From the NCBI RefSeq assembly GCF_006345805.1, contig NC_042999.1:154194001-154258000 (forward strand): 64,000 nucleotides of DNA. Reading direction: 5' to 3'. A program made the translations under genes and the position numbers. Source of the stretch: Octopus sinensis. Taxonomy: Eukaryota. Position 1 is the first letter of the stretch, and every line of letters starts with the position of its first letter. Positions 1-64,000 of this stretch are shown here, in pieces. Below the pieces are notes generated by a model. It saw nothing but the letters and a program-made list of their open reading frames with translations, did not search any database and had not been told where the DNA came from.

Positions 1-3000
1 ACACTACAGCTGTGACCATCCCATCAGGGAAGGGAATCTACATTATCCAATACGTCCAACTGTATGGTATTATTTGAGGAAGGTTTGGTTGCTATTCTTG
101 GCACATCACAAGACAAGCCATTGGCTCCCATGCTAGTTTGTTCCATCCTTGCCCATTATACAGAAAGCTACAAGTATTTCTATAAGGCATTCCCTTCTTG
201 TTACTAACTGGTTTTAACATTTAACTGTGAAACAGTTAATACAATCTAACCCAAAAATGTCTATTGTTCATAATTCTTCACACTTCAAATATTACGACTG
301 TTATGGAAAGGAAGATAAAATTGAAAGCTTCGACAAGCTCAGGGGATTTACTACGTTGGAACAGGATTAGTGCATGCAAGCAATTATAATCTCTAGCAAA
401 GTATTGCAGCAAATATCGGCATTTCAATAATCTATATACATATATGGATATCATCATTATCAATTTAACATCCATGGATGGAGTTTATCGAGGCAGATTT
501 TCTATGGCCAGATGCCCTTCTTGTGGCCAACCCTCACCCATTTCCAAGCGAGATAATATTTCCCCATGGTTAGACATGATTTTGCAGAAATGAATGACAC
601 TGCTTGTATGACAGTGATGCTCATTTACAACTATCATGTGATGTCAAGACAAGGGTACACAAACATATGCACACACAGACACACCTGACAGGCTTCTTCC
701 AGTTTCCATCTATCAAACCCACTAAATGGGCCTCGGTTGGCCCAGGGCTGTAGAAGACACATGCCTAAGGTTCCGCATGGTGGCACTGAACCCAAAACCA
801 TGAAGCTAGGAAACAAACTTCTTAACCACACAGCCATGCTAGTGCACAAAATACAATTACTTTCAGTCATATGTCAACCACCATACTGGAGCACCAACTT
901 GAAATCAAAAATATACTCTAGATCAGTGGAACTCAAAGTGGTGGTCTGTGAGTCATCAGCTGCTGGTATACAGTAAGTTTTCAGAAAAGAAATAAACAAT
1001 AGCATAATTTCACTAACTTCACCTTATTCACTGCAGTAAACAACTTATCAGCTTATGTTATATTATATTATTTGTTTACCAAATAAATATAAAATAAGAT
1101 AAATTGTGAGCTTTTATTATATTCATTATATATACATATAGTTTCCCGTATAAATTAATATTACTAAGAAATGTTACCGGTCCCTGGCACATTGGAAAAA
1201 AAAGCTGCCAGTAGTTTAAGAAGCACTGCTCAAGATAATCTTTATGTTACTGCCAAAACACTATCTTAAAGATAGCATATTAGCACTAGTGTTTGTTTCC
1301 AAGCTTTTACTTGGCCATCTAAAAAGATTTAGTCAAATCAACTTCAGTATTGTATCAATCTTTTTTGTCAAACCACTAATTTATGAGGATGTAAATACCA
1401 GCTGTCAAGTGGCTAAGGAACAAACACATGCGTCTATATATGGGCTTCCATCAAGTTTCCTTGCTACCAAATTTATTCACAAGGCATTGGTCATCCCAAA
1501 ATTATAGCAGACAGTACTTGCTCCAGGTACTACCAGTGGAATTGCCCTTAAAACCATGTGGTTGGGAGGCAAACTTCTTAATCACAAACTTCTAATCTAC
1601 CTATATATATATATATATATATGATGATATAAATGAGTAACGAAGATTACGCCCGTTTCAAGTGGCTCCATTGAATTGATTAATGAAAACGTTACATCAA
1701 TTTGAAACAAATCATTCTCATTAGATGACTGAATAGACCTCAGACATGAAGGATAAACCCATTTTTAAACAAATTTACATCAACAATGGAAACCAAAATA
1801 TTTAAATTGTTTCCTTTTGTTACATCTGTGACAGAAAATAATGCATACCTTGTTAAGCCTACTATAATTTAGAGTCTATTTACCTAACTTGCAATATGCA
1901 CTTCAGAAATACTATAAAAAATACCTTTATAAAAAGTACATGTCTGAATTACCAAGAGCAGATATCTTCACTTAGCTGGGTTGCATTGTCTCCACACATG
2001 GCAGGAATATTAGGTACAAATAACCAAATAACCCTGCATGGAGTCTTGATATTTAATATTCAAATACGATTGTTGTGCTGTGGGGACTATACCAAATTAG
2101 CAAGGTGCCTCAATTTAAGTATCTAATTCAGCTGAATCTTAATGATTATATATATATATATATATATAAAAGCGTAGGTGTATAAATGTAGATATGGTTA
2201 TAATTCAAGCTGTGTCCTCTTGAAGCACATCTGATTATTCCAGTACTCTAAAAGTAGTGGATGTTATATTTGTGTGAAGTATGCTTAATTGGTTGAAAAA
2301 TACTGGAAAAAGTTTTTAGTATTTGCTCACCATGGTGAAAAGAATATGAAAAATTTTTTTTCCAATCTGCTTGGATATATCTATAACACAGACTGGAATT
2401 TATATTACTTTATCATAAATTTCAGTCTTTGCTTCAATATATCAGTGACTAATATAATTGACCAGGAATTTCAACTTGTATGGATAGTCTTCTTTAAGAT
2501 AAACCATCCGCACATACAATTGATAACCAGGATTCGCAGAGGTGCTTCATGAAGACCTGGCTCAGATTTTAACCCCTTTTATACAAACGCACAAATTTTC
2601 TTACAACAAACACATTTATTCTTCATAAATAAGCTGACAATAACCTATAATATCTTTTTGCATAGTGGCAATTTAAAGGTCATTAACTTAAAATAGAAAG
2701 ACACTATCTTTGTAGTTTAGTTTAGCGTCAATCAATTCCCTCATTTCACAGAGAAGCCAGATGACCTAAGTCCTACAAGCTGTAACTCACTCATTTTTTA
2801 TTCATATTACATTTCAGGCTATAATTTATGTATTTTGTCTTAAGAGATCTTGTGCCATGTGAAAACAGATACCATGTTAAATATTTCTACTTGACATACA
2901 AGTTTATTTCTTGATAAACTGAACTAGTTTATTTATTTATTTTCGGTGATTGTTTGTGGAAGGAAGACACCAACTGCTAACATTTCACAGGGCCTCCAAG

Positions 3001-6000
3001 AGTCAAGGTGGAGGAAAATTAGGAAACTATAGCTCTTGGGTGGTGGTAGGAGGAAGCATCACCTCATGGTAGCAAGTTATCATCAGATGGGAGATCTGGT
3101 GCAAATGGGTAAATGATATTATATCTATGAACAATCATCATCATTATCGTTTAATATCCGTTGTCCATGCTGGCATGGGTAGAATGGTTTGATCAGAGTT
3201 GGCAAGCTGGAAGGCTGCACCAGAGTCCTGTCTGATTTGGCATGGTTTCTATGGTTGGATGCCCTTCCTAATATCAACCACTCCAAGAGTGTAATGGGTG
3301 CTTTTATGTGCCACTGGCACGAGTGCCATTTGTGCAACACCAGTATCTGCGACCATTGCAATTTTACTTGGCTTGAAGGGTTTTCTTCTCAAGCACAACA
3401 TGATGCCAAGGTCTCGGACATTCGTCACTGCCTCCATGAGCTTTTCACATGCCACTGACATTGGCCACTTTGCCTCTGTGAGGCCCAATGCTCAAAAGAT
3501 GCTTTTTACATGCCAGTTACATGACACCAGCATTTGACGGGTCTTCTCAAAGGTCCAGGAATCGTGAATAATGATTATTGTCATCATCATCCATTTAATG
3601 TCAACTGTCCCAAGCTCGCATGCCCTTCCTGTTACCAGCCCTCACTTGCTTCTAAGAAAGGTAACATTTCTCTATAACTGGACATGTTTCCATAGAAGAT
3701 TGGCAAGAAATGACACTGCATGTCTGATGTTAAGTCAATGTTAAGATGAAGCAGCACAAACACACACATGCAGAGGATTCCTTTCAGTTTCCAGCTGCCA
3801 AATTCACTGATTATCAGACAAAGCTTTGGTTAGCCTGAAGTTATAGTAAAAGACACTTGCCCTGGATGCCTCAAGTGGGACTGAACCCATAACTACATTG
3901 TCAGGAAGCAAACTTCTTAACCTAAGAGCCATGCTTGCAACATATTAAAATCTGCAATAGACATCAAGGCTAGCTTCTAGTTGTTTTAGTTTTATAAATA
4001 ATGATGAAATGAAGTAAGAGGCAGTACTAGATTGGATATCTGCTGCAGACTATTGCAACCTCTTTATGAAACAGTGGCTGGTTGATGCTATAAAGGAATT
4101 CCAGAGAATACGTGTCGAGAGACGGAGAGAGAGAGAGAGACAAATGAAGAGTGATGGAGTGAAAATAATCAATTATGCATCAAGCAATAACTTAATGCAA
4201 TTCACAGTGATGGTGCCCTCAACAACCAAAAGTTGTTTTAACAACTTCCTCTTGTTAAATCATATTGATTTATCAGGAACTGGGATGGTGAGACACACTT
4301 GTTCAAACAAGCACTCTTTGACCCCCATATCTGAATCTTTCCAAACATCAGCCTCTTGTTTGTTTGTTTGTGTTTTCTTCAGTTGTTCTTGCCTCATCAC
4401 ACTTTCAAGATAGTCATCTCTTAACCCCTTGTATTTTTATTCAGCTAAGTAACTCCTCCATTGTACTCCGTGGATTTGTTGTCTCCACTCCACATTGAAA
4501 AACAATTGCTCCCATAATTGGAAATACATACAAATCAAGTGGCCTGCTTTTTACTACAAACTCTTAAGCCATAATGTTATTTATGACTGGTTATTTAAAT
4601 ATGGGCATCACCTGATGCAATGTACAGTCTACAACACAATGGAACTCTCTATTATCCAACACTATACCTTAATAATGCATGTTCACATCAAAAGTTTTAT
4701 GGTAAATTCAACAACAAAAAATCTGCACAGGTGATATTATTATTATTACTATTTATGTAAACAGTCTTTTTTTTTTTTATAAAACAACAATACAAAAGGC
4801 AATGATGAATTATTTCATGATTTTATAATGAGAGAATATATCTGACAAAGGAAAGCCATTAAGATTTTGTTGCTATTGTTGTTGTTGTCAATCCCACAGA
4901 CATCATCACAATCATGTGTTTTTAGCCACTTGGGTCAAATAGAGTTTGTCAAAGCAGATTTTTCTACAACCAAACACTCTGCCTGTCACCAATCCTCACT
5001 TGTTTCCAAACGTGGCATTATTCTTCCATGGCATGACATATTTTTTTTCTCAGATTAGAAACAAATCAATTAGCAAAATGTTGAAGCTTATTGGCAACTA
5101 ATGTACAAGTCAAGGAAAGGAGACACAAACATGCACACACACACACACACACACACTGTCCCTACTCTGTGATATTGTATATCACTTTTCTCATAATCTC
5201 TGGAAACCCTAGATGGCAGCCCCCAAAGTACATGCCTAAATCCTGCACTATTCCCTCCTACTCTCTGACCCACCCAAATAAGCATTCACATCATTCTCTC
5301 AAATGTAATATTCATTTATCTACATAGTTTTCAATTAATCATGCATTACTCACAAGCATCCAAATTCTGAGGGTATTCTTTGACTTGTTTCAGTCAGTTG
5401 ACTGAGGCCATGCTGGAGCACCACCTTAAAGGGTTTTTAGTCAAATAACTCGACCCCAAGACTTATTCTTTGTATGCCTAGTACTTATTCTATCAGTCTC
5501 TTTTGCAGAACCGCTAAGTTACCGGTACATAAATGCACCAACACCAGTTGTCAAGAAATTGGAGTGGGAGAGATAACAAACAGAAAAATATATACATATA
5601 TATACAATGGGCTTCTTTCAGTTTCCGTCTACTAAATCAACTCACAAGGCTTTGGTCACCCCAAGGCTAAAATAGAAGACACTTTGCCCAATGTGCCACA
5701 GAGTGGAACTGAACCCAGGACCATGTGGTTGGGAAGTAAGTTTCCCACCAAGCCTAATTTGTTTATGTTTAGAATGACATTGAAGGGTAGGTGTGAGAGA
5801 CCAGAGCTGGCTGATTTGAAGATTAAATAAGTGGAATATTTGACTGAATAAAGTTGGTTTAAATGCTAAAGGGTTAGGGTTAGGCTAATTAATGTGGTTT
5901 CAATTAGGCAGAGACTTGGGGTATTTGAAGCAACGGATCTATAGATGGTCATTTGGTTGTTGATCCAATTAGTTGTGATAGAGACAGAACAGAGCTAACA

Positions 6001-6194
6001 CAGAATTGCCACACTGGCAATATGACCACCACTTCAGAAAACGTATTCTTTGTTTATCAAAGCAATTGATTTTTTTTTATGTCCATTTTTCCCTGCTTGA
6101 GTGGGTCAAACAGAATTTAAGGCAGATTATCTATGGCTGGATTGGTCTTCCTGTCACCACCCCTCACCTTTTTCCAAGCAAGGAAATTTTTTTT

Positions 6195-6420
6195 TTCATT
6201 GCCCACAAGGGGCTAAACATAGAGGGGACAAACAAGGACAGACAAACGGATTAAGTCGATTACATCAACCCCAATGCGTAACTGGTACTTAATTTATCAA
6301 CCCCAAAAGGATGAAAGGCAAAGTTGACCTCGGCGGAATTTGAACTCAGAACGCAGCAGCAGACAAAATAACACAAAGCATTTTGCCCAGCTTGCTCACG
6401 TTTCTGCCAGCTCGCCGCCC
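6195..6420 (-). mobile_element. SINE family C
   Basis: Reverse complement of the family C sequence. Confidence 0.8.
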
Positions 6421-6839
6421 AAGCAAGGTAATATTTCTCCTTGGCCTGACATGTTTTCGCAGAATATTGGAAATGAATAACACTTGTTAGCAACCAGCAT
6501 AGCATGACAAGAACAAGCACACATACCTATCCCCACATGGTATGAAATACAACAAGTAGTAACGCACTCAGTTAAAGATATTGATCTTCCAACTAACTGA
6601 ATTTCACAAGGTTTATGCGTGGATTTTTATCATCATCATTTTAACGTATGTGTGTGTGTGTCTCTCTCTCTCTCAAATATTATTACTATTTTTATTATTG
6701 TTTAAAACTGGTTGATTTGGCTCCATGTAAGTTAAAATCCCACAGGCTTTAGTAACTTTTACTTTTGTTTGCATACACGTGTGTATACATATATACACAT
6801 AGGTTACTGTGGTTTTATACTGCAAATATATAAACATAC

Positions 6840-6875
<36 letters not shown>

Positions 6876-6879
<4 letters not shown>

Positions 6880-6959
6880 ATAGAAGGAGCTTCTACAGGA
6901 CTAGAACTGTTTCATTTGAATGAAACAGTTCTAGTCCCGTAGAAGCTCCTTCTATAAAA
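6876..6959. repeat. 84-bp hairpin (41-bp arms, 2-nt loop)
   Basis: 1 mismatch; abuts a (TA)n run. Confidence 0.9.
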
Positions 6960-7027
6960 TAAATTAATTTACTCTGCTATGTATTGAGTACCTTATTTAC
7001 TGTGGTTAACCCCGACTCGACCCGGGA

Positions 7028-7071
<44 letters not shown>

Positions 7072-7082
7072 ATATATATATA

Positions 7083-7317
7083 TTATCTCCCCTTCTCCCT
7101 AGCTCTCCTGTGTGACCATTCTGTCCGGCATTCGCCATGATAGATCACTAGCCACTACACATTCTTTATTTTCTCTCCTTGTTTCTGTCTGTGTTCTTTC
7201 TGTGGAAGGGCGTAGGCTCAAAATGTTAAAGACTTTTTCACTTCTTGACCGTTATACCAATACATCTGATTGTTGTCTACACCACCTGTCTTCGTCTTTT
7301 TTTTTTTTGTTTATTCT

Positions 7318-7320
<3 letters not shown>
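7083..7320 (+). mobile_element. Penelope-like terminal fragment
   Basis: Opposite-orientation homolog of 45853-46110, between (TA)n runs. Confidence 0.55.
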
Positions 7321-7359
<39 letters not shown>

Positions 7360-7861
7360 TATATATATATACACACACATAGAGGCTCCTCTCACTTTGT
7401 TACCAAATCACCTGAGACCACCCTTAGTCTCACATGGTTTGGTATCAAAGGGCTTAGAAGAGAGTTATGATAAATAAATAAACCACCAGTTACTTCCTGT
7501 TCAAGAGATAATTGTGGCTTAGAAACATTTTTATGCTACAAAACGTGAGTGGTATATTACATGTGTGTATATATATATATATATAATGTGTGTGTGTGCA
7601 CGCGCGTATATATATATGTGCATGTATGTGTGTGTATATATAATGTACGTATGTATGTATATGCTATCAGAGATAGACTGTAAGACAGAAATAGTTGCTT
7701 TTGTTTGTTTTGAGGTTTTATTTTTATCTTGCAGCTGGTAACCATTATTGTCTGGTCAAATAGGTCCATATCTCATAGTCCTATGTATCACTGGTGTGGT
7801 GGTTGGAGAGGGTGAAGATGGTGACAATGATAACAAGGATGGTCGTGGTGGTAGTAGTAGA

Positions 7862-8016
7862 GATGATGGTGGTTGTGGTAGTGATGGTGGTGGTTGTGGT
7901 AGTGATGGTGGTGGTTGTGGTAGTGATGGTGGTGGTTGTGGTAGTGATGGTGGTGGTTGTGGTAGTGATGGTAGTGGTTGTGGTAGTGATGCTGGTGGTG
8001 GTGATAGTGATGGTGT
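7862..8016. repeat. 21-bp GATGGTGGTGGTTGTGGTAGT minisatellite (~7 units)
   Basis: Direct inspection. Confidence 0.9.
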
Positions 8017-9472
8017 CGATTATTCCAATAATCAACTAAAATATCACAATTTAATCAATTTACCTGCAACAAAACATTTTTATAACAGAGTTTATCAAAA
8101 ATAGTTTATGGTCATAGGTATGGTTGCTTCCCGACTAAGGGTTTTGTGGTTCAATACCACAACAAAGCACTGAGTAATGCTTTGGGTTGACCAAAGCTTG
8201 AGAGTAAATTATGGTAAACGGAAACTTTGTGAAAGCCCTCCAGTAGGGTTAGTAATGGGAGATCTGTTCCCATTCCCAGGGAGGTGGAGACAGAGTTAAT
8301 ACCTCATCTGGATAAACACCACTATTTAATCCTTGGATGCTGTCCAGCCCTTCAATTGTCCCTTGATTCTGTCAGCAGCCCTGACAGCCTTTTATTGGCT
8401 CTTGCGCCGGTGACATGTAAAAGCACCCACTACACTCTCAAAGTGGTTGGCATTAGGAAGGGCATCCAGCTGTAGAAACTCTGCTAGATCAAGATTGGAG
8501 CCTGGTGCAGCCATCTAGTTCGCCAATCTTCAGTCAAATCGTCCAACCCATGCTAGCAAAGAAAGTGGACATTAAACGATGATGATGATGATGGGAAAAA
8601 GTGGAAGGGCAACACTCATTAAGATTAATCCTTTTGTTGCCATATTTCAGTGGAGATACACTGCCTTTATTTCAATTACTTTTTAAAATAATGAAGAATT
8701 TAGTAGAAATAACTGTGATTATTAAGCTGGTATTTAGAACATAAATTAGCATTAAATTTCAATGGAAGTTCTAAATTAAATCACTTTAACATAGGAAGTT
8801 TGAATCACAGAACCAGGGGTGGTGACAAGCAGGCTGGTATAGAAAGAGTAAAGCCAGGAAGACTATTAAAAAATATATTTAAAGCATTCAGAGGGGAGTT
8901 CTAATCCAGAGGTAAATCATTGTCTCCTACCCTCCCCAATCTCGGAGACCCTGCAGGAAATGTCATGCCCTTTCTCTTCTCGCTGGGCTAATTAAAATAA
9001 CTCTAAGCATGTCAGTTTATTCTGTTATTATTGCTATTATTTGAAAAATTCCCCGCCCTGTCTGGCAATCTGCTTTCACCCAATTTTGGCAATGAGCTTC
9101 ACTCAGCCAAGCTAGAGAAATTTCTCCCATATTTTAATCCTTCTGGCACACATGCATGCATACATACACGTGTATATACACCCAAATATATATACATACA
9201 CATGCATATAAATACATATATATACACACATGAATACGGACACGTGTGTATATACACAAATATACATACACACATGGATATAAATACATTTATATACACA
9301 TACATATAAATACACCTATATATATATAGATTATATATCTATAATATATACTTAGGCACAGGAGTGGCTGTGTGGCACCTTGGGCAAGTGTCCTCTATAG
9401 CCTTGAGCTGACCAAAGCCTTGTGAATGGATTTGGTAGACGGAAACTGAAAGAAGCCCATCATATATACATA

Positions 9473-9960
9473 TCTCTTATTATAAAAGGCAGATTTTATC
9501 TGCCTCCCTTTGGGAGTTATACAAATCTACAATATAGGATTTCTTCAATTACAATTTACCTTGTATTTTTAAGAGTACAATGCATCGCGTCATGCCAGGT
9601 CCAGTTTTTAAAATTCAAACTCCAATTAAGCAAAATTTACAGAAAACTCACATTCTGGTGTGTGTGTCAAATGCTTTTCTTAGTCTGGTTTACAGCACAC
9701 GCAAACACACACACACAGTGGGCAACGAATAAAATGAAAGTAATTGACTTACTGTAGTGAGTGATTCTTTCACTCTGCCTCCCACTTCTTCTTTCCACAC
9801 ATAGACACGCAAATATATAAATAAAATTGTAAGCTAACGTGCATGTGTGTGAGTGGGTGTGTGTGGGTGTGTGTGGGTGTGCGCGTGTGTGTGTGTGTGA
9901 GGGTGTGTGTGTGTGTGTGTGCGTGTGCGTGAGTGTGTGACAGGAAAGTTTTTTACGAAT
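9473..9960 (+). mobile_element. Helitron-like element, subfamily B (3' end not found)
   Basis: TCTCTTATTATAAAAGGCAG start; first ~255 bp near-identical to 10960-11228. Confidence 0.6.
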
Positions 9961-10156
9961 ATAACACCTATATCCAAGTAGCAGAAAGATAAGACAGTAA
10001 GGTGTGATTTGAGGGAGATTTGGCTGCTATTTCTACCATGTCTAGCTGCCATGTAGGGGTCTCCCTCATAGGCCCATACATACATATATACATAGATAAG
10101 ACAGTAAGGTGTGATTTGGGGGAAATTTGGCTGCTATTTCTACCAGGTCTAGCTGC

Positions 10157-10453
10157 CCATTTAAGAAACACACAAAAACCGTTACATTCACTTCAACATT
10201 TAAATTTAATTTGCCAAAATATTTTCGTCGCTTTGAGACCGCGACCTGTTCACTGACAAAAATATCGTGCTAACAGGTCGCGGTCTCAAAGCGATGAAAA
10301 TATTTTGACAAATTAAATTTAAATGTTGAAGTGAATCTAACGGTTTTTGTGTGTTTCTTAAATGGCTTATAAACACCTTCAACGCTGCAACTGTTTTCGT
10401 TCCAGCACACGATCTCAGATCAAGTCACTTGCTATGCAAGTACATCTCTGTAA
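10157..10453. mobile_element. Palindromic fold-back element, same family (94-bp arms, 21-nt spacer)
   Basis: 10157-10250 pairs with 10272-10365; left end truncated. Confidence 0.85.
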
Positions 10454-10552
10454 CTATATATATATTTATATATATATATATATGTATATTGGTAAAAACA
10501 GTAAGATAACAAAAGAAAGAAAGAGACCTCAATATTATGTAAATAGAGGAAA

Positions 10553-10947
10553 TCTTTATATATAAAAGTGAGGTTGTGTGTCTGTCTCCTACGATTTAGA
10601 TTCCTAACTACTCCCACATTTTGCGGTGCAGTTTAACCAAAACCGGGTATCTTATAGTCGTGATTCATATCGAGACGGTCTGGGTATTAGCGCGCGTCTA
10701 CGATGAGTCTACGATTTAAAAAAAAATTTACCATCAATTTTTCCCATTTTTAATCCATTTTTGACATATATAAGGGAAGTAACTCTCTAAAATTTATTAT
10801 TAAATCTCAGAACGTAAAAAGCTACAGTAACACCCCTCCCCCTTTGTGGTTAGCCATATTGAGATGGCTATTATACTTTACATCTCTAAAAATGCTTATA
10901 TAATTATTTCCCTTACAAACCCGAGCAACGCCGGGCGATACTGCTAG
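10553..10947 (+). mobile_element. Non-autonomous Helitron, subfamily A
   Basis: 5' TC, 3' CTAG, subterminal hairpin CCCG-AGCAACGC-CGGG, inserted between A and T, no TSD. Confidence 0.9.
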
Positions 10948-10959
10948 TATATATATATA

Positions 10960-11410
10960 TCTCTTATTATAAAAGGCAGATTTTATCTGCCTCCCTTTGG
11001 GAGTTATACAAATCTACAATATAGGATTTCTTCAATTACAATTTACCTAGCAGTTTTAAGAGTACAATGCATCGCGTCATGCCAGGTCCAGTTTTTAAAA
11101 TTTAAACTCCAATTAAGCAAAATTTACAGAAAACTCACATTCTGGTGTGTGTGTCAAATGCTTTTCTTAGTCTGGTTTACACCACACGCAAACGCACACA
11201 CACAGTGGGCAACGAATAAAATGAAAGTAAATGTAATATTTGTTTCTGTCTATCACGCTGATAGATACATGAGTAAAATGTATGGGAAGCTAACAGATAA
11301 CAGTGAGTGAAAATGTTCTTGGAAGAGAGTAAATTAGCGACAGTGATTTGAGGAAGACTAAACTGAAACTATGAAACAGTGTTTATGTATAAACAGACGA
11401 CACTTATATA
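10960..11410 (+). mobile_element. Helitron-like element, subfamily B, truncated
   Basis: Same 5' end as 9473; interrupted by a piggyBac-like left end. Confidence 0.6.
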
Positions 11411-11412
11411 AA

Positions 11413-11738
11413 CCCTTTCGTTACCAAACCGCCCGAATTTACCTATTCATATTTAAATGAGAATATCAGAGTAAATCTCTTTAGTACATTCGTGAAAACA
11501 CGTATTATACTTCGTAAACACTTCAAATACAGTTTTGTACAAAAATCGAAGTGTAATTTTAATTCCGTGAATTATGGGACATTTTTTTCCGAAATTTGTT
11601 CCTATTGTGTTTTCAAAATTTGTAATTCTGACAAAAAATGGATACGAATTTCATTATATCAAGCAGCGAGTCAGAATTCGAAGGATTTTCTACTGAAGAC
11701 CTTCATAAATCTAACTCTATGACTGAAAAAAAAAAGCA
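11413..11738 (+). mobile_element. piggyBac-like left end with start of transposase ORF
   Basis: CCCTTTCGTTACC terminus like the window's TTAA MITEs; ORF start MDTNFIISSSESEFEGFSTEDL (acidic N-terminus typical of piggyBac-like transposases); cut by a Helitron. Confidence 0.6.
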
Positions 11739-12131
11739 TCTTTATATAAGAGTGAAGTTGTGTGTCTGTCCCCTTCGATTTACATTCGTAATTACTCCCA
11801 CATTTTGCGGTGCAGTTTAACCAAAAGCGGGTATCTTATAGTCGTGATTCATATCGAGCCCTTCTGGGTATTAGCGCGCGTCTACAATGAGTCTACGATT
11901 TTAAAAAGATTTACCATCATATTTTTCCATTTTAATGCATTTTTTTCGCTTTTATATAAGGGAAGTAACTCTCTAAAAATATCTACGATGTGTCAACAAT
12001 TTAAAAAAATTTACCTTAATTTTTTTTCAATTTTTAATGCATTTTTTTTGCTATTTTTTGGCTATAACTCTCTAAAAATGCTTATATAGTTATTTCCCTT
12101 ACAACCCGAGCAACGCCGGGCGATACTGCTA

Positions 12132-12132
<1 letters not shown>
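11739..12132 (+). mobile_element. Non-autonomous Helitron, subfamily A
   Basis: Same termini, A|T insertion into a piggyBac fragment. Confidence 0.9.
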
Positions 12133-12162
<30 letters not shown>

Positions 12163-12164
<2 letters not shown>

Positions 12165-12460
12165 CGTGAGGTTGTGAGCTCGAATCCCGGACCGGGCTGC
12201 GTGTTGTGTTCTTGAGCAAGACACTTTATTTCACGTTGCTCCAGTTCACTCAGCTGTAGAAATGAGTTGCGACGTCACAGGTGCCAAGCTGTATCGGCCC
12301 CTTTGCCTTTCCCTTGGACAACATCGGTGACGTGGAGAGGGGAGGCCGGTATGCATGGGCGACTGCTGGTCTTCCGTAAAAACAACCTTGCCCAGACATG
12401 TGCCTAAGAGGGTAACTCTCTAGGTGCAAACCCATGGTCAGTGTCTGACCGAAGGGGGTC
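12163..12460 (+). mobile_element. 5'-truncated tRNA-derived SINE
   Basis: B-box GCTCGAATCCC, TTGAGCAAGACACTTTATTTCACGTTGCTCCAG core shared with copies at 23343, 56733 and 62622. Confidence 0.75.
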
Positions 12461-12691
12461 TTTTTAAAATATATATATATGTATTTGTGTGTCTGCGATT
12501 GAACCCCAACATCGCTTGACAACTATGTTGGTAACATAGCAGTTCGGCACAAGAGACCAATAGAATAAGTACTAGGCTTACAAAGAATAAGTCCTGGAGT
12601 CGATTTGTTTGACTAAAGGTGGTGCTCCAGTATGGTCGCAGTCATATGACTGAAACAAGTAACAGAATACATCTAGATTATATATATATAT

Positions 12692-12769
<78 letters not shown>

Positions 12770-12780
12770 TATAAGAGATC

Positions 12781-12812
<32 letters not shown>

Positions 12813-14734
12813 ATATGAGAGATCATATATATATAGAGAGAGACAGAGATAGAGTGAAAGCGAGATTATATATACGTACACATATATACATCTAGCTATA
12901 CTTATAGACACATACAAACATGTATACACACACACACAGAAATTTATATATACAAAAACATGCATGCACACACACACACCTATATAGCTACCAAAACAAA
13001 GTCCTACATGTTTAAGGTCAAATTATCTTCTATTATGTGACCTGCCCAGCTTTCCTTCCTTAATGCTTCAAATCAAACAATCCACTTGATCACTGCTTCA
13101 TTCAGGTCTTTAGTCTAAACTATGAACAGAACACACGGCATAGGAATTTCCTCAACCAATTCCATACAAGAAAATTTCTTATAAGCAAGCTAATGAGGGT
13201 TCCTCATACCATTAGAAATAACAGCCAAATCACCCTCAAATCAAACCTATCTTATGAGAATAAAGGTCACACTGGATAATGTGGTACTAGATAAATTGTC
13301 TGAACAGGTAAAAAAATGGAGAAAGACTGAAAGAGAGGATGGTCACATTTGGAATGTCCTTAGTCTGACATAGCATGTCATCATCATTTAACATCTGTTG
13401 TCCATACTGGCATCGGTTGGATGGTTTGACCAGAGCTGGCGAGCTGGAAAGCTGCACGAGACATCAGTTTGATTTGGCATGGTTTACTACGTCTGGATGC
13501 CCTTCCTGATGCCAACCACTCCGAGAGTGTAATGGGTGCTTCTACATGCCACCAACATGGGTACCATTTGCATAACACCAGTATCTTCCCTGACTATGAT
13601 TTCACTTGGCTTGATGGGTCTTCTTCTCAAGCAGGACAATGACAAAGGTCTAGGTCATTTGTTATTGCCTCTCTGTGGCCCAACGCTCCAAAGGTGCTTT
13701 TTCTTGAAAAAAGTTACCCATGCCTAGGTTAGACAAATGTTTTCTTTACAGATGGATGCCCTTCCTGAAATGAACCCTTACCCATAAGAGATTTGTTTTT
13801 CCACAGCTCTGAGGGTATGAAGCATGGAGGCTAAGTATCTTACTATAGCCTTGGGCCGACCAAAGCCTTGTGAATGGACTTGGTAGACGGAAACTGAAAG
13901 AAGTCAGGTCAAATATATATATGTGTTCGTCCCCCCCACCATTGCTTGACAACCGATGTTGGTGCAAAAGAAGCCGATAGAATAAGTACTAGGCTTACAA
14001 AGAATAAGTTCTGGGGTCGATTTGTTCGACTAAAGGTGGTGCTCCAGCATGGCCGCAGAGTGTGGTGCAGCCACTGGCTTTCCAGACCTCAGCTAAACTG
14101 TCCAACCTATGCCAGCATGGAAAACGGATGTTAAATGATGATGATGTATATAACTGTATCAATGAATGTGTACATATACAGGCATGTATACATGTGTTTA
14201 ATTTCTACAGTGATTCCACCATAATAAATCTACAATGCCATAAAATGCATGGGCTAAACAAGCAACATTCCAAAATTACATCCCTAACCCGAGAAAGAGA
14301 AAAGGGACAGACTCAGCATGGTTAAAGTCATTAACATAGTTGCCTGGCAACTAATAAGTATATAGTTGTCATTAAGCAGTTGAAATAACCATAAAAAACA
14401 ACAAAACCCAAAGCTATTAACTTGCTCATATAATGTGTGTGTGTGTGTGTTTCCAGACATTGTATTTTTATATTAGTCATAAAACCCATCACATAGCAAG
14501 TCATAATCATTTGGAATTCTTTAAATTGGAAAGTGGCAGAACTGGGAGACCAATGGAGAAAATACTTTTATTGTATTTTTTCCAGTTCTTCATGAGATCA
14601 ACATTGCCCGTCATTTTCTTTCCAGGATTGATCAAATAAAGTACCAGTCAAATACTGGAGTTCACGGTACTGACAATGCCCCTCCCTTCAAAAACTGTTG
14701 ATCTTGCACCTACATTAAGAAGCATTAATTGAAA

Positions 14735-15190
14735 GAATTCGATGAAGGAGGAAGCAAGTCAAGAATATGGTTTGTTCATTAACTGTGACAAAACGGAATC
14801 GCTAATTATCTCTGAATCATATAATCCAGATAATCCTCTGATAGCTGATAAACTGTCAAAGAGTTGAAGGAGTCTTGCAATGCTGGGATGCTGGGAGTAT
14901 TATTAGAAATCAATGCAATGACAGCCAAGAGATAAAATGAAGAACTGCATTAGCCAAATCTGCTGCTGTTGCTTCTTCAAACTACATTTGGGAACAAACA
15001 TCCATGAATAAGGAACAAAGGCCAACTTGGAACTGTTGGCCACTTTGACATTTGGTGTTTCCAATGGGAACCAACATATGGATCTGCATGCTGGACTCAT
15101 AAAATAGCTGAGAGAAAGGGAAAAAAACGACAGAGGATTTTCAAGTTTGGTGTTATAAAAGAATGCTAAGAAGTACTTGGAGAGAAACAG
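14735..15190 (+). mobile_element. Decayed RTE-clade LINE ORF2 fragment
   Basis: Translates with stops/frameshifts to YGLFINCDKTE..GSII..QEIK*RTALAKSA..FQVWCYKRMLR..W, matching the RTE RT-thumb/C-terminal motifs. Confidence 0.8.
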
Positions 15191-15443
15191 GGAAACACAA
15201 TATTATTATTATTGTTATTAATAGTAGCATTGAATTAGTGGGCAAAATGCTCTGCAGTACTTAATTCTGTCATTAGCCAACTTCCACCAAGGTAAACTTA
15301 GCCTTTTACTTCCCCCAAGATCAACAAAATAAACACCAGTCAAGTATACATAGCATGATTAAATCTACCAACATCATTTGAAATATATGGCCTTGTCCCT
15401 AAAGTTATAAAAAATTATTATTATCATTATCATTATTATTATT

Positions 15444-15794
15444 ACCTCCACTTTAGCGAAGGTGGAGGTATTGTTTTTAGTCACATTTGTTTGCTTGTTT
15501 CTTTGTCCATGGACAAGATACCTCAAAAACCGCTGGATGGATTCGGATGAATCTTCCAAGGATGTTTGGCCTCGTGACTGGCATAAACTGATTACATTTT
15601 GGGATCAATCCAGTAACAGACAAGGATTCTGGATTATTCTTCCTGTTTTCTTTTACTTAATTTTTGAGAGCAGTCGGGTTCATTTTTAGTATTCTCATTT
15701 CTGAGAGCAGTCAAGTTTATTTCAGATATTTTCATGTTAAAAATCATCCCTGGCTAACCTTTGAGAGGACTTTGGTGTTGCTTGGCAGAGGTTT
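15444..15794. mobile_element. Helentron/HINE-like non-autonomous element
   Basis: Terminal hairpin ACCTCCAC..GTGGAGGT after (ATT)n, internal short tandem repeat, CTTGGCAGAGGT at the other end. Confidence 0.45.
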
Positions 15795-16510
15795 CAGGGT
15801 CAATAAATTAAGTACCAGTGGGGTCAATGTAATTGACTAGTCCCTTCCCCCAAAAGTTCAGGCCTTGTGTCTTTAATAGAAAAGATTATTATTTTTATCA
15901 AAAAAATTGAGTTCGAACCCTGCAAAAGTCAACTTTGCTTTTCATCATTATAAGGATGAGGGAAATAATACAAGCCAAGCACTGAGTGTGGAGATATACA
16001 TAACATTGGTGAAGAGGACATTAAAGAGATTTGGTCTAAGCACACAGCCCTACTTAATGACATAGATGTAGTGCACCTGAGCACTGTACACAATGTTTTT
16101 ATTATTATTATTATTATTTTTAAATGTAATAAACTGCACATTTCTGCAAAACCTGTTTACCCTTCCTAGGAATCATTGTTATTTTATGAATCACCACTCA
16201 AAGGGAAACCTTTTATTGAATCATCATCATTTAAAGTCCATTGTCCATGCTGGCATGGGTTGGATGGTTCAACTGTTAAAAAGAATTATGTGTATAATGG
16301 TGAAGAAATAATACCATAGATTTTTTTCCAACTTCTTGTATTGAGATTATATATACATATATATACACACACACGTTTGTGCGAACACACATACACACAG
16401 AGTGGAACCTTGGTTTAGGAATTTAATTTAATCCTGAAGATCGTTTGCTACCCGAAACATTAGTGCACGTTCTTGCTCAAATTTGCTGTGCCTTCTCATA
16501 AATTTCTTAC

Positions 16511-16630
16511 AGGAGAAATAGTTTCAGTACACAAAGTGAAAACCAGACAATAACCGATGCCTTTCCACCGATACTCCCAGCTTGTCTTCAACCATTGCTG
16601 CCAGCTTGCATGTTTGTCACCCAAGACGTT
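16511..16630 (-). CDS. Candidate exon (120 nt, phase 0-0); NVLGDKHASWQQWLKTSWEYRWKGIGYCLVFTLCTETISP
   Basis: Donor CCT|GTAAGA, acceptor ttattcaaacatAG; one open frame; peptide unrecognised. Confidence 0.3.
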
Positions 16631-17335
16631 CTATGTTTGAATAATTCTCCATAAACCAATTTGATGACGACAAAAGGTATTATAAATCGAGATTCCACCA
16701 TACATATATGTGTGTGTGTGTGTGTCTTCGTGTCACTGCCTTGTTTTGTATTTAGCAGTAGGTCAGCTCTGATCAAACAGATCCCTAATCCAAAGCATTC
16801 CAGCCAGGAACGTACTTTTTCTCGCTCTCAGACATTGTGTATTAAGGACTATATCATCTACTGTTTTACTTTTTTCATGATAGTAAGATGTGATTCGAAA
16901 GAGATTTGGCTTCTATTTCTAGCAAATTGAACAGCCAGTTGATGGTTCCCTTGTTCACTGAAAATCTACAATTTTTCTGCTTAGATTTACGTAAAACTTT
17001 AATTCTGGTAATAATTTCCCAAGAAACTTATTTGTCTTGCCAGAAACATTAAAATTTCATCTCATTCACAACTGAAGTGGAGATAACTGTGTATTATAAA
17101 TAGGGACAAGGGGAACAACTCGGCCTTCTATTTATTACTATTAATATATAGCAAATAAAATAGTGGCTAAGTCACATGTAAAGCTCCTTGAAGCTAACTT
17201 AGTTATTTTAGTTGAGTCAGTCACTTGATACCCTGGGTTTCGCCTGTGGGTGCCCAGAGACGTCAGGTAAATTAGATAGATACTATGTATCTGCAGGCGA
17301 AACTCAGAGTAGCAAGAGACTGGCTCAAACAAAAC

Positions 17336-17483
17336 AGAAACATTAAATCTCTACTATGGTATCTAACTTTCTTCTGACAGTCAACACTCAAAGGGGATAT
17401 ATATATATATATATATATATATCCCCTTTGAGTGTTGACTGTCAGAAGAAAGTTTGATACCATAATAGAGATTTAATGTTTCT
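17336..17483. repeat. 148-bp palindrome centred on (AT)13
   Basis: 61-bp arms with 2 mismatches. Confidence 0.9.
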
Positions 17484-17500
17484 ATATATATTTATATATA

Positions 17501-17718
17501 AGGCGATCTGGCAGAAACGTTAGCGCGCTGGGCGAAATACTTAGCGGTATTTCGTCTGCCATTACGTTCTGAGTTCAAATTCCGTCAAGGTCGACTTCGC
17601 CTTTCATCTTTTCAGGGTCGATAAATTAAGTACTAGTTACGCACTGGGGTCGTTGTAATCGACTTAATCCCTTTGTCTGTCCCTGTTTGTCCCCTATGTG
17701 TTTAGCTCCTTGTGGGCA
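17501..17718 (+). mobile_element. tRNA-derived SINE family C
   Basis: GGCG..CTGGCAGAAACGTTAGC head, GAGTTCAAATTCC B-box, GACTTYGCCTTTCATC body; same family at 54833-55070 (+) and 6195-6420 (-). Confidence 0.85.
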
Positions 17719-17896
17719 CGTAAAAAGCATCCACTACACTCACGGAGTGGTTGGCGTTAGGAAGGGCATCCAGCCGTAGAAACACTGCCAGATTTAACTG
17801 GGCCTGATGAAGCCTTCTGGCTTCACAGACCCCAGTAGAACCGTCCAACCCATGCTAGCATGGAAAACGGACGCTAAACGATGATGATGATGATGA
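17718..17896 (+). mobile_element. Young 5'-truncated family B copy fused to SINE C
   Basis: Shares diagnostic bases with 54114-54414. Confidence 0.85.
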
Positions 17897-19186
17897 TATA
17901 TACACACACACACACTAATTGTATATACATGAGTAAATTATACATATATATATATATATATACACACACACATATACACACACTGATTCTATAAACATGA
18001 CCAGGCGTCTTCCCAACAAGATACTATTAGCTGCTCATGTGTGCATTAAATGATTTATCTCTAACTGGCTGAAGTACTCTGTTGAGCTTATCTTAATGGA
18101 ACAGTAAATTATATCATCATCACACACAGAGTATTTAGGATTCATAATATAAGATCAAGATAAAATCAATAAGTGATTTGAGTTTCATGTGACTGAAATA
18201 TGAAAAGTCTTGTATTTGCTGTGTTTGCTTAACTCCAGATCATTGCTTATCAAGGCAGCCTATGATTAAAGGCATCCATGCAATGACTACCCAGACTTTT
18301 AGCAGGCATCGTTTATCTAGGATTACATTAGACTGTGTCCCTCCTTTTTAACATGGTAGGACGTCATATAAATTACAGGTGCTATTTCTTGTAGGCTGAG
18401 CCATCACTTAGTATTGGAAAGGTACAAGGTCTTAGAAAATCTGCCTTGGCATATTTTATCTGACCAATGCCAAAATGGAAAAGTGGTAATTAAAGTGTGT
18501 GTATGTAAATACACACACACACACACACACACACACGCATATATATATATAAGTCCAACCCATGCTAGCATGGAAAACGGACGCTAAACGATGATGATGA
18601 TGATGATGATATATATATATATATAACACATATACACACCATCCATCTGCATAAGTGCTGGATGGCAATGTTGATACAGGTTTCTCTTTGTAACCCCCAA
18701 AAGCATAGTCTCAAGTTCTATCTCACAGTATGGAACAAACTGATGCCTTGTGAGTGGAATTGTTAGATGGAAACAGTAACAGGACTCCATCATGGGCAGA
18801 TATGTTTTTCTCAGAGGAAAGAAAACAAACAGCATCACTTGCACGAGTCATGCTTCTTTACAGCCATCATCTGACACATGTATGTGTGTGTGTATGTATG
18901 TATGTATGTATGTATGTATGGGAGGGTCATCATGCTGGTAATAATAAACACACACACTGGTTCGGTCCTTTATTGTTATTGTTTTTGTTCAGTATTGTTC
19001 ATGATCTTTTTTCTTTGTCAAATACAAAAAAAAAACAAAAACAATATTGAACAATAAAGGACTGTTTATTATTACTGGCATAATGCCCCTCCCAAGATTC
19101 AATAGTATTTTTTTCAACACACAAATTCACATCAACAAGCTGTAAACGAAATACAAATACAAACTATATATACATGTATATGTATA

Positions 19187-19694
19187 CAGGGTTATTCAAA
19201 AAAGAATGAACCGATTTCATTACACAATATTTTGATAAAGAAAAGCAATAGAAAAACTCCAGCTAAGTCACACGTATTTACTCACAATCACCTTTTATTT
19301 CCTGTCTTACGAGTGTTCAATGTGGCCAACACCTGCAGCAGCGACATCAATGCGATGAGAGAATTCCTCCCAGACGCGTATCAGCATATCACGATCCACT
19401 GAGTGTGTGAACCACTGTGTGATTTTTTTTTCTTGTAGGGATACATAAAAGATCAAATAACAACAGCGATCAACTCAGTGGATCGTAATATGCTGATACG
19501 GGTCTAAGAGGAATTCTCTTATCGCATTGATGTTGTCCGTGCTGCAGGTGGTGGCCACATTGAACACTTGTAAGACAGGAAATAAAAGTTGATTGTGAGT
19601 AAATACTTGTGACCTAGCTGGAGTTTTCTATTGCTTTTCCTTATTAAAATATTGCGTAATGATATCAGTTCATTCTTTTTTAAATAACCCTATG
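19187..19694. mobile_element. Tc1/mariner (maT-like) derived MITE with ~210-bp inverted arms
   Basis: TA|CAGGGTTATTC...AATAACCCT; right arm encodes DFFFL*GYIKDQ..DRNMLIRV*EEFSYRIDVVRAAGGGHIEHL*; left arm is its inverted copy. Confidence 0.85.
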
Positions 19695-20419
19695 TATATA
19701 AAACACAAGCCAATGAGATTCCATCTCATTCAGTTCTTGCTTTAGTGGCAGATCCAATCAAAAGGAATCTCAACAGACTCACTGAACTCGCTAGAAATAG
19801 CAGCAGAAATCTCTCTCAAGTCACACGGTACCATATTAAATAAGGTAAAGCTATACTAGATAATCTGGTTCTACATACACCTAACACAAGAAAAGGTCTT
19901 GCTGCATTATCTCTGATTGCAATTTATAATAACTATTGTTCTGGGTCAGGAACAAAAAGCTCTGTGTTTGAGTAATTGCTACTGTTTAGCATTAGGTCAA
20001 CTTTGATTAAAGCATTCCAGCCATGTCAATCCCCCCAGCTTTTTTTTTTTCCAGAAAATATATCTTTTACTTGTTTCAGTCATTAGACTGTGGCCATGCT
20101 GGGGCACCACCTTGAAGAACTTTTAGTCAAACAAATCAACCCAACCACTTATTTTTTGTTGAGCCTGGTATATATATATATCGGTCTCTTTTGGCGAACC
20201 CCTAAGTTATGGGGACATGAACACACCAACAATTGTTGTCGAGCAGGTATTTGTGTTAGGGATCAAACACTTAAACAAGCTTCTTTCAGTTTTTGTCTAT
20301 CAAATCTAAGTTTTGGTCAGGCCGAGGTTGTAGAAGACACCAAAGGTGCCACGCAGTGGGGCTAAGCCTGGAGCCAAGTGATTGGGAAGCAAACTTCTTA
20401 CCACAGAGCCACGTCTATG

Positions 20420-20817
20420 GGATCTTTTCGGTTTGAACGGCAGTTTTTTCTAGCGGTGTCATATGAAATTGTCACCCATAATTATGACCCTAGTATCAAT
20501 CTATTGCATTTCAATCTGTTTTAGGGTTAGAGTTAGGGGTGGGGGGAAGGGTATCTTTTTTTCTTCAGAAATATAAATAAACCCAATCTGTTTCTTAAAC
20601 GAGGGACATATTCATAAGGCACAGAATGTTCTTTACCTCAATACACGTCATTGATTGGTAGAAATTGCAGAAATTGAAGGAAAAAAAAAACAACAAATAT
20701 CTTACAAACCATCTTACAAACTTCTCAATAAAGCCAAGAGAAAAAGATGTTTTATAAACACATTCTACCAGTATACGAAGTTTAAAAGTGTTTAGTTAGG
20801 TCAAACCGAAGAGATCC
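20420..20817. mobile_element. Second copy of the Merlin-like MITE, inserted in a SINE head
   Basis: Same sequence; partly deleted right TIR; degenerate TSD CGTCTATG/CACCTATG. Confidence 0.75.
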
Positions 20818-21280
20818 CACCTATGTATCCTAGAACTATTATATACGGTGTGCTTTGTTTTTTAAGACGTTAGGGTGTAGTGAGAGGAATTTGGTTGTTA
20901 TTTCTAGCAGGTCGAACAACCATGTAGCGGTTCCCTCGTTTGATGGAAGGGAAGTAGAACTAAGCAGTGACGTTCATGGCTTTCCCAAGAACATCAACAG
21001 ACTACGTTGAGAGAAATATATTCAATCACCTCGAAATTATCGTCTGCCACACGACTGAATTTACTTCTTTTACACAATGAAAGCGACAGAGATTGTGTGG
21101 CTTTCAATCATTTCCACCAAAGAGGAATAATGATATCAATAAAGTAAAATGCGAGTGCCAATAACAACTGGTTGAGACCGAAGTTTTCGACAATGGTTGT
21201 TTCAGCAGTTAAAGGGAAGTAACTCAAACAGTCCAAACCAATTCAGTGACGTTTGAGAAAGTAAGAAATAAAATTATTTT

Positions 21281-21842
21281 CAGGGTGGAAAAAGTCATGC
21301 ACAAAATAAGCTCAAAATGCTCCAGAATTGCCAAAGGCATGCTTCAAATTGTCTAAAATTGAATAAAATAAATAAAATAATGATGAATACACACATACTC
21401 GTACATGATGAACAAAACGAATAATAATTATAATAACAATTGCAGCGTGGAAGGTGTTTGTAAGCCATTTAAGAAACACACAAAAGCCGTTCGATTCACT
21501 TCAACATTTAAGTTTAATTTGTCAAAATATTTTCATCGCTTTGAGACCGCGACCTGTTCACTGACAAAGTCCGTGCTGCATCTGGACTTTGTCAGTGAAC
21601 AGGTCGCGGTCTGAAAGCGACGAAAATATTTTGACAAATTAAACTTAAATGTTGAAGTGAATCGAACGGCTTTTGTGTGTTTCTTAAATGGCTTATAAAC
21701 ACCTTCCACGCTGCAATTGTTTTCGTTTCAGCACACGATCTCAGATCAAATTACTTGCTATGCGAGTACATCTCCGTAATTATAATAACGGAATATTAAT
21801 AAAATGTGAACGGTTTTGGTGCATTACTTTTGGACCACCCTA
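21281..21842. mobile_element. Tc1-type MITE hosting a fold-back element
   Basis: CAGGGTGGAAAAAGTCATGCAC ... GTGCATTACTTTTGGACCACCCT imperfect TIRs. Confidence 0.6.
21435..21780. mobile_element. Palindromic fold-back element (138-bp arms, 11-nt spacer, extra right-hand extension)
   Basis: 21435-21572 is the near-perfect reverse complement of 21584-21721; second copy at 10157. Confidence 0.85.
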
Positions 21843-21994
21843 CAATTCCAAATGGTTTTAGCCAGGTTCAGTCCCACTGCAAGGCAACTTGGTCAAGTGT
21901 CTTCTACAATAGCGTTGGGCCGATCAGAGCCTTGTGATTAGGTTTGGTAGATGGAAACTGAAAGAAGCGTGTCATATATGCGCATGCGCACCCC

Positions 21995-22166
21995 TCTTTT
22001 ACTTGATTGTCATTTGACTGTGACCATACAAGAGCATTGCCTTTAGTCGAGCAAATCGACCTAGTACTTATTCTATCGATCTCTTTTGCCGAAACGCTAA
22101 GTTACGAGGACGTAAACACACCGGTATTGGCTGTCAAGCGATGTTAGTGGAACAGACAGACACACA

Positions 22167-22201
<35 letters not shown>

Positions 22202-22381
22202 GACGGGCTTCTTTCAGTTTCCGTCTACCAAATCCACTCACAAGACTTTGGTCGGCCCGGGCCGACACATGCCCAAGGTGCCATGTAAAGACACATGCTC
22301 AAGGTGCTATGCAGTGGGACTGAACCCGAAACCATGTGGTTGGTAAGCAAGCTACTTACCACACAGCTACTCCTGCGCCTA
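21995..22381 (-). mobile_element. SINE family A
   Basis: Same family, small internal rearrangement. Confidence 0.85.
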
Positions 22382-22572
22382 AGTAATTTTTGTAAATGTA
22401 TGTCATCCATTTCCGATATTCTACAAAAACATGTCCAACTCTGGGGAAAATATTACTTTGCTTGGAAACAGATGAGGTTTGATGACAGGAAGAGCATCCA
22501 GTCATAGAAAAATTTGCTTTAAACTCCAGCTCTTCTTACATGGAAAAGTAGACATTAAAATGAACTATTTAA

Positions 22573-22790
22573 CCCTTTTGATACCAACCCAGCTGAAACT
22601 GCCTCTGGTTCTGTAGTACAAATCTCTTGTTTTCAAAAGTTCTAAAGTTTCAAAATCTTCCAATCTTAGTCACAATTTATGTTCCTAACACCAGCTTAAT
22701 GATAACGTGATTCTACTAAATTCTTTGTCATATCTAAAATTAATTGAAAGAAACACAGAACATATCAAAAGAAATATGTTAATGAAAGGG
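22573..22790. mobile_element. piggyBac-like MITE
   Basis: TTAA|CCCTTT...AAAGGG|TTAA. Related copies at 28301-28520, 33003-33224 and 60970-61191. Confidence 0.85.
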
Positions 22791-23708
22791 TTAAGTGGAG
22801 TACCAAGCCCAACCCTAAGTTAACCAGACTCAGAAAAAATCCTGGTCTCTTAAAATGACAATTCTATAATGCTTAAAATACTTTGTGTATTTCACAGTCA
22901 GTAAATATTTAGATTGAGATTAATTAGCTAAATAATTAATAATTTCACACATGGAGGCAAAGTGGCTGAGTTCCTTTCATGTGTTGGGCCTCAAGGAGGC
23001 AATGACCAAGACCCTTGGCATTATATTGTGCTTAAGACCCATCAAGCCAAGCAAAATTGCAGTCTTGGCAGATACCAGTGTCATGCAAATGGCACCGGTG
23101 CTGGTTTCACATAAAAGCACCCATTACACTCTTGGAGGGGTTGCCATTAAAAAGAGCATTTCAGCTACAGAAAACCATGCCAAGTCAGACTGGAGTTTGG
23201 TGAAGCCTTCCAGCTTACCAGCCTTGATCAAACTATCCAACCCATGCCAGGTATGGACAACGGAAGTCAAATGATGATGAATAAAGATGGAAGAATTTTA
23301 CTTTTTATAATTTAATATTTTCCTAAATTCTATATAAGCACTTCACTTAGTGGTTAGGGTATTTGGCAAAAAATCGCAAGGTCTCGATTTCGATTCCTGG
23401 TTTCTTGTGTTCTTGTGCAAGACACTTTATTTCATGTTGCTCCAGTTCACTCAGCTGGCAAAAATGTGTTGTACCAGTAATTCAAAGGGACCCACCTTGT
23501 CACATTCTCTTGTCAGACTGTATCTCCCTGAGAACTACGTTAAGGGTACATGTGTCTGTGGAGTGCTTGCACTTTAATTTCATAAGCAGGCTGTTCCACT
23601 GAACAGATCAATTAGAACCCTTGTCATTGTAACCAAGAGTTACCATCATTATCAAAGTGACAGTTATAAATTATAAGGATTCTGCAGAGTGAGCTTATTG
23701 AAACTCAC

Positions 23709-23831
23709 TCTGAGATCAAGATTAGAATAATGTAGACGCACATCTCGCTCATCTAGATGATTAAATGATACATTTGAACCAAGAAATCCAAAGATGCTAT
23801 GCTTGAAGTAAAAGAAATTCCGTCCTTGAAT
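23709..23831 (-). CDS. Candidate internal coding exon (123 nt, phase 0-0) of an unidentified gene; IQGRNFFYFKHSIFGFLGSNVSFNHLDERDVRLHYSNLDLR
   Basis: Minus strand: branch-like CTAAC + atttctgccacAG acceptor, GTGAGT donor; one frame fully open, the other two closed; unique sequence. Peptide not recognised. Confidence 0.6.
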
Positions 23832-26469
23832 CTGTGGCAGAAATGTTAGTCCTTGTAGGAACTCAGAACTGACATGCTAACCTTTCGTCATTTGACACAG
23901 GATCACCTCCTCCAATGCCTCCTCCCCTCACAAAGGATCTTTGTCTTACAAGTTACTTGGTGACCCCTGCCAGTGCAGGTGCCACTTAGAAAGCATCCAG
24001 TCCATACTGTAAAGTGGTAGGCATTTAGAAGGGCATCAAGCAGTAAAAACCTTGCCAAAACTGACCTTGCTTGTGCCTGTGCCATGTAAAAAGCACTGTC
24101 CACTCTGCTGGGTGGTTGGTGTTAGGAAGGGCACCTAGCTGTAAAAATCCTGCCAAAACAAAGTCTGATGCAAGATTGTGCCTGACCAGCTCCTGTTAAA
24201 CCATCTAACCCATGCCAACATGGAAGGACATTAAACGATGATGGTGAATAACAGTTTCAAATTTTAGCACAAGGCCAGCAAGTTCAAGGGATGAAGTAAG
24301 CCAATTACATCAACCCTGAAACCAATTTTATCGACCCTGAAAGGATGAAAGGCAAAGTCGACCTTGTCAGAATTTGAACTCGAAATGTGAAGAAATAATG
24401 TATTACTGCTTAGCATTTTACCTGGTGTGCTAACAATTTTTGTCAGCTTGTTGCCTTCAATAATAATAAACCACCATTGAAGTATGAAACTACTATTTGT
24501 GACATACATACATCATCTAACTAAAACAAATAAGGATGATGTCATAATTATAAACAAAAAAAACATTGACACAGAAAGGAAGACATTTGTGAAATCTGAA
24601 AACAGTCAAAATAAAGTCTGTAACAGAAACCAGATGGTCTGAGTTGATGGTGCCAATTGTGGTAATAATGGTAAATCCAGAAGAGTTGGCTGAGTATCTC
24701 ATCTGATTAAATTTCTGTATATATATATATATATATATATATTATATCAATTTACTACTATCTAACCTTGGACCAATCAAAGTCTTGTGAGTGGATTTGG
24801 TAGACAGAAACTGAAAGAAACCTGTCGCATGCGTGTGTGTGTGTGTGTGTGTGTATACTGAGGCTGTGTGATAAGAAGCTTGCAACCCAACCACATAGAT
24901 CTGGGTTCAGTCCCACTGCGTTGAACCTTGGGCAATTGTCTTCTGCTTTAGCCTCTGGCTGACCAAAGCCTTGTGAGTGGATATGATAGGCAGAAACTGA
25001 AAGAAGCCCATCACATACATACATGGTGCAGCCTTCTGGCTTGCCAGCCCTCAGTCAATCTGTCCAACCCACGCCAGCATGGAGAGCAAATGTTAAACGA
25101 TGATTATATATAATAATAAATGCCAAAACAAATTTGAGTGTCAGCACATCACACTTTGACCCCGTCTCTCACTATTCAATGACACTTCTACTATTCCTCC
25201 TCCTGGGGTGAAAGTAATAGTACGCATAGAGACTGTGAGGGCAGTAGTAGATTGACAAGTTGTGATGGTAATGGGGTGATAGTAATAGTATGAGCTGTAG
25301 TTGTGAGAGAGGGGGAGGCAAAAGTAATGATGGTAGTGGTAGCAAGGGTGGTTAGGGATGAGGGTGATAGTAAGCGATGTGAAAGACAGTGATGATGGTG
25401 ATGGAGGGGAAGGTGGTGAAGTCAAAAGTATTGATGGTGGTGGCGTCAGAAGTCTGAATGGTGTGTATATAACAGTTGTGATGGTGATGGTTGAAAACAA
25501 TAAACAGAATGAGAGAGAAAGAATGAGGTTAGACAGAAAAAAAAAATTGTACTGACCCCTGAGTGGGAAGACAAAAGAATGTTTATCATGCAGCTTTGCA
25601 ATAAGTTCCAAGTCGACAAACTATATCATTGTTCTGATGAAAGTTGTTCCTTGCTTGAAAAATATTGGTCAAGTTTTAATAAAATTTAATATGTGCTCAA
25701 TACATGAAGTGTTATTGTTGGGTCCAAGGCCCAATGAAAAGCCCTCCACAGGAGCTACCTTAAAAGCAGCTCAACAGGGGCAGCAAAAGAGACCAATAGA
25801 ATAAGTACTAGCCTTACAATAGGTCCTAGGGTCGATTTGTTCGACTAAAAAAGCAGTGCCCCAGCATGGCCACAGCCAAATGACAAACAAGTAAAATACC
25901 AATATCGGTGTATTTTGCCAAACAGCTGAGTTACGGGGACGTAAACACACCATCATCAGTTGTCAAGCAATGTTGGGGGGACAAACAGACACACAAACAT
26001 ATAGACACACATGCACATATATATATACATATATATGGGCTTCTTTCAGTTTCCATTTACCAAATCCACTCACAAGGCTTTGGTCAGCCCGAGGCTATTA
26101 GTAGAAGACACTTGCCCAAGGTGCCACGCAGTGGGAATGAACCCGGAACCATATGGTTGGTAAGCAAGCTACTTACCACACAGCCACTCCTGTGCCTATG
26201 GAAAAAAACAGGGAGGGAGAGAGATTAGGATTTCTTCTTTCTATAACTGACATTTGGTTGGTCCTTCCATTTTAATAATGAGCAAGGCAGAGACAAACTG
26301 TTTCATAATTAGCTACTTCGTTGCAATTATAATGACACTTGTAAACAGAAACATTCAGAGTGTTTGTTCAACATCATTAGTTGCAAGATGACAGAATTGT
26401 GTGACACTGGTTGTCACATGTTCTGTTTTGTAAACGGTGAACCAGAAGAAGACAATAAACTAAGCATAC

Positions 26470-26612
26470 ATTTCTTTTTGCTTTAGTAAATAAACATGCA
26501 TGCCGCGGGATAACGGATGTAACAAGCAACCAAGAGAAAAGAGAATAGAATGGAGAAAAAGAAACAAAATTTCCATAAAGATGTCGATTTGGAAAGGAAC
26601 TGACATCAAAAC
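26470..26612 (-). CDS. Candidate exon (143 nt) with two open frames (GFDVSSFPNRHLYGNF...KAKRN or VLMSVPFQIDIFMEILFLFLHS...KQKE)
   Basis: Acceptor tttgtttgttttccacactgtAG, donor AAT|GTATGC; reading frame unresolved. Confidence 0.4.
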
Positions 26613-26929
26613 CTACAGTGTGGAAAACAAACAAATTGATTCAAAATTCTCGCTCCCTCTCTCATTATATTTCTATGTAAGGGGAAAAATTCTGAGAAGA
26701 TTCTTTGTTGCTTCAAAAGAAAAATTATGTCTTGACTAGCAGGACTCGTGAATATTTCACAGAATTAATGGTAATCCTATTGAGTTATTTCTGAAAACTA
26801 TCCAAAAACCTGAAAGCAGAGCTTGTGTTCTGTCTATGGAAAGACAGTCGCTCATCTGCTATTCACTGAAAAGTGAAAGAAATTGGAATATGATAATTAC
26901 TAAATGCACTTTATACACACACATTTTTA

Positions 26930-27029
26930 NNNNNNNNNNNNNNNNNNNNNNNNNNNNNNNNNNNNNNNNNNNNNNNNNNNNNNNNNNNNNNNNNNNNNNN
27001 NNNNNNNNNNNNNNNNNNNNNNNNNNNNN
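26930..27029. other. Assembly gap (100 N)
   Basis: Run of 100 N. Confidence 1.
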
Positions 27030-27408
27030 ATCAGATGGAATTCATTGAGAGATGGTGGGGTTTTCTGCAGCCAGACACTGTTTCCTGTCATCTTCCCTCA
27101 CCTGTTTCCAAGTAACAATTCCCATGGCAAGCTAGGTTTCCACTGAAGAATGGAAATGAATGCCAGTCATACTCACAACTCTCACATGGTGTCAAGACAA
27201 GCACACACACACACACCATATGTCATCATCATCATCATCGTTTAACATCCGCTTTCCATGCTAGGATGGGTTGGACGATTTGACTGACGACTGGCAAGCC
27301 AAATGGCTGCACCAGGCTCCAATCTTGATCTGGCTTCACCACTTCATCCCAGGTCTTCCTGGGTCTACCTCTTCCAAGGAGAAATTATGACAAACTTTAT
27401 TAGCTTAC

Positions 27409-27463
27409 AGCTGTTTCTGCTACAAAATTCAATGCACTCAAAGCTGAATGCTTGTATATCAAC
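27409..27463 (-). CDS. Candidate exon (55 nt)
   Basis: Donor GCT|GTAAGC, weak acceptor gctatAG; two frames open (VDIQAFSFECIEFCSRNS / LIYKHSALSALNFVAETA). Confidence 0.25.
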
Positions 27464-30400
27464 CTATAGCTTCATCAGAGCTTCAGAAATATATATAGCT
27501 TTATGAGCTTCTTGCAGTTTCTATCAATAAAATCTATTCACAAGGCTGTTTAGCCCTATTCACAAGACTGTTTAGCCTAGGGCTATAGTAGAGAACATTT
27601 GCTCAGGGTTCCATGTGGTGAAACTGAAGCCAAACTTATGTAATTGGGAAGCAAACTTTTAACTATACAACTAGACCTATAAATTTTTATTACCACTAAT
27701 TATACTTTGCAGCTGTAGGTTTACTTCTGTTAATTCTTGGAGCAAAGGTCATATGTATCATGTTGCATCCACCTTCATGAAGTAGAATATAGATTTAGTA
27801 AAACATATCAGCATTTCCTTAACTGATTTATAAGCTGTTGTGATAAATAAGGTTAACTACTTCAATAAAATATAGTTTATGACATGTAACTTCTCCCATA
27901 CTGTCTTGTACTCTTTCCATCTGCATTTATTTTTTTATCTTTTAGTCCAGAGAGAAGATTGTACCTATAGAGTGTTCAGGCTAAATTTGATTTCAGCATG
28001 GTCCCAGGCAAATGACTGAAACAAGTAAAAGAAAAGAATATATCGAAAAATAAAAGTATTAAAAAAAACAAAAAAAAACTATAGGTACAGGCATGGTTGT
28101 GCGATAAGAAAGCTTGCTTCCCAACCACATAGTTCCGGGTTCAGTCCCATCTTGGGCAGGTGTTTTTACTATAGCCTCGGGCCAACCAAAGTCTTGTAAG
28201 AGGATTTAGCAGACAGAAACTGAAAAAAGCTTGTCATATATATATATGTGTGTGTGTCTGTATGTCCCCCACCATTGCTTGACAACCAATGTTGGTGTGT
28301 TTCGTTACCAACCCGAACCCGACTGAAACCAGCTCTGGCTCTGAGTACAAAAGTCTTGTCTTCATAAGTTTTGAAATAAAATCTTCCACCAAACTTTAGT
28401 CATAATTTATGCTCCTAACACTAGCTGAATGATTAAGTTATTTTACTAAATTCTTTGTTATATTAAAAATAATTGAAAGAAACACACAGCATCTCAAAAA
28501 AAAATACAGTAATAAAAGGGTTAACCTATTCTAAATGCTCAGTAAATTACTCCACAAAACAGCAGTGGTTTATTATAGAGGGAATACTTTGTGCAAAGCC
28601 AGTTCCACTTTTTGGTCCTTCGAACTCATATTGGTCTGGTGCAACAAGTGCAACGAACCCAATGGTTATGAAGTTATAGGATTTGTATGGAGTTAGCTTG
28701 TCTTAGATGAGGGGCTAAAAAGCTGCAGGACTTCATGGGACCTGGATCAGTTGGAGTGTCTGTGAGCAACTTTCTTCGATAACAGGCAAACTAACTCATT
28801 GTTGAGACTCTAACCAGTACATTTACTGAGTTAGGTTAGATTTAGGAACAATAGCGAGTAAGAAGTGGTTCTACATTCCTCAAAACCCTGAAACTTCTTA
28901 AACAGGTCCCCCACCCACCCACTACCAGATGCAGTTTAAAATCAAACCCAGGACAAATTGATACTGAATCGTCAATACTAAATTTTTTTTTGGCTAATAA
29001 TCCTGAAAGGATGAAATGCAACATTGACCTTTGAACTCAAACATATTTACATGACAGACAGCTGCCCATTCTCATTTACCTTGAGATGTGATACTGAGCA
29101 CACCTGCAGTTTTCTTTAATAGCTTACACTAATAATCAATTCCATGAATCTGAACACCATTTAACGGAGATAATAAAGAGATGAAAAGCTTGTTAGATTT
29201 TCTAAACGTATTTAAAGTTTCTATTTAACAATTAATGAAACAGTAATAAAAGATAAATTGGTAGACTTCAATGAAGTAATTAATATTGTACGTACTTTTT
29301 ATCTTATTTTCCACATGGCATTTTCATCCATTATTCATTAAGTATCCCGAAATATGCTTACAAATTTCTCATTAGTCGAACAGACAGTCTTGAGCAATCT
29401 CTCTTTCTTGCAGGAAAAATTTGAAGTTGGCTAATTTCTTCCTGCATTATTTATAGGTTTTAGGATAGTGACCTCGTAGAATTGCTAATGTATTAGACAA
29501 AATACTGAGTAGCATATTTTCTGGCTCTTTACATTCCGAGTTCAAATCTCACCATGGACAACTTTGTCTTTCCTGCTTTTGGATCATCATCATCATCGTT
29601 TAACGTCTGTTTTCCATGCTATCATGGGTTGGCCGGTTTTACCAGGGTCTGAGAAGCCAGGAGGCTGCACCAGGCTCCAGTCTGATCTGGCAGTGTTTCT
29701 ACAGCTTGATGCCCCTCCTAACGCCAACCACTCCGTGAGTGCAGTGGGTACTTTTTACGTGCCACTGGCACAGGAGCCAGAGGAGGCTGGCAAACGGCCA
29801 CGATCGGTTGGTGCTTTTACATATCACCGACACAGACGCCAGTCAGGCGATGCTGGCATCTGCCACATTCGAACGGTGCTTTTTACGTGTCACCAGCACA
29901 TAAAATAAAGTACTGACATACTCTTCTCTGAAAATTTCAGACCTTAGAAGCTTGCTTCCCAACCACACGATTCCAGGTTCAATCTCACTGTAAGGCATCT
30001 TGAGCAATTGCCTTCTACTATAGTGCTGGACCAACTAAAACCTTTTGAGTAAATGTTGTCAACAAAAACAAAGTGTGTGTGTATGTGTTATGTTTGACCT
30101 TGCCACTGCTTGACAACCAGTGTTGGTGTGTTTTTGTCCCAGTTATTTAGTGGTTCAGTAAAAGAGACCTGTAGAATAAGTACCGGGCTTTAAAAAACAA
30201 AAAAGTACTGAGGTCAATTTGTTTGACTATACCCCTCAAGGTGGTGCCCCACCATGGCCGCAGTCCAATGAGTAAAACAGGTAAAAAAAAAAAAGAAAAT
30301 CCACCACAAACTATCTCTAGTGTCTGCACTACATCACTCTACTAATCTTAACATTTATCTTTCACTAACACCCACAAATAAGCCATTCACTTATTTGGTA

Positions 30401-30883
30401 TTAAACTAATGTGGATGCACAATGGCCCAGTGGTTAAGGCAGCAGACTTGCGGTTATAGGATCATGGTTTCAATTCCCAGACTGGGCGTTGTTTATTGAG
30501 CAAAAACACCAGGGATGGTGGCAAACCCTGCTGTATTATTTCCCCACAAAATTTCTCTCACTCTTTCTTCCTGTTTCTATTGTACCTGTATTTCAAAGAG
30601 CCGGCCTTGTCACACTGAATCTCCCTGAGTACTACGTTAAGGGTACACGTATCTGTGGAGTGCTCATCCACTTGCATGTAAATTTGCACAAGCAGACTGT
30701 TCCGTTGATTGGATCAACTGGAACCCTCGTCGTTGCAACCGACGAAGTGCCTTGATTAAACTAATGAGAGAGCCTTCTATGCTCTGCTAGGAATAACCAC
30801 ACTATTGTTTTAAATGAGGAAAAAAAAACACAAGATAATATAATCCTCCATACCTTTAAAAAATGTAACATGGTCACAGCTGT

Positions 30884-30933
<50 letters not shown>

Positions 30934-31096
30934 ATATAAATTAGAAAAAAAAACACCTTTTATCAATTCAATTATGAAAAATTAAATTATACCATTTAGA
31001 AAAATTACATATTATATAGAAAGATCAAATATAAGATAAAGCATATAATGATGATTAAGTAATGTGCAAAATAATAATTAAAACGTAATTTATATT

Positions 31097-31505
31097 TTCT
31101 CTTTTTTTTTCTCTTTTACTTGTTTCAGTCATTTGACTGCGGCCATGCTGGAGCACCGCCTTTAATCGAGCAACTCGACCCCGGGACTTATTCTTTTTGT
31201 AAGCCCAGTACTTATTCTATCGGTCTCTTTTGCCGAACCGCTAAGTAACGGGGACATAAACACACCAGCATCGGTTGTCAAGCAATGCTAGGGGGACAAA
31301 CACAGACACACAAACAAACACACATATATATATATATACGACAGGCTTCTTTCAGTTTCTGTCTACCAAATCCACTCACAAGACATTGGTCGGCCCGAGG
31401 CTATAGCAGAAGGACACTTGCCCAAGATGCCACGCAGTGGGACTGAACCCGGAACCATGTGGTTGGTTAGCAAGCTACTTACCACACAGCCACTCCTGCG
31501 CCTAT
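31097..31505 (-). mobile_element. SINE family A, full length
   Basis: Near-identical to 58539-58940. Confidence 0.9.
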
Positions 31506-31606
31506 ATATATATTATATTTTGTGAAATTTGATTTAATATTTCTAAATTGAATTTTTCCCTTTAAGTTTGGAATAATATTCCCTCATATTATATATATAT
31601 ATATCT

Positions 31607-31672
<66 letters not shown>

Positions 31673-33002
31673 CGTATACATACAATGGGTTTCCTTCAGT
31701 TTCTCTTTACCAAATCCACTCAGGAGGCTTTGATCGACTTGGCTATTGTAGATGTGCCCAAGGTGCCATGCAATGGGACTGAACCCAAGACCACATGACA
31801 AGGAAGTAAACTTCTAATCACACAGCTATGCCTATGTTGGTAGATTAAGTACTATCATTATTGCCTGGTCCCAGGTCAGCCCTAATGAAGCAGATCTGTG
31901 ACCAGTCATTTCAGCCATGACCACTCTGTCTTTTTTCCCTACATGCTGTACATTGAGGACCACATTATCCGATGCCTTTTACTAAGTTGGTAGCATGTAA
32001 TTTGAGCAAGATTTAGCTGTTATTTTTAACAGGCCCAGCAGCTTGTTAGCTCAGTCAGCACAACCGTTTGTAGTCAGTGTCATTAGAACATTTGTGAGAT
32101 GTCTGGTTTTAATAAAAAAGTTAAAATACCAAAAATATATCTTTCCTTTCCTTTGGGATGGGGGGAGGGCACTTAATCTGAAAACAATATTGATCTTTCC
32201 TAATCTTCTTAATGTCATTATTTTATTAAGCAATTAATTAGTCATTAGTAGTTGAAACTGTGTTGTAATCTACTTAGAATCCAAAATGTTTAATTACTTA
32301 TACACAATCAGAATCTCAATCAAATCAAAATCAAAAATGGAAATTGTAGTTGTGGCCGGTGCCAGTGCTGCCTGACTGGCTCCCGTGCTGGTGGCACATA
32401 ATAAGCACCATTCATGCGTGGGTCATTGTCAGTGCGGCTTGACTGGCTCCCCATGCTGATAGCACGTAAAAAGCATCATCCAAACATAGCCGATGCCAGT
32501 GCCACCTGACTGGCTCTTGCACCAGTGGCACATAAAAAGCACCCACTACACTCTTGGAGTGGTTGGCATTAGGAAGGGTCCAGCTGTAGAAACATTACTA
32601 GATCAGACTGGAGCCTGGTGCAGCCTCCTGGCTTGCCAGTCTTCAGTCAAATTGTCCAACACATGCTAGCATGGAAAGCAGACATTAAGCAATGATGATG
32701 AGGAGTAAAATTTATAAAAGAAACGTTGTAGAAAGCAAAACAACTGAGTAAGTAATTGGCAGGGATTTTTTTGTTCATTTTCTTCCTGGAAAGGGTGTTA
32801 ATTTTTAAATATTTTAAAGTCTGTTTTACGCCATTTCATCTCTCATTAATCTCATGCTATTTTTGGCTGGTGTTTCACAAACTTAACTTGCATTCCATCA
32901 ATTGTACCAATGAGGGTTCCAGTTGATCCAATCAACAGAACAGCCTGCTCTTGAAATTAACGTGCAAGTGGCTGAGCACTCCACTGACACACATACCCTT
33001 AA

Positions 33003-33224
33003 CTCTTTTGATACCAACCCATCTGAAATCGCCTCTGGCTTTGAAGTACAAACGGCTTGTTTTCAGAAGTTCTGAATTAAAATCTTCCACCAAACCTTAG
33101 TCACAATTTATGTTCCTAAAATTAGCTGAATGATAATTAAGTTATTTTACTAAATTCTTTGCTATATTTAAAATTAATTGAAAGAAACACAGAGCATCTC
33201 AACAGAAATATGGTAACAAAAGGG
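33003..33224. mobile_element. piggyBac-like MITE inserted at a TTAA inside a SINE
   Basis: Host reads ...TACCCTTAA|element|TTGA-AGTAGTTCTC. Confidence 0.75.
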
Positions 33225-33478
33225 TTGAAGTAGTTCTCGGGGAGATTCAACAAGATATTGAATGTGACAAGGCTGACTCTTTAAAATACAGCTACAACTC
33301 ATTTTTGCTGAGTAGACTGCAGCAATGTGAAATGAAGTGTCTTGCTGAAGGACACAATACGCTTCCATGAATTGGACTCACAACTTTACAATCATGACCC
33401 AGACACCTTATTGTTTGATTGGTATTCTATGGTGTCCTTTTTACAGCTCCAAGATAGAATTGTTTAAAACAGCCCCAC

Positions 33479-33590
33479 TTGCGCAAATTGGAAGACAGAG
33501 ATATTCCTGGTAGTTGGAACAATAAAGGATATTAGCAGCAGTACAAGGTCTCTGGCCATAGCTTTTGTCACACTGGTCCTTTTACAATTG
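33479..33590 (-). CDS. Candidate coding exon (112 nt, phase 2-0); NCKRTSVTKAMARDLVLLLISFIVPTTRNISVFQFAQ
   Basis: Acceptor ccccactttcaactccatacAG; one open frame; donor CAA|GTGGGG is weak, so it could instead be a terminal exon ending VGLF*. Confidence 0.4.
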
Positions 33591-34422
33591 CTGTATGGAG
33601 TTGAAAGTGGGGCAGTTGGTAAACAAGTGTGGTTGATAGACAGACAAGGAAGCACATCATCATTTAACGACTGTTTTCCAAGCTAGCATGGGTTGGACAG
33701 TTTGACATGAGCTGGCAAGGCCAGGATCCACATCAGGTTCTATTGTCTGTTTTGCATTGGTTTCCACAGCTAGATACCCCTCCAAATGCCAACCACTTAA
33801 GAGAGTGTAATTAATGCTTATTACATGACACCATCACCAGTGATTTTTAATTAGCACCAGAGAGAGAGAAAATCATTAGAAAGTTAGACAAAAAAACTTA
33901 GTAGTATTTCTATTGGCTCTTTATGTTCTGAGTTCAAATCTGGCCAATTATAGCTTTGCCTTTCATCTCTTCAAAATTGATAAAATAAAATACCAGTCAT
34001 GTACTGGGAGCATGTGTGGATATGTATGCATGTGAAAGTGTTTATGTATTCACGTGTGTCAGTGTGTGTATATGTTTGTTCATGTATGTGTATATGCATT
34101 GATACATACACACAAATGTATGGTGGTTCATCAGTTACAATGTTACACTATTTCTTCCGGCTCTTTATGTTTTGGGTTCAAGTCCAGCCAAGGCCAATTT
34201 GGTCTTTCATTTTTTCAAAGTCAATCAAATGCAGTCAGTTGTATACTGGGAGTATGTAATTGTATGCGTATGAATGTGCTTACGTCTTTATATTTGTGTG
34301 TATTTCTGGTTCTGTATTCATGTATGTGTGTGCTCATGCAGGCAGACAAAAGTATGGTCATTCAACAGTCGGAATAATATTTTCCTTGCATTGAGATCTT
34401 TCAAAAATCACTTTTTACTCAC

Positions 34423-34442
34423 AAGCATTTTGCTTTGGCATC
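34423..34442 (-). CDS. Candidate 20-nt micro-exon GATGCCAAAGCAAAATGCTT (DAKAKC+tt if phase 0-2)
   Basis: Acceptor attttctctgttAG and donor GTGAGT; phase-compatible with candidates 35756-35811 and 33479-33590. Confidence 0.45.
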
Positions 34443-35281
34443 CTAACAGAGAAAATATTTCAATTAATTTTCCATTGGTTCCGAAAACCAGTGACCATGT
34501 TCATTAACCATTCCAAGACATTATGCAGTTCATGTGGAATTTAGATTACTAAAACTAATTTAATACCTTCAGACTGATTTCCATGTATCCCATGTATTGT
34601 TCAGATAAACTTGCTCCATAGTCATTAAGTCAGTTTGAATCTCATTACACTTTGTAACCGAGGTTAATTACATCTTGCTGTCAGTGCCTACAGACCAAAG
34701 TAGATATCTACTTCAACCTCCACCACCACCATCACCATCACCACCATTCTTTAACTTGCTTTGTTTCTCTTCTGCATTTCTCAGTTCATTTAACATTGGT
34801 AACGTCTGAGAAATTCATGAGTATTTATTCAACCTTAGTTTGCTGTCCTTTGGTTAGAAACATGGTATTTTCCAGCATACGAGTTGAATTCTTCAAAATT
34901 TGCAGTCAAAAAACAAAAAGGGAAATTGTATTAAAAAGGGCATCGAGCTGTAAAACCTGCTTTAATATTCCTCTAACCCATTCTAGCATAGAAAAACAGG
35001 CATAAAACAAACAAATGAACTCCTTACATGTATATCATACTAGTATATGACCTACATGTTTACATGTATAAAAATAGACTGGTGCTCACTTGGTCACAGC
35101 AAGGAGTGTTTCTAGTTGGCCTGATGAATGGAACAACCTGCATGTGAAATTAACATGCAAGTGGTTTGAGCACTCCACAGACATGTGTACCCTTAATTAG
35201 TTCTCAAGGAGAGCCAGTGTGACACAGAATGTAAAAGGCTGAGTTGGCTCTTTGAAAAACTAGTAAGCTAAGTAAAATCAC

Positions 35282-35719
35282 TGTCTGTAGTGTTTACTTG
35301 CACCACTTTATATTCTCAGTTCAATTCCTACTGAGGTCAGCTTATACTATTCATACTTCTAAGATCATTAAACTAAAGTTGATTTTATGTTTTTGGCACT
35401 GTGTCCATGCTGGCGCTGTCTGTGCTGGCACCACATAAAAAGTACCTGTACCAGCACTACATAAAAAAAGCATCTGTGCTCTTTGCATGCTTCTAGCACA
35501 GGTGCCCTTTGCATACCTCTAGCACAGATGCTTTTTTTATGTAGTGCTGGTACAGGTACTTTTGATGTGGTGCCAGCACAGACAGCGCCAGCATGGACAC
35601 AGTGCCAAAAACATAAAATCAACTTTAGTTTAATGATCTTAGAAGTATGAATAGTATACGCTGACCTCAGTAGGAATTGAACTGAGAATATAAAGTGGTG
35701 CAAGTAAACACTACAGACA
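35282..35719. repeat. Near-perfect long inverted repeat (199-bp arms, 40-bp spacer)
   Basis: 35282-35480 is the reverse complement of 35521-35719, with 2 mismatches. Confidence 0.95.
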
Positions 35720-35755
35720 TTTTGTCCAATGTGTTTACCATATGTAGCAATTTAC

Positions 35756-35811
35756 CATTGTTGCGATGGTGATGGAGTCAGCACCAAGTCTGATTAAATT
35801 TAGGTCATTGT
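35756..35811 (-). CDS. Candidate coding exon (56 nt, phase 1-0); xNDLNLIRLGADSITIATM
   Basis: Acceptor ctgactcctttgtttttccaacAG, donor ATG|GTAAAT; only one open frame. Confidence 0.5.
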
Positions 35812-35888
35812 CTGTTGGAAAAACAAAGGAGTCAGTCCAAATGCATTATGTCCAGTTTCCATCCCTTCTATCTATTGTGACTATTTCT

Positions 35889-35932
<44 letters not shown>

Positions 35933-36011
35933 GTATATGTATTTATTATTGTCTGGGGAGAGTCTCTTTTAATGCCTTATTACTTAACACTCTCCAGTTC
36001 GATTTCCACTC

Positions 36012-36426
36012 ATTTACTCTTTACTCCCTTTTACTTGTTTCAGTCATCTGACTGCAGCCATGCCGGAGCACCACCTTTAGTCAAGCAAATCGATCCCAGG
36101 ACTTATTCTTTGTAAGCCTAGTACTTATTCTATCGGTCTCTTTTGCCAGAACGACTAAGTGACGGGGACATAAACACACCAGCATCGGTTGCCAAGCAAT
36201 GCTCGGGGGACAAACACAGACACAAACATACACACACACATATATATATATACATACATATGACGGGCTTCTTTCAGTTTCCGTTTACCAAATCCACTCA
36301 CAAGGCTTTGGTGAGCCCAAGGCTATATTAGAAGACACTTGCCCAAGATGCTACGCAGTGGGACTGAACCCAGAACCATGTGGTTGGTAAGCAAGCTACT
36401 TATCATACAGCTACTCCTGCGTCTAT
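36012..36426 (-). mobile_element. SINE family A, full length
   Basis: Same head, body and tail as 58539-58940. Confidence 0.9.
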
Positions 36427-37140
36427 TTATTCATTTTTTCTAAACTTTTCAAGTAAAAACAACTATTGAAAAGGTTGCAAGGTGCAATGAAAATTTTAGA
36501 AAATAATTTAGTAAATGAGTGGAAATCGAACCAGTGAGTGCGTTAAGTAATAAGACACTAAAAGAGAAAGACTCTCCCTAGACAATAAAACCTGCTTCAA
36601 CACATGAATTCACATAAAGAAACTTGCAAATAAATTACAAAAATATGAAATATATGTACTCATTCAATTATTTGTTTACTTGTTTCCATTAGACTGTGGC
36701 CATGCTGGGGTACCATCCTGAATTTTAGTTGAATGAATCGACCCCATTACTGATTATTTTTTAAAGCCTGGTACTTATTCTATCAGTCCTTTCTGCTGAA
36801 CCACTACATTATGTGGATGTAAACACACCAACATGGATTTTCAAGTGGTTGTGTGTGAGGCTTCTTTCAGTTTCCATCAACTAAATCCATTGAAGGCTTT
36901 GGTCAGCCCAAGGCCAAAGTAGAAGACACTTGCCCAAGGTGCCACGCAGTGGGACTGAACCTAGAACCATGTGGTTGGGAAGCAAGCTTCTTACCACATA
37001 GCCACTCTTGCACTATATATATTTGTAATAATTGTACAGAAACATATTGTTGGAACAGTCTTAGCATCATTATAAATTATTCAAAACATTTCCATTTTGG
37101 AATTCTAAATTTATTCTTTCCTTCTTTGTTCTCGTTGCAG

Positions 37141-37199
37141 ATATTCAAAGTAATGAAGAGAGGAAATATGTACAGAATTCTTGGAGACATAAAATATAT
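37141..37199 (+). CDS. Candidate plus-strand exon (59 nt); xIQSNEERKYVQNSWRHKIY or IFKVMKRGNMYRILGDIKY
   Basis: Long polypyrimidine acceptor ttattctttccttctttgttctcgttgcAG and perfect GTAAGT donor; coding status uncertain. Confidence 0.4.
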
Positions 37200-37452
37200 G
37201 TAAGTATATAACTGCAATAATTGGCATCAAATGAATAAAACCATAGGTATTCCTGAATAAAAAGAAAGCAACATATTTAATCACTGAAACTAGAATCAGT
37301 AATTAATGATGATAATAATTAATAACCCGAAGGCACATGGAATTTCGTTATGCAACTATAATATACTATAAAGCATATTAAATGTTTTTATAAGTCAACA
37401 CCACGTCCTGCTGTGTTAGCAGTGCTCTTTACATTATTTTGTTAAAGTTATT

Positions 37453-37860
37453 TAGGCATAGGAGTGGCTGTGTGGTAAGTAGCTTGCTTACCAACCACAT
37501 GGTTCCGGGTTCAGTCCCACTGCATGGAACCTTGAGCAAGTGTCTTCTACTATAGCCTCGGGCCGACCAAAGCCTTATGAGTGGATTTGGTAGAGAGAAA
37601 CTGAAAGAAGCCCGTCGTTTATATATATATATATATAAAGAAGAATAAAGTGTACGTTCAAACACAAAAGAGATACCCGAAAAATAGGATATCTGACTTG
37701 CTAGAAAGAGCAGTTAAAAACTCCAAGCCACCAATTCGTAACTAAGAATTTTTCGATGAATATTCTTGCTACCCTAAGATTTTAATATATGTATATATAT
37801 ATATATATGTGTGTGTGTGTATGTTTGTGTGTGTGTTTGTCCCCCCAACATCACTTGACA
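37453..37860 (+). mobile_element. SINE family A, 3'-truncated
   Basis: Head TAGGCATAGGAGTGGCTGTGTGG; stops at CACTTGACA. Confidence 0.85.
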
Positions 37861-39608
37861 AGTAATTCATATGAATGTGAAAGAAAGACAGCTAACAATA
37901 AATAAAGGGTGATGGTAAAATTAGTAAAAAGAGGAACCAAAAATAGACAGATTCAAATGCAATGGCAACCCTCTTCATACAAGCCGTAAGATGGGAGAGA
38001 GCCTGAATGATAGTAGGGAAATACATAGAAAAGGGAGAGCAATTCATATGAATGTGATGGTCAGGAGACACACAAATGAAGATGATACACATTCCAATCT
38101 CCTTCGCCATCAATAATTTATATTTGTTTTTCCCCCCATGCTTGCAGCAGGTTCTCTTCAGTATAGCGCTTATATAAACAAAGCAGAAATAATTAAATTT
38201 TACAATGATTAATAATTGTTTTATTTTAGTGAGAAGGCTGTTTGAATTTTTCAACAGTCATTCGAGCTTTGTATCAGTTAAAATGTCTAAAAATTCCCCA
38301 AGAACTGATGCAGGTGTGGTAAGAAGATTGCTTCCCAACCGCATGGTTCTGGGTTCAGTCCCACAGCATGGAAATTTGGACGTCTTCTATAGCCTTGCGA
38401 GCAGATTTGGTAGACAAAAACTGAAAGTGTGTGTGTGAGACCACAGCTTGACAAGTATGGATTTGTTTACATCCCCTGTAACTTAGTGGTTCAGCAGAGT
38501 GAGCATGACAAATACCAGCCTTAAAAAGAAAAATATGAAGCACTGGAGTCAATTTGCTCGACTAAAAATTATATTATTCAAGGCAGTGCCCCAGCATGGC
38601 CACAGTCTAATGACAGAAACAAGTAAAAGGTAAAAGAAAAATATGCCCTGTACTTGGTAATCATTGGAAACATACCAAACAGTCTTATTTCCTTCTAAGG
38701 AATCTGAACATGGTTCTTTAAAGATAATCTTACTGCAAGTAACAGCAGGTTTCCGAATCGTATAAATGGATGTTTTGAATATTTCTGTTTTCCATAAAGA
38801 ATCATTAAAAAAAAAAAAAAAAAAAAACCCTGAATTTACAATTCTATTTAGAATTATGAATACAATGGAGCATTCTTTCACTTTTCTCTGTCATTTCTGA
38901 CAGCTATCCTGGAGACTCTTACTGAAAAGATATATCACTTCCAGATTCCTCATATATTCCATACAGCCTGCATATAATGATATTCCTGCTACAGGCCGTT
39001 TCTACAGTATTACAGCTCTCATTATATTGCTCAGGATTCCGTTTTACATACACACAATATCACATAATGAACAAGAAACAGAACTATTGCTATGTGGCAC
39101 TGCTAGAAATAGAAGTCATACCTCCCTAAAATCACATCCTACAGTCTTAAAAAAGAAATGAGAATTATGTAGCTCTTCTACAGCAAGAAACCTGTTCTGC
39201 TTTGATCCCTTGTATGTTAACCCCCTCATCTGAGTATAAAGGGCCCCTACCATGAGTATGCTGCTGCTGCAAAAAGGAAACAATTCATGCAGTAATGTAA
39301 TCGGCATTAGGAAGGGCATCCATCTGTGGAAACCATGTCAAAACAATGGAGCACAATGTAATCTTTAGAACTGTCAGATCCTGTGAAACCATTGAACCCA
39401 TGCCAGCATAGAATATGGATTGTTTAAATAATGATGATGATTATGGCTACCAATATAAACAAGTGATGTCTTGACAAGATCACAAAGATAATGTTTACCA
39501 CCCTCCACAAAACCACTAATACATGTATATATAAGTATGTGCAGGTATGCAGGTATACAAGTGCATGTGTTTGTCAGTATGATAGATAATGCGAAAATAT
39601 GGGATTAC

Positions 39609-39707
39609 CATTTTGATGGTATCATTGTGCACTTAGTCTGTTGAACTGATTTAACATCATCACCAGGCACTGGGACGTCTTTACCAGAGACTACTCTATT
39701 GCAGATA
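39609..39707 (-). CDS. Candidate exon (99 nt, phase 2-2); ICNRVVSGKDVPVPGDDVKSVQQTKCTMIPSK
   Basis: Acceptor ctataaccttttaAG, donor TG|GTAATC; single open frame. Confidence 0.35.
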
Positions 39708-40851
39708 CTTAAAAGGTTATAGTTTTAATATTGCTCCAGTTGCATACACTGGATTTTATTCAGCCTGGCAGCTTTTTGCAACATCAGTGAATGGGTTACT
39801 CAGTTTTCTATGTATTGGAGAAGACAAATCTCATCTGAACATGAGGTTTGCTGTGGGCACATCACTGACAAGGCTCAAAAGGGCCAAAATGCATATAGCA
39901 TATTCACAAGCTATTGCCAAGAAGACTTTTCATCTTCCACTGATATATACTACTGTTTTTGCTTCATGTTTTATTTTTATATTTTTAACATAGCACATCA
40001 ATAGAAAATTTTATCTCGGATGAAAACCACTGTATCTTGCTTACTCCCCACCACAATCCTGGCTAAGGGGACTGTTTTTTTTTGTCTTGCTAGTTACTTG
40101 GTGTTAGTAATGGTACCATGCAAAAAGTACCAGTGCTGGTGCCACATAAAAAGCACCCAATACACTTTGCAAAGTGGTTGGTTTTTGGAATGGCATCTAA
40201 CTGTAGAAACTATGCCAAAACAGACAGCTGGGGCCTGGTGAAGCCCTTGACCGTACCAGCTCCTATCAAACCGTCCAACTCATGCCAGCATGAAAATCCA
40301 ACAATGTTTATACACAAACACTGTATATACACCTGCTTCAATCAAGTACAACGTATTATCAAGCATGTGTACACACACACAGACATACACCTGTTTGAAG
40401 TATTTACATAAAATTTTGTAACACAAAGACACCTGTTTGTAATTTTTTGTATAAAATTTTTAATATGAACAAATGCCTTACAAAGTGTAAGGCATGAAAT
40501 ATTGTCATATATACACATACACACACGTCTGAAGTATGCATAAAATAACAGGCCTATTCTTCTAAAGTGTGTCTGTAGAATATTCTTGTACAGATATATA
40601 CACACCCAATTTCAAGTCTATAACGTATTCATCCTAATGTTTGTTTGAAGTGTATATACATCAATTATTCTCATAGATACCTACAAATAACATTTAATAA
40701 TCTTAACCTTTTATGAATATAATCATTCATTCATAAAACCTGTTTTATCAAGAATGCATTATGTAATCTCAAGCAGTGCTAATTCTTTACCTTCACATAA
40801 TGAAGTTTATGAAAGTCTTTTATAAATCATTGTTAAGTGAGGTTATATATA

Positions 40852-41249
40852 TCTTTATATATAAAAGTCAAGTTGTGTGTCTGTCTCCTACGATTTAGAT
40901 TCCTAACTACTACCACATTTTGCGGTGCAGTTTAACCAAAACCGGGTATCTTATAGTCGTAATTCATATTGAGCCCTTCTGGATATTAGCGCGCGTCTAC
41001 GATGAGTCTACGATTTAAAAAAAAAATACCATCATTTTTTTTCCATTTTAATGCATTTTTTCGCTATTATATAAGGGAAGTAAGTCTCTAAAAATGTCTA
41101 CGATGAGTCAACGATTTAAAAGAAAATTTACCATCATTTTTTTCCCATTTTTGATGCATTTTTTTCCTATTTTGTGGCTATAACTCTCTAAAAATGCTTA
41201 TATAGTTATTTCCCTTACAAACCCGAGCAACGCCGGGCGATACTGCTAG
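40852..41249 (+). mobile_element. Non-autonomous Helitron, subfamily A
   Basis: TC...CTAG, same hairpin. Confidence 0.9.
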
Positions 41250-42078
41250 TATATATATAATCCTTTAACATCTATTTTCCTATGTTTATATAGGTCAGAC
41301 ATTTGAATCAGATCATTTATAGCCAAATGCCCTTCCAGTTGCCAACCTTCACCTGTTTCCAAGCAAAGTAATATTTTCCCATAGTCATGTTTTTCACAGA
41401 AAACGAGAAAATGACTAAACCTGCTTGTATGACAATGATGCTCCTTTACAAACATCACATGATGTCTAGAAAAGGATACATACAAACACACACAAGTATA
41501 TATGATGGGTTTCTTTCAGTTTCCATCAACCAAATCAGCTCACAGAGTTTTGATAGGCCCGGAGCTAAAATAGAAGACACTTGCCTGAGGTGCTGCACAG
41601 AAGGACCAAACCCAAGACCACATGGTTGGGAAGCAAGATTCTTAACCACACAGCCATGTCTGCACCTATATACATTTAACAGGCTTCTTTCAATTTCCAT
41701 GCCTCTGCCCCTTTTGTGTGTGTGTGTGTGTGTGTATGCATGCATATGTATGTGTATGATACAACTGAAATCAGATATAAGAGCAAAAAGCAACCCAGAT
41801 TGAGTTAATGAGAATTTCAGTAGAATCAGCTGACTTCTGAAAGGCACACAGAAGACTCATTGGATAACTGAGTACTCCCACACTGGACACTCTGAAAATA
41901 CAGCTAAGTGGTGGTGGGGGTGTCACTTTAGAGTGGGTTCAATCCACACTTAACTGTGCCCTGAAGAATGATAAATGAATTGCAACGAACAAGGAATTCA
42001 GAGCCATGCAAATATGCATGATATGCACTATTTCTCTGATGCAATAAAAACTCTTTACAGCACCAATCTATGGCACAA

Positions 42079-42451
42079 TCTTCTCTCTATATATAAACGG
42101 CAGTTTGTCTGTGTGTGTTTCTGTGTGTCTGTTAGGTTGTACCCTCACCCTGACCACATCTTTCAACCGATTCTGATGAAACTTGACACACACATAGCCC
42201 AATGTCATAATTCAAAACTAACGCAGCGAAAATTTTGAAAAGTTCCCCCAGTTCTGAAAAAAATCGATAAATTCGACATGGGGTCGAGAATGAGAAACAC
42301 AAACCACAGACTGTCTAGGGGACGCAACTCGACCTTTTTAACTAAAAAAAATTTACCATCATTTTTTTTCCATTTTTTGGCTATAACTCTCTAAAAATGC
42401 TTTATAGTTATTTCCCTTACAAACCCGAGCAACGCCGGGCGATACTGCTAG
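42079..42451 (+). mobile_element. Non-autonomous Helitron with a different 5' body and the same 3' end
   Basis: TC start, unrelated 5' 260 bp, identical TTATTTCCCTTACAAACCCGAGCAACGCCGGGCGATACTGCTAG terminus. Confidence 0.85.
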
Positions 42452-42689
42452 TTTATAATAAATATCAACCTAATCCTCTCTACTCAATGTGCTGAGTTCT
42501 ACACCAGATAAAGTTTGCACTGCATAAAATAGATGTTAATTTTTTCATTAATATAAGGCAGCGTGCTAGCAAAACCATTAGTATGCCAGGCAAAATGAAT
42601 AGCAATTCATTGAATTTTATATTCTGAGTTTAAATTCCATCAGGGAAAACTGACTTTCAGCCTTTTGGGGTCAATAAAATAGTACCTCA

Positions 42690-42800
42690 AAGTACTGAAG
42701 GCTGGTCTCCAGACACTGAACCTTATGAAGGAGATGACAAAGGAGCAAGATATCTGGCACAATTCTGTACTCAAGAAGACCCATCTGCCACTGGAGAATT
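42690..42800 (+). mobile_element. RTE LINE extreme 3' ORF fragment
   Basis: GLQTLNLMKEMTKEQDIWHNSVLKKT. Confidence 0.5.
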
Positions 42801-43026
42801 AATACTAGTGCTACATAAAATAATAAAACGTACCTAGGACACACTGTGGAATGGTTGGCATTAGGAAGGGTATTCAGCTTTAGAAACCATGCCAGAACAG
42901 GCGTTCTACTCATACCAGCATGGAAATCGGACATTAAACAATGATGATAACTAAGCATGGGGAGGGGGTGGTCAATGTAACTGACCATCCTTTTCCCTAA
43001 GTGAAAATTCGAATTTTTTCCATTAA

Positions 43027-43278
43027 CCCATTCATGCCAGTCGTCCATTATACCCACTACACTCTCGAGACAATTTATAAGGGTATAAAAAAAATACTTG
43101 ATACAAATTGTGATTTGCGTATGATCTGTATCAAAGAATGAAACATGTTTTTAACAGGTGTGCAGTCTGAATCAAACAGATTTCAATTAAATTTTTTTCA
43201 GTTGTTATTTAGGTCAGAATACAAGTATCTGAATTTTCAGGCAATTTCATTCACTAGAAAAATTCTGGCATGAATGGG
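43027..43278. mobile_element. piggyBac-like MITE, second family
   Basis: TTAA TSDs and perfect 14-bp TIR CCCATTCATGCCAG. Confidence 0.85.
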
Positions 43279-43499
43279 TTAATTTCTGCCTAAATTTGAA
43301 AATAATAAAGAATTTAGTAAACTATTACAACATTATTAAACTGGATGGAACATAAATTAACATTAAAGTTTGATGGAGGATTTTGTTTCTGATCACTTTA
43401 ACCCTTTTGCTACCATATTTTGTCAAAATACACAATCTTTCTTTCAACTAAATTTGAAATAATGAAATTACTAAAATAAATTTGTCATTACTAAGCTAG

Positions 43500-43793
43500 A
43501 GGCACATGGCCTAGTGGTTAGAGCAGCGGACTCATGGTCGAGGGATCGCGGGTTCGAATCTCAGACATGAGCGATGTGTGTGTTTACGAGCGAAACACCT
43601 AAGCTCTACGTGGCTCCGACGGAAGGTAATGGCAAACTTCTGCTGACTCTTTAGCCACAACTTTCCCTCACTCTTTCCTCCTGCATCTTGCAGCTCACCT
43701 GCGACGGTCCGGTGTCCCATCCAGGTGGGGAACCTATACGCCAAGGAAACCGGGAAACCGGCCCTTATGAGCCAGGCATGGCTCAAGAAGGAG
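43500..43793 (+). mobile_element. tRNA-derived SINE, distinct family
   Basis: TGGCCTAGTGG A-box, GGTTCGAATCTC B-box, central CTGCGACGG..GTCCCATCCAGG..GGAAACCGG segment resembling V/Meta-type SINE domains. Confidence 0.75.
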
Positions 43794-45805
43794 GCGTATT
43801 TGGAACACAAATTAACATGCAATTTTGATGAAAGGGTTTCAATTTAAATCACTTTACAAGAAGTTTGTGTTATAGACCCAACGGTGATTCAAGGAAGTTG
43901 GTATTAAAAGATAATTATTACATTACAATATATCATCATAAGTCATTTTAATATCTACTTTTCCATGCCTATCTTCACCTGCTTCCAAACAAGGTAATTG
44001 TCACAGTCTACTAAACAATGAACAGCCATGAATATTGTACCAGCTGGAGACATTGACAGGTGAAACCATGTACTAGCTAAAAAAATTACAATAAAGTTAA
44101 CACTAATTTAAGTATGGTGTGCACCACTCCACCTCAGTATGTTCCATTCTTATTCAAAATCTATTGAGGTAATAACCTCAATTTAACCTACACATAAAAC
44201 ATTCATACATACACACACACAAAACAAATTATATAGAAATGAAACATATCTATATATAATTTAATACACACATATACATACATAATTTAACATATGTACA
44301 TACACACAGACATAGTTAATGTGAGGATATTTCCACCATAACTGGCTTCTGTGCCGCTGGCAAGTAAGTAACACCATCCAATCATGGTCGATGCCAACCC
44401 CCTCTGGTCCCTGTGCTGGTGGTACATAAAAAAGCACCCACTACACTCTCAGAGTGGTTGGCATTAGGAAGGGCATCCAGCTGTAGAAACACTGCCAGAT
44501 CAGACTGAAGCCTGGCGCAGCCTCCTGGCTTCCCAGACCCCAGTCAAACTGTCAAACCCATGCCAGCATGGAAAACAGACGGTAAACAATGATGAGTTTT
44601 GGTGTATGAGTGCAAGTGTGTATAATAAAATTGACGGTATGTTAAAGCTAGTTTTATATGTGGGTGTGTATATACACACACACAACATATAAATTAAATT
44701 ATATATAAATGAAACATATATAACACGTAAAAAGCACCAGTCAAGCGTGGGTTATTGCCAATGTCACCTGATTGGCTCCCGCACCGGTGGCACATAAAAA
44801 GCACCATTCGAGTGTGGTTGATGCCAGTACACCTGACTTGGCACATAAAAAGCACCCACTACACTCTCGGAATGGGTGGCATTAGGAAGGGCATCCAGCT
44901 GTAGAAGCACTGCCAGATCAGACTTGAGCCTGGTACAGTCTTCTGGCTTGCCAGTTCCCAGTCAAACTGTTCAACCCATACAAGCATGGAAGGCAGACAT
45001 TAAACAATGATGATGAACAAATATCTATACACATAATTTAACACATATATACATACATATAGTTAAATTTAGGATATCTTAAAGGTAGTTTTGGTGTGTG
45101 TGTGTGTATATATATAAAATTGACATTATGTCAAAGCTAGTTTTAAATGTGTGTATACATAAACAAACATGTGTCTTAATATACAAAACAATTTATACGT
45201 AAATGTAACATGGGTGGCTGTGTGGTAAGAAGGTTCCTTCCAAACCACATGGTTCCAGGTTCAGTCCCACTGTGTGACACCTTGGGAAAATATCTACTAT
45301 AGCCTGAAGCCAACAAAAGCCTTTTGAGTGAACTTGGCAGAGAGAAACTGAAAGAAGTCCATCGTGTATGTATGTGTGTGTATGTCCTCCCACCATTGCT
45401 TGGTGTGTTTACGTCCCTGTAACTCAGTAGTTCAGCAAAAGAGACTGATAGAATAAGTACTAGGCTTACAAAGAATAAGTCCTGGGGTTGATGTGTCCAA
45501 CTAAAGGCAGTGCTCCAGCATGGTAGCAGTCAAATGACCAAAACTAGTAAAAGAATACATACATACACACATAGTTAAATTGAGGATATTTTAAAGGTAG
45601 TTTTTGTGTGTGTGTATGTTTAAAATTGTGGTTATGTTATAAAAATGTATGTATATACACATACGAACACGTGTAAAACAAATTATAAATGAAATGTGGT
45701 GCCCCAGCATGACCGCAGCTTTAAAGCTGAAACAATTTAAAGAATATATAATTTAACACTTATTTGTTTCAGTCATTTGGCTGCGGCAAACACAGAAACA
45801 CACAC

Positions 45806-45852
<47 letters not shown>

Positions 45853-45854
<2 letters not shown>

Positions 45855-46110
45855 CGGGAAGCTTTATGAGAATAAACAAAAGACGAAGGCAGGTGGAAAA
45901 CAAACGAACAATTGTATTAGTATGGCGCTCAGGAAATATAAATAAAACAAGTCTTTAACGTTTCGAGCCTACGCTCTTCAACAGAAAGATACACAGAGAG
46001 AGAAAAACACAGAAAGAAGGAGAGAAAAAAAATGCGTGCAGTAGCTAACGAATCAACATGGCGATCTGATTTCGGCCAGAGGTCAAAGATCAAACATGAG
46101 ACGCGAGAGC
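45853..46110 (-). mobile_element. Penelope-like terminal (pseudo-LTR) fragment with hammerhead-like motif
   Basis: Flanked by (TA)n; contains GCTCGAAACGT motif; homologous to 7083-7320. Confidence 0.6.
45952..45989 (-). ncRNA. Minimal type-I hammerhead-like motif (non-canonical core)
   Basis: TCTTT-CTGTTGAA-GAGC(GTAG)GCTC-GAAA-CGT-T-AAAGA: stems I and II pair, palindromic ACGT stem III. Confidence 0.5.
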
Positions 46111-47255
46111 GAAATATATATATATATATATATATATTACGAGACTAGAAAAACAGCCAACAACTGATGACGGGTCGTTATGTTGTTTGTTTTGTTTCCA
46201 TTTGTGTCTCGTTGTTCGAAAGAATAGTTCATATTCCATGTACTCGTGCTTCGTACTTTGTTGTACACGTTTCATGACGTCCTGTGCCCACATATGCATA
46301 TATATATATACGTATAGATGTAAGTATGTACATATCCGTATGTATATTATTTACATTTTATATACATGACAGGCTTCTTTCAATTTCCGTCTACCAAACC
46401 CACTCAAAAGGCGGTCAGCCCGAGGCTATAGTAGAAGACACTTGCCCGAGGTGTCACGCAGTGGGACTGAACCAGGAACCATGTGGTTGGTAAGCAAGCC
46501 ACTTACCACACACCCACTGCCGCGCGTACATACACATATTTAATTGAGGATATTTTAAAGGTAGTTTTGGTGTGTGTGTGTGTATGTAAAACTAGTTTTA
46601 AACGTGTATATATATATATATATATACACACACACAAACACGTGTCTGTGAGTGGGAGTTAGTAACCCATTACTCCAGTAGCAGACGTTCCCACCACCGA
46701 CAGCACCGACTGGTCGGCGTCGCCATGTAAGCAAATTCGTTTACAGCCCAGATTTATCTCGAAACACCTTCCAATTTGGTTTTGTACTTTACACTGATTT
46801 AGTACAACTACTATTGCTGCTGCCGTCACTGCTACTACCACAACCACCACCACCACCACCATCACCCAACACCTTTGATTGTACTTTTGAGATACTTTGA
46901 TGCAACCATTGTTGCTAAGTTCACCGCCATCACTACTAAGCTTCTACCAACACCTTTTGATTGTTACAGCTATTGCATCTCAGTACCTTTTATCTACTGT
47001 TACTACTATCATAACAAATACTACTCTTATCACAGCTGTGAATACTACTGCTGTTGCTGCTAATAATAACAATGCCTTTTATTAATAGCCGCTACTTTGA
47101 TAATTACTTCCTTCACCATATCAACTTTTTCCACTCCTACTACAACGAGGCAATAAGGGAGCGTCTATGTGGTTCTTCAATTCCTAGAAATAGCAGCCAA
47201 ATATCATTTGAATCACACTTAAACCTTAAAAAAGAAGAAGAAAAAGAAACTATGT

Positions 47256-47667
47256 GGATCTTTTCGGTTTGAACGGCAGTTTTTTATAGTGGTGTCATAT
47301 GAAATTGTCACCCATAATTATGACCCTAGAATCGATCTATTGCATTTCAATCTCGGTTAGGGTTAGGGGTGGGGGAAGGGTATCTTTTTTTTCTTCACAA
47401 ATGTAAATAAACCCAATCTGTTTCTTAAACGAGGGACATATTCATACGGCACAGAATGCTTTTTAACTCAATAGACGTCACTGATTGGTTGAAATTGCAG
47501 AAATTGAAGAAAAAAAAGCAACAAATATCTTACAAACTATAGAATTTTCTCAATAAAGCCAAGAGAAAAAGATGTTTTATAAACACATTCTACCAATACA
47601 CGAAGTTAAAAATTTTTGAGTTACCTAGAAATTATGTTAAAAACTGCCGTTCAAACCGAAAAGATCC
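47256..47667. mobile_element. MITE with GG termini and 8-bp TSD (Merlin-like)
   Basis: TIR GGATCTTTTCGGTTTGAACGGCAGTTTT; TSD AACTATGT on both sides. Confidence 0.8.
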
Positions 47668-47712
47668 AACTATGTTATTGTTTAGGAAGAGTTTTCCTTA
47701 AAGTATAGGGAC

Positions 47713-48165
47713 AGGCGCCATTGTAGCACACCACTGCATACACCATTTATCAATATCTACTCAGATCGTCCCAGGCACACACCCCCCCCCACCCAAGCAG
47801 TGTTCCAGTCAGTTCCAATCTCTGTAAGATATTTCCTCATCTGCTGTGACCACTAGGCACGTGGCCGACCAACACGAGCCATCACCCCAGCCAGATCCAC
47901 AGATATGAGAACATAATATGCAAGACCCAGCGCGGAACATCAAGCAACCACACCAAACAGCCTAAGCTGATACCTCCGAACCGTACAGGACGCATCCCAG
48001 TTTCTTAGTACAGTCATCGGATGGATACAAAATCTGACCAATGACAGTCCATAATCTTGCAAAGTATCGAAGTACCAAAGGAGTTCGGATGGCTCCAAGC
48101 AAAATAATAAACCCCGAGAATATTAAACATTAATGTCCCTGTCCAGCCCGCAAGCTTCTCTGTGT
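47713..48165 (-). mobile_element. Decayed RTE-clade LINE C-terminus
   Basis: TVRRYQLRLFGVVA*...ARVGRPRA*WSQQMRKYL..GTDWNTAW. Confidence 0.8.
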
Positions 48166-48357
48166 ACTGCCCTTGTGGCAAATTTAATGAAATAAAGAAG
48201 CTTGCTTCCCAACCACATGGTTCCAGGTTCAGTCCTACTGCATGGCACCTTGGGCGAGTGTCTACTACTAAAGCCTCGGGCCAACCAGAGCCTTGTGAGT
48301 AGATATGGTAGACGGAAACTGAAAGAAACCCGGCGTGTGTGTGTGTACTTATATATA

Positions 48358-48518
48358 CACGAGGGTACTACATGAGTACTTGCACCGCTAAAAATAGAAA
48401 CCGAAAATACTTCTGTGCCACGGAAGAGTCAAATCTATTACAGGCCTGGTAAGAAAAATTCCAGTGAACATTTTGTATCTATTTTTAGCGATGCAAGTAC
48501 TCGTGTAGTACCCTCATG
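48358..48518. mobile_element. mariner-like MITE (161 bp)
   Basis: TA TSDs, ~40-bp TIR starting CACGAGGG. Confidence 0.85.
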
Positions 48519-48547
48519 TATGTCTCTGTGTGTGTGTGTGTGTGTGT

Positions 48548-48592
<45 letters not shown>

Positions 48593-48982
48593 TATATGGG
48601 TACAGGACGTCACCAACGGTGCAAATAACATGAAATACGTAAACAAGGAAAAAAAAATGGAAAACTGGACGAGTAAACATCAGTTGTCTGTCATATATAT
48701 ATATATATATATATATATAAGTACATAACATATTGTATGCATTATTTTATCTCTACGGCTGATATTAGCTTGCCACTGGTGTTGGTGTTTTAATAATACC
48801 TTGCCCTTATATATATATATATATATAAACAGTAGTACCTCGGTTTTCGAACACTTCTTATCATGAATAAATCGTGCTTTATCTCCTGTCTTTCTCATAT
48901 TCATTTAATACAGTAGCACCTTGCTTTATGAATGCCTCTGATCACAAATAAATCATGCATTTTATATATATATGTGTGTGTG

Positions 48983-49140
48983 TAAGCGCAGGAGTGGCTG
49001 TGTGGTAAGTAGCTTGTTTACAAACCATATGGTTCCGGGTTCATTCCTACTGCGTGGCAAGTGTCTTCTACTATAGCCTCGGGCCGGCCAAAACCTTGTG
49101 AGTGGATTTGGTTTACGGAAATTGAAAGAAACCCGTCGTA

Positions 49141-49191
<51 letters not shown>

Positions 49192-49396
49192 ATGTCTGTG
49201 TGTCTGTGTTTGTCCCTCCAACATCGCTTGACAACTGATGCTGGTGTGTTTACATGCCCGTAACTTAACAGTTCGGCAAAGTAGACCGATACAATAAGTA
49301 CTAGGCTTACAAAGAATAAGTCATGGGGTCGATTGCTCGACTAAAGGCGGTGCTCCAACATGGCCACAGACAAATGACTGAAACAAGTAAAAGAGT
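48983..49396 (+). mobile_element. SINE family A, full length
   Basis: GCGCAGGAGTGGCTGTGTGG head to AAACAAGTAAAAGAG tail. Confidence 0.9.
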
Positions 49397-49504
49397 GACG
49401 TTACTTTATATGTAGCACTTGCCCTGACAGGATCACCAAGTACCTTTTTGCATCTTGCAAAGTACTTGATGACCCAGTCAGTTCAGGTGTCACTTTAAAA
49501 GCAT

Positions 49505-49830
49505 CCAGCTGTAAAAACCTTGCCACAACTGACCTCACCTGTGCTTGTGCCATGTAAAAAGCACTAAGTCCACTCTGCTGAGTGGTTGGTGTTAGGAAGG
49601 GCATCCCACTGTAAAAACCTTGCCAAAACAAACCTCACCTGTGCTTGTGCCATGTAAAAAGCACTAAGTCCACTCTGCTGAGTGGTTGGTGTTAGGAAGT
49701 GCATCCAGTCGTAAAAACCTTGCCAAAACTGACCTCGCCTGTGCTTGTGCCATGTAAAAAGCACTAAGTCCACTCTGCTGAGTGGTTGGTGTTAGGAAGA
49801 GCATCCCACTGTAAAAACCTTGCCAAAAAT
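49505..49830. repeat. Tandem array, 100-bp unit x about 3.2
   Basis: GTAAAAACCTTGCC recurs at 49511, 49611, 49711 and 49811; unit is a family B segment. Confidence 0.95.
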
Positions 49831-50416
49831 ATCACAGAAGTCTGGTGCTGGCTCCATGTCAAACCGTCCAACTCATGCCAGCATGGAAGGTGGATGTTAA
49901 ATGATGATGATGAATCAATAAACACACACAATGATGTAGGAGAATACAAACTTGCACACCCAAACAATTCTTTTTCTCAGAGTAAGATTATTATTATTAT
50001 TATTATTAATATACTATTCTGTACATTACCGAAAATGCTTATTCCTACTTATTACTATGGCTGTGAGGTTAGCAGCTTGCTTCCTAACCACATGGTTCCG
50101 AGTTCAGTCCCACTGTGTGACACTTTGGGCAAGTGCCAACTATAGGCCCAAACCAACCAATTCCTCATGAGTGGATTTGGTAAACAGAAACTGAAAGAAG
50201 CTGGTCATGTATATATCATGCAAGTATTTGTATCTTTGTGTCTGATCCCCACCACCTGAATAACAGGTGTTGGTTTGTTTACATATTTGTAACTGAGCAG
50301 CTCAGCAAAATGAGACCATTACAATAAGTACCAGGTTTTAAAAAAAAGCCCTGAGGTCGAAATCAACTAAAACACCTCAAGGTGGTGCCCCAGCATGGTC
50401 ACAAGTAAATGAGATA

Positions 50417-50843
50417 TATATTCTTTTATTCTTTTACTTGTTTCACTCATTTGACTTCAGCCATGCTGGAGCACTGCCTTTTGTCAAACAAATCGACCCC
50501 AGGAATTATTTTTTGTAAGCCTAGTATGTATTCTGGTGGTCCCTTTTGCTGAACTGTTAAGTTATGGGGATATAAACACACCAACATCGGTTGTCAAGTG
50601 ATGGTGGGTGGGGGACAAACACAGACACAAATATATACATACACACACACATATATATATACACACATATTATATATATATATGTACACACAATGGGCCT
50701 CTTTCAGTTTCCATCTCCCAAATCCACTCACAAGGCTTTGGTCAGTCCGAGACTATAGCAGATGACACTTGTCCAAGGTGCCATGCAGTGGGACTGAACC
50801 CGGAACCATGTGGGTGGGAAGTACCACACAGCCATTCTTGCGC
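50417..50843 (-). mobile_element. SINE family A, older copy
   Basis: Same family with CpG decay. Many further decayed copies occur (e.g. about 670-970, 5380-5750, 25900-26198, 36665-37015, 45200-45555, 59150-59660). Confidence 0.85.
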
Positions 50844-52571
50844 ATAACTTATTGACTTATTGTGGTTTAATTCTTGAAATTTTTAATTCGCAAACTATTT
50901 AAAAAAAAGAAGAAAATGTGTGGAAACTAGATTACCAGGAGATAAACACCCATAGAAATAATAATCATTCTTAAAATTTGCAAAATTTAAGTGTCTGGAG
51001 GAAACCCAGATATCTAAATATTGGAACCAGTCAAGAGAAATACATACAGTAATAAAGAAATATTAAGCTCTGTGAATCATTATACTTTGTGTTAAGCTAA
51101 GAAGTAGTGCACTGTACCAGAATTCTTGACTCAAGTCAAATCTAACAAACTACTCCAAATCATGGTTAGAGTATCTGCATAAGCTGTAACAATGAAGTCA
51201 AACCAAATAGGGACATTTTGAAATGATTAAATATATGTTTCAGGTTTGTGTAACATATAATAGGAAATGAACTCATTATGTAAGACCTTCAACTGTCATC
51301 ATCATCGTCGTTTAACGTCCGCTTTCCATGCTAGCATGACTTGGACGATTTGACTGAGGGCTGGCGAACCAGATCGCTGCACCAGGCTTCAATCTTGATC
51401 TGGCAGAGTTTCTACAGCTGGATGCCCTTCTTAACGCCAACCACTCCGAGATGTAATGGGTGCTTTTATGTGCCACTGGCATGAGGCCAGTCAGGCGGTA
51501 CTGGCAACAACCTCGCTTGAATCTTTTACACATGCCACTGGCACAGGTGCCAGTAAGGCGATGCTGGTAACGATCATGCTCAAATGGTGTCTTTTAAGTG
51601 CCACCAGCACGGAGGCCAGATAGCCGCTCTGGCAACGATCACGCTCGGAGGTAGTAGAGTAACTTGGCAAATGTCTTCTATAGCTCCAAGCTGACCATAG
51701 GCTTGTGAGCAGATTTAGTAGATGGAAACTGGAAGAAGCCCATTGTGTGAGCATGCATGTATCATTCTCTGACATCCACTTTTCCATGCTTGTAAAGGTT
51801 GCATGTTGTTGGATTTTCTACAACAGGATGCCCTTCTTGTTTCCAACCCTCACCTGTTCCCAAGTAAGGTTATGTGCATCATGACCAGACAGGTTTCATG
51901 AAAGACTGGAAGTGAAGGACACCGCTTGTATAACAGTGACACTCATTTACAGCTACTACACGAAGTCAAGGCAAGAAGGCAGTAACTCACACACACACGC
52001 GCACATGGCAGGCTTCTTTCTGTTTCCGTCTGCCAAATCTGCTAATAAGGGTTTGGCTGGCTTGGGCCTATAGTGGAAGACATTTTCCCAAGGTGCCATG
52101 AAGTGGGACCGAACACATGACCATGTGGTTTGGAAGTAAACTGACCACATATCCATGCCCACACCAATCGATCTTATCTGTGTGTGTGCCTGTGGCACAT
52201 AAAAAGCACTATTTGAGCGTGGTCGATGCCAGTGCCGCTTGACTGACTCCCATGCCAGTGGTACATAAAAAGTACCCACTACACTCTTGGAGAATTTGAA
52301 CTCCGAACGTAAAGACAGGTGGAATGCTAAGCATTTTGCCCAGTGTGCTAACGATTTTGCCACCTCATCACCTTACAAATTGCTAATATATAGATATCAA
52401 TACATGAATGACAAAAGAGATACATGGTCACATTTAATATGTTAAAGCCGTTTGTGCTATAACTAGTTGTGCACCCAGAGTTGAGATCCAGTGTAAAAAC
52501 TATGTAAGCTTCTTCAGAGCTATTCTGTATATACATTTGCGTTAACAGAAAGATTTAGAGAAGAACCTTAC

Positions 52572-52771
52572 AATATGGAACTGGTGTCTAGAACTGATAA
52601 AGATAAAACTAGCAAGGGCAAAAGCTTTACCTATAAAGAAAGGACAGGAAACTGCTGCAAACTGAGGAACGGCCATGATCAATACACAGAAAAGAAGACA
52701 AGAAGAACTCGATACAGTGTACTCACTGTAAACTGTGGAGACACAAGAGGTGTAGTGAGATCAAAGATAGG
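52572..52771 (-). CDS. Candidate exon pair 52727-52771 (PIFDLTTPLVSPQFT) and 52572-52630 (VKLLPLLVLSLSVLDTSSI) separated by a 96-nt intron
   Basis: GTGAGT and GTAAGG donors, pyrimidine-rich AG acceptors, phase-compatible; alternative acceptors exist. Confidence 0.25.
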
Positions 52772-53434
52772 CTGATAGAGAAGGAAGAGTCTGTGTAGCA
52801 GATGTCAAAGAAATGATTGAATTTAAGAGTAGCCAGGAGGTAAATGCTAACACTTTAGAATTTAAATTAGTCATAACCAGCTCAAATATGCTTCCTGCTT
52901 TAAGTTCAAACCAGCCAGATCAGTTATAAGAAAGTTTGCTGAAAACATTTTTGCAGTATTAAAACTTGTTTTAAATGACATTAAATATTTTTAAATGTTG
53001 AACATTGAAAAAAGACTTGCCTATATAATACTTTTATAAAAATCTTTTATTCTTTTTTTATATAATAAAACATCCTTTATCATTGTCCATAGAGCAAATT
53101 TGTCTTACAGTGAATTTTCCCAACAAAGGCCAGATCTGGCTTTTCACATCTACCTACAATGTCATTTCAAAAATAATTATATCATTTAAATCTCAAAGCT
53201 ATGAGATAATGCATTATTAACACAATGTGAATAATTAGACAAAATGTTTGACAGAATAATCTAAATGCTAAAAGGTTAGATGTCAGGAATGGTCCAGAGA
53301 AGAGTAGTTGATAACATCATTAATTTAAGTGACCTAATTAACATCACTAATTTAAGTGACCTAGTTAACAGTGTAGGTGGTTGCTCTGAAAGAATAGCAG
53401 CTAAATAAGTAGAGGTGGAAAAAGTTTAGGGAGA

Positions 53435-53571
53435 GAGTTTCACTGTCATACAAGCAATGTTGTTTGTTTCCAGTGTTCCGTGAAAAACAGGTCTGACTAT
53501 ACGGAAATATTACCTTTCTTGAAAACAAGCGAGAGTTGGTGACAAGGAGGGCACTGCCTGCGGAAAATCTA
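53435..53571 (+). repeat. Local duplicate of 54045-54477 lacking the SINE insertion
   Basis: 2 mismatches over ~132 aligned bp. Confidence 0.9.
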
Positions 53572-53574
53572 TGA

Positions 53575-53835
53575 TAGGTGGTAACAAAGGGATTTTTTTC
53601 CAAACAAAGAGCAGATTGTATGGCACTTGTGTATAAATTGTTGAATAGGTGTAAAATGTGGAGACTGAATATAGAGTATAAGAAGAGGTTGGAAAATAAA
53701 AACACTGAGGGGCGTATGCAATGCTGGATATATAAGTTAGTGTGCCAGAAGAAACAAAGGGAAATCTGGGAAGAAGAGAAATGAGACAGAGTGAGCAAGA
53801 GAGAAGACTGCACTGGCATGGATGTGAAAATGATG
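53575..53835 (+). mobile_element. Decayed RTE LINE fragment
   Basis: TEGRMQCW..QERRLHWHG, compare RTE ERRMLRW..QERRLRWYGH. Confidence 0.6.
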
Positions 53836-54113
53836 ATGTGTATGTTATATGGAGATGTGGCTGTGCTGTTAGGAAGCTTGCTTCCCTACCAATTGGCCTC
53901 AGGTACTTCCCCATTGTGCAGTACCTTGGGTAATGTCTTCTATTGGAGCCTTTGTGGATTTGGTAAATGGAAACTGAATGAAGCCCAGTGTGTGAGTGCG
54001 AGCACGGTATATCATCGCCATGACATCATGTGATGGTTGTAAATGAGTTTCACTGTCATACAAGCAATGTTGTTTGTTTCCAGTGTTCTGTGAAAAACAG
54101 GTCTGACTATACG

Positions 54114-54414
54114 TAAAAGCACCATCCGTTCGTGTCCGTTGTCAGCCTTGCCTGGCCCCCGTGCCAGTGGCACGTAAAAACACCATCCGTTCGTGGCCGT
54201 TTGCCAGCTCTGTCTGGCACCTGTGCAGGTGGCATGTAAAAGGCACCCACTACACTCACGGAGTGGTTGGCGTTAGGAAGGGCATCCAGCCGTAGAAACA
54301 CTGCCAGATCTGACTGGGCCTGATGAAGCCTTCCGGCTTCACAGACCCCAGTTGAACCGTCCAACCCATGCTAGCATGGAAAACGGACGCTAAATGATGA
54401 TGATGATGATGATG
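54114..54414 (+). mobile_element. Young 5'-truncated family B insertion
   Basis: Intact CpGs, (GAT)n tail; empty site preserved at 53435-53571. Confidence 0.9.
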
Positions 54415-54832
54415 ATTACCTTTCTTGAAAACAAGCGAGAGTTGGTGACAAGGAGGGCACTGGCTGCGGAAAATCTACCTCAACAAATTCTGTCTGACTC
54501 CTGCCGGTATGAAAAAGTGCACATTAAATGATGATATATATAATATGGAGGTAAATCATGATAGTCGGTGCACCAGTGTTTACATATGTGCTCAATACAA
54601 TGGCAGGGCATGGTGCAACGCTTTGTGTAATGTTTATCTCAGTTGAATGGCTAACAATACAGGATACATTCCATTTAAGTAAGTCCAGTTCATTTTTATT
54701 CCATTATGTGCCGTGCTTGCAAAGATTTTAATTTTAACTATTTATATCATATCAAATACACATTTAATGTGTTGGTATGTATAGACATATACAAAGTTTT
54801 TAGGAAGTTAACATATACATATATACATAAAG

Positions 54833-55070
54833 GTAAGGCGGCGAGCTGGCAGAAATGTTAGCACGCCGGGCGAAATGCTTAGCGGTATTTCATCTGCCAT
54901 TACATTCTGAGTTCAAATTTCGCCGAGGTCGACTTTGCCTTTCATCCGTTTGTGGTCGAAAAATAAAGTACCAGTTTCGCACTGGGGGGGTCAATGTAAT
55001 CGACTTAATCCCTTTGTCTGTCCTTGTTTGTTCCCTCTATGTTTAGCCCCTTATGGGTAGTAAAAGAAAT
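54833..55070 (+). mobile_element. SINE family C
   Basis: Near-identical to 17501-17718. Confidence 0.85.
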
Positions 55071-55274
55071 GGCAGAGTTTCTACAGCTGGATGCCCCTTC
55101 CTAACGCCAACCACTCCGAGAGTAAAAAGGACCCACTACACTCTCGGAGTGGTTGGCGTTAGGAAGGGCATCCAGCTGTAGAAACTCTGCCAGATCAAGA
55201 CTGGAACCTGGTGCAACCATCTGATTGCCAGCCCTCAGTCAAAACCGTCCAACCCATGCCAGCATGGAAAACGG

Positions 55275-55795
55275 ATGATGTCTCAGGACAATCTGCAGTT
55301 ATTCACTAAAAGACAGAGAGAGTCTAATGTCGACCTTGTTTAGCAAGTGTAAGATTGGTGGAATTGAGAGCTTCGTTATGCAGTGACAATTGCAATGGGC
55401 TGGCCATGTCATCAGAATAAGTAACAAAAGAATACCCAAAGTCCTCATGTACAACCAGCTTGATAGTGGGCACAAGAATGTTAGCTGACCATGGCTCAGA
55501 TATAAAGGCCTCTCAGCAGTCAATATAGTTCACAACACCTTTGAGCAAACAGCCTTGGGGCGAACAAAATTGGGATTGTTGAGCCAAAAGGGCTAAGAGG
55601 TACAAGGCAAAGGAGAAAAGTGATTGCCAGTATATTACCTACACTGACCTTAATCTTAATACTTACAATATGCACGAGTTTTGCAAATCACTGGCAGGAC
55701 TCAAATATCACATTCAACAGATACATTATGCCCGACAAAGGAAGTATAGGTTGTCAGATCTTCATACTTTGAAACTGATGGGAAAGTCCATTACA
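55275..55795 (+). mobile_element. Decayed RTE-BovB-like LINE 3' end
   Basis: GIESFVMQ*QLQWAGHVIRISNKRIPKVLMYNQL..PWLRYK..CKSLAGLKYHI. Confidence 0.85.
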
Positions 55796-57679
55796 TAAGG
55801 TGCAGGAGTGGTCGTGTGGTAAGAAGCTTGCTTCCCAACCACATGGTTCCAGGTTCAGCCCCACTGCTGGCATCTTAGGCAAGTGTCTTCTACTATAGTC
55901 TCAGGCCAACCATAGCCTTGTGAGTGGATTTGGTAGACAGAAAATGAAAGACGTCTGTTGTATATAACCAGCCCATTTATGAATACCCCTCACTCATTGG
56001 ACAATAAACCTTGCGTGTTAAGACCTATTGAGGCAAGTGAAATCAAAATCAAAATTGCTGACATTGCCAACAACAGTACCGCCTGATTGGCACTCATGCC
56101 AGTGGAATGTTAAAAGCACATTCAAGAATGGGGTGTAACCAACCCACTTATGAGTACCCCTCATTCATTGGACAATGAACTTTACCTCAGTGAGGTCCAA
56201 CGTTCAAAACAAACCTATCGAGGCAAGTGTAAACCAATCAAAATCACTGACATGTCCGATGAAAGTACTGCCTGATTGGCACTCGTGCCAGTGGAACATT
56301 AAAAGAAGCATGTTCAAGCGTAATCATTGCCAGGGTCACAGATTGGATCCTGTGCCGGTGACACATGAAAAGCACAAATCGAGCATGATCATTGCCAGCG
56401 TCACCTTACCGGCACATGAAAAACAGCATTCGAGCGTGGTCGTTGCCAGCGCTGCCAGACTGGCTTCCGTGCAGGTAGCACATAAAAACACCTTTTCTGC
56501 ATGATCATTGCCAGAACTGCCTGACTGGCCCTCGTGCCGGTGGCAAGTAAAGCACCCACTACACTCCCAGGGTGGTTGGCGTTAAGAAGGGTATCCAGCT
56601 GTAGAAACTTTGCTAGATCAGATTGAGCCTGGTGCAGCCTCTAGGAAATTAGCATTTATACATACATGTGTATATATGTATGTTATATATATGTATATAG
56701 GTACATAATATTTTGCGTGTGTGTGGAGTGAAGGCATGTGGCTTAGTGATTTGGGGTATTTGGCCCACAATTGTAAGGTCATGAGTTCCATTCTCAATGG
56801 TGCATTTAGGTCTTGAGCAAGACATTATTTCACATTGCCACAGTCCACTTTACTGGCAAAATTGAGTAGTACCTGTGTTTCAAAGGACCAGCCTTGTCAC
56901 ATCCTGTACCATACTGAATCATGAAGTATTCTGCTAAGGGTACACGTCTGTAGAGTGCTCAGCCATTTGCACATTAATTTCATGAGCAGGCTGGTCCGTC
57001 AATTGGATCAACTGGAACACTCGTCATTATAACCAACAAAATACCATTTAAATATGTGAGAGAGAGAGAGAGAAAGAAAGTGTGTGTCTGTGTGAGTGTT
57101 TATGCATGTATATGAGGTCATCATTTAATGTCTGTTTCCTGTGATGGCTGGCTCTGCTGTCAGCTTTGGCAGGGTTTCTACAGCAGGATGCCCTTCCTAA
57201 CACCAACCACTTCACAGAGCGTAGTGGGTACTTTTTAAGTGACACCAGCAGCAGTGAGGTCACCAAATAATTTACAAGACCCCTCAACCAAGTAGGGAAT
57301 AATATTGAGGGTGGTGGCTTTGTACCATATGATGGAAAGTTAAGGGGCAGAAATCGATGTCTTGTAGTAAATGCGATACATGCCTACATCTGTAGAAGAG
57401 AGATGGGAGAGAAGATGAAACTGTGAAGGTGGAAGAGACACTCAAGTTATAGGGAGGTGTTTAAGGAAAGAAGAACCAAGGACTGTATAGGGCTGATGGG
57501 TAGCAGGGAGGGAATGTGGTGATTAGCCATAGATAGGAAGTGTTAGGAGGATATATTGTGGGGAAGTCATTTGACCAGAACACATTGTGTGTAGGTACGA
57601 TTGCGAGGATGAGTGTGAAAGAAGAGTAGGAGATAGAGGGAGGAGACTACAGCAAACTATATATGTGTGTGTGTATCAA

Positions 57680-57889
57680 TTTGCCTCCATGAGACCTAAC
57701 ACTCAAAAGGAACTCAGCCACTTTACCTCAGTGAGGTCCAACGCTCAAAATGAACTCAGCCGCTTTGTCTCCATGAGGCCCAATGCTCGAAAAGAGCTAG
57801 GCCACTTTGCCTCCATGAGGCCCAACACTCAAAAGGAACTCGGCCACTTTGCCTCAGTGAGGCCCAATGCTCAAAAGGAACTCGGCCAC
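57680..57889. repeat. Minisatellite, 42-bp unit x5
   Basis: TTTGCCTCCATGAGGCCCAACRCTCAAAAGGAACTCGGCCAC consensus. Confidence 0.95.
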
Positions 57890-58538
57890 ATACACACACA
57901 TGTATAGGTTTGGTGATGAAAACAGGAATAGAATTCAAAACATGAGTATTCATATATTTTTTCGTAAAAATCAGCAAGAGCTGAGAGTTACGTGCATTGG
58001 TGTTTGAAATGTCAACACATGAAACTTGCAGCCCTTGAGTCATTCTAATTTTAGCCAGTGATTAACACACAAACACAGAAGGCATACACACATGCAGAGA
58101 GAGATAGACACGCAGGTAGGCAGGCAGTAATACAGGCAGGCACAGACGCATATACATAAACTGACCCACACACACACATATTCACAAACATACATGCAAA
58201 CACACGTACAGTCCTAAAGAAACTAAACAGGCATTAGTAACAAAAAAAAAAAAAAAGAAAGCAAAACTAATCGTGTTAGCAAGATAGACACTAAAATTAA
58301 CAGCTTTCCCTCCATTAGCGTCTGGTCAATGACATTCCATTTTAAAACTACTGCTGGGTCATCGAGACAAATATCTCTCTACCTTAAATCACTGCAGATT
58401 TACTAACGAAGGACTGCAGATAGTTTTCAACCGGACAGTTGCATAAAAACAGATTGAAAGACTGGGTGGCTGGGGAGGATAACAAGCCACGCATTTAATA
58501 ATATAATGGCAGAAAAAACTTGAAGAGGAGCTTTCGTA

Positions 58539-58940
58539 TTCTTTTATCTTTTACTTGTTTCAGTCATTTGACTGCGGCCATGCTGGAGCACCGCCTTTAG
58601 TCGAGCAAATCGACCCCGGGACTTATTCTTTGTAAGCCCAGTACTTATTCTATCGGTCTCTTTTGCCGAACCGCTAAGTGACGGGGACGTAAACACACCA
58701 GCATCGGTTGTCAAGCAATGCTAGGGGACAAACACACAAACACACACACATATATATATATATATACATATATACGACAGGCTTCTTTCAGTTTCCGTCT
58801 ACCAAATCCACTCACAAGGCATTGGTCGGCCCGGGGCTATAGCAGAAGACACTTGCCCAAGATGCCACGCAGTGGGACTGAACCCGGAGCCACGTGGTTG
58901 GTTAGCAAGCTACTTACCACACAGCCACTCCTGCGCCTAT
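58539..58940 (-). mobile_element. Full-length young tRNA-derived SINE, family A (CORE-like, Octopus OK/OR-type)
   Basis: On minus strand: A-box TGGCTGTGTGG, B-box GGTTCAGTCCC, CORE-like CTTGGGCAAGTGTCTT, internal (TA)n/(TG)n, (TAAAAGA)n-like tail; CpGs intact. Confidence 0.9.
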
Positions 58941-61900
58941 TAGTTTGTTTTAATTTATTTTTTCAATTTTGAACACTCTACTTGAGGGAGTTTTTTTTCT
59001 ACTAATTACTATGATAACCAGTTGGTTAAAAAAAAAATTCTTCATCATCATCATCATCGTTTAACGTCCGCTTTCCATGCTAGCATGGGTTGGACGATTT
59101 AACTGAGGGCTGGCAAACTAGATGGCCGCAACAGGCTCCACGAGACCAGCCGTGGCTGTGTGGTTAAGTTTGCTTCCCAACCATACGGTTCCAGGTTCAG
59201 TCCCACTGTGTAGAACCCTGGGTAGGTGTCTTCTATAACAACCCCGAGTCAATCAAAGCCTTGTGAGTAACTTGATAAATAGTAATTGAAGGAAACCTAA
59301 CATAGGCACAGGCGTGGCTGTGTGGTAAGAAGTTTGCTTTCCAATCACATTGTTCCAGGTTCAGTCCCACTGTGTGATACCTTGGACAAGTGTTTTCTAC
59401 TATAGCCTCAGGCCAACCCAAACCTTGTCAGTGGATTTGATAAATAGAAACTGAAAGAAGCCCATCGTATGTATGTACATCTGTGTTTGTTCCCCACCAC
59501 TGCTTGACAACTGGTGTTGATGTGTTTATGTCCCCTGTAACTTAACGGTTCGGCAAAAGTGATCAATAAATTAAGTACCAAGGCTTAAAAAAGATATACA
59601 AGTACTGGCATTGATTTGACTAAAAATTCTTCAAGGTGGTGCCCCAGCATGGCCACACAGTCATAAAATGAACAAATCCATCATAGAAGCAGTGATCTTC
59701 ATTTCTCATCTTCTATAAAAACATGTCTAGCTATGGGGAAAATATTACCATCGTTGGGAACAGGTGAGGGCAGGTGACAAGAAGGGCATCCAGCCATAGA
59801 AAATCTGTCTCAATGAATTCCATCTAACCCATGCAAGCATGGTGAAGTGGATGTTAAAAATTCTAATTTTGAAAAGGATGGGGTAAATTAATTACACCTG
59901 GCTGGTATTTTATTTCATTTACCCTGAAAGAATGGAAAACAAAGTTGACCTCAGCACAATTTGAACTCAGATCAAGCTGGTGAAAAAAAACAGCTAAGCA
60001 TTTTGTTTCACACTTAGATGCTAACATTCATATAAGAAAATGAATACCTCTGCCCATTTAATTGGATATCATACAAGCTGTGACCTTTCCCTCGTATTGA
60101 TATATATCAAATAGTCCTTACAAGACATAAAACAACACATTCATAAGAAGATCGCATTTCTTGATTATACTGACCCTAATATGACATTGTAGTCATGGTC
60201 AACGCCAGTGTCATCTCAGTGGCACCCATGCTAGTGGTACGTAAAAAGCACCATTCAGGCATTGGGCCTCACAGGGGCAATGACAGGTGACCATTGGTGA
60301 TATACTGTGCTTGTGTTGACCTCTCGAGCCAAATGAGACCGTAGTCGTGGCCAATGTTGGTGTCAGATCAATAGCACCTGTGCCAGTGGCACATAAAATG
60401 CATGCACTACACTCTCGGAGTGGTTGGTGTTAGGAAGAGCATACAGCTGTAGAAACCTTGCCAAATCAGATTGGAACCAGGTGCAGCCCCACTGGCTTAC
60501 CAGTTTTCAGACAAACCGTTTCGACCCATGCCAACATAGAAAGCAGATGTTAAACAATGATGATGATTGGTCCCAAAGTGAAGTAAAGGCTAAGTCAATA
60601 GGTGCTGAATGCAAAATTTGACCATAAACAGGTGTAGCTAAACACCTCAAGTCATTCTATCTATGGCACTCAACCATCCAAGATGAATCTAAAAGATTCC
60701 TTTCTTAAAGTGACACAAGATCTACAGTTAATCCACTAGGCTTATCCCATCAGTTCAGGCAGGATAAAACACAATTCTGTCCTTAGTTGGATTTTAACTC
60801 ATCACAAGTATGATAAACATTGATATCTCACAACAGAATCTGTTTTTCCTTTTGATACTAACCCACCTGGTGCCACACCTGGTTCTATAATACAAACGTC
60901 CTGTTTTAAAGCTATCCAAATTAAAACCTTCCATAAAAAATTTCATGGTAATTTACATTCCAAACACCACCCTTTCATTACCAACCCGGCTGAAACCACC
61001 TCTGGCTCTGTAGTACAAATGTCTTGTTTTCATAAGTTTTGAATTAAAATCTTCCACCAAACCTTAGTCATAATTTATGTTCCTAAAACTAGCTGAATGA
61101 TAACTAAGTTATTTTCCTAAATTCTTTTGTTATAGTTAAAGTAACTGAAAGAAACACAGAGCATCTCAAAATAAATATAGTAATGAAAGGGTTCATAATG
61201 TCAGAGTCATTTAACTAAATCCTTCATTATTTTCAAAATTTATTGAAACTAAGTCTATCAATAGGAATACAGTAACAAAATGGTTAAGAGAAATATATGA
61301 AAAATGAATTTGACAGTTTTCGTTTGTTCATCAAATGACCAAAACGATACTTGTGCATTCTAACTGCCATTCCTCTATTCTATTGTGTCTCATATTGACG
61401 TTGTATCTGGACCTCACATCTCTCTCTCACCTTCCAGATGAGCAAGCCATGAATTCACCTGTTCAGTAATACAGTGCTCCTCTCCCTCTATCAGATTTTT
61501 ATTTCTCAGTGGAGAGGGGGGGGTCTTCTCTTGTAGGTACTTGGCAACCTCAGTGGTACTGGTACCAATATAAAAAAAACACAGTATATTGGGCATCCAG
61601 CTGTTGAAACCATGCCAAAACAGGTATAGACCCTAGCAGAAAACCTCTGGATTGTTTCTTGTTATCAAGCAAACCAACCCATGCCAACATGGGAAAACAG
61701 GATGTTAAACTATGATGATGATGTGAGGAGACATCCTCACGCTTTTTCCATATAAATGATGATGATGATCAATAACTTAGAATATGTTCATATTCTTATT
61801 TAACTCACAGTGAGATTTTGTAATATGCAAATTTCAGCACAAATATGCAAATCAGGCCACCCACTACTGTTGTAGCTTAATTTATGATTGCTTTATATAG

Positions 61901-62621
61901 CAGCCGATCTATGCTATAGATTGGGGAAGGAAGACGAGTTTGTCTTCTCTGAGGATTGGTCAACAAACAATAAAACAGCCTGCCAGGGGCCTCTGAAAAA
62001 ACAGGAGTCAACACATCAATAGCATATTTTATTTAACCCACAATGAGGATTCTGTCTTGTGCATGTGTATATAAACAGAGAGAGAGAGGAAGAGAGAGGG
62101 AGAAAGAGAGAGATCTCCCATATGCTCCACAGTTAAAGATGAGCATATTCTCCCTCTTAAATCATCTTTAAACATGGATACTTCTGCCCTTCCTCCCCTC
62201 TTAATCCTCGCCCAAATAGAACAACATTACTATATGGCTACTTACCCCTCAACCATTTTTGTTTTTCCTCTCATCCACTCTTCCTCTTCCCACTATGCTT
62301 TTCCCATTTTCCTGATGAAGGGCTAATGTCCAAAACATTAAAGCTTTTCCTCATTACTATTAAGCATTAAGGTAATACAGTATTTGTTAAAACTTGTCCT
62401 TCCAGTTCTGTCTTTTTGCTTTTATTGTTCATTGTGTTTAAATAGTTAGATAGATACACTCAGTGTTTGCGTACAATAGACAGTTTTTATGCACCAATAG
62501 ATGTTAACACAATTCTTACACATTGCTAATGTCAATATATAAACAGTTGTAAGTCATGGAAACTCCATTGTTGATCAGTTCATAGTAAGAAATACTATTT
62601 TATAGAGTGAACTCTTTGAAG

Positions 62622-62940
62622 ACGCATGGCTTGGTGGTTAGGGTAGTTGGTTTACGAACATGAGGTCAGGAGATCAATTCCTGGTAGTACATTATGCCCT
62701 TGAGCAAGACATTTTATTTCACATTGCTTCAGTATACTCAGCCAGCAGAAATGTGATGTACCTGTAATACTATAGGGACCAGCCCTGTGGTATTCTGTGT
62801 CATGCTGAATCTCTCCGAGAACTACGTTAAAGTTATGCATGTCTGTGGCGTGCTCAGCCACTTGCACGTTAATTTTATGAGTAAGCTGTTCTGTTGGTCA
62901 GATCAACTGGAACACTAGTCATCATATTGAGCAGAATGCC
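62622..62940 (+). mobile_element. tRNA-derived SINE family D (also 23343-23640, 30418-30752, 56733-57040)
   Basis: Shared GAACTACGTTAAGGGTACAC..TGTGGAGTGCTCAGCCACTTGCACGTTAATTTC body. Confidence 0.75.
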
Positions 62941-62947
62941 AAAAGTA

Positions 62948-63340
62948 AATCATCATCATCGTTTAACATCCGCTTTCCATGTTAGCATGGGTTGGACAAT
63001 TTGACTGAGGACTGGCGAACCAGAAGACTGCACCAGACTCCATTTTGATCTGGCAGAGTTTCTACAGCTGGATGCCCTTCCTAACGCCAACCACTCCGAG
63101 AGTGTAGTGGGTGCTTTTACGTGCCACCGGCATGAGGGCCAGTCAGGCGGTACTGGCAACGACCATGCTCAAATGGTGCTTTTTATGTGCCACCTGCACA
63201 GGAGCCAGTAAGGCGACGCAGGTAATGATCACACTCGAATGGTGTTTTTTTACATGCCACTGGCACGGAGGCCAGCTTGTTGCTCTGGCAACGATCACAC
63301 TCGTATGGTACTCTTAGCGCTCCACTAGCACAGATGCCAG
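62948..63340 (-). mobile_element. Family B retro-element (SINE-like, RTE-type 3' tail ending in (GAT)n)
   Basis: GGTTGGCGTTAGGAAGGGCATCCAGCTGTAGAAA...CCAACCCATGCTAGCATGGAAAGCGGACGTTAAACGATGATG tail. Other copies: 3131-3535, 8399-8594, 13380-13690, 29583-29900, 32335-32701, 44340-44594, 44725-45016, 51296-51650, 60195-60567, 63563-64000. Confidence 0.8.
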
Positions 63341-64000
63341 TTATAAAATTTATTAATATTGATTTAACTGGGACTAATCACTCTTTCATGCTGGCATGGG
63401 ACTGGACAGTTCAACAGGAGCCAACAAGCCAGACGACTGCATCAAGCTCCGAGACATCTGGCTGAAGGAGCCATGCCAAAACATGGCTCCTACAGCTAGA
63501 TGCCCTTCCCAATGCCAGCCACTTTGCAAAGTGCACTAGCTGCTTTTTACATGGCACTAAAAGTCATCATCATCATTGTTTAACATCTGATTTCCATGCT
63601 GTCATGGGTTGGATGGTTTGACTGAGGTCTAGAAAGCCAGCGGCTGCCCCAGGCACCAATCTGATCTGGCAATGTTTCTACAACTGGGTGTCCTTCCTAA
63701 TGCCAACCACCCCAAGAGTGTAGTGGATGCTTTTTACATGCCATCAGCACAGCAGCCAGTCAGGTGGGCCTGGCATCAGCCACGGTCAGATAGTGCTTTT
63801 TATGTGTCGCTGGCATGGGAGCCAGTAGGCAGCCCTAGCATTGATCAAGTTTGGATAGTGCTTTTTACATGCCACCAACACGGGAGCCATTCAGGTGGCC
63901 CTGGCATCGATCATGTTTGGATAGTGCTTTTTATGTGCCATTGGCACGGGAGCCAGTCAGGGAGCACTGGCCACGACCATGTTTGGATTATGGTTTTCAT

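What the first reader, a model, noticed from the sequence alone, without database searches (positions are those of the whole stretch)
35282..35719. Recent locus-specific 199-bp fold-back hairpin 36 bp from a candidate exon, with its seed hairpin preserved
Seen: the arms differ at only 2 of 199 positions. They are a mosaic of unrelated decayed repeat scraps, so this is not a MITE with TIRs but a one-off inverted duplication. The centre repeats a ~25-bp unit twice (TGCTCTTTGCATGCTTCTAGCACAGG / TGCCCTTTGCATACCTCTAGCACAGA). The first unit closes a small stem GCATCTGTGCT..AGCACAGGTGC. Inference: a pre-existing mini-hairpin primed fold-back synthesis. If the minus-strand gene is real, the pre-mRNA would carry ~200 bp of dsRNA just downstream of the 35756 donor, between it and the 20-nt micro-exon. 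Established: coleoid cephalopods have extensive ADAR A-to-I editing that depends on dsRNA, so this could be a newly created editing, splicing or endo-siRNA element.
Basis: partly seen in the sequence, partly recalled or inferred. Interest (0 to 1): 0.7.

Follow-up and report, generated by a model that had tools for sequence, protein, structure and literature searches.

The report
Young in-place inverted copy of SINE
A 194-199-base stretch of old repeat DNA was recently copied backwards next to itself, making a near-perfect hairpin; this is an ordinary replication error, and nothing shows that it lies in a gene or has a function.

Summary
The arms are 35282-35480 and 35521-35719: 199 nt, 2 mismatches, a 40-nt spacer. 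As RNA it folds at -381 kcal/mol (z = -42.6).

The arms are two recognisable pieces. The outer ~96 nt are a CpG-decayed fragment of a tRNA-like SINE ('S'). The inner ~103 nt are 26-nt units of a second repeat ('Y').

The two spacer units have the same orientation as the right-arm units. The SINE also runs on past the palindrome edge, but only into the right flank. So the right arm plus spacer is probably the parent. The left arm (about 35282-35475) is then a new inverted copy made in place, joined at a 5-nt microhomology (GTGCT/AGCAC).

This argues against a MITE. There is no target-site duplication, no second copy in the window, and the edge cuts through an older SINE.

Fold-back or template-switch copying is therefore supported in kind.

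The gene context is not supported. The 'exon' peptide matches nothing, no Pfam domains were found nearby, and 24 equally good exon-like segments occur in the window.

Four other palindromes lie in the same 64 kb, and such repeats are already reported as abundant in octopus. Interest is low.

The parts
35282..35480 (+). Left arm. It is inferred to be the derived inverted copy: 35282-35475 (194 nt) is new DNA, and 35476-35480 (GTGCT) is the junction microhomology and also the start of central unit u1.
   Evidence: 199 nt, 2 mismatches. (polarity). (the left flank is a remnant of repeat family X, not a continuation of the SINE).
35481..35520 (+). 40-nt spacer. It is the rest of unit u1 plus most of unit u2, and it forms the top of the hairpin, partly self-paired (6 + 4 bp).
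35521..35719 (+). Right arm, inferred to be the parental sequence. It carries the derived base at both arm mismatches (35564 and 35659).
35476..35531 (+). Central 26-nt tandem units u1 (35476-35501) and u2 (35502-35527). Both are reverse-complement copies of the family-Y unit (GTGCCGGTGGCACATAAAAAGCACC). That is the same orientation as the two units inside the right arm.
   Evidence: TRF period 26, 2.2 copies. (scores 15.0 and 12.75 against the reverse-complement Y unit, versus 7.25 and 7.5 against Y)..
35624..35743 (-). Old, CpG-decayed fragment of tRNA-like SINE family S (consensus positions about 20-132). It crosses the outer edge of the right arm at 35719 and runs about 20-24 nt into the right flank.
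   Evidence: nhmmer alignment starts 19 nt outside the arm, E = 2e-6. (anchored flank score has p about 0.0009). (1 CpG in the arm versus 15 in the consensus).
35282..35377 (+). Copy of the same SINE S fragment (consensus positions about 41-132) in the left arm. It stops at the arm edge.
35415..35475 (+). Two Y-type 26-nt units in plus orientation in the left arm. Their mirror images lie at 35526-35586 in the right arm.
   Evidence: D3 direct repeat, spacing 26..
35060..35275 (-). Truncated copy of dispersed repeat family X, which forms the left flank. It is not part of the palindrome.
   Evidence: five other copies in the window. (the X consensus itself resembles the SINE S head at this point, which explains why the flank looks S-like).
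35756..35811 (-). It is not supported as coding.
   Evidence: no protein shares three 5-residue words with it. (no Pfam match nearby). (24 comparable exon-like segments in the window).

Best explanation
This is a young interstitial inverted duplication made in place by a DNA-synthesis error. It was not inserted as a mobile element.

The ancestral locus, in window orientation, probably read: X-repeat remnant, then four tandem 26-nt Y-type units (u1, u2, r1, r2), then an old decayed SINE S fragment on the minus strand whose head points right.

The proposed sequence of events is as follows.
1. A strand being synthesised from right to left had copied the SINE, then r2, r1, u2 and u1.
2. Its 3' end (AGCAC, the complement of GTGCT at 35476-35480) snapped back onto its own GTGCT (opposite AGCAC at 35521-25), leaving a 40-nt loop.
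3. It then copied about 194 nt of itself.
4. It returned to the proper template at the X remnant.

In the four-point template-switch notation this is the 1-4-3-2 / 3-2-1-4 type, which creates a single inverted repeat. An inter-strand switch gives the same product.

The result is a 199-bp near-perfect palindrome. It is most likely neutral. If it is transcribed it would be one more long dsRNA of the kind ADAR hyper-edits.

Shown directly: the palindrome, its repeat content, the orientation of the units, the continuation of the SINE into the right flank only, and the absence of a TSD or a second copy.

Inferred: which arm is the parent, the 5-nt priming step, neutrality, and recency. Arm homogenisation by conversion could also keep the arms 99% alike.
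For: - Arms are 199 nt with 2 mismatches.
- The arm holds 1 CpG against 15 in the SINE consensus, and is roughly 65-70% identical to it over positions 64-132. The SINE copy is therefore old while the duplication is young, about 1% divergence.
- nhmmer extends the SINE alignment 19 nt beyond the right-arm edge.
- The right flank, anchored at the arm edge, matches SINE positions 19-40 with p about 0.0009 against random window 24-mers. The left flank reaches only p about 0.035.
- The left flank is accounted for by family X. Family X's own consensus is S-like at that point.
- Spacer units u1 and u2 score 15.0 and 12.75 against the reverse-complement Y unit, versus 7.25 and 7.5 against the forward unit. 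Left-arm units show the opposite preference. The spacer is therefore a direct continuation of the right-arm array.
- GTGCT at 35476-80 is both the regular start of unit u1 and the complement of AGCAC at 35521-25.
- There is no TSD and no other copy of the arm in the window.
- The locus is 8 kb from the only N gap and is not at a contig end.
- Template switches are known to create perfect inverted repeats from adjacent sequence (PMC7954356).
Against: - No ancestral or orthologous sequence could be obtained, so the event is reconstructed from one allele only.
- Both arm differences are derived on the arm I call parental. That has a 1-in-4 chance, but it would also fit an error-prone copy in the opposite polarity.
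- The outer junction (35281|35282) shows no microhomology.
- 194 nt is longer than any event in the great-ape gold-standard set, which has a median of 12 nt and a maximum of 128 nt.
- The inner priming match is only 5 nt. The retained parental sequence alone has no significant hairpin (third fold, z = -0.6).
- The species' genome could not be searched, so dispersed copies cannot be excluded.
Confidence: 0.62

Rival explanations
1. It is one copy of a dispersed fold-back (MITE-like) repeat family whose other copies lie outside this 64-kb window.
For: Palindromic dispersed families do exist here. Family F has two copies, at 10157-10365 and 21435-21721, about 88% alike. The palindrome at 55070-55192 lies in repeat sequence that also follows another S copy. 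A palindromic Harbinger repeat is the main edited repeat in Xenopus.
Against: There is no TSD of any length with +/-6 nt of boundary slack; the only match is a 4-mer of a kind expected by chance. There is no second copy in the window, while family F shows two. The right arm is collinear with an old SINE copy that continues past the palindrome end, which a self-contained element would not do. The arm content is heavily CpG-decayed, so any amplification would have had to start from an already dead SINE.
Confidence: 0.1
2. Two independent S-plus-Y SINE copies had inserted tail to tail. A later template switch or gene conversion then made their inner 199 nt identical (quasi-palindrome correction), so no net inverted duplication occurred.
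For: Both flanks score above random against the SINE head when anchored at the arm edges (top 0.23% for each). nhmmer extends into both flanks. The two flanks are only about 42% alike, as expected for independent decay. Conversion of quasi-palindromes into perfect ones is the classic template-switch outcome.
Against: The left flank is explained without any SINE. It aligns to family X over about 200 nt. X copies at the homologous spot resemble the SINE head as much as or more than the locus does (7.0 and 8.5 versus 5.0). The left junction needs a 3-4-nt insertion. The 24-nt anchored test gives only p about 0.035 for the left flank.
Confidence: 0.12
3. The palindrome is an assembly or sequencing artefact, for example a chimeric fold-back read carried into the consensus.
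For: The window is a scaffold with a 100-N gap at 26930-27029. No independent reads or assemblies could be reached.
Against: It is interstitial with unique flanks on both sides and lies 8 kb from the gap. Its centre sits on a sensible microhomology inside a tandem array. The arms differ by two substitutions rather than being identical or differing by indel noise. Four other palindromes in the window include two copies of one family at different loci, which cannot be read artefacts.
Confidence: 0.06
4. The hairpin is a functional RNA element: an intronic ADAR editing or splicing modulator, a long-hairpin endo-siRNA source, or a newborn miRNA.
For: About 199 bp of near-perfect dsRNA is predicted on either strand. 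Long near-perfect dsRNA correlates with hyper-editing, and octopus is an extreme case. Template switching can generate new miRNA hairpins (PMC10710096, listed).
Against: No gene was found. The exon peptide has no match, there are no Pfam domains in unique ORFs from 23.6 to 62 kb, and exon-like segments are common by chance. Rfam gives only sub-threshold generic hairpin hits on both strands: 50 bits against a gathering score of 90. The arms are dead repeat sequence. With 1% divergence there has been too little time to see any constraint.
Confidence: 0.05

Closest known systems
Short-range template-switch mutations (four-point model; Loytynoja and Goldman 2017; Walker et al. 2021, PMC7954356)
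   Same: A stretch of adjacent sequence is copied in reverse complement and creates a perfect inverted repeat. The 1-4-3-2 / 3-2-1-4 arrangement yields a single hairpin. Either an intra-strand or an inter-strand switch is possible.
   Different: The copied tract here is about 194 nt. The great-ape gold-standard set has a median of 12 nt and a maximum of 128 nt. The ancestral state is not available here.
Fold-back inversions (inverted duplications) primed by snap-back at short inverted repeats (yeast and human; PMC7467729, PMC10622511, PMC3907307, listed)
   Same: A 3' end anneals to a short inverted match a few tens of nt away on the same strand and is extended, leaving a short spacer between the arms.
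   Different: Those events follow a double-strand break and give chromosome-scale duplications, often with a terminal deletion or a dicentric. Here the copy is short and interstitial, and synthesis returned to the original template.
Palindromic MITEs or fold-back repeats (for example the Xenopus Harbinger repeat, PMC5625713; family F in this window)
   Same: A hairpin of a few hundred nt with near-perfect arms and a short loop, and a potential stand-alone dsRNA.
   Different: There is no TSD and no second copy in the window. The ends fall inside an older SINE copy instead of at an element boundary.
Inverted SINE pairs as ADAR substrates (inverted Alu pairs and their equivalents)
   Same: SINE-derived sequence pairs with an inverted copy nearby.
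   Different: The pair arose by local duplication of one decayed copy, so the arms are 99% alike. It did not arise from two independent insertions, which are typically 70-90% alike.

Membership tests
MITE / fold-back transposon | Target-site duplication flanking the terminal inverted repeats | tested here: not met
   no flanking direct repeat longer than a chance 4-mer, allowing +/-6 nt of boundary slack.
MITE / fold-back transposon | Multiple dispersed copies with different flanks | tested here: inconclusive
   no other copy in 64 kb, whereas the true fold-back family F has two. The rest of the genome could not be searched.
MITE / fold-back transposon | Element ends are independent of neighbouring sequence (it is an inserted unit) | tested here: not met
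   the SINE S alignment runs through the right-arm edge into the flank (16 of 21 matches, anchored p about 0.0009).
Template-switch / fold-back inverted duplication | The new segment is the reverse complement of sequence within tens to hundreds of nt | tested here: met
   197 of 199 positions complementary, 40 nt apart.
Template-switch / fold-back inverted duplication | Short pre-existing inverted match at the switch point | tested here: inconclusive
   GTGCT (the start of unit u1) is complementary to AGCAC at 35521-25, so a 5-nt match is plausible. That it existed before the event cannot be shown without the ancestral allele. No microhomology is seen at the outer junction.
Template-switch / fold-back inverted duplication | An ancestral or outgroup sequence that lacks the inverted copy | not testable with these tools
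   no other assembly of this species or its relatives could be reached.
miRNA / hairpin RNA gene | Match to a curated RNA family at its gathering score | tested here: not met
   the best hit is mir-9457 at 50 bits against a gathering score of 90, on both strands. This is a generic hairpin hit.
miRNA / hairpin RNA gene | Small-RNA reads with Dicer-type phasing | not testable with these tools
   No expression data available.
Intronic ADAR substrate | Long, nearly perfect intramolecular dsRNA | tested here: met
   about 199 bp stem, -381 kcal/mol, z = -42.6.
Intronic ADAR substrate | Lies inside a transcribed gene (adjacent real exon) | tested here: not met
   no word match for the exon peptide among 5.8 billion protein clusters; no Pfam domain; 24 similar exon-like segments by chance. 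Transcription itself was not testable.

The most novel reading that the evidence does not exclude
In-place snap-back duplications at the tandem-unit tails of SINEs may be a recurrent process in this genome, distinct from palindromic transposons and from chance inverted SINE pairs. If so, they would contribute to its unusually large stock of near-perfect local dsRNA-forming repeats, which is the raw material for hyper-editing and for new hairpin RNAs. In this window, two of the five palindromes look locally made: this one and 17336-17483, which is centred on a (TA)n run.
Probability: 0.12. Interest if true: 0.45.

Novelty: new member of a known kind. Interest (0 to 1): 0.2.

Why it matters
On its own it matters little. 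It is one neutral-looking structural mutation in repeat-rich, apparently non-coding DNA.

Its use is as a clean worked example. The SINE that crosses one edge and the orientation of the central tandem units allow the parent arm, the new arm and the junction microhomology to be inferred from a single allele.

If many such events exist genome-wide, they would help explain why octopus has so many near-perfect local inverted repeats (PMC5625713).

Tried and rejected
- Reaching other assemblies through the spurious 111-aa ORF that spans the hairpin. An exact look-up and a homology search found nothing. Control look-ups of two other long window ORFs and a SINE-derived ORF search were also empty. The collection simply does not index such ORFs for this genome, so the negative result is uninformative.
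- Metagenome scan for the right junction: no match.
- Literature search for the SINE sequence strings: none found.
- My first impression that the whole arm is one SINE including its 3' end. This was rejected: the inner 103 nt score no better than shuffles against the SINE 3' half. They match family-Y units instead.
- The idea that the left flank is a SINE head. This was downgraded: family X explains it.
- A shared 5' extension of SINE S that would have fixed the parental arm of the 17336-17483 palindrome: not significant.
It was replaced by packed unique ORFs, which covered only 23.6-62 kb and ORFs of at least 40 aa.
- The Rfam mir-25 hit at 21531-21625. It sits on the apex of a family-F palindrome and shows no AUUGCAC seed, so I treat it as a false positive.

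Full report
**1. Observation**

The inverted repeat is exactly as described. The arms are 35282-35480 and 35521-35719: 199 nt, 99% complementary, with a 40-nt spacer. The two differences are at 35342/35659 and 35437/35564, and pairing stops at the arm ends.

TRF finds the central 26-nt repeat: 2.2 copies, 86% matches, at 35476-35531. As RNA, the minus strand 35262-35739 folds into one continuous stem at -381.3 kcal/mol. Shuffles give -121.8 +/- 6.1, so z = -42.6. The spacer itself pairs a little, 6 + 4 bp.

**2. What the arms are made of**

A window self-comparison found no second copy of the arm.

The outer ~96 nt of each arm are a fragment of a tRNA-like SINE, which I call S. Good copies lie at 6326(-), 17573(+) and 54911(+); diverged copies lie at 24360(-) and 59947(-). 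nhmmer with a profile of these copies aligns consensus positions about 23-131. The arm has 1 CpG where the consensus has 15, so this is an old, methylation-decayed copy.

The inner ~103 nt are not significantly similar to the 3' half of S; the alignment score equals the shuffle mean. Instead they consist of 26-nt units that match the unit of another abundant repeat, Y (..GTGCCGGTGGCACATAAAAAGCACC..). Y has many copies, for example at 32529, 44791, 44842, 29747(-) and 63175(-).

S is followed by Y-type sequence at other S copies too. The arm may therefore be one composite SINE copy rather than unrelated scraps.

**3. Flanks and polarity**

The left flank (about 35060-35275) is a truncated copy of a third dispersed family, X, which has five other copies in the window.

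Anchored at the arm edges, both flanks at first looked like the S head, and nhmmer extends into both. A stricter 24-nt anchored test separates them. The right flank matches S positions 19-40 without a gap, 16 of 21 over the core, with p about 0.0009 against random window 24-mers. The left flank gives only p about 0.035 and needs extra bases at the junction.

Other X copies at the homologous position resemble the S head as much as or more than the locus does. The left flank's S-likeness is therefore explained by its being X.

The two spacer units u1 and u2 align full-length to the reverse complement of the Y unit, scoring 15.0 and 12.75 against 7.25 and 7.5 for the forward unit. The left-arm units prefer the forward orientation. 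On the plus strand, u1, u2 and the two right-arm units therefore form one direct four-unit array that continues into the minus-strand S fragment and its head.

The simplest reading is that the right arm plus spacer is parental and the left arm is the new inverted copy. I put this at roughly 3:1 over the reverse. The counter-hint is that both arm differences are derived on the right arm, judged against the S consensus and the sister unit. That has a 1-in-4 chance under neutral mutation after the event.

**4. Mechanism**

GTGCT at 35476-35480 is both the regular start of unit u1 and the complement of AGCAC at 35521-35525. The proposed sequence is:
- A strand synthesised from right to left copies through u1.
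- Its 3' end pairs back on itself through these 5 nt, leaving a 40-nt loop.
- It copies 35526-35719 of itself, which produces 35475-35282.
- It returns to the original template at the X remnant.

An inter-strand switch gives the same product. This is the inverted-repeat-generating class in the four-point template-switch model (PMC7954356). It resembles snap-back priming in fold-back inversions (papers listed).

Three caveats apply:
- The tract of about 194 nt exceeds the longest event in the great-ape set, which has a median of 12 and a maximum of 128.
- The outer junction has no microhomology.
- The retained parental sequence alone has no significant hairpin (third fold).

Under the favoured polarity its left half belongs to the new copy, and it pairs with unit 1 simply because unit 1 resembles unit 2. 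Under the opposite polarity it would be a real seed. The mechanism class is the same either way.

**5. Not a MITE**

Four points argue for in-place origin:
- There is no target-site duplication.
- There is no second copy in the window.
- The right edge cuts through an older SINE that continues outside.
- The content is a dead, CpG-depleted repeat.

The window provides a positive control for what a dispersed fold-back family looks like. Family F has copies at 10157-10365 and 21435-21721, about 88% alike, with shared sequence beyond the palindrome.

**6. Gene and function claims**

- The exon-like segment 35756-35811 (minus strand) has one open frame. Its peptide shares not even three 5-residue words with any of 5.8 billion protein clusters.
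- No unique ORF of at least 40 aa on either strand between 23.6 and 62 kb hits Pfam.
- No long coding ORF exists in the window.
- A simple rule (polypyrimidine-YAG, an open frame of 40-250 nt, GTRARt) finds 24 such segments in the window.
- Part of the 36-nt gap between the hairpin and this 'exon' is SINE head.
- Rfam gives only sub-threshold hairpin matches on both strands.

That the hairpin sits in a pre-mRNA is therefore unproven. If it is transcribed, it would be a typical hyper-editing substrate.

Porath et al. report that O. bimaculoides has an exceptionally high fraction (4.4e-3) of loci with near-perfect inverted partners within 2 kb, and very high hyper-editing (PMC5625713). In this window about 1.6% of bases lie in such arms.

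**7. Limits**

The species could not be verified with tools, and its genome could not be searched. Recency is inferred from 1% arm divergence. Concerted evolution of hairpin arms is a real alternative: the two family-F copies differ from each other by changes that are mirrored in both arms of each copy.

**8. Verdict**

This is a real, probably recent, locally generated inverted duplication of an old SINE-plus-tandem-unit segment. It is a new instance of a known kind of mutation. There is no evidence that it lies in a gene or has a function. Interest is low.

Noticed in passing
window 10157-10365 and 21435-21721: These are two copies of one fold-back repeat family ('F'). The arms are 94 nt (97% complementary, 21-nt loop) and 138 nt (98%, 11-nt loop). 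The copies are about 88% alike, and both are followed on the right by shared non-palindromic sequence (GTTTTCGTT.CAGCACACGATCTCAGAT). Several differences between the two copies are mirrored in both arms of each copy, which suggests arm homogenisation or selection for pairing. Copy a looks like copy b with an outer-left truncation and a 20-nt central deletion.
   Followed up: partly
window 21531-21625 (+): This is the only Rfam hit at gathering score in the window: mir-25 family, 41.1 bits against a gathering score of 40.5. It sits exactly on the apex of the family-F palindrome and shows no AUUGCAC seed. It is most likely a hairpin false positive.
   Followed up: partly
window 17336-17483: A perfect-centre palindrome with 74-nt arms, 97% complementary and no spacer, centred on a (TA)n run. 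It ends 18 nt upstream of the head of SINE S copy 17502+. It may be a second locally made fold-back seeded by a self-complementary microsatellite. The parental arm could not be assigned.
   Followed up: partly
window 55070-55192: A palindrome with arms of about 53 nt, 90% complementary, in Y-family 3' sequence, directly after the tail of SINE S copy 54911+. The same reversed Y piece follows the S copy at 59947(-), so this inverted arrangement seems to belong to a composite dispersed repeat.
   Followed up: partly
window 26930-27029: A run of 100 N, showing that the window comes from a scaffolded assembly with a gap.
   Followed up: no
whole window: About 52% of the window aligns to another place within the same 64 kb (37% to three or more places). 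No ORF looks coding, and no tRNA genes were found. The window appears to be intronic or intergenic repeat-rich DNA.
   Followed up: partly
window 9462-9743 vs 10949-11230; 49501-49628 vs 49701-49828; 17715-17897 vs 54231-54413: Young direct duplicates: 97.5% over 282 nt, 1.5 kb apart; 96% over 128 nt at a 200-nt spacing; and 95.6% over 183 nt. They were not examined further.
   Followed up: no
family X (e.g. 23472-23637, minus strand) vs SINE S consensus positions 23-39: The X consensus contains TTTGCCAGCTGAGTGAA, which resembles the S head TTAGCACGCTGGGCGAA at 13 of 17 positions. This is either a shared module between two SINE families or coincidence. It can mislead flank analysis.
   Followed up: partly
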